Origin: Albugo candida
Taxonomy: Eukaryota
Assembly (NCBI GenBank): GCA_040437565.1
Contig: JBDOQK010000004.1
Location: forward strand, 62,001-126,000
DNA length: 64,000 bases
Reading direction: 5' to 3'
Shown: positions 1 to 64,000 of the stretch, in pieces
Numbering within the stretch: the stretch's first letter is position 1
Layout of the letters: each line of letters begins with the position of its first letter
Program-made: the position numbers and the translations under genes
The notes under the pieces: model-generated
What the model was told of the DNA's origin: nothing
Database searches by the model: none
What the model saw: the letters and a program-made list of their open reading frames with translations, nothing else

Positions 1-2240
1 GGCTGTAACGCGACGTCGGCAAACTCCAAATTGGCAGCTTCGTGGCGCTTGGAGCCTGCAATTTTGATATGCATATCGGAAGTCAGTGCCAAGACGTGAG
101 ACTTGAGTGTGGTGGAGTCTCCGACCAAACAGAGTTCGCATCCTTTGATCGATATAATTCCTTGGAGAAGAAGACCGCCGAGTAACATTGGAGAGTACTC
201 TTGTGGGATCTCTTCGACGTACACTGGCGTTTTTTGTAGATATTCTTCTGGAGCCATTGGTGGCTTGGATGCCTCGGTTTCCAGGTAGCGGAGTTGAGTG
301 CTTTCATCTTCTTCTGTAGCCGGTAAAAACAAGTGGACGACTGATAGCAATGGACCGAATACGATCAGTACCGAGAAATCACGCAATTGGACATCCAAAT
401 GCATCATTCCGCTGGCACGTTGCGTGTAGGAGAGTGTCATCATTTGGTCACATTCCAAATTACGATCCAGTAAGCGAGTGAATACATTTGTGCGGCTATT
501 TCGACAATCCAAAAGCCCAAATCGTTTGACTGTGATGTGACTTTCCATAGAGATTCTCTCATCCTGTAGCTGTCTCATTGACATGGCGAACGCGATGCTT
601 ACATTCTCTGAGAAGACTTGCAACACTGGTGACGGCTTTCCATCGTACAGCGCGTCCATTGACACGTGATTCAGGCACAAGACGAGTTCGATTTGATCCA
701 TTAGAGGTGTTGCTAGCGGCATATCGGGCTCATACTCGCGCAAATCGGTGCTCGTGGATGAGAATTTGAGTAGGTCTTTCTTCTTTTTGAGTTCGGGTTC
801 GATGAATTGCAGTGGCTTTCCGCCAGTGGGAACACGCCATTGTAAAGCTTCTGATCGCAAATATAACAAAGAGGACGCTAGGATACGTGATTCCAGCTCG
901 TTTATGCGATTTTTACGCTGTGTCACGTCTTCTTTGTTGGTTTGTGTTATGTACAGACGACGTAGAAAATTGGTATTTTGGTCGAAATCCCATTGTGCAA
1001 CAAACAGCGTTTTGTATTCTTCGTGTTCTTCTGGCGACACATCCACGCAAGACAGCTGATCGTCGACTTGGGCGTGTTGATTCCAGTCGTAATAGAGGCC
1101 GATAGGCCGTAATAAGGTCCACAACAGAGCCAATTGCGCCGGTCGAAGCTGTAAAGTGACATTGTCAAAAGTGATTGCGATTGAAAGTGTGCTCTTTTCG
1201 TTCAAATTGCTGCTGGAACAAGTCTTCGCGTAATGGACTGTTTTCTCGCCTTCGAATGTCGGCAGTAAAGACTCTGTCGCCACAGGAGCGACAATGCCAT
1301 TATCAGGTCGAAAAAGCATCCCTTGTAGCACAGCTGGCATCGATACAACGACTTGCAAAGAAACAGGTTTGATCAAATGAGCTTCAGCCAATTTTTCGGG
1401 TTGTGCGTTGACTTCCATTGCGAAATTGACCACACGAATTGTCCGTTGTCGCATGAAATCGATTTGGTCGGTGTCCATTTTCAACTTTTCCGTCTCCGTG
1501 CTTGTGACTTTGTCAGAATGTCTTGCAGCCGCTCCAATTTCAAACATTTGTACCCGAAAACCGAGACTTTGTGATTTTTGAAAGACGTTTGAAGAAAGCA
1601 GAATGTGATTCACACGCATTTCAAAGGCGTCAATGACGGTATCAATAAGTCGTTGCCACATTGGACGGCTGGAATTGTCGCTGGGAGCTTTGGAGGCCTG
1701 GGCTGTGAGGCCTTTCTTCTTGAGCTCTTTTCGGATCGAATTTAGCTCTTTCAACCGATTTGAAGCGATTACTGTCATGTTATAAGCACTTGCGATTCGA
1801 TTGGCTGCTGCTTGCTTCACTGAATCCTTTCTACGAGCGTCATTTTCCTCTCGAGACCAAACCCATTTTTCCGGGTCGTTCCAAAGTAATCCGACTTGAA
1901 ATGTCTCAACTTGAACGTGGATTTTCAGTAAATGGATGTTGCGTGCCCTTAAACTAGGCCATACTGGAAGCTGGATTCGGCATTTGTCCATATTAAGTGT
2001 AGAAACATCAATTGGTAGACACGTATAGGGGGAGAGCATAGCTAGAATAGAAGGCTGTATTTGGAGATGTTTGATCACGATCCAACCCTCGATGAAAGAC
2101 CAGTCAATACTGATGGCGTCCCCAACATATGGTCCCAAAAACGTGCGCAGTAGATGCGTGATGATGGGGCTTCCGAATGCGATCACAGCGCTGAAAAGAA
2201 GCAAAGCCCATGTATTCAGCCAGAATAGCGTGTAGAGCAT
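1..2240 (-). CDS. VPS13/chorein-N family (bridge-like lipid transfer) protein, 5' part; runs off the window start
   Basis: Manual translation gives an uninterrupted frame from ATG 2240 to base 1 (no stop, so it is missing from the ORF track). MLYTLFWLNTWALLLFSAVIAFG (hydrophobic) is followed by LRTFLGPYVGD...WSFIEGWIVIKHLQIQPSILAML...LPIDVSTLNMDKCRIQLPVW, which matches chorein-N. Later EEYKTLF...RINELESRILASSLLYLRSEA resembles the VPS13 N-terminal helix. A short upstream exon cannot be excluded. Confidence 0.75.
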   Translation of the reverse strand, partial: MLYTLFWLNTWALLLFSAVIAFGSPIITHLLRTFLGPYVGDAISIDWSFIEGWIVIKHLQIQPSILAMLSPYTCLPIDVSTLNMDKCRIQLPVWPSLRARNIHLLKIHVQVETFQVGLLWNDPEKWVWSREENDARRKDSVKQAAANRIASAYNMTVIASNRLKELNSIRKELKKKGLTAQASKAPSDNSSRPMWQRLIDTVIDAFEMRVNHILLSSNVFQKSQSLGFRVQMFEIGAAARHSDKVTSTETEKLKMDTDQIDFMRQRTIRVVNFAMEVNAQPEKLAEAHLIKPVSLQVVVSMPAVLQGMLFRPDNGIVAPVATESLLPTFEGEKTVHYAKTCSSSNLNEKSTLSIAITFDNVTLQLRPAQLALLWTLLRPIGLYYDWNQHAQVDDQLSCVDVSPEEHEEYKTLFVAQWDFDQNTNFLRRLYITQTNKEDVTQRKNRINELESRILASSLLYLRSEALQWRVPTGGKPLQFIEPELKKKKDLLKFSSTSTDLREYEPDMPLATPLMDQIELVLCLNHVSMDALYDGKPSPVLQVFSENVSIAFAMSMRQLQDERISMESHITVKRFGLLDCRNSRTNVFTRLLDRNLECDQMMTLSYTQRASGMMHLDVQLRDFSVLIVFGPLLSVVHLFLPATEEDESTQLRYLETEASKPPMAPEEYLQKTPVYVEEIPQEYSPMLLGGLLLQGIISIKGCELCLVGDSTTLKSHVLALTSDMHIKIAGSKRHEAANLEFADVALQ

Positions 2241-3764
2241 AATGATGCAGATGCAGTAATATTCCTTTTTGATATAGAGATCCTGCACGTGATCCTTAAC
2301 TGTCGGATGAAATCGTCGAATATATTGTGATATTTAACCGAGCCAATCGTAAAGTCGAGAACGTCTCAAATTCGTGATGATTGGTCAGTATGGTACCATA
2401 GGAAGGCGTCGCAAGGTGAATCGATGCATTGCAGCATCAGATTGACGAATCAGAAGATCGGCGACATGCACCCTATGCTTCCTTGTAACCGTTCTTCTAC
2501 AAAATCTTCTGCGATTTGCAGAGCTAAAACCGTACGGAAATTCGGATGCCTTTTTTTGTCACAAATCGCTGACGTTGAGAAATAAGGACTCGCTTTGATG
2601 TCTGATTATCTATGTATCTGATGTGAAGGTTTGTGTGACCGTGAGTAAAGTATAGTCCACGCATAAAGGACCAAATGCTGCTACGACGCAAACATTGTCC
2701 ATGTCGCTAAAGTGCTTAAGAAATTTCCAATGAGCGTCAGATAGCGATCGCAAGAGATCAGCGACGTGGCGAACTCGAATCTTGAGATTGCACTCTATTA
2801 GGTCTACTTATAGCGCGACCAATTGCAGCTATAGTCTACGCCTGCATGATCGAGTGCACCCTTTTTCGCTTTACACGTGCGCTCTGTCACGGCCGCAACA
2901 CGAGAAATAGGGCGAATATAATGGCGACGGGAATTAGACTATCGAAGCACAATGCGTCAATTCGTTGCTGACGATGAAGTCAGTCTCGAGCAGAATGTCG
3001 AGAAATGTCTGGCTCGCTTTTTTTAGAGGTTGCGATCTACCTTCTCACTCACATTTTGTGATTAGCGGCCCGTGGGCGACTGTAAATCTTAATTAGTACT
3101 TATTATACTTTTCTTTCTATTAAAATACTAGTGTCTACATGATCAAGCGACATGTCAAGCATGATTACCTCCAAGCAATAATGCAAGCGCACGAGTGGGT
3201 TGTTCTTCATCAAGGTTGACGGCAATAAAAGAGCAATTCTGCGCCAAGGTCAAGATGAATTCCTGCAGCTGTCATGCACTTTGTCTTCTCAATTACCAAA
3301 CCTGACCGGTGAATTTTTGGCATTTAGCGACAGAGAACTTAAACTCGGATACCGCAAAACATTGTTTTGTTTCGACACAGATGCCTCATCTATTAACCGA
3401 CAAGGGGAATAAGAATAAAGGAAATAAGCGAAAAAAAGAGTTATATTAATTAGAGAAGAAATCAGCTGTTCCTACTTCGTACATTGATTTTTGTTGTCTC
3501 CTAATAGGCAATTTGTTTGATCTGACGTTGCAATTGTTCAATTATTTTGCGCAAGTTATCCACTTTGTATTGCAATTCATCATTTTCGAGTCTTAGTGCT
3601 TTGTTGAGTTTCTTGTAAAAGTTTGGTGAAGAGTCACCATCAATCGGTATCGGGACGCTTCGTAGCCATGCCATTGTTAGTTGAGACTTGTTTCAACTGT
3701 TTTCGGCATTTACCGAGTAGCCGTACTGCGTATTGATGTTCAGTCTGAACTTTTCTAGGCTAAT

Positions 3765-4900
3765 TGTTCGATCTTCCAGTTCGGATTCAGTGGATTCGAG
3801 TTGTACGGTAAGCTTTTCAACTGCGATTGTTTTGGGAAGTTGCCATAGCTTCCTGTTGCTGGATTTTGCATAGTTCGATCTTAATATAAGAATTCAACGA
3901 CAGGAAACGAGGCAACTGCGCAAAGGAATTATATTAAAAAGCTTACCGTGCAACTCGAAACCACAGAATCCGAACTGGAAGATTCGAACTATGCGATTTG
4001 TTTTGGCAGTTGCCGTAGCTTCCTGTTGCTGAATTCGCATAGTTCGATTTTCCAGCTCGGATTCAGTGGTTTCTAAAGAAAAAGGTCGCTTGAGCACTTA
4101 ATGGTAAAAAACAAAAATTGATTCACTAAGGTCCTTAGTTCTGTTGTAAGATCATGTGCATCGAGTGCCAGTAACCACCGCCGTGGAGAGACAGTGACTC
4201 TTACGACTGTGAAGATTTGCCCGAAGGAACCAGATCGAATGCGAGGAGCCGCGAGAGTAAAAGTTCTTTACTGTGAAGCTTCGCAATGTGCGTAATAAGG
4301 AACTCCTTCTAACTACATTCAATACATTTATTCCCCATTCTACTCTGTTGTTAACATCGTGCAGACCTTACAGTTTGCCAACAAGTTCGCCAACTCTGTT
4401 GCTACTCTAAGCCTTCAGCTACTTGATTCTCTACTTAATCTTGAGTTACCTTGTCCAATCAGCGACTGCCACGTCGATGCCCAATTTGAAACCGCTCTTG
4501 AAGCTGGCAACTTCGAGCAGTCATGAAGTGATGACTGCTTTAACCGGTACCTACCGGTATGTGTCAGCTGACCGAGGCGCTGCTTCTTCAACAGTTTCGA
4601 GTTGCACGGTAAGCTTTTCAATACAATTCCTTTGCGCAGTTGCCTCGTTTCCTGTCGTTGAATTCGCAAATGAAGATCAAACTATGCGAATCCAGCGACG
4701 GGAAGCTATGGCTACTGCATAAAACAATCGCAATTGAAAAGCTTACCGTACAACTCGAAACCACTGAATCCGAACTAGAAGATCGAACTATGCGAATTGA
4801 GCAACAGCAAGGTATGACACCTGCCCAAAACAAATCGCATAGTTCGATCTTCCAGTTACGATTAAGTCGATTTGAGCTGCAAGGCAAGCTTTTCGATATA
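3765..4900. repeat. ~105-bp coding minisatellite units in alternating orientation
   Basis: The unit GAACTGGAAGATCGAACTATGCGAAT...GAAAAGCTTACCGTACAACTCGAAACCACTGAATCC occurs on both strands. 3770-3960 is close to the reverse complement of 4594-4790. Confidence 0.85.
4074..4593 (-). mobile_element. Solo LTR-like insertion (Copia-type 5' end)
   Basis: 5-bp direct repeat GTTTC at 4069-4073 and 4594-4598; removing the insert restores a repeat unit (CAGTGGTTTCGAGTTG). The minus strand starts TGTTGAAG, contains AATAAA and ends ...CTTTA. Confidence 0.7.
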
Positions 4901-5869
4901 ATTTTTCTGAGCGGCTGCCTCAGCCACTTGCCGTTCAAGTTGCGTTGATTGCATTTCATTCATTTTTGCAAGCTCAACGAGCGCCTCGTTCTGACGAGTA
5001 AAGGCTGACTCAGTTTGAGCCTTCGAAGCCCTGAGATGACCAATCTCTCTTCTGAGCGACTCGTTTTCTTTACGGAGTCTCTGGAGCTCAATTTTTGTGG
5101 TCGCTGGAGTTGCCGCCCGGGTGCGCTGATGTGGCTGCTCCTGAATTGGAACATAGCCACCACCAACGCGGCGCATGTTANNNNNNNNNNNNNNNNNNNN
5201 NNNNNNNNNNNNNNNNNNNNNNNNNNNNNNNNNNNNNNNNNNNNNNNNNNNNNNNNNNNNNNNNNNNNNNNNNNNNNNNNGGCTGACTCAGTTTGAGCCT
5301 TCGAAGCCCTGAGATGACCAATCTCTCTTCTGAGCGACTCGTTTTCTTTACGGAGTCTCTGGAGCTCAATTTTTGTGGTCGCTGGAGTTGCCGCCCGGGT
5401 GCGCTGATGTGGCTGCTCCTGAATTGGAACATAGCCACCACCAACGCGGCGCATGTTAAAAGGTGTTAGTCGTGTAGGTTGTCGGATACTCATGTTGTAG
5501 CTGATTTGAAAGTGATATTGGAAGCAGTCAGATGATAAGCATAGAAGACGAAAGAATACGAGAGAAGAAAAAGAACAGCATCATATTGAGCTTTTTATCA
5601 AAGAATTCGGCTTCTCCATTTCCTATAGTAGTTCCTAGTATCGTGATGATACCGCCGAAGGCCCTTGGATTGAGAATTCAGCGGATATATATTAGATGGG
5701 AATTGATTAATTCAAATTTTAGTTGATGGTAAATGACCAGAAATGGAAGTACAATGAAGGAATCGTTTATGGAAGGGAAGGTAAGAAGTTATGTTGTATG
5801 TTGCTGCAATTGGCGACACAGTATTGTACTTGTAACTTATTTCATTTATGTTATGTGTAATGCTTAAAT

Positions 5870-7000
5870 ACTTGATCAACTTGATCATCGACTATTCTCT
5901 CACTACGTTCCAATGCAGACATTCGATTCACGTACTCGTCTTTTCTAGTCGCTACTACACGTATCGGTTGTATACTGCTGTCCATGATCCGGAGGATGGG
6001 TCTTCACGCACCCTCATCGCCGATAGTATTTAATATATCGCAGCGCGTCGTGGGGGTCGAGTAATTGTGCTCCACGAATTGAAGTGTCCTCTGCTAAAAC
6101 TTTGACATCCACTTGAGCTTCGACTTGTGGATACACACACACCAATGCTCGCGCTTGAATTGAAAAAATCGGTTGGCCGATATCTTTTGCACGACCGGAG
6201 CTTTTCACATTTGATGCGACGTGTGCTTAGCGTCTGCGTGTACATTGCAGAAAAGTAGGATGACAGCAGCGAGCTTGCGCAAGTGCGTATGCGGAACAAT
6301 CGCGGTAGACGTAAACGTCTTTTTCCTCGAATGCTTGGACCAGCCTTCCGTTTCACTTTGTGACGAGCATTTCACGTCAAGTGATATGACTTCTAGGGCT
6401 GCTAGCTCAGATGAGAACCAAAACCGACGAGCGTTTGCTAGGCGCCTCAAAAATTGATGTCTCTGAATCATAAGCATTCGACTCAGCTCCAAACTATTGC
6501 CTCAATCCGTTCCCTCCAAGGCCCCTTGCGACGTAAGTTCTTCGATGACTAGCAGACATTCATTCGTTGGAAGCACGTATTTCGCGCGCATGTACATATC
6601 CCTCAAATTCGTATCGAGAGTATGCCAAAGGGCGTTGGAGTGTCGACGGCATCAAAGAGATGAGGGGAGTATCTGCGAGCTCTTCCCAGTTTGTGGCACA
6701 AAAACGGTTTTTCGAGATCGCCTGTGCTCGAATCGATGTGCTTGGATTTTTGGCGTTGGAAGAGTGCGAATTCAAGTCAAGAAGAAAAGAATTTACAAAA
6801 GTAGTCCTGTCTACGTGATTAGTGAAGTCAGCTATGTGTTCACTCGTTTCCGTTATAGTGGAGTTTACGTATTTGCGATTATTAAATAGTTGTATGAAAT
6901 GGAAAAGATACATGAATTATGTTGTGGTACACGAACTACAGATATTCTCTGCGTATGACCAAATACAGCCAATGGCTAAAGAAAGGGTTGGCGACGGATC
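5870..7000 (-). pseudogene. Degenerate gene relic 'partner A', copy 1
   Basis: Clearly homologous to 46690-48590. Broken minus-strand frames (ETSEHIADFTNHVDR..FVNS; IR.CASSLLS..F.AMYTQTL) show several synonymous differences between copies. Strand is tentative. Confidence 0.45.
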
Positions 7001-7452
7001 TTCCGTCCTACATTTGCTTCACCTCATGAATCGCTGGATTTTAAGCGTTTCCGTTGTCACTTTGTATCTCACCGACACAATGCGTAAACATTTACTGCTG
7101 ATTACTGTTGGTAAACACTAATTCAGCTAAATTTGATAATGAATAGCGACAATTTAACAGCTGCAGCACTTGATTCATTATCTTAATATGTGATATTCTA
7201 TGTATAGGTTCATCTCAATCAGTCAGACTAAAACACGTGAGATATCCCTTTCCCTATGAGCGGTTCCAACTTGATTCACATCAAATCTGCGAGGCACCCA
7301 CAATGCATCGACCAAAATCCAGCTCAACTTTACCCAAAGTAGGGTACAAACGTTCTTCTAATTTCGTGCGCCAAACGAGTCGTTAAACTTTGTGATCAGT
7401 TCGTAATCATCCACACTGGATACCCATAGCATTCTCGCATTTTATAAGCAGC

Positions 7453-8706
7453 ATGGAGCTCCAAACGGGTCACTTTGCTGTGACGGAAAGAAGGAGTTTA
7501 TCCGGCGCGCGATGTCAGCCGCGACCAAGATTTCTAGCCAATCATCGATCACGACAGCATCGACAGCATCGGCGGTTACCGAGAATGCATCATGATAATT
7601 TGGTAGAGGGCAGCGCGATAACGTCGAAACTTATCCACGGAACAAAGCCTTTGCAAGATGCACCGACGCGGAAGGCATCCAAGTCTGTGTATGATGCAAT
7701 ACACGAGCAAAATTGTGTGACAAATCACGTCTGCTCGTCAAACAGTACGAGTAATAATCATGAGGGATCAAGTCCATACCAGCCAAGTGCGACGATCCGC
7801 GATTACGCAGCGGTCGCCACTCAAAATAGCAAATTTCGGAAATATATGGAGGACGAATGTGTAGTTATTCCAAACTTTTCAATAGATGAAAACGATACGG
7901 CGCTTAACTCTTTTTTTGCCGTATTCGATGGACATGGAGGGAATTTCTGCTCACGGTATGCAGCTTCTCACATGCACAACACATTTTCGGCCATTTTGAG
8001 CGAGGTATTCCAACGTAAATGGAAGCAAGAAAATGGAAAGATGGATGCTGCACGAACGAGTGATGCGACTTCGTCTAGTAGTTTGGACATGGAAGCAGAT
8101 TTGCTCACACCTTGTGATATTCGAGATTCCTTTGCGCGAGCATATGCTAGTATTGATGCAAAATTAGTGCAAGATGAAGAAGCGGCAACCTGCGGCAGTA
8201 CTGCAGTCACGTGTATGGTTCGGAAGTATCAAGGTGAAACGTGGTATCACGTCGCCAATGTCGGTGACTCACGAGCGATCTTGTACAGTAATGGAGTAAC
8301 ACGCCGTCTTTCAGTTGATCATAAAGCGACATTCGAAGAGGAAGCAGCGCGCATACGCGCAGCAAACGGAATTATATTCAATAAACGCGTTGGAGGCGTC
8401 GTATCAGTATCACGAGCATTGGGACAAGCTGATGAAAAGGCATTTATTATTAGTACGCCGCATTCTGTCTCGGGCATTGTAGAGACAACCGACTCGTTTA
8501 TGGTGCTCTCCAGCGACGGCGTTTCTGACGTATTTACGGACGAAGAAGTGTCCGAATTTGTGCACAATCGATTAGAAAAGGGTGCTCGATCTGTTTCAAT
8601 CTGCAAGTCACTTTTAGAAGCTTCTAAATCGCGTGGCGCAGTGGATAATATGACAGTCGTCATTATTTGTCTCGCCGATCCAAAAGCTGATGGAAAGCTC
8701 AAGTAA
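7453..8706 (+). CDS. Protein phosphatase 2C
   Basis: 417-aa ORF with MED, FFAVFDGHGG, GSTA, ANVGDSRA, VSRALG, SDGV and DNMT motifs. Confidence 0.95.
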   Translation: MELQTGHFAVTERRSLSGARCQPRPRFLANHRSRQHRQHRRLPRMHHDNLVEGSAITSKLIHGTKPLQDAPTRKASKSVYDAIHEQNCVTNHVCSSNSTSNNHEGSSPYQPSATIRDYAAVATQNSKFRKYMEDECVVIPNFSIDENDTALNSFFAVFDGHGGNFCSRYAASHMHNTFSAILSEVFQRKWKQENGKMDAARTSDATSSSSLDMEADLLTPCDIRDSFARAYASIDAKLVQDEEAATCGSTAVTCMVRKYQGETWYHVANVGDSRAILYSNGVTRRLSVDHKATFEEEAARIRAANGIIFNKRVGGVVSVSRALGQADEKAFIISTPHSVSGIVETTDSFMVLSSDGVSDVFTDEEVSEFVHNRLEKGARSVSICKSLLEASKSRGAVDNMTVVIICLADPKADGKLK

Positions 8707-8805
8707 AATATGCGTTGTCGATTGGCCATAAATAAATATACTTTGACGATATCAATACTTATCACCTCTCGAATAGAAGCCCTTAGGGATCTACTGCGTC
8801 CAAGA

Positions 8806-9812
8806 ATGTTTCAGACACAGTACGTGATGCAAGATTTCCGGGCGCTACAGCGCGCCAGAGACGGCGTTATAAGATGTGGCGTTTGGAATAATTTTTCCTC
8901 TCATCATTAATAACTGACCTGTACATTTATTGCTAGAACGGAATACGATCGCGGCGTCAACACGTTTTCTCCTGAAGGGCGGATCTATCAAGTGGAATAT
9001 GCTATCGAGGCGATCAAGGTGAGCAATCAGTCCATAAGATGATGTTTTTTCAATTGGTCGTGTAGATGGGAACGACAGCAATCGGTATCCGAACAAAAGA
9101 AGGGATTGTTTTGGCGGTGGAGAAACGATTGACTTCTCCTTTGCTCGAGCCTGAGAGTATTGAAAAGGTCATGGAGATTGATCGTCATGTGGGTGCAGCC
9201 ATGAGCGGTATCACATCTGACGCACAGATTCTGATCGATCATGCGCGCGTGGAGGCGACAAATCATTGGTTTTCATACAATGATAAGATCCGCGTGCAGG
9301 CGCTAACACAGTCGATTTGTGACTTGGCAATGAGTTTTGGTGAAGGTCAAGATGAGAACAAGCACAAGCAAAAAATGGTAGGATACATCAGATAGTATAG
9401 CGGTCAAGCTGATATGCTGCATAATGCTAGAGTCGGCCATTTGGAGTCGCGCTTTTGGTGGCAGGAGTTGATGAAGAAGGACCACACTTGTTTTATTCGG
9501 AGCCTTCTGGTCTGTATTTCCCAGTACAAGCCCACGCGATTGGTTCAGGCGCGGAAGGTGCATCGACCAACTTGAAGGAAGGGTTCTCAGAGGACATGTC
9601 ACTCAAGGACGCAGAGAATTTGGCAATCAGCGCGTTGAAGCAGGTACGTTTCAACCTGTTTATAGTTGGTAAAAAGCTCAATGTCGTGTGGTTTGTAGCA
9701 TATGGAAGAAAAGCTGAGTAATATCAATGTAGAGGTCGCTGTCGTCACGCCAGAGAAGGGTTTCCATGTTTGTACGAGGGAGGAATTGGACGTGATTATA
9801 AATCGAATTTGA
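8806..9812 (+). CDS. PSMA5: 20S proteasome subunit alpha type-5 (spliced)
   Basis: Exons give [32 protein letters not shown] / [29 protein letters not shown] / [14 protein letters not shown]...AIGSGAEGA, with GT-AG introns. Confidence 0.95.
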
Positions 9813-10016
9813 ACATGTCCTTCACAAGTAGCTCGAGTCGCTTTTGAATAGGATAATTGATACAATCAAGCTTGTACCTTGCAATTCAAGCGTCAAGTAG
9901 TGGACACAAAGACCTCGTGCTTTAACGGTATAGTACCTTGCCCAAGCTATTTACAAGTGTCAACTTGACTGACAGCAGAGAAGAACGAGATGCTCGCTGT
10001 ACAATCATAAATGCAT

Positions 10017-10925
10017 CTATTTGGGGTAGATTGGATCTTGTGTGAGCAATGGCTGATTCGAGTCACAAGTTGCATTGGTGAAACGATGCAATTTGGAAAT
10101 GATCATATCCAACGCGACTGAGTTTACACCATGAGGGATGATAATATCAGCGAATCGTTTGGACGTCTCTACATACGTCATATGCATGGGCCGAACATTG
10201 TTCATATATTGTGCCATCACAGCTTCGGCAGTTCGATTCCGTTCGATCATATCACGTCGTAAGCGGCGCAATAAGCGAATATCTGCGGCTGTCTCAACAA
10301 AGACTTTGATATCCATCAAGGAAAGCAGTTCTGGTTGAGCAAAAATCAAGATCCCTTCCAGTAGAATTATATTTCGAGGCTCGAGAACGATACTTTGTTT
10401 CGTTCGACAATGTGTTGTGAAATCGTACACTGGGATTGCGATTCTTTGTCCTTGCTTTAGTGATTTGAGATGACTCACAAGCAATGACGTCTCCAATGCA
10501 TCAGGGTGATCAAAATTATGATTTGCTCGTTCTTCAATTGTGAGATGACTCAGGTCTTTGTAGTAAAAGTCATGTGACAAATACGTCACATTTTCCAGCC
10601 CATAATCCCGAATTATCGCTTTGGATAACGTTGTTTTCCCCGAGCCTGAGCCTCCACACACACCGACGACCAATATCGATCCATTTGACTGCAATTTGGG
10701 GCAAAAATGCTCTGGTGCCGAGTTCGTATAGATGTTATCTTGCATGAGTGGATACTCGACAAAAGGATCCACAAGCTTGAGGTCTTTTGGCTTACAGAGT
10801 GTCGGTTTCAGTGTTTGCGCGTAGCTGTTCTCAGGTTGCTGTTTGAGGCAGCGTTTTCGAGATCGTAGCCAATACACAGCAACTAGAAAGGCGCCGAAGA
10901 GAATCAGATTCTCCTTGTGCGTCAT
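10017..10925 (-). CDS. Uridine kinase with N-terminal hydrophobic segment
   Basis: VGVCGGSGSGKTT, DFYYKD, NFDHPDA, ILLEGIL, RRLRRD..ER. Start is either 10925 or 10973. Confidence 0.93.
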   Translation of the reverse strand: MTHKENLILFGAFLVAVYWLRSRKRCLKQQPENSYAQTLKPTLCKPKDLKLVDPFVEYPLMQDNIYTNSAPEHFCPKLQSNGSILVVGVCGGSGSGKTTLSKAIIRDYGLENVTYLSHDFYYKDLSHLTIEERANHNFDHPDALETSLLVSHLKSLKQGQRIAIPVYDFTTHCRTKQSIVLEPRNIILLEGILIFAQPELLSLMDIKVFVETAADIRLLRRLRRDMIERNRTAEAVMAQYMNNVRPMHMTYVETSKRFADIIIPHGVNSVALDMIISKLHRFTNATCDSNQPLLTQDPIYPK

Positions 10926-11010
10926 CGGTGCCAATGGCGCGCAAAAAACGAAGATTTCTATTCGGTTAATCATCTCGTTAACCGCAATATAACAGTTACG
11001 TTTGTTGTGT

Positions 11011-12306
11011 TCATGTTCCTGCGACCGAATCGATGAGAATTTGATAGCCAGAGTCCAACGGGATTTGTGGATCCATAATGGACTGACAGATGGTGGGAAT
11101 GTCCGTGGTTAGATCCAGCACGTCCGTGAGAAAGAGTAATAGATGGAAATCCTTGAGACGATCGATGTATGTCTCATTTCGGTACTTTTGTAAATGCCTT
11201 CGGAGAGCTTCACGCAATGGGCGCAGTATTTGTCGATGCGGACGCGGAAAGTCGCTCTTGAGACCTGAACTATGCGTCGTGACGGGGACAACACAGAGAA
11301 AAAAGTTGTTGTCAATTTCAGTGGCAGCCTTGCCTTCCACAATGGCGGTATACGTTTCGCTTACAGCGCAGACTTTCGCATTGGACGCATGTTCCGCATT
11401 TAATGCACCAGCTGCAAACATATCGAGACATTGGTCGCTGACTTGGAATGCCTCGAAAGTCGTCTGCCCTTCTTTGTCCAATGTAACCTTGAGTGACAAA
11501 AAAAGCGAGCCTTTCCCTCCTGCATCCAATTGCAACTGAGCTGCCATAAGGATCTCATTGGAGGAGAAATGAAAGTCGGAATCTTCACGTGGGGGATGTG
11601 AGAACACCCATCCGACTTTTTCCCTACCCAGAGCTTTAGCCACTGCATCCGGTTTCTCACCCAACGGATCCCCAAAAACTTGGAAATCGTGCGGTGTACC
11701 TTCTTGTGGTGGCTCATAGATAAAGTCCACAGTAACTTTTTTGCTTTCTTGATCTATTGCTCCGTATAACCAGCCGCATCGTGACTGCTGAAACGCAAAT
11801 TGACGAAGGTACGATTGGAAATTATCACAACTCGCCTTATCCAAGCTGACTTGAGCCACGTGAGCTTTTTCTTGAGGTTTTAATTTGAACTCAAATTCTT
11901 CATCCATCCGCATAAATTCGCCAATGGTCCAATGCATTTTGATGTCCCGTAAAGCCTTTAATCCGGGACGGAACGATTTCTTTCCATTCAACACATGATG
12001 CTCGACATGCGTAATGCTACCATCCGCATTCACCTTGCGAGATATTGTGGTTTCTCCCGTGGCAATGGCAATTGTGTCTCCATCGTATTGCAGATAAATT
12101 AGGTCACCATGTCCCACACGAACACTTTGCAATGTTTCACCGTCATTGACGGGAACTTTTCCTTGGTTGTCGAGAAAGTACCGCTGTTTAATAGTATCAA
12201 TACCGTGCAATTGCTGCACGCATTGTTTTACGTCCGTCACAGTCGATTGAGGGGACAGGTTCTCAATTCGCCAAGTTCCATTTTTAGATCGCACACGAAC
12301 TAGCAT
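11011..12306 (-). CDS. NPL4: NPL4-like ubiquitin-recognition cofactor of Cdc48/p97
   Basis: MLVRVRSKNGTWR ubiquitin-like N-terminus, HGDLIYL, RCGWLYG, VDFIYEPPQEG, VGWVFSH, FEAFQVSDQC, DFHLLLFL. Confidence 0.92.
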   Translation of the reverse strand: MLVRVRSKNGTWRIENLSPQSTVTDVKQCVQQLHGIDTIKQRYFLDNQGKVPVNDGETLQSVRVGHGDLIYLQYDGDTIAIATGETTISRKVNADGSITHVEHHVLNGKKSFRPGLKALRDIKMHWTIGEFMRMDEEFEFKLKPQEKAHVAQVSLDKASCDNFQSYLRQFAFQQSRCGWLYGAIDQESKKVTVDFIYEPPQEGTPHDFQVFGDPLGEKPDAVAKALGREKVGWVFSHPPREDSDFHFSSNEILMAAQLQLDAGGKGSLFLSLKVTLDKEGQTTFEAFQVSDQCLDMFAAGALNAEHASNAKVCAVSETYTAIVEGKAATEIDNNFFLCVVPVTTHSSGLKSDFPRPHRQILRPLREALRRHLQKYRNETYIDRLKDFHLLLFLTDVLDLTTDIPTICQSIMDPQIPLDSGYQILIDSVAGT

Positions 12307-12414
12307 CTCGTTAGATTCTCGACCCGATGCCTGAGTTATAGTGGTCGACACAAGTGTCGTCGTGATTTCATGTGGATAACACTATTTTCTTTATGTATTC
12401 GTCTATCAAGAATA

Positions 12415-14226
12415 TTACATCAAAGAGGTTATTCGTTCANNNNNNNNNNNNNNNNNNNNNNNNNNNNNNNNNNNNNNNNNNNNNNNNNNNNNNNNNNNNN
12501 NNNNNNNNNNNNNNNNNNNNNNNNNNNNNNNNNNNNNNNGCAGATGGTTTGTCAGAACATTCTCCATCATCTCTTTGTCAATGACAGATGTGGATGACCC
12601 ATAGGCGGCTGCCTGGAATGCAATCACGAGTTTTGCGATCTCACGACCTGAAAAGCCTCCAATTCGCTTCGCAATGCTCTCAAACCATTTATTATCGATA
12701 TCCTCTTCCACGACAATGGGCTTTGCGTACTTTGAATTTGACGGATTTTGGATCAATCGTTCGAAATACTGAGCAAGCATGCGAACGCGCTCATTCTGAC
12801 CAGGAAGAGCGAACTCGACCATTTCGTCAATACGATCATTGATGGCCCAATCGAATTGCTCAGGCTGATTACTTGCAAATACGATCATGAATTTGTCACT
12901 TGCTTCTCCTGTTCGATACAAGAAAGCGTTCAAAGCGTTTCGAGTGTCTTCGCTCATGACCGTGTTGCTCCGTTTCTGTAAAAACGCATCGGCTTCATCC
13001 ACAAATAGTAAGAGACCACGACGACTGTGTGACGCCCAATCAAACAATTTGTGAATCTCAGTGACACCTTCTCGTCCCAAAGGTGCAACATCACCACCCG
13101 TTAAAATCGCATAATCAAGCCCAGAATGTCGCGCCAGCGCCTTTGCGAATAATGTCTTACCCGTACCCGGAGGGCCATGAAGTAGTAAATGACGAAATGG
13201 TGCACCGTTTTTTTTCGTATTTGATGTAGAAACAGCAACTTGACGCAATCGCTGATCTAATTTGTGCTCTAGCACAACTCCATCTAGTGGATCACCGATT
13301 TTTTCAAGATTCAGTAAGCGCTTGATAGATGGCACTGGATTTATGATCGATTGAGCTGTAGAACGACGTGATGTTTCTCGCACAAGTGATGGTTTTCCAA
13401 GACGAGCTTCAACGTAGCGACCGGCAACTCCCGTGGTCACTTTTGCAGTGTAAATCCCAAGAGCTAAGGCCGTAAAAGAAACAACTGCTGATGTTAGTTT
13501 CTCTTTATCGCTGAAAAAAGCCATAAGACCAGTTCCGAGGGTGGACCCAGCCACTTGAATTCCTTCCAACACTGTTTCTCGGTATTCCTTTGCTCGTAAT
13601 CGCGCTTCCTCTAAATGCAAATCGTGATTTAACCGTTCTTGTTTGATTTTTCCATCGACTTCAGCTGCAACTTTAGCGAGTTCAGTTCTCTGTCGTAGCT
13701 CAGCCTCATAATCCAAGGTTTTCCTTCTTGCAGCTTCTTGTCGTGCGATAATCTCTTCTTGCTTTTTCAATTCCTGCTCTTTCATATACTTTTGAGCCGC
13801 CAACTGATCCGCATACTGTTTCCTTTTAAGTTGATCCTGGTACTGAGCCCGTTGTTGATTTTGACGCGTCTCTTCCTCGAGTGTCTTGCGCCGCTCTTCG
13901 CCTTCTTTTTGCACGCGCATCACTTCGTATTGCTTGTACAGCGCTTCATTTTCTTTCGCTTTGGCTTGTTGTTCAATTTGTTTCGTACGTTCAGCCTCTT
14001 TAGCGATTTGAAAAGCTTCTTTGGCATACCGTGAATTCTCTAACTCACGTGCAGCGCGTGCAGCTCGCTCGAGACCAGAAGGATCAAAGGAGTAACCACT
14101 CGCGCCACCTGCCGCTTTAGGTACATTTCCTGAGCCACCTGATGCGGGCAAAGTTGACGACGAAGTCGATTCAGGTGGGTCTGAAGCGCCGTTGTCTGGA
14201 GATCGTTTGCCAAAGATATTGAGCAT
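12415..14226 (-). CDS. ATAD3: ATPase family AAA domain-containing protein 3 (3' end spans a gap)
   Basis: FDPSGLERAARAARELE, coiled coil, transmembrane segment, RLGKPSLVRETSR, HGPPGTGKT, LLFVDEADAFL. Confidence 0.95.
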   Translation of the reverse strand: MLNIFGKRSPDNGASDPPESTSSSTLPASGGSGNVPKAAGGASGYSFDPSGLERAARAARELENSRYAKEAFQIAKEAERTKQIEQQAKAKENEALYKQYEVMRVQKEGEERRKTLEEETRQNQQRAQYQDQLKRKQYADQLAAQKYMKEQELKKQEEIIARQEAARRKTLDYEAELRQRTELAKVAAEVDGKIKQERLNHDLHLEEARLRAKEYRETVLEGIQVAGSTLGTGLMAFFSDKEKLTSAVVSFTALALGIYTAKVTTGVAGRYVEARLGKPSLVRETSRRSTAQSIINPVPSIKRLLNLEKIGDPLDGVVLEHKLDQRLRQVAVSTSNTKKNGAPFRHLLLHGPPGTGKTLFAKALARHSGLDYAILTGGDVAPLGREGVTEIHKLFDWASHSRRGLLLFVDEADAFLQKRSNTVMSEDTRNALNAFLYRTGEASDKFMIVFASNQPEQFDWAINDRIDEMVEFALPGQNERVRMLAQYFERLIQNPSNSKYAKPIVVEEDIDNKWFESIAKRIGGFSGREIAKLVIAFQAAAYGSSTSVIDKEMMENVLTNHLXXXXXXXXXXXXXXXXXXXXXXXXXXXXXXXXXXERITSLM

Positions 14227-14779
14227 GTTCCGCTTAAAGAAAATGACTGGCAAACGCGGCGGTAACACTGGCCGTATTTAAGGGATGAACTATGGTATAT
14301 CGTATTTATGGTGTAAGTACGGTGCAAAGCATTATGCAGGAGTATCTCATTCGATTAGTGAAAAGACAACATAAATGAGCTGCAATCAGATGAGAAGAAG
14401 GGGCTTGTGCAAGGAAGTGCCAGCTCTCTATCATGTAGTGATTTCAGCAATCGATTTACATGATGTTATATCAAAGTTATTGTTAGAACTTGAGGATTAA
14501 ACTGTGAAGATGTTGTCTGACGGTCCGTGTGAAAGAATGAAATACGAATGGTTTGTCTCCGCCGCTCCGTAGTAGTTGCTCAAGTCATCAAGCTGAGGCT
14601 TTTGTTTCTTTTTGAACCTTTCAGAGTATTCGCATTGCAATTTCTGCTAGTGACGCCCGCCGGTTCTGCATCACAGTGCGCCCAATAGACCTGCGTTCTC
14701 TTCCACGACCTCCGCTTCCCATAGAATTCTTAGTCCCTTATGGAGTAAAAATCCCAAGAGCGGGCAGCTGACAATGTTT

Positions 14780-17700
14780 TTACCGCGTCCGCTGTCCTGA
14801 CTCGGTCACCGTCACCTAAACCAGATGAAACAATTCTTGCAGGTCCGACAACTTGGAAGCGGGTATCGCCTTGTTGGACAGATCGGCCATCGTAGCGTGA
14901 CCACACGTACTCCAGCCGAACAATCCCTCGTATTCCGAATTCTAGTATGAACGTCACATGTTTATCGACGTGCTCGGTGCTGTTCGTAGCGTTTTCCAAA
15001 TGTAGCTGTCGTAAAGCAGCGTAATTGTCCATCTTTATGACCATCGGCTCAGTCACGGAGACCCCACTTCTTTCACAATCTTTCGAAACTAGTAAGACCC
15101 GTCCAATCTTGAAAGTGATACGCTCGTTTTCTTCTTACGCATACAATGTATGATCGCACCGTCCATGGTGACAACTCGCTCCACCAGTAACTGACTTCCA
15201 CTGCGCTTATCCGNNNNNNNNNNNNNNNNNNNNNNNNNNNNNNNNNNNNNNNNNNNNNNNNNNNNNNNNNNNNNNNNNNNNNNNNNNNNNNNNNNNNNNN
15301 NNNNNNNNNNNNNCCATCGTAGCGTGACCACACGTACTCCAGCCGAACAATCCCTCGTATTCCGAATTCTAGTATGAACGTCACATGTTTATCGACGTGC
15401 TCGGTGCTGTTCGTAGCGTTTTCCAAATGTAGCTGTCGTAAAGCAGCGTAATTGTCCATCTTTATGACCATCGGCTCAGTCACGGAGACCCCACTTCTTT
15501 CACAATCTTTCGAAACTAGTAAGACCCGTCCAATCTTGAAAGTGATACGCTCGTTTTCTTCTTACGCATACAATGTATGATCGCACCGTCCATGGTGACA
15601 ACTCGCTCCACCAGTAACTGACTTCCACTGCGCTTATCCGAAGCGAAATCGGATCGCCCAACTATCTCGACCTACATACCTTTATCCACATTCACTTCCA
15701 TCCTAAGCTTCACGTCCTTGATAAGCTCCAGGTACCTAGTGACCCTTTTGGCGACTTTCAAGTCGTGAATGGCTGAATGATCCGTTTTGTGTAGAACTTG
15801 ATTCCCAGTGAAACGGACGTATTCCCTATAAAAAAGCGATCAAAAGTCTCTCACGTTCAGTTTAACAAATTCTCGTCTCCAATCGCTCTGCGTACTCCGT
15901 TTGCATCCGCAAGCCCGTATTGTTCTATCCGCTTCTCGAAGGTAGCCCGGTAAGCCAGCTTGCGACCTTCAGAGCTCCACGGTCACATTGAATAACATCG
16001 TCATATTCCGTACTTTCTTGATAGACAGCGTCCCAATCGCGTTAGAGAAAAAACGCTGACCAAGTGGCCAGGAAGTCAACGACATAGACCCCTACGATCA
16101 TATTCCCGTTCTCTGATGATTGTATAGAACCGCGTGGCGGTGGGCTCCTTATAAAGTCGGTCTCATGACGTATTTTGTGCAGTAGTTGACTTCATATTCT
16201 TCCTGCCTGTTTGATGCCGTAAGGGGATGTCTTCAAGTGTATCCGTAGCCTCGTATAACTCGACACACTCACCTTCTGCACTTCTCTGCTAGTATGTCCA
16301 TCCGCTTCAAGGTATAAATTCCTATTTACTGATCTTTCTATGTACAAGGCTCCATATACGCGTTGGGATATGTCCACGCATCGCAGGTTCGCCCTATTTG
16401 CGCGCAAACGCCAGTCTCACCAAATAGTGCTGTGCTCTATCACGGCTGTTCGATTGCACCATTAGTATCTGTCCTTGCCTCGAACAAGTATTTGGTGTGT
16501 AAGACGTGACTGCTCCTGGGAAGGACCACCACCACCCAAGCTCTGTTTTCATTCAAAGACCGAGTGTGTTTTTCAATAGCGACAGAACGCTAATGCTAGT
16601 CGCCGCTTCGCATTTCGCTCGGGATCAGCCCCACAGACGCTACTCGCTACGTCCCGTGTCTTGTAGTCTCCGATTACGTGACTTTAAGCCACTACCTGAG
16701 TATTTCTCCGTGTCTTGGACCGAGTGCATTGATCATTGCGACTCTATCGGCTACCCTGATCCGTTTTTGCCCGCCCCTTTCATGTCCGTTCTCTTGATGA
16801 GTCAATTCGAGCCGCGTCGATCTCATCTATCGGTGTATCTTCCGGCTCAAGGAAGTGTACTCGTCGAAGTTGATTGTCCTGCTGTTTGTGAGCATTCTTA
16901 CGTTCCTTACGTCCTACATTCCGGTGACTACATTGTCCTTTGATCTGTACGCACTATAACCCTTCGTCTTAACGCTTCCCGCGATCAAATAGGTTTACCC
17001 TGCTCGCACAGGGACTTGATCATGGCGTCCCGATAGACAATAAACGGGAAGCCAATCCACACGATGCACCTTGAACCGAGGTACGTTTCTGGAGCATCTG
17101 CAAGGGAGCCTTCCGTCCTTCATTTCTCTTGCTGGGACTCGCACTCACTCACTCATAATATAGGTGGCGTATCCATCCGAGTATCCTCGAAAGCTGAGTG
17201 ATGATCCAAAGGGAAAAATAAAGCTTTCCATTACATTGCAATTCTTCGCTGCATCCAGTCTACTTCATCATTATTGGGCTGATTTCGCGCTTGGTCTATT
17301 TGTCGGGAAATTTACCGATAAACTAGCAGAAAAGTTGAGCGGTCCTGTCTTCGCTTCATCCGTCCTTCTGGTGCACGTGGATGCAGAAGTGGAAAGGCCT
17401 TGCAAAATGGACCATTAATAAGGTGCATGAAAGCTTGATTGGCGACGTCCTTCGTCTTGACCAAGAATACACGACACTAGTTAGCACGATGGTCCACGCA
17501 TCTGACCATGAGACGTTTCCACATCAGTCTTTTGGTGATATTGAACCTTCAGGTCAGAGAAGATGGCTNNNNNNNNNNNNNNNNNNNNNNNNNNNNNNNN
17601 NNNNNNNNNNNNNNNNNNNNNNNNNNNNNNNNNNNNNNNNNNNNNNNNNNNNNNNNNNNNNNNNNNNNGGTGCATGAAAGCTTGATTGGCGACGTCCTTC

Positions 17701-19675
17701 GTCTTGACCAAGAATACACGACACTAGTTAGCACGATGGTCCACGCATCTGACCATGAGACGTTTCCACATCAGTCTTTTGGTGATATTGAACCTTCAGG
17801 TCAGAGAAGATGGCTACAGCGATAACTTGGATTGGTGACTTGTATCCCGATTTTCTCTTGGATTGGCGAATCTTTGTTTGCTTTCTTTTTCCGGAGGCCA
17901 ATCAACCCTTGATAATATTATCTGTAAGGATGATACACGGGCCAGGTTTCTCGTCATATCGATGGTCTTATAGCAGTTCATTTGGGCAACCTTCTCACTG
18001 TAGAGCATCATCAATCTCCGCTGCACATCATGCCGTACTTGCTTCTCATTTTTTAGGAAGACGAACATGAGTACATGAAACGCACTCTTTGTCTACCGAT
18101 GCCATTTAGCGCGCACGACCAGAACTTGGCTTCATACTTCCGCATATAATATCACTGGACCCTCATTGATTGCTGTGACCACCTGGTGCTGCCAGATACG
18201 CTTCCATGCACCGATTCCCTTGGAGAATCGGTAGGACACATTACACTGACATAGGTAGATAAGTCGAGTGGACTCAGGTAAATAAGAGAACTATTTCGAA
18301 GAATTCGGGAGTAACATGGACAAATACTGTCCCGTTATGTTCCTACCAAGGTTCTTAGCGTTGTACAGGTACAATAGGCGCACCTTCACCAGTTTGCAAT
18401 CACTATTCTCGCGATTAGTACTGTTCCACACTTTGTAACGCGCATCGTGTCCTCATCGGCAGCTCTGCACTCTCTGCATGTTTCGTTATATCCTATAAGA
18501 AATCTCATTTTTGCCCAGGGTCTGCTATATCCATTGTACAAGATCCAAACACCTTGTTCGATGATTCGAGACTTCAATTAAGCCCTACCGTTTCTATTTA
18601 CTCTTGCCGTCTTCATGATTCCTGTTTGCCATGCTTGTACCCCTTTCGGGCGTCTTGTCGCGTTCTTAATGATGCCTCTCTGCTAGAGTATTGCAAAGTC
18701 AGCAAATTCTTCAGCCTGTCGTATTAGGTCTGCAAGTGTCAAGTTCGAGCGTAAAGACACGGATACCGGATCCGCGTAGTGCGCAATATTGTGACAGAAA
18801 AGGTTATGGAAACCTTGCAGGTCCCTCTTACGGCCTTAATCTAGTGGATGCTCCGTCCAACTTCTTTTAGACCTCTTCCCCAAGGTAAGGAATTTCATGT
18901 TTTGCGCATGAGTGATTTGAAGAGCGAAAGTATGCCGAACGCGTGCTCCAAGGTTGTGTTCTCGTACCATCAACTTGTCGGCTGTAACATTCATTTTGAT
19001 ACATGCCAACTGAAGCCCGAGTGCTTCGACCTTACGTTCTCGTTCCGCAAACGATACCTCCCCCGGTTGCTTGTCCCCACGAAAGAAAGATCTTACACAA
19101 TTCCTGCTACAATCGTACCGGCCAATGCAAAGCTTTTTTTGACGCGCGTCTGGAACTATTCGAGATGCGCACCTAAAAATGGTCCGTGGTAGCCGAGGCT
19201 TGTCCATAGACATGCTGTCTAGCTCCGAAGTAGGTAGCTTAAACGTCTCAGGAGAGGCCTTCGGGGGTGACTTGAGTACAAAACTTCCCTGATTGTCGGC
19301 CATCCTTGTTTATTCATCTACGACATTTACTGACCTCTCAGATTATTCTATTGTTCTCTTTCTGTCACTCTTGTGACGCTTACGAACGTTCGTTGCGTAT
19401 GGTGAGGCCCGTAAGAGGTTCGAGAAGTTTCTTCAGTGTATTCTATGGCTTCGATTCATGCCCCTCTTTCTTTTTCTCTTTTTCGTACTGACCACTTACC
19501 TTTTCGTAATCGCTCTTAGCCCGTTCCGTCTTGCCGCTTTCGTTGGCAAGACGGTGTCACTATTTGGGTTCAGAACCTTGAAGTTGTAGTGGATTCACTT
19601 GTTGTACGAAGAAATCGAATGTCAGCTTCACAACTTGTGCTAGCCTATTCTTCTCCGATCGTGCGTCCTTCAACA
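14780..19675 (-). mobile_element. Degenerate Ty1/Copia LTR retrotransposon
   Basis: Broken frames in Copia order: gag (KRSWTEH...HNIAHYAD...RQAEEFADFA), RT (LKTSPYGIKQAGRI) and RNase H (PMVIKMDN.AAL...HVD....FI...GIVRLEYV...MADL.NKAIPASKL). Putative 5' LTR at 19578-19675 (TGTTGAAG...CTTCAA) followed by PBS-like GGTTCTGAACCCA. No 3' LTR recognised. Confidence 0.88.
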
Positions 19676-19844
19676 TTTATCTATCCGAGCGTCCTGCAAC
19701 ATCCATCCAGCCATGTGTCCAGCATGCCAATCATCCATCTTAAGAGCGGGCGGCGGAAATCAGGATCTAGTGCAACCCTTCAACCCGTGCGCTACCACCA
19801 AAACTCTTACAGCGAGGGCATGGCAAAAAATAAACTCAAGCAGC

Positions 19845-20260
19845 TAAGACGGTATCAGGATCGTTTCATGTTGCACGACAGTGTGAGATTTTTCATAGCG
19901 CGTAGCGCAAGCGAAGGTCCTGGACGATAGTAGCTGAGCCGAAAATGCGGAGTCAAAGTGTGCCAAGAGCTTCTCTCGTCGATAAAGCGCCGCTTTGTCG
20001 TGACACGGATTGAAACCGATCCAGCTGCTCATAGATGCTTGCGTCCATCGAATGAAGCGCTTCAAGAATGTCGCAAACCGCGTGGAATTGCATATGATAC
20101 TTTCACGTCATACCGGTAGGCTTGTTCTAATTCCTGTGGTATGCAGTTGATCTAGTATTGTCGAATAATTACAAGGAATAAAGATTACACTCGAGTGATG
20201 TGTTCAAATAGCATCAACGTGCTAGATCTTCCCTTCCTTACAATAAAGACCAAATAAAAA
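19845..20260 (-). pseudogene. Gene relic 'partner B', frameshifted copy
   Basis: Reverse-complement homolog of 49260-49690 (CDILEALHSMDASIYEQLDRF vs CDIIEAIYSMDASICEQLDRF), with 1-bp indels. Confidence 0.6.
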
Positions 20261-20596
20261 ACGATTCCTTCACCGTAATTTCATTGTCTGGTCATTAAAC
20301 ATCAACTAAAATTTGAATTGGTCAATTCCCATCTACTTCATCCATTAGGTTCTCATTCCAAGGGCCTCTGACGGTATCATCATGACACTAGCAATTTCCT
20401 TCCGACTACCCAGGGCTCATCAACATAACACATGGGTTCTTACGCTTTCACAGTTGTCGCTTTCGGTCTGATCGCTGTTGCAAATTCAAATAAGAAACTG
20501 AAAAAACTTAATAGAACGCTGTTTTTTTCTTCTGTCGTATCCTTTCGTCTTCTATGCGCAATCATCGGACTGCTTTCATTCTCATTATCATACACA

Positions 20597-21690
20597 ATGA
20601 GCACTCGACAATCGACAAGGAACTCGCGGCTAATGCCCGCAAGCATGCGCCGCATTGGTGGTGGCTATGCTCAGAAGAGAGATTGGTCATCTCAGGGCTA
20701 CAAAGGCGTAGGAATAGTCAGCGTTTGCTGGTCAGCCTTCACTCGTTTGGTGGTCTCCGGATTGGACTTCTCGAGGCCCTTGATCAAAGGGTTGAAATAA
20801 TCCAGAAACNNNNNNNNNNNNNNNNNNNNNNNNNNNNNNNNNNNNNNNNNNNNNNNNNNNNNNNNNNNNNNNNNNNNNNNNNNNNNNNNNNNNNNNNNNN
20901 NNNNNNNNNGAAATAATCCAGAAACACTCCCTAGCAGTAAAAAGTATGTATATTATTTATCCAAGGTCCTACAATAGTTAGTCTAAGCCTTGAGAAACGT
21001 AGCCACTGGTTTATTGTCTAATAGATATGAAGTAGATTGATGTGTGCCACACATCTACTTGTACCGTACTGTCCATAATGTACACGGTACATGTGATAAT
21101 GACGGTCTAATGGAATGGAAAAGCAATCAGATTTCCATTCCATCAAACCGCCATTATCCACCACAAGTCGTCAAAACGAGACGCTCTCCGAGCTCGCACA
21201 AAAGGATAGAGTCAAATTGTGCGAGTTCAGCAAAGAGAAATTGAGGCAGCTGCGCAAAAGAATTGCATTGAGAAGCTTTCACCTTTTCCTTGCAGCTCGA
21301 AACTACTGCATCTGAATTATAAGATTGACCAATGTGACTTCAACAACCAGAAACGACTGCATCAGAACTGGAGGATTGAACAATTAGCCTCAAAAAAGTT
21401 CAAACTGAATTTTATTACGCAGTGCGGCTACTCGGTGAATACCGACAACAATTAAAACAAGTCTCAACTAGCAGTATTATGGCTACAAAGCGTCGTCAAT
21501 CAGAAGTTATTGTTGACGCTTAACCAAACTTTTACAAAAAACTTAACAAAGCACCAAGACTCGAGATTGATTGATTACATCACAAAATAGATGAATTACA
21601 CCAAACAATTGAGCATTTGCAGCGTCAAATCAAACAATTAACTACAAGCACACAGCAAACAATCAATGGAGGAAGTAGGAACAGCTTATT
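20597..21690 (+). pseudogene. Coiled-coil repeat gene family, copy 2 (deleted and insertion-disrupted)
   Basis: MSTRQSTRNSRLMPASMRRIGGGY start, EAAAQKNCIEKL, and a 3' end ...GGAAGTAGGAACAGCT homologous to the other copies. Shares the 5' flank at 20260-20390. Confidence 0.75.
20747..21165. mobile_element. LTR/MITE-like insertion inside coiled-coil copy 2 (contains a gap)
   Basis: Ends TTGGTGG...CCACCACA, flanked by ACTCGT/AGTCGT (imperfect target duplication). Homology to copy 1 resumes exactly after the insert. Confidence 0.5.
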
Positions 21691-21934
21691 ATCTTTTGTA
21701 AATAACAAAAAAAAATTCTTTTCTTACTTGATGAGCCGACGTTTTTTCGTGTTTCAATCGTGATACCGTCCTTTCTCTGTTCATGACATAATGAACGTAC
21801 CAAAAACGTTTTTTATCACAGTCATTCGCAGTGCCTATTTTGGTTTGAAAATCTCTCTGGCTTTCAACCATCAAAAGGTATCTAATGCACTGACTGGGTA
21901 TTCTTTGAAATTTTGACTGAGATTGAGTGTGTGT

Positions 21935-22590
21935 ATTTGCGATGCAGGAAGCTTAGCTATACAAGGCGATGGAAGGAAATCGGCAAAATGGATGCTCGCT
22001 GTGTCTCGAACTCAGCAAAAATACCTCGCTTTTCTACATGTAACCGAAGAAGCAAAAACAGCAGACGGAATGAAACGAATTACCTGCAAGAACAGGATAC
22101 AAAGCCTGAGTGTGCGCAAGTGAAAGCACCACGAGAAACCATTGATATTGCTGTAGCACTCCCAGACAACCTAGCTGATAGTGGTACCCACTGCTTGCAC
22201 ATGTTACTACAACATACATTTCGTCGTCACCTCCACAACGATCTACGTAGCTTTGCTTCTCTTATCGAAGGCGAAACAGGAGCTTGTATCAGATGACTTC
22301 ATCACAGTTACGCAACAGTACAAACATATTTTCTCAGTTCTGAAACAGCAACAAGATTCCGAAGCAAATTCCTACAGCAATTCATTCATATCAATTTTAT
22401 GTTCCATCTACCGCAAATAAAACGAAAGCGCCCAATTCGCACCAAAAGTGACGAAAGTCAATTTTGAGCTTACAAAAATTAGCAGCAAAATCGAAAAACG
22501 TGCAGCACGTACATGCGTGCATCGGATGTGACAAGCTGATGGAATTCATGAACTCTACAGCTTGCAAAACTCTTGTGCCGTTTGCGATGA
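21935..22590 (+). pseudogene. Degenerate partial duplicate of the CDK5RAP3/C53 gene
   Basis: LLQHTFRRHLHNDL and QELVSDDFITVTQQYKHIFSVLKQQ match LLQTSFRRHLHHNL and EELVSNDLITITNQYRDICPVLKQQ at 42.6-42.7 kb. Sequence resembling the last intron is retained; frameshifted. Confidence 0.8.
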
Positions 22591-22707
22591 AGCTATCGGA
22601 ATCTCAAACTGGCAATACGTTTGCTTGATTCAAGATTTCCATCGCTTTCCATATGAGAAAAAGCCATATATTCAAACCATCGTGGCATGCATGCAAGAGA
22701 ATTATTC

Positions 22708-24107
22708 TCAATAGTACGGTTGAAATTGAGGCGGGAAATAAGAGTTTGTGGCTGATGGGTTTTGCGAATATGTGTACCCGTCTGGTGACGCCATGTAGTG
22801 CTGCTGCGGATATTGCTGTATTGGTTGGGAATACTGTTGAGTATAAGCAGGAGATTGACAATACTGTGCCTGGTAAGGATATGCTGATTGGGTTGGATGC
22901 ATCTGTGGCATGCTAGGAGAGTATCCATACACATGATGATGAGGTACATTGATTGGGTTTTGCCAAGGAGGCATGACTGGCTGATTTCTCTCCAAATTTT
23001 GTTGCATTTGTGGATCCAGAGGAGCGTCATATATGGCCAGCAAAAGCTGTCGATAATAGCCACTGGTTTCCCCATGTATTCTATTCCGAAGATCTTTGGC
23101 GTACAGGCGCTGATACGCGCTTTTGGCATGGTGGAGTACACATTGGTAGCGCACCAAAGCAAGACTCAGTTCCTTCTCACTTGTTCCAAATCCTTTCATC
23201 GTGCTCTCAAAAATCTCAGCAATCGCTGGGTATGGGTCCAATATAAGTCGAACCATTAAAATCAGACTCTTTTTTGCATCAAAACTGAATTCTTTTTCAA
23301 TGGCTTTTACAATGTTGTTGTGATACATCCGAAAATACACAGCATCCAGTTCAGAAAGATACGTTGGTGGGCATTCTACAAGAATCTTTATAAATGTCGT
23401 CTCATCGGTCCCAAGTCGTCCCTGACCCGCGTTATACAACGCGATTGCGTCTGTTTTGGCACGATCTGCTGTGTGAATACTTGGATGGTACGGTTGTCGA
23501 GCAGCCTATAGGTGTTCTGATGAGCATGATAAAATACAACGCTACCATCTATCACCTGAAGCATCGCCATTATCACTTTCCTGAAATCTCCACTGGTTTC
23601 CGAGTTCATTATTACACTCAGATCCTTCCCTGTCTGATTGAAAAACGTCCTTCTTAAAAGCTGCATCTCCTCATTGCTTCTCCCTGCCAGAATCTGCAAA
23701 TTTGATAACTTCTTAATTTTTCCAAAACTAATCTGATTGTGTACCTGAATGCATAGGCTTTCATTCGTTCCAAGACCTTTTGTTGCCTGACGTAGAAATA
23801 ACGCTTCTGTCTCCGGCAGAGAGCTCGAAATCATTTGCATTAGCATTCCAAAGTCTCCAGAGCATTTTTTCTTCATTTTCTCGGCAAGTGGCTTTCTGTA
23901 GAGTTCATGATAGCGAGCTATTATTCTGTTCCGAGTTTCGACGGTCTGCGCGCCTAGAGCTTGAATCAAGCGCTTTTCATCGGTACGAAATCCCTTGCAA
24001 GCACTCTGAATCTGTTGCACTATGTCGTCTATAGCTGGTGAATATTCACTGGGAGTATTGTACGGCGAGTTGTAAGCGGAAGGAGGGTACAAGAACAGTT
24101 GGAACAT
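22708..24107 (-). CDS. Annexin (4 repeats, 2 introns) with P/Q/Y-rich C-terminal tail
   Basis: Repeat motifs KGFRTDE, KGLGTNE, GRLGTDE, KGFGTSE, and ETSGDF/ETSGYY. Confidence 0.93.
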
Positions 24108-24205
24108 AAGAATTATGTGTCCTTGAAGCGTTGTAAGATAGCTGAGTCTGATACGGTCAGATCTGATTTTATGTATACTTGCGATTGGATATAATTAGAC
24201 GCAGC

Positions 24206-25033
24206 ATGGATGCGCTACTCAATGACGCACTCAAACGAGGGAATCCTGTGGTTTTCTTTGATATTGCAATTGGTGGAGCACCCGTCGGACGTATGAAAAT
24301 GGAGCTGTTCAAGAGAGAGTGTCCAAAGACGGTTGAGAACTTTAGGTAAGATCGAGTGAAGTATGCATTAGTGCTACTCTCAAAGCTGGACTATTAAACG
24401 TACTTGATAGACAATTTTGCACGGGGGAGTACAAGTACGTTAAGTTCAAAGCTTCAAAGCTGCTGGATGAAGTGCTAACTGGATTCATGCTAGACAATCG
24501 GATTTGCCCATAGGATACAAAGAATGCACATTTCATCGCGTGATCAAAGATTTCATGATTCAGGTCTGTGATGCCTCTACAATCCCTCTTTCTGGACGAA
24601 ATTGAATTGTGTCAATAGGGAGGCGATTTTTTGAAGGTGATTAAGTGCGATGCCTGTCGAGTCGCATGCTGACAATATATAGGGAGATGGAACCGGACGA
24701 CTTTGCATTTATGGCGATAAATTCGCCGATGAATCATTTGTATACAAGCACACAGACCCGGGGCTTTTATCAATGGCAAGTAGTCCAGTCATTACAATTC
24801 TGCTAAATTTTCTAAAGGCAGATATGCAGGCAAATAGTGGTCCTGACACAAATGGCTGTCAGTTCTTCATCACATGCGCTCCATGCGATTGGCTGGACCG
24901 AAAACATGTAGTATTCGGTAAACTGTTAGATCCTGTATCCTTACTTCTACTTCGCAAGATGGAGAGCGTTCCTGTTGGGCCACAAAACAAACCAAAGCTA
25001 AGCATTGTCATTACTGAGTGTGGCGAATTATGA
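24206..25033 (+). CDS. Cyclophilin-type peptidyl-prolyl isomerase (PPIH-like), multi-exon
   Basis: [72 protein letters not shown]. Confidence 0.95.
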
Positions 25034-25305
25034 NNNNNNNNNNNNNNNNNNNNNNNNNNNNNNNNNNNNNNNNNNNNNNNNNNNNNNNNNNNNNNNNNNN
25101 NNNNNNNNNNNNNNNNNNNNNNNNNNNNNNNNNTCATTACTGAGTGTGGCGAATTATGATGCACTACGTCACTATTGGCTAATAATAGACTTCTTGAGTT
25201 TAAACTTGTGCACTTGCGATTTTGATTTGATATTAAGATGCTATAATAACCAATAAGAAATAAGCTATTACAAAACATTCATTAAGCACCACACAATCTA
25301 ATCTA

Positions 25306-27400
25306 ATGACGGAAGCTGCAGCAGTGAAACCCACTGACCAAACGGAACAACCAATCGATGCACAGCCAAAAAAATTAACGAAAAAAGAGCTGCGTATCCT
25401 TGAACGTCAAAAAGCTGCTGTAAGCGCCCATTTCCCATGTACAGAGCACCAAACGTAACACGACTCTGATCTATTTAGGCCGCTGCAGCTGCATCCTGTA
25501 AGCTGAATGATGTCTTTGGTGAGAAGCCATTACTTCAGTCGCAACAAAAATATCAAAATTCGGCCAATAAGTATCAAAAGTACGTATACACATCGTATAC
25601 TATACATCATCGTTGTGCTCACTCATTGCAGTGTCGATCAACTTCATTTGGTGGAGACTGGAAGTCAAGTTTGGGTCCGTGGATATCTCCAAAATGTCCG
25701 TTCCAAGTCGAAAATCGCATTCTTATTGCTGCGTCAGAGCATGGCTTCCATCCAAGCAATCCTTAGCGAGGTACATACGCTGAATGATCTCAGATTTTCA
25801 TCTGATCTGTACATTTTGGTATCAGAGCGATCAGGTTCCAAAAGCAATGATCAAATTCGCCAGTGGAATACCAAAAGAATCCGTTGTGGAAATGCTGGTC
25901 ACAATCACAGCGGCAAAACAACCTATCGTCAGCACCAGTCAAAAAGATATCGAGCTCCAAGTGCATCAGCTCTTTCTCATNNNNNNNNNNNNNNNNNNNN
26001 NNNNNNNNNNNNNNNNNNNNNNNNNNNNNNNNNNNNNNNNNNNNNNNNNNNNNNNNNNNNNNNNNNNNNNNNNNNNNNNNATCTGATCTGTACATTTTGG
26101 TATCAGAGCGATCAGGTTCCAAAAGCAATGATCAAATTCGCCAGTGGAATACCAAAAGAATCCGTTGTGGAAATGCTGGTCACAATCACAGCGGCAAAAC
26201 AACCTATCGTCAGCACCAGTCAAAAAGATATCGAGCTCCAAGTGCATCAGCTCTTTCTCATCAGCAAAGCGATGCCAGAGCTACCTTTCCAAGTTGAAGA
26301 TGCCGCACGACCTGACGCTCTAATAAAGGCAGAAGGATCTACATTCGCAGATGTTGGACTGGATACTCGGTTGAATACAAGAGTGTTGGATCTCCGTACG
26401 CCGGCGAATCAAGCGATCATGCGAATTCAAGCTGGAGTATGTCGATTATTTCGTGAGTTTCTCGACGAAAAAGGATTTATCGAAATTCACACACCCAAAC
26501 TTATTGGTGGTGCCAGTGAAAGTGGTGCTAGCGTTTTCAAGCTGAAATACTTTGATCAGGAAGCATGTTTGGCACAATCTCCGCAGACGTACAAGCAAAT
26601 GGCGTGTGCTTGTGGAGGGCTTGAGCGTGTATACGAGATCGGACCGGTTTTTCGAGCGGAAAACTCCAACACGCATCGACATATGTGCGAGTTTGTAGGT
26701 CTGGATCTTGAAATGGTCATCCAGGATCACTATCATGAAGTCGTACAGCTCTTTTCCGATCTTTTCATCTACATTTTTGATAATTTGACTGCCAGATTCG
26801 CCGACCAATTGGCGGCAGTGAACGAGCAGCATCCCTTTGAGCCACTAAAGTACAAGAAACCTTCACTGATACTCTCCTTTGAAGAAGGTGTCAAGATGCT
26901 GCACGAAGCTGGAGCGAAGCAAAATCCAGAAGATGATCTCTCGACAGAGAATGAAAAGTGGTTGGGTAATTTGGTTAAGGAGAAGTATGATACCGATTTC
27001 TACATCTTGGACAAATATCCTCTGTCTGTGCGTCCATTTTACACGATGCCAGACGCCGAAGATACCCGTTGGAGCAACTCGTACGATATTATGATTCGCG
27101 GCGAAGAGATTGTGTCGGGAGCGCAACGTGTGCATGATGCCAAACTACTGGAAGATCGTCTCGATGCTCTCAGCGTGCCCAAAGAAACCCTCAAAACGTA
27201 TATCGATGCATTTCGATTGGGCGCATTACCTCATGGAGGGGGCGGGATTGGACTAGAGCGCGTCGTCATGCTTTATCTTGGCCTCGGAAACATACGCAAA
27301 GCATCCATGTTCCCAAGAGACCCGGTAAGAAAGTGCACTAGATCGTGTCTGCTGACAATTCTGATCGTGTACGTCTTCGCAGAAGCGTTTATTTCCATGA
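25306..27400 (+). CDS. DARS: Cytosolic aspartyl-tRNA synthetase (spliced; includes an artefactual overlap at a gap)
   Basis: OB-fold [67 protein letters not shown], final exon KRLFP*. Confidence 0.96.
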
Positions 27401-27809
27401 TTACTGCAGCCTGAGTCAAGTCGTTTTAATCAAGAACTGCTCCATTCGTCGACCTTCCTCTACGTTTCCAGCTTTATTAAATATTTGCATCTGTACGCGG
27501 AGCTGTTCTTGTGATCGCATTGCATGAACNNNNNNNNNNNNNNNNNNNNNNNNNNNNNNNNNNNNNNNNNNNNNNNNNNNNNNNNNNNNNNNNNNNNNNN
27601 NNNNNNNNNNNNNNNNNNNNNNNNNNNNNGAGGGGGCGGGATTGGACTAGAGCGCGTCGTCATGCTTTATCTTGGCCTCGGAAACATACGCAAAGCATCC
27701 ATGTTCCCAAGAGACCCGGTAAGAAAGTGCACTAGATCGTGTCTGCTGACAATTCTGATCGTGTACGTCTTCGCAGAAGCGTTTATTTCCATGATTACTG
27801 CAGCCTGAG

Positions 27810-28345
27810 TCAAGTCGTTTTAATCAAGAACTGCTCCATTCGTCGACCTTCCTCTACGTTTCCAGCTTTATTAAATATTTGCATCTGTACGCGGAGCTGT
27901 TCTTGTGATCGCATTGCATGAACCTTCTCCGTGTCCATTCTTTGCAGTAATGCTATAAACTCGTCTTTGTCCTGGCATTCTTGTGCGGCTTGACGCTCCT
28001 TGCGCATGTATCCTCCATCCGTAAGTGGATTCCTTCCATGATCCTTGCTCCGATGCTTATCCTTGCTCTGCTTTTTGCGTATGCCTTCATTTCGTACGCC
28101 TCGAAATCATAAAACTTTACATGTGGCAGCGTCGCAGTATTGAAATTTTCTCGAAATTACTCGATGACTTCTCGCTCAAAGCCATTGAAATTTTGTAACT
28201 AAACCATCAACGCTCAGACTCATTCCCGATAAACAAAGTGTGACACCTATCTGCTTGACATTTCGAACCACGCTTAACGAAACACATTTCGACTGAAAAT
28301 GGCTTTCGCGAATGATTCCATACTTCCCATACTCAAGGTGAACAG
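27810..28345 (-). pseudogene. Conserved uncharacterised protein with GKYGII...FNTATLPH motif, apparently disrupted
   Basis: EYGKYGIIRESHF; LQNFNGFEREVIE*FRENFNTATLPHVKFYDFEAYEM has an in-frame TAA, and a frameshift precedes the C-terminal MRSQEQLRVQMQ segment. Confidence 0.55.
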
Positions 28346-29514
28346 TTCTATCCCGTTCAATAGGAGCTGACTAGCTTGATATGCAACCAGCAAAGTGATA
28401 CGTTTGGACTGTTGTCCAAATGAACCCATGCTGCCAGAGCGATAGTAATTCATACTATTCATACGATATTTGCTTATGTCACTGAAAATAGCAAGCACAC
28501 GTCCGAAACATTCCACCGCGGCTTGTCGCATGCATTAATACATGCGTATCATCCCCTCCAAGAAATCCTTGTACAAAATCTTTGAGATACACTCATGAAT
28601 CACGCACACGAATTCGAAATGCGTCTTCGAGGAGCTGATACTCAACATNNNNNNNNNNNNNNNNNNNNNNNNNNNNNNNNNNNNNNNNNNNNNNNNNNNN
28701 NNNNNNNNNNNNNNNNNNNNNNNNNNNNNNNNNNNNNNNNNNNNNNNNATTTTCTCGAAATTACTCGATGACTTCTCGCTCAAAGCCATTGAAATTTTGT
28801 AACTAAACCATCAACGCTCAGACTCATTCCCGATAAACAAAGTGTGACACCTATCTGCTTGACATTTCGAACCACGCTTAACGAAACACATTTCGACTGA
28901 AAATGGCTTTCGCGAATGATTCCATACTTCCCATACTCAAGGTGAACAGTTCTATCCCGTTCAATAGGAGCTGACTAGCTTGATATGCAACCAGCAAAGT
29001 GATACGTTTGGACTGTTGTCCAAATGAACCCATGCTGCCAGAGCGATAGTAATTCATACTATTCATACGATATTTGCTTATGTCACTGAAAATAGCAAGC
29101 ACACGTCCGAAACATTCCACCGCGGCTTGTCGCATGCATTAATACATGCGTATCATCCCCTCCAAGAAATCCTTGTACAAAATCTTTGAGATACACTCAT
29201 GAATCACGCACACGAATTCGAAATGCGTCTTCGAGGAGCTGATACTCAACATTTACCAAGAGACGGATCAACAAACGTACACATGCAGCGCTCACCATGA
29301 CAACCATGACGATCGGCAAAAATACAAACGCCTGCCGCCAACAGCATATTGTCAAAAACTAAAGTGTATCTTGGTCGCCATCAGCTATGCATTCATTCAA
29401 GCGGCTTTGTACACTTTTCGTATCTAAATTAATTTTTTCCAATAAAGCGTGCAATATGTGAGCTGCGTTGATGGACGTAATGGAGAATTTCTGTCAAGAG
29501 ACCAAATCTTCAAC

Positions 29515-30138
29515 ATGACAACGCGCCCAGCAACCCCGAGAATGAAACCTGCGAATATGCGTCCCACTTCGCAACCCAATTCAAAGAGCCACACGACCAA
29601 CTCTTACCCCATCCGACAAACTAGCTCAACTCGAGCGAGAATTGAACGGCTAAGAGGTGAGAACTTAATTCTCAAAAACGATTTTCAGACGAGCAGAAAA
29701 ATGTTTGCCGAAGAACAGGCGATATCGCACCATCAAAGTATTCAATTTCAACTAGTCCTGGAAGACAACCGTATATTCAAACAAAAGTTGGGCAGCTCGA
29801 ATCTGAAATTGCATCGCAATAGGCGAGTATTCATGAGCTCACTTTGCGCTTATCTAATTACGCCTACAGAGATTCTTTGAGTGGTGACTCTAGATTATGC
29901 AATATTGGAACGCTACTGTGTTGCACTCGGCCAATTGCTCTCTGGACTCTATGAACGCGTCTTTTGTCTTACACAATTCCGCCTCAACTTGTTGTGATCG
30001 GCGTTTTCTTGTCCCAATAGAATCTGACCGTGAGCAACACAGTAGCGTTCCAATAAAGCCCGTCAAGGTCAAATAATCCAACTACAAGCAACTAAGAAGA
30101 AATTGCAGCGTCAGATAAGACGTAATAATTACAAATAG
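29515..30138 (+). pseudogene. Coiled-coil gene family, distant copy 3
   Basis: MTTRPATPRMKPANMR...RARIERLRGENLIL resembles the copy 1 N-terminus. After a frameshift QLESEIASQ*ASIHELTLRL; ends KKLQRQIRRNNYK*. Confidence 0.55.
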
Positions 30139-30620
30139 CAAAATCCCGTCGGGGTCCGTACAAAGTGAACCCAACTAATTCTTTCAATCTTTGAAATCCC
30201 AAGTACCAGATGCATTATTATTTATTAATCATTTGTTCGCACGAGTGCATCTCGCCACGTTGACGATTATGGTCGCCAGTATCAATGTGCAAATTCTTGG
30301 CCTATGCGACAAGATATATCTTTAGAGAATACTAATGCAGAGCATGAGCGAGCGGAGGCCACTAAACATAATGTACAAGCGTCGTAAGGGGTACCGCATG
30401 TGATAGAACTCCAACATATCAGATCAAGCTGATTGTTTCTGCTAGACTACATCTGAGAACGAACCTGATCTGAGTTGTAGCAAGTAATGTTGAAGGAAAC
30501 ATGTTTCTGGTGTCTTCTGTATTGCCAGTCTCGTAAAAACATAAGGCAACTCAAAGCAATGACACCCTTCTGCATGGATCCTACTTCTCGTACAGGTATA
30601 CGTGTGTCCAAAACACTTCC

Positions 30621-33617
30621 TTATTTCGATTCCATGTCGCTAAAAACTTGTGTTCGACGCGCTCTCCGTGCGAGTAAAGCGAGTGCGTTCAAATCCGTTA
30701 TCTTCTGCAATTGACATGGCCAAGAGATTCGTCCACGCGTAGAATTCTCTTCTCTAGCATCCCATTCCAATGGTAGCATCAGTCTTTGTAGGCTACGCAT
30801 CTCAATGAGCAAGGAAGCGTGTAACCTCGTAATCAAATCAAGATCTGCCTTCTCCGATGTGGCAACATTCCAACAGATATGAAAAGCCCCCGGATGCGCT
30901 TGCAAAATCAATTGTATGCACCAAATCAAACTAGACCACGACGTCCATAGACTCAACATGACGAATTGACGCCGAATTATTATGTATTCGACCACACCTT
31001 TTAACTCTTCGACTCGAACTTTGAGCATATCAGACGGGAAAATAGTCCTGAGGTTGCACCCCTTTGATACTAATAGGAGTGGGGTCCAAACCGATGAGGC
31101 AAGAGGACAAGACAGTTTAGGCTTTGGTCGATGGAGAAATTGAGCAGGATGGAGTGTTATACATCCAACAAAGCATGAATCATGAGAGGGTAGGAACTCT
31201 AGTGGATGGGTACGAGTATACATATGATCGCCACATTCGGTTTCGGTAGATGCATGTAGATGAATCCCCACGATTACTTTTCCGAGGTTTGGTACCGTGG
31301 AATTCCATACGACAGGGACCTTCCAATCAACAGAGAAATTTGCGCTTTTGGATGCAGCAAGTGTTTGAATAGATGACACAGAATACGAATTTGCTGGTAT
31401 CTTGCTGCCATTTTGGTTGCAGGTAGAGCAGGAAGTGCAAATTGTGACAAATGCTTGGGTGAGGCTGACGCTTGAACCATTACGTATTTCAAGCTGAAGA
31501 GAAATCGTACTTTGAGATGGGTCGAAAAGCGTGATGCTATGGCTGATGATTGCGAACACTTCATAGCTGTGATTTCCAGCAGCCTTACTACCCAAATCAG
31601 CATGCATCGGTACTGTATCAACGGGTTGAGGCTTTCTTCTCATGCCTTCACGCGCCTGAGCATCCACACTAATCACTTGTATCATAGACGCTTTATGGCT
31701 GCCAAGTGAAAGCCTGCGGTATGGAATGTTTTCAAGCAGTATTCTACTCAACGTCATTTTCTTCCCTTGGAGTGTCTTCTGGGTGTCGTTATACTGATCA
31801 ATCAAGAGGCTGTTCATATGTGCCACGAGATTCAATTTATCTCGAACGACAGATTCCGTACGCTCGAGTTCTCTTTTGCCTAATTCAACACGGATTTCCA
31901 AAGAGCGAAGTAGGTTGGCTAGCTGTTGGGTATCCTGTCGGAGCTTATCGCCAAAGGTAGCAGGAAGGTGGGTTGATTTGTTCTTATTGAGATATTTCTC
32001 CACGCGACGTACATGAAGCGGTAGCAATGGGACGTCTTGACTCGACTCGATTTTCCGTAATTGCCGAACAGTATCCGCATCGTCCTCGAATGTTCGCTTC
32101 AAAATAACTTTTTTACAGGTCAGATGGAACGCATCCCATCCGCTTTGCTCCTGAAGTGACATTACAATTGCATGATGAAATTTCTCGACGACAAAATCGC
32201 TTAAAGAGATGTTTTTCTCTCGGACGACATTGGAGAGGATGATTTGAATCGATTCAGGATCCAAATGACAAGTGAAAATCTCACCAACATACTCGAAATG
32301 TTGAGATAAACGAAGCCGCAACAGTTTCTTATGGCTTCGTTCGATGAACACGATGAAGCAAGATGCTGCTATATCGGAACAGTATACTGCACATACAATT
32401 GCGCCGGACTCTTCATCCAATGAGCTTCTGTGAGCTAGCATGATACTACACTCGAAAAAGTGAGAAATCTATTCATATATATCAAATCGTTTGCAAGACT
32501 TACATATCTCGTGGAGTTGCTAGAAGGTCCGAGGATGCACAGAGAACGTTATTCTGGTAGAGCTTCAGTCTATTGTGAGTTGTACCGACCATCATATACT
32601 CGTCCGGTCCAGGGAAGGAACACGTTTGCGTGAACGGAGAAAAGCTTTCGATTTTATTTTTTGGGGCGATGAAAGCACAGGTGACTTGCTCTTGTCCTTT
32701 ACGACCGCAATACTCATTGAGCCAGTGTTCACCACAGCGATTCCCTGAATTCGATTTTCCCGTGTTCTTTGCAATACACAAGCGGGTCCAAAAGTGATAA
32801 TTGTCCGCTCCATCCGAACAGATCGACGTATTCTGCGTCGATGAACTCGATAATATAATATGTGCCAAAATATAATCAGAATCTTCTAAATAATGAAAGC
32901 GTTGGCATGAAAATTCCGTCCGTCTAAAACTTCCATCGTCCAGACGCATCTTGCTCCATGAGGCCGGAGGTGATATTTTCTCTGTCAATACGATCTCAAA
33001 AGGGAGATTATCATCCATCGATGCATGCACCACGTGAATGGCTTCGGAAGCATAATCAAAAATCACAAGGAATGGACCATCCAAAAGTATCATTTGCAAT
33101 GTCGATGCGGTGGCGTTGTTCGACTCAAGTGTTAGTGTAGAGTATAATTCTACTTTCCATGACTCTCCTCCTTGTTGTGGACTCCACGTTTTCATCAAGA
33201 TGTAAAAATATAAACTTGTACTACTATGTGATTGTGAGATACCGTCGCTATTCCCATAGCTTGCATCATGTGGCTGGGCAAGAACGATCAAAGGAAGCTC
33301 CCTACAGTCGAAACTATTTGCACCAGATGACACAGAAATATAGCGTACTTTCCATACATTGAGATTGATTCCACAAAAACTTTCTTTACAGTTTTTATTT
33401 CCATCGATTCACTCGCGTCGTGTTGAAAGGGATACGTTCGTTTGTGCTCCTTGAGTTTTACTTTGCCTTTTCTCGATGCTTTGTCCACGTTCACATCATC
33501 TCCATCAAACGCATGCAACAAATGACGTACTTCGAGTTCGATAGTACCATCGGACGCAGAAATGCGAAGAGAAGCGATGCAAGGCATCCCATCGGATAGG
33601 AAGCTCCATGCCGTCAT
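30621..33617 (-). CDS. Fanconi anemia group B (FANCB)-like protein, about 3 exons
   Basis: Ordered motifs DCRELPLIVL, LYFYILM, LLDGPFLV, MVGTTHNRLKLYQN, a coiled coil (LLRSLEIRVELGKRELERTESVVRDK) and a beta-sandwich (LQLEIRNGSSVSL), which resemble FANCB from memory. Confidence 0.6.
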
Positions 33618-33924
33618 TTAGCCTAATTTAGGGAGAACCACNNNNNNNNNNNNNNNNNNNNNNNNNNNNNNNNNNNNNNNNNNNNNNNNNNNNNNNNNNN
33701 NNNNNNNNNNNNNNNNNNNNNNNNNNNNNNNNNNNNNNNNNCGATGGTACTATCGAACTCGAAGTACCATCGGACGCAGAAATGCGAAGAGAAGCGATGC
33801 AAGGCATCCCATCGGATAGGAAGCTCCATGCCGTCATTTAGCTTAATTTAGGGAGAACCACATAAAGCTAAGCGAATTGGACCGTTTATTATGTGGTTTC
33901 ATTCCGAAGCGCCATTTTGTATCA

Positions 33925-36130
33925 ATGCAGCGCTCCTCCAATGCAAAATGGCGCTCCAGTAAAACCCGGATATTTTTCCTTCTCTGCTTATCACCGTTTC
34001 TATTGATTGCTTTGTTTATTTGGTGGGCATTGGGACGGCTTCTGACGCTCTCCTCTTGGATCGTGGGAGCGACATTCATTACGCTTTCGTGGGTTCTGTA
34101 TTTTCTACAGCTACCGTCTCAAGCGCTCCTTTTAGTCGACCTGCCTATCACCATCACTGTAATTATGCTCGCGTGGATCTTTCTACTCCCTCAGCATCTT
34201 TTGCACGTCACTCGAAACACAGGCTACAAATTTCTGATTCGCGCAAGCGTTTGGATGGTGTTATTGGCGTACTCTCTTGCGCGCCGATGGACAGTTGCCA
34301 ATCCATCCGATCAAACTGTAGCAATACTGAACGTATATGTCTTTCTTACGTCCATTTTTCCATTGTGGCATTTGATCACAGATCTTCGATTGTGGGTTCC
34401 TGCCAATGAAATTGATTTGGAGATAGCGGAACGGAATATTTATGAACAACACATCCAAAGTGAGTATCGTGTCAAGACAGTTGCTGGACTTGGAACGGTT
34501 CATGTGCCTTATTGTGGAGACGACAACTCAAATCCGTCATGTTTGGTGCTTCTTCACGGGTATCTTGCCGGAAATGCCTTTTGGGCTGCGGTGAGGTTGC
34601 AGGAATGCATGCATTCCNNNNNNNNNNNNNNNNNNNNNNNNNNNNNNNNNNNNNNNNNNNNNNNNNNNNNNNNNNNNNNNNNNNNNNNNNNNNNNNNNNN
34701 NNNNNNNNNNNNNNNNNTGTGGGTTCCTGCCAATGAAATTGATTTGGAGATAGCGGAACGGAATATTTATGAACAACACATCCAAAGTGAGTATCGTGTC
34801 AAGACAGTTGCTGGACTTGGAACGGTTCATGTGCCTTATTGTGGAGACGACAACTCAAATCCGTCATGTTTGGTGCTTCTTCACGGGTATCTTGCCGGAA
34901 ATGCCTTTTGGGCTGCGGTGAGGTTGCAGGAATGCATGCATTCCATCGCATACGTCTGATCAATTTTTTCGGGTAGAGTCTCCAAGAACTGGCTAAGTCT
35001 TATGATCTGGTGTGGTGTGCAAGGATTCATTCTCTGACGTACTGACTTGACATGTGTTTGATGCAGTATGCAGTCGAATGGAAGGGTGTTGGACGCTCTG
35101 TACGTGCTCGGTACCGCCCAAAAAATGTAAGACATCAGCAGTTCATTCGGGTTATGAATGTAAATATACTGCGTCTATCAGCATGACGAAGCGGACAACT
35201 TCTTCGTAGAATCATTGGAAGAATGGAGGAAAACACTTGAGGTACGATATAAAGAGAACGATTAAGTGAATGGTCTTGATGAGGGCGTTTTCGTAGATGG
35301 ATCGCTTTATTTTGTGCGGTCATTCCATGGGAGTAATTGATAATAGTTTTGTCACCTATGCCGGACGACGTAACGCTGATATGTTGTTAGGGAATATATG
35401 CGACACACTATGCAGCAAAATATGGACGTCATATTGAGCAACTTTTGCTTGTATCACCAGCCGGAGTGAATCCATCGACCTATGTTGGTAATAAGAAATT
35501 TCCATTGCTATATCGCGTCGCGAAGATGTTGCATTTGACCCCAATGGTACGTAGTCATCCGCGATGTTGCCTCATGCTGCACAAGCTAACTATACGCCTT
35601 TATAAGTGGATCATTCGCTTTGTTGGGCCGTTTGGACAGCGATTAACGCGAGCAGCCATGCGCAGACGAATTTCACTAACAGCCACAACAAACGTCATTC
35701 GATGTGGTGACATGAACTTCGACGACATCACCTCGTATTCGTACCATAATTGGGCTCTGAAAGCTTCGACCGATATTGCCATCTACACGCATCTTCATCC
35801 AGTACGATTGTTCAATTCGACTTCTCCGTCTCAACCTTGCTTGTATTTTCTCTGCAGGACATGAATGCCCACCATGGTCCTATCTGCGACAGTTTCGGTC
35901 ATAAGAAGATTAAGATCCCTGTCATCTTCATCTATGGCGGAGGAGACGACTGGATGAATCCTAGTTTCGGGGAGCAGCTTGTTCAGCGCTTGGAAAAAAC
36001 GCAGTACGCAAAGTTCCACCTTGTTCCATATGCAGGTCACCAAGTTTTTATGGACAATCCAAAAGATTTCAATCGCATTGTGATCGATTCGATACAAGAG
36101 TGCAGGAATACTTTGACACAAAATGCGTGA
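33925..36130 (+). CDS. ABHD4/ABHD5-like alpha/beta hydrolase with N-terminal transmembrane helices, multi-exon
   Basis: LVLLHGY, nucleophile ILCGHSMGG, LLLVSPAG, IFIYGGGDDWM, AGHQVFMDNP. Confidence 0.88.
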
Positions 36131-36160
36131 ACGATTGCGTTTATCTCGTACTGACGTAAA

Positions 36161-60294: not shown

Positions 60295-63200
60295 ATGGAA
60301 GGAGTATCGTTAGACACCGCTGCTACTAGGATAAAGAGACGTAGATTACTGGACGATAGGCACGAATTGTACTCGAGAAATAACGGTTTTGAATCGGCAA
60401 ATGCAATGCAAGTATTCAATTCCAAGCGAATAAAGCCGCAAACAGATCAGATAAAGACAATAAACACCCCGCTACCACCTGCAATCTTCCCTTCGTACGA
60501 GAATTCCAGCTTGCGAATAAATTCTCATCCAACTTCTGGATCTCGTTTGGCACTTTCCGAAAGTCTACAGACGACTCAACTATCGGATACGGGTATAAGC
60601 GAAGACGCTAAAAACTGTCGTGTTCGACCGGTCGCACAAAGATTGTATTCAAGCAGTACGATGGGCGTTCAGCCGACCGTGGTAGGAGATGATTTGTTAA
60701 TATTGTGATGGGACTCAGTTGGCATATTATATTAGTTTTCAGGTCCATCTGGATTCTGTGTATCAAAGAAAATCAGTGACAGTCATGAAATAGCAAGAAA
60801 CACGGTAAGCAATGTGAAGTTGTCGCTTTTGTCGATTCAGGCGAAAGTCATGTTGCCATATAGAGGATCAAGACATTTGTTGGTCACATGGCTCCTGTAA
60901 ATGAGATACTGCAAAGCAGTACAAGCACCATTCCACGATATCCAATTCCTGTGTCTGTGGACTTTGGAACGATAATGCATTCGGTTCCCTCACATAACAA
61001 TGAGTTTTCGATTGAAGAAGATATAACGTATTCACAGGAAATGCTGCATGATCTATCCGTGCAAGAAACCCAAGCTCATGTGTACCTGGAGTTGGACCAA
61101 GAATTCACAAAAATACTGAATGATGATGAATTGAACAACATGATCCAACTCAATATGACTACAATACCTCTTTCTGATGTCTCAAGTCCCGTTGTGATCG
61201 GTCGTGACAAGTTTAAAGTCGTTTTTGGCGAGCAAATTCGAAAAGCGTCGACTTCACTGCTGAGTCGGAAGCATTGCTTATTTCATGTGAGTAAAATGGG
61301 TGGGAACGGTCCTTCGGGGTATTCTGTTTCCGTCGAAAATACCAGTACCAATGGAATTGAGGTCAATGGCGAACCCGTTCCTCGAGGAAGGACGAAATCG
61401 CTCGCTTGTGGAGATGCTGTGACATTGCTCCGTCTTCCGCAAAGTCAGGTCGGTCTATCATCTCACCTTGTGGATCCACAGAGCTCAACTGCGCACTTAG
61501 GCATTATCGAATCTTGCGATACGCTACACTTTATTTGACGAATCATCACCTGATCCGATCTACAATCATCATGTTGGAAGGCTCCTTGTCGATGAAATTA
61601 GCGTGACCAGTGAAAATCAAGACAATATGGTGATTACTGAGGATGAACGACATGCTCAAAATGTGTCTTTAGTCCAACAAACAAACTCGGGAGAATCATT
61701 TCGATGTGTAAGTGCGTTCCATTGAAAGTCAATTACTTTGACTGAACGCGCTTGTAGTCGGTGATGCTTGCACATTCGATATTGACAGATACGACAGACA
61801 CAAAGGTGAGCCAACGATTTGAGATGCGGAATTTGACTCACAACACGCCTGCTCCAGTTTAGCGATTTCAGAGATGAACTTCATTTGATGCTCTCCCCAA
61901 TTCTTTCGCACGGCTATATACAAGTATGCAAATGTCCAAGTTATTATGTTACATCACCATTCACCACAACTATACAGGTCGATTACGATACAGCAACGGA
62001 GACAGCATTGGAAAAAGCTGTGCAAACGACAGATTTAGTGATATTGGCTGAAAGTACGAGTACCTCACAAATGCAACAGATGCAAGGAATGACTTATAAT
62101 CCACTAGTAAAGCACTCGTTGGATCGACGTGGAATTATTCTGGTGAACGAAAATGGACTTCCGGAAACTCTCGAGAATACAAAGCTCAGAGAAATATGCC
62201 AAGGTATGGCAGCATACACGTTTAGTACGCCAAGTGACACACCTTCCTCATTCGGTCATTTATAGCGGCAGCACCGTCCAAACTTATCGTCGTTTTGTCG
62301 GAAGACTCTTCATGTGGTATGTTGGCATCGTATTTTCTCGAAATCATATTGAGACTCAGACGCCATACAGCAAAATCTCTTTTCGCTTGTGGAATTCCTC
62401 GTGTCATTTACGCGACTTCAAAGAACAAATACAGGCGACAAGTCGGTACTTTTATCCGGTACGAAAATGGCAAGTACTTTGGGCAACCCTTTCTGACCAT
62501 ACGCTTATCAGAATACTTATCGGTGGAATACTTCATGAATTCTCAATGAAGATGTGTTTTGAAAACGCTAAAAGTATGGCCTTCGAAGATTCAAAAACCA
62601 AAGACCAAAGTTTCGATCAAGTTGAGCTCTTCTCGACATTCAACGACCATACTGCCGTCCAAACCGAAGCAAAACAATTCAACACAAAGTGGGAAACCAT
62701 CGTAAAACAGAACTTTGTCAGCCTGAGCTCCTTCGTACTTCCCGATCCACCCGAACGTCTCGTTGATCGTAATCAGGAGATCGCCGAGGTATTTTTTCCC
62801 ACCTTCTGCCTCCAACTTTGTTGTATTCACCGTCTTACTACAGATTGTCAACTTTATAAGAACAAGTCCAGCTCGAGTGTGCAACTTGCATGGCCAGGAA
62901 GGTATCGGGAAGTCGACTATAGCTATTCACGTGGCGAAATACATCAGTCGGATGGTACGTTGCTCTCAAAGCATTCAGTATATATCACTTGGAGATTACG
63001 AGCGGAATATTCTCACCGAACAAGACGTCACCAATGTGGAGGCCACGTACGATTTCAATGTCGCGCTATTGAATCAGCTTCACAGCGACATTGAGGAGCT
63101 CAATACAGCCGTCAAGATGTGCGTTGTTGACTCCTATTTCCGCACAACTAAAGTCGAATGTACTGGCCGTTAGGGACGACTCGAGCTCGAGACTATTAAT

Positions 63201-63688
63201 TCTCGATGGCTGTGATTTCTATGTGGAAGCTCCAATTTGTGATTTTGTATCAGAGATCCTGCGTCAGTTTCCGAGCATGAAAGTGAGTATTCGACACAAC
63301 CAGTAACTTTATTCACTCTTTTGTATGCTTTAGATCATAACAACGTCAAGAAACAAGCTGCCGATCACCTCACAGACTTTAGCGAATGTCACCATAGGTT
63401 TGGAAATTCATTCTCTTACTGAAGAAAGCGCTGCAAAACTACTGATTGCATACTGCGAGGAGCCAATCGTCCGAAACAAATTGAAGAAATGTAAGTGGAA
63501 TTTCACATTGCGTGCTTTCGACATCTCCGTATTCATTGTTGATTGCAGCATCCGCGGACTGGCAATCTGACGACATGATCACTGTTATTCAGCAGCATCC
63601 AGCGGTAAAGCGTCTTCGTGGGAACCCATCACTACTGCGTCAATTAGCGCGCGAAATGCCGACAAAAGCAATGGATGAGCTCATTTGA
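60295..63688 (+). CDS. FHA + degenerate CHAT-like + STAND (NB-ARC-like) P-loop NTPase, multi-exon
   Basis: FHA (VIGR, LSRKH, STNG, GD), LPDPPERLVDRNQEI, Walker A LHGQEGIGKST, Walker B LLILDGCD, IITTSR, L..LTEESAAKLL, GNP.LL. Confidence 0.8.
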
Positions 63689-63857
63689 AGGGAATGCACA
63701 CAACAAGTACGATAAGACGGTCATTGTAATTGTAACACAGAAAATCGATCGAATTTGTCAGAAGAATCGACGGCACAATCAATTGAAAACGCAAATCTAT
63801 TGCGGCTGCACAGCTTAAAATCAGTAAGGCGATTTGAAGAAATAAGCATCCGCTACT

Positions 63858-64000
63858 CTAATTCCGGTTGGTACGCATCCGAAGAGCTTTTCGGCGCTTC
63901 CTGTGCTTGTGCTTGTTCATTTTCTTCTTTCGCTTCTTAAGCACGCTATCCGCATAAATCATGTCCACTTGCTGCAGCATCTCAGTTAAGTCACAGGTTA
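63858..64000 (-). CDS. Mitochondrial ribosomal protein mS38 (COX24/AURKAIP1-like), 3' end only
   Basis: ADSVLKKRKKKMNKHKHRKRRKALRMRTNRN*. Confidence 0.85.
   Translation of the reverse strand, partial: TCDLTEMLQQVDMIYADSVLKKRKKKMNKHKHRKRRKALRMRTNRN

Follow-up and report, generated by a model that had tools for sequence, protein, structure and literature searches.

The gene at positions 60295-63688 (+ strand) of the 64-kb stretch of Albugo candida DNA analyzed here (the window) encodes, in a single 876-residue protein, an FHA domain, a CHAT-fold domain devoid of the catalytic His-Cys dyad, and a NACHT-like NTPase. The gene is paralogous to that of a conserved FHA-CHAT-NACHT protein but evolves fast and encodes no dyad; this relationship is reported here for the first time. 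The best explanation as a whole, to which we assign a probability of roughly one half, combines this architecture with a function as a non-catalytic adaptor or regulator acting on the pathway of the active paralog. We refer below to the lineage carrying the loss as the dead clade, for which eight proteins were aligned (alignment A3) and nine were compared, together with 29 other relatives, at the dyad positions.

The gene model comprises 15 exons, which when joined give an open frame of 876 codons plus a stop codon, and 14 introns of 50-62 nt each, with GT..AG borders:

60295-60681, 60736-60804, 60864-61448, 61501-61707 and 61758-61805, + strand: exons 1-5 of the joined model
61858-61923, 61978-62053, 62108-62203, 62266-62316 and 62371-62458, + strand: exons 6-10
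62512-62788, 62844-63118, 63174-63282, 63334-63490 and 63549-63688, + strand: exons 11-15
62054-62107, + strand: intron kept in the public annotation, adding 18 residues (STSTSQMQQMQGMTYNPL) to the annotated protein P0001

One contig from public run X1 (3,515 nt, depth 61; RNA kind presumed) spans 60250-63750 with all 14 introns removed. Introns are likewise skipped in contig pieces of run X4, and the contig of run X7 is unspliced (the kinds of runs X1-X5 are presumed). Since the single X1 contig lacks all 14 introns, the FHA and NTPase parts lie, as the original prediction had assumed, on one spliced molecule and not on separate transcripts, and the peptides it quoted from the middle region are exons of one frame-consistent model. 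The start codon (ATG, 60295) is backed by the A. laibachii ortholog (65% identity to the gene product), which begins with MEGVS, and the stop codon lies at 63686-63688. The longest exon, the one with the FHA motifs, is 100% identical to A. candida protein P0001, and the 876-codon model is 97.8% identical to P0001 over 857 columns with one gap, the retained intron. The joint 62053>62108 (GT..AG) is present in the X1 and X4 contigs, and the ortholog in A. laibachii has no STSTSQMQQMQGMTYNPL insert. In the public A. candida model, the retained intron sits right where the active site used to be. Both AF2 models used below were built from P0001 and therefore contain the 18-residue insert, as a low-confidence loop.

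The middle domain and its two expected catalytic sites are placed as follows:

61699-62662, + strand: CHAT/caspase-fold pseudo-protease domain with seven introns inside (AF2, Foldseek, VIA, collinear paralogs)
62032-62109, + strand: strand DLVILAE and the expected catalytic His position, occupied by Ile, whose codon intron 62054-62107 interrupts
62280-62306, + strand: strand KLIVVLS followed by ED, the expected catalytic Cys position (column alignment)

The CHAT-like reading of this region held up: AF2 models the domain with a pLDDT of 81.1 and a pTM of 0.80, and its best Foldseek match is SAVED-CHAT 8tl0 (E 1.2e-7), followed by caspases. A VIA-wide comparison likewise places 8tl0_A first (Z 16.0, rmsd 3.7, 189 aligned), with DdvA (Z 11.4), 7zoq (11.3), separases (~10) and caspases (~9) as further neighbors. 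Pfam CHAT (PF12770) gave no match at E <= 1 for the dead-clade proteins P0001, P0002 and P0003; homology to recognized CHAT domains is established via the active clade (hhalign probability 100). At the expected His column, His is found in 29/29 relatives outside the dead clade and in 0/9 dead-clade rows. At the Cys column, all 29 carry Cys, and all nine dead-clade rows have a one-residue gap and no Cys. The claim of a dead dyad therefore stands, including the LSED read at the Cys site (directly 3' of LSEDSSC lies intron 62317-62370), but the ILAES quoted for the His site runs into intron 62054-62107, and the mature protein reads ILAEI (ILAEIKH). We conclude from these columns that the protein is CHAT-derived by descent and, as far as sequence can tell, not a functional clan-CD peptidase. 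That it might still cleave proteins by means of substitute residues, namely a Cys that follows the lost one by four residues (LSEDSSC) and the His in ILAEIKH, is extremely improbable: both residues lie near the canonical sites in A. candida and the Cys is common to A. laibachii, but the latter lacks the His (MAEVKSS), and neither residue is conserved in the other seven clade members.

The active paralog is also present in A. candida (P0201) and was found in 11 oomycete genera (Albugo, Pythium, Globisporangium, Phytophthora, Nothophytophthora, Peronospora, Hyaloperonospora, Peronosclerospora, Achlya, Saprolegnia, and Aphanomyces). All oomycetes sampled here, which represent both main lineages, have this protein. 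Pfam CHAT scores 24.3-39.3 bits in 5/5 scanned active-clade proteins and 32.1 bits in P0201 (cut-off, 24). Comparison of the dead and active profiles by hhalign gave a collinear alignment of 647 columns with a probability of 100 and an E-value of 1.9e-58, values that exclude chance. In the tree, the dead clade forms one branch (SH-aLRT 100) with a stem length of 2.61; the path from Albugo to Pythium within it amounts to ~3.9 changes per column, and active-clade branches are short. This tree was made by a quick method that warned of long-branch joins and does not resolve whether the two oomycete clades are sisters. Identity between Albugo and the other genera of the dead clade is 24-27%. A profile word-search with the dead-clade alignment returned two Albugo proteins only and, being swamped by 8,000 low-information candidates, is uninformative on distribution.

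Such rates of change, together with the loss of both catalytic residues, could be read as the slow decay of a functionless duplication relic. Contigs from other runs reveal strain variants at 13 non-synonymous, 8 synonymous and 3 intronic sites, counts that hint at weak constraint, apparently mostly in the disordered N-terminus, and the sensor-1 Arg of the NTPase has been lost in 4/9 clade members. We nevertheless consider decay a poor explanation, as the frame of 876 codons is open over 15 exons, the 14 introns are spliced out in a contig of depth 61, and 8/8 proteins share the same FHA, Walker A, Walker B and GxP residues. In addition, the dead clade persists in no fewer than five named genera (Albugo, Plasmopara, Peronospora, Phytophthora, and Pythium), which argues that it has a function.

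The part of the protein preceding the CHAT-fold domain is divided as follows:

60295-61020, + strand: N-terminal region of ~200 residues, predicted disordered (AF2 pLDDT <50 for P0001 residues 1-163), with two short introns inside
61023-61190, + strand: folded extension 5' of the FHA domain, with a conserved ITYSQEMLHDLSVQE motif at 61023-61067 (conservation and AF2)
61191-61536, + strand: FHA domain, split by intron 61449-61500 (Pfam PF00498, motifs, and fold)

The N-terminal region aligns poorly between orthologs. From P0001 residue 170 on, AF2 predicts helices and strands with pLDDT climbing above 90, and S172, Q173, L179, S180 and V181 (P0001 numbering) are invariant in 8/8 dead-clade proteins; the SQ is also found at the same place in the active-clade consensus, where hhalign aligns both clades. 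FHA domains bind phosphothreonine (pThr) through GR, SxxH and NG residues. The original prediction had described an FHA domain with these residues intact, and it is present where it was placed: against a PF00498 cut-off of 20.7 bits, the exon reaches 30.2 and the whole protein 26.9, and the motifs VVIGRD (61191-61208), SRKH (61263-61274) and TNGIE (61347-61361) supply the pThr-type residues G265 R266, S286..H289 and N315 G316 of the 876-residue protein. GR (61200-61205), SRKH and TNG (61347-61355) are invariant in 8/8 dead-clade proteins. The strands of the FHA beta-sandwich are modeled with pLDDT >90, and Foldseek matches this part to the MEK1 FHA domain 5yyx (E 8.7e-7). A PDB sequence search with the single protein gave no match, and a PDB profile search gave weak FHA matches only (CHFR, E 0.0023).

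All PDB matches by sequence are to FHA domains, and the MEK1 FHA domain was found by fold. These matches would also fit an adaptor for checkpoint or stress signaling in a Rad53/Chk2/CHFR-type kinase pathway, in which the SQ would be phosphorylated and the CHAT and NTPase parts would serve as scaffolds unrelated to proteolysis. The SQ lies just N-terminal of the FHA domain and is conserved in both clades, as described above; however, it falls within a predicted folded helix and may be structural, and FHA domains are found in many pathways. On balance we find this alternative quite unlikely.

The C-terminal part of the protein contains the following features:

62738-63685, + strand: NACHT-like STAND-type NTPase consisting of a nucleotide-binding domain and helical lid only, with four introns inside (Pfam, AF2, and motifs)
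62762-62779, + strand: VDRNQE, with a conserved Arg 5' of the P-loop (GRxxE-type motif); Arg in all 27 rows listed, R625 invariant in A3
62892-62918, + strand: Walker A GQEGIGKST; G, G, G, K and S invariant in 8/8
63193-63216, + strand: Walker B LLILDGCD; DGCD invariant in 8/8 (A3), DSCD in the further clade member P0008
63334-63351, + strand: sensor-1-like IITTSR; Arg in 5/9 dead-clade rows (including both Albugo) and 16/17 active-clade rows
63620-63688, + strand: GNP (GxP lid motif, 63620-63628; G836, N837 and P838 invariant), then 19 residues and the stop

Walker A, Walker B, TTSR and GNP had all been predicted, with a stop about 20 residues past GNP (19 were found). The signs of STAND NTPases that Leipe et al. 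reportedly set out in 2004 are Walker A, an hhhhDGxD Walker B, an upstream Arg, a sensor-1 Arg and a GxP lid; the protein has all five motifs, and all but the sensor-1 Arg are invariant in 8/8. AF2 gives the NTPase part an alpha/beta core followed by short helices to the C-terminus. The predicted STAND class is partly borne out. NACHT (PF05729) is the best Pfam family for this part, matched over profile positions 1-165 of 167 (NB-ARC, 18.2 bits), and three orthologs pass the NACHT cut-off of 26.7 bits (26.9 in A. laibachii, 31.9, and 29.2), but this protein scores 24.2 bits and others reach 17.0-22.0 bits, below the cut-off. Foldseek with the full model returned Apaf-1, CED-4, RPP1 and NRC3 mixed with RFC, p97, NtrC and ORC, all with comparable E-values. 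The chain stops past the lid: no winged helix follows in the 19 residues past GNP, and no C-terminal repeats (LRR, WD40, TPR, or ANK) were found. The predicted lack of repeats holds family-wide, as all 27 FHA-CHAT-NTPase rows listed, from both clades, stop 0-23 residues past the column of this protein's last residue. The protein is thus NLR-like only and not an NLR (effector - NOD - repeat sensor).

Among 39 distant relatives, CHAT was found in 34 (E <= 0.001), NACHT in 29 and NB-ARC in 17, and precomputed Pfam matches for the bacterial and metagenomic relatives combine CHAT with NACHT, NB-ARC and TPR. This company, and the very long branches inside the dead clade, would suit an autonomous NLR-like sensor of conflict with viruses, hyperparasites or other non-self, unlinked to the active paralog, in which the FHA domain and/or the dead CHAT domain would act as bait or sensor and the NTPase would oligomerize. 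PMC8195603 and PMC10197012 tie the CHAT-STAND architecture to immunity in bacteria and fungi, and PMC8195603 names FHA and caspase domains among the N-terminal modules of bacterial STAND proteins. We regard such a sensor as unlikely, however: the protein has neither a repeat sensor domain nor a winged helix, no catalytic effector is left, the window has no paralog of the gene elsewhere in its 64 kb (outside the window, paralogs were sought via protein databases), and no PADLOC model matched three dead-clade proteins at E <= 0.01. For the active A. candida paralog, PADLOC gave one weak SAVED_CHAT match (E 8.8e-4).

Returning to the adaptor or regulator on the active paralog's pathway, the protein would be unable to cleave substrates and would depend on phosphorylation and nucleotide binding. 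The FHA domain would dock it onto a Thr-phosphorylated partner, the intact P-loop would provide for nucleotide binding and for self-association or co-assembly, and the dead CHAT domain would offer a binding surface. The most likely target would be the pathway of the active paralog, tempered or scaffolded by this protein as caspase-8 is by cFLIP, an inactive caspase paralog that modulates caspase-8. We infer this function, perhaps exerted on the active twin itself, from domain content and conserved residues. The original prediction had proposed a pThr-gated signaling switch with a pseudo-protease scaffold. Several observations weigh against it: the NACHT score of this protein lies under the Pfam cut-off (24.2 versus 26.7), the fold search matches STAND proteins and other AAA+ ATPases alike, the sensor-1 Arg is missing in 4/9 clade members, and 13 non-synonymous versus 8 synonymous sites hint at weak constraint. 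Moreover, the canonical ADP-locked STAND switch of Apaf-1 and NLRs involves a winged-helix domain and cannot run in the same way in a protein that lacks one. A predicted complex of the A. laibachii dead CHAT and active CHAT domains, run without alignments or controls, received a score of 0.01 and a mark of 0.34, a result that weighs neither for nor against binding. More speculatively, the two paralogs might form a "mini-apoptosome" pair in oomycetes, with a conserved FHA-CHAT-NACHT protease clustered by Thr phosphorylation instead of a repeat sensor and a quickly evolving, dyad-less partner that co-assembles with it as a cFLIP-like brake or specificity subunit; we hold this to be doubtful, but such a pair, if real, would place caspase-type proteolysis or cell death under the control of a kinase. 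Fusion of CHAT-STAND to SH2 in relatives suggests that gating of CHAT-STAND modules by a phospho-reader is a recurrent design.

In bacteria and fungi, CHAT-NLR proteins are increasingly recognized as switches of immunity and cell death that are armed with a protease, and oomycetes include major crop pathogens. Literature searches found no comparable CHAT-NLR proteins in oomycetes, in agreement with the prediction that the architecture is uncharacterized there, and a search for CHAT pseudo-proteases gave unrelated pseudo-proteases only. The absence of winged helix and repeats from the FHA-CHAT-NACHT order implies another kind of trigger, in which a phospho-reader replaces the repeat sensor. With the dyad-less paralog kept beside the active one in at least five named genera, the active/dead pair offers a testable way to study regulated proteolysis or cell death in oomycetes, as well as the evolution of pseudo-proteases within NLR-like proteins.

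Among known proteins, the active FHA-CHAT-NACHT paralog (A. candida P0201, A. laibachii AlNc14C5G771, Globisporangium ultimum K3WVI5), annotated merely as "FHA domain-containing protein," is alike in the order of FHA extension, FHA, CHAT and NTPase, in its DGCD Walker B and in ending a few residues past GxP, but it retains SGHG and SAC and lies above the Pfam cut-off for CHAT and, in most cases, for NACHT. Over CHAT-NTPase, the full-length proteins of this clade from peronosporaleans and Albugo are 59-97% identical to the Globisporangium query. SAVED-CHAT 8tl0, the Csx29 TPR-CHAT (7zoq and 7y9x), the DdvA CHAT (8rot) and separase, all described as proteases, are the best structural neighbors of the middle domain (Z 16.0, 11.3, 8.2, 11.4, and ~10, respectively), but they share only 7-15% sequence identity with it and carry modules of their own (SAVED, TPR, and a transmembrane anti-sigma factor). 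With cFLIP, homology is limited to the fold; cFLIP has neither an FHA domain nor an NTPase, and a heteromer in Albugo is hypothesized.

Apaf-1 and CED-4 are among the Foldseek matches of the NTPase part with the highest identity (16-19%), and they share with the Albugo protein the logic of an NTPase beside a caspase-clan domain. Apaf-1 also has a winged helix, HD2 and WD40 domains, and its CARD brings in a separate caspase, whereas the Albugo protein stops after the lid and carries its caspase-like domain in cis, and dead. The CHAT-NLR proteins of bacteria and fungi (CHAT with NACHT/NB-ARC and TPR/WD40/ANK), described for fungi in PMC10197012, likewise place CHAT directly N-terminal of a STAND NTPase; they keep the dyad and the C-terminal repeats, whereas the Albugo protein has neither and adds an N-terminal FHA domain.

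The gene under study is one spliced transcription unit in a scaffolded draft of Albugo candida, in which 21 scaffold gaps of exactly 100 N interrupt the window (e.g., 5181-5280 and 60112-60211); the latter gap ends 83 nt before the ATG of the gene, so that its promoter and 5' UTR are incomplete. The gene and its upstream neighbours, neither of which has an evident link to it, are as follows:

56856-58646, + strand, Gpi16 GPI-transamidase subunit (Pfam, 326.6 bits)
58903-59517, + strand, ORF with a sulfotransferase domain (Pfam, 37.7 bits)
60295-63688, + strand, FHA-CHAT-NTPase gene

An exon chain consistent in frame emerged from the three forward reading frames and was refined first with the public protein model P0001 ("hypothetical protein ABG067_000845 [Albugo candida]," 857 aa, 100% identical to the longest exon) and then with public reads. 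More specifically, a contig from sequencing run X1 (3515 nt, depth 61) spans 60250-63750 and lacks 14 segments, all GT..AG and 50-62 nt long, which is the pattern expected of spliced mRNA; contigs from X4 carry the same joints in pieces (both runs being putatively RNA), and an X7 contig is colinear with the genome across the gene. Thus, the FHA and NTPase parts share one transcript, as the original prediction had assumed. The joined exons form an open frame of 876 codons (ATG at 60295, stop at 63686-63688), whose product has the same MEGVS start as the A. laibachii ortholog P0002 (65% identical). P0001 starts at an internal Met, 37 codons 3' of this ortholog-supported ATG (60295-60405), and retains an intron of 54 nt (62054-62107) that is spliced out in the X1 contig, thereby inserting 18 residues into what was the active-site loop; these are missing from the A. 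laibachii ortholog. Contigs from four runs show 24 differences from the window within the gene (60471-63224; 13 non-synonymous, 8 synonymous, and 3 intronic), with 7 of the 13 non-synonymous differences in the first 200 codons. The spliced X1 contig also extends 767 nt past 63750, beyond the window end, which would reflect a long 3' UTR or else a neighbouring transcript that overlaps this one.

A full-length AF2 model (pLDDT 71.3) comprises a disordered N-terminus and three folded domains. The FHA domain, a phospho-threonine reader, passes Pfam (26.9 and 30.2 bits, cut-off 20.7), and its predicted intact GR, SxxH, and NG residues are indeed invariant in 8/8 members of the dead clade (i.e., the gene and its orthologs without the CHAT His-Cys dyad). 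Directly N-terminal of it lies the motif ITYSQEMLHDLSVQE (61023-61067); 8/8 dead-clade proteins keep its S, Q, and LSV, the SQ recurring in the consensus of the active clade (oomycete FHA-CHAT-NACHT proteins with the dyad). The motif may serve as a kinase site of the SQ type, or its role may be structural alone. Its conservation would suit a kinase-pathway checkpoint adaptor centred on the SQ, and its modelled position, in a folded stretch that extends the FHA domain, would suit a structural part; we consider such an adaptor unlikely.

The middle region of the product matched no Pfam family at E <= 1, and four lines of evidence (relatives, active clade, fold, and feature search) identify it as a CHAT domain of the caspase clan, in agreement with the original prediction. 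First, a profile built from three family members and searched against 1.84 billion representatives yielded 1252 matches at E <= 0.001, many of them aligning with the middle region and NTPase as a single stretch; among 39 such relatives, Pfam found CHAT in 34, NACHT in 29, NB-ARC in 17, and SH2 in 6. Second, active-clade proteins, which have the same FHA-middle-NTPase order, pass Pfam CHAT (24.3-39.3 bits, 5/5 scanned; 32.1 bits for the A. candida paralog P0201), and hhalign joins the dead and active clades over 647 columns (probability 100, E 1.9e-58). Third, the AF2 model of the region (pLDDT 81.1, pTM 0.80) has the caspase-like strand-helix order; Foldseek placed the SAVED-CHAT filament 8tl0 at the top (E 1.2e-7) and caspases after it, and an independent structure search ranked 8tl0_A first (Z 16.0), ahead of the CHAT proteins DdvA (Z 11.4) and 7zoq (11.3), separases (~10), and caspases (~9). 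Finally, a language-model feature search placed CHAT on 13/30 matches, which serves as a lead only.

This CHAT fold lacks its dyad. In an alignment of 38 proteins, H and C occupy the catalytic columns in 29/29 proteins outside the dead clade versus 0/9 inside, where the Cys column also has a one-residue gap. The predicted LSED stood at the second site; at the first, the mature protein reads ILAEI rather than ILAES. A protease with substitute catalytic residues would draw on the His and Cys that A. candida has close to the lost sites, but these are not conserved across the dead clade, and this reading is highly improbable.

The STAND assignment of the NTPase held for its motifs and top family and was borderline on score and ambiguous on fold. 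NACHT ranks first (24.2 bits, covering profile positions 1-165 of 167), slightly missing the 26.7 cut-off that three orthologs reach (26.9, 31.9, and 29.2 bits; others 17.0-22.0), and NB-ARC scores 18.2 bits. With the full-length model, Foldseek matched the NTPase to Apaf-1, CED-4, and plant NLRs alongside RFC, p97, and NtrC, so that fold alone does not settle STAND membership. The STAND feature list reportedly goes back to Leipe et al. 2004. Walker A, the DGCD Walker B, an Arg upstream of the P-loop, and GNP (the GxP lid motif) are invariant in 8/8 dead-clade proteins. Sensor-1 Arg is retained in 5/9 members, including both Albugo proteins and Pythium, and replaced in P0003, P0004, P0008, and P0011 (the Plasmopara/Peronospora group and one further record); some members of the clade may no longer hydrolyse nucleotides. 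Such replacements would be expected of a decaying relic, and the invariant motifs would not; we regard decay as quite improbable.

The product stops 19 residues after GNP, without C-terminal sensor repeats, as predicted. All 27 FHA-CHAT-NTPase sequences compared at this end (9 dead, 17 active, and 1 Gefionella) end 0-23 residues past its last-residue column, indicating that the missing winged helix and repeats are a family trait. Truncation as the cause of the short C-terminus is ruled out by these relatives. The missing repeats speak against an autonomous conflict sensor, a reading that appears unlikely.

Named dead-clade taxa are A. candida, A. laibachii, Plasmopara, Peronospora matthiolae, Phytophthora cactorum, P. 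aleatoria (partial), Pythium oligandrum, and P. insidiosum, with further records. The active clade includes Globisporangium, Pythium, Phytophthora, Nothophytophthora, Peronospora, Hyaloperonospora, Peronosclerospora, Albugo (both species, with P0201 in A. candida itself), Achlya, Saprolegnia, and Aphanomyces; its full-length peronosporalean and Albugo proteins are 59-97% identical to the Globisporangium query. In a quick maximum-likelihood tree, for which the program warns of long-branch joins, each clade forms one branch (SH-aLRT 100, covering each clade singly and not their mutual placement); the dead-clade stem measures 2.61, and the internal branches of that clade are long. Among the more distant relatives are bacterial CHAT-NACHT/NB-ARC-TPR proteins, proteins with SH2 domains, and transcripts that EukProt names Gefionella okellyi and Yihiella yeosuensis. 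The SH2 domains on 6/39 distant CHAT-STAND relatives (P0042, P0235, and others) place a second type of phospho-peptide reader on the same CHAT-NTPase module. The non-oomycete transcript P0046 (Gefionella okellyi) matches the FHA part of the profile weakly (12 bits), keeps the CHAT dyad, and likewise has an NTPase that stops shortly after GxP; the short architecture may therefore be older than the oomycetes or have passed between lineages by transfer.

Taken together, the original observation is confirmed and its interpretation supported, and we infer that the product is a non-catalytic adaptor or regulator. Its FHA domain would dock it onto a phosphorylated partner, nucleotide binding at the P-loop would drive self-assembly or co-assembly, and the dead CHAT domain would offer a binding surface. 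Our literature search for the FHA-CHAT-NTPase architecture in oomycetes found no description; the active/dead paralog pair, the short NOD across the family, and the corrected gene model are new. One study places FHA and caspase among the modules at the N-terminus of bacterial STAND proteins (PMC8195603), and another links fungal NLRs with CHAT to gasdermins (PMC10197012). We favour a product that may act on the pathway of its active paralog, for which cFLIP and caspase-8 offer the model of a dead paralog acting on an active one, a likeness that is by analogy only.
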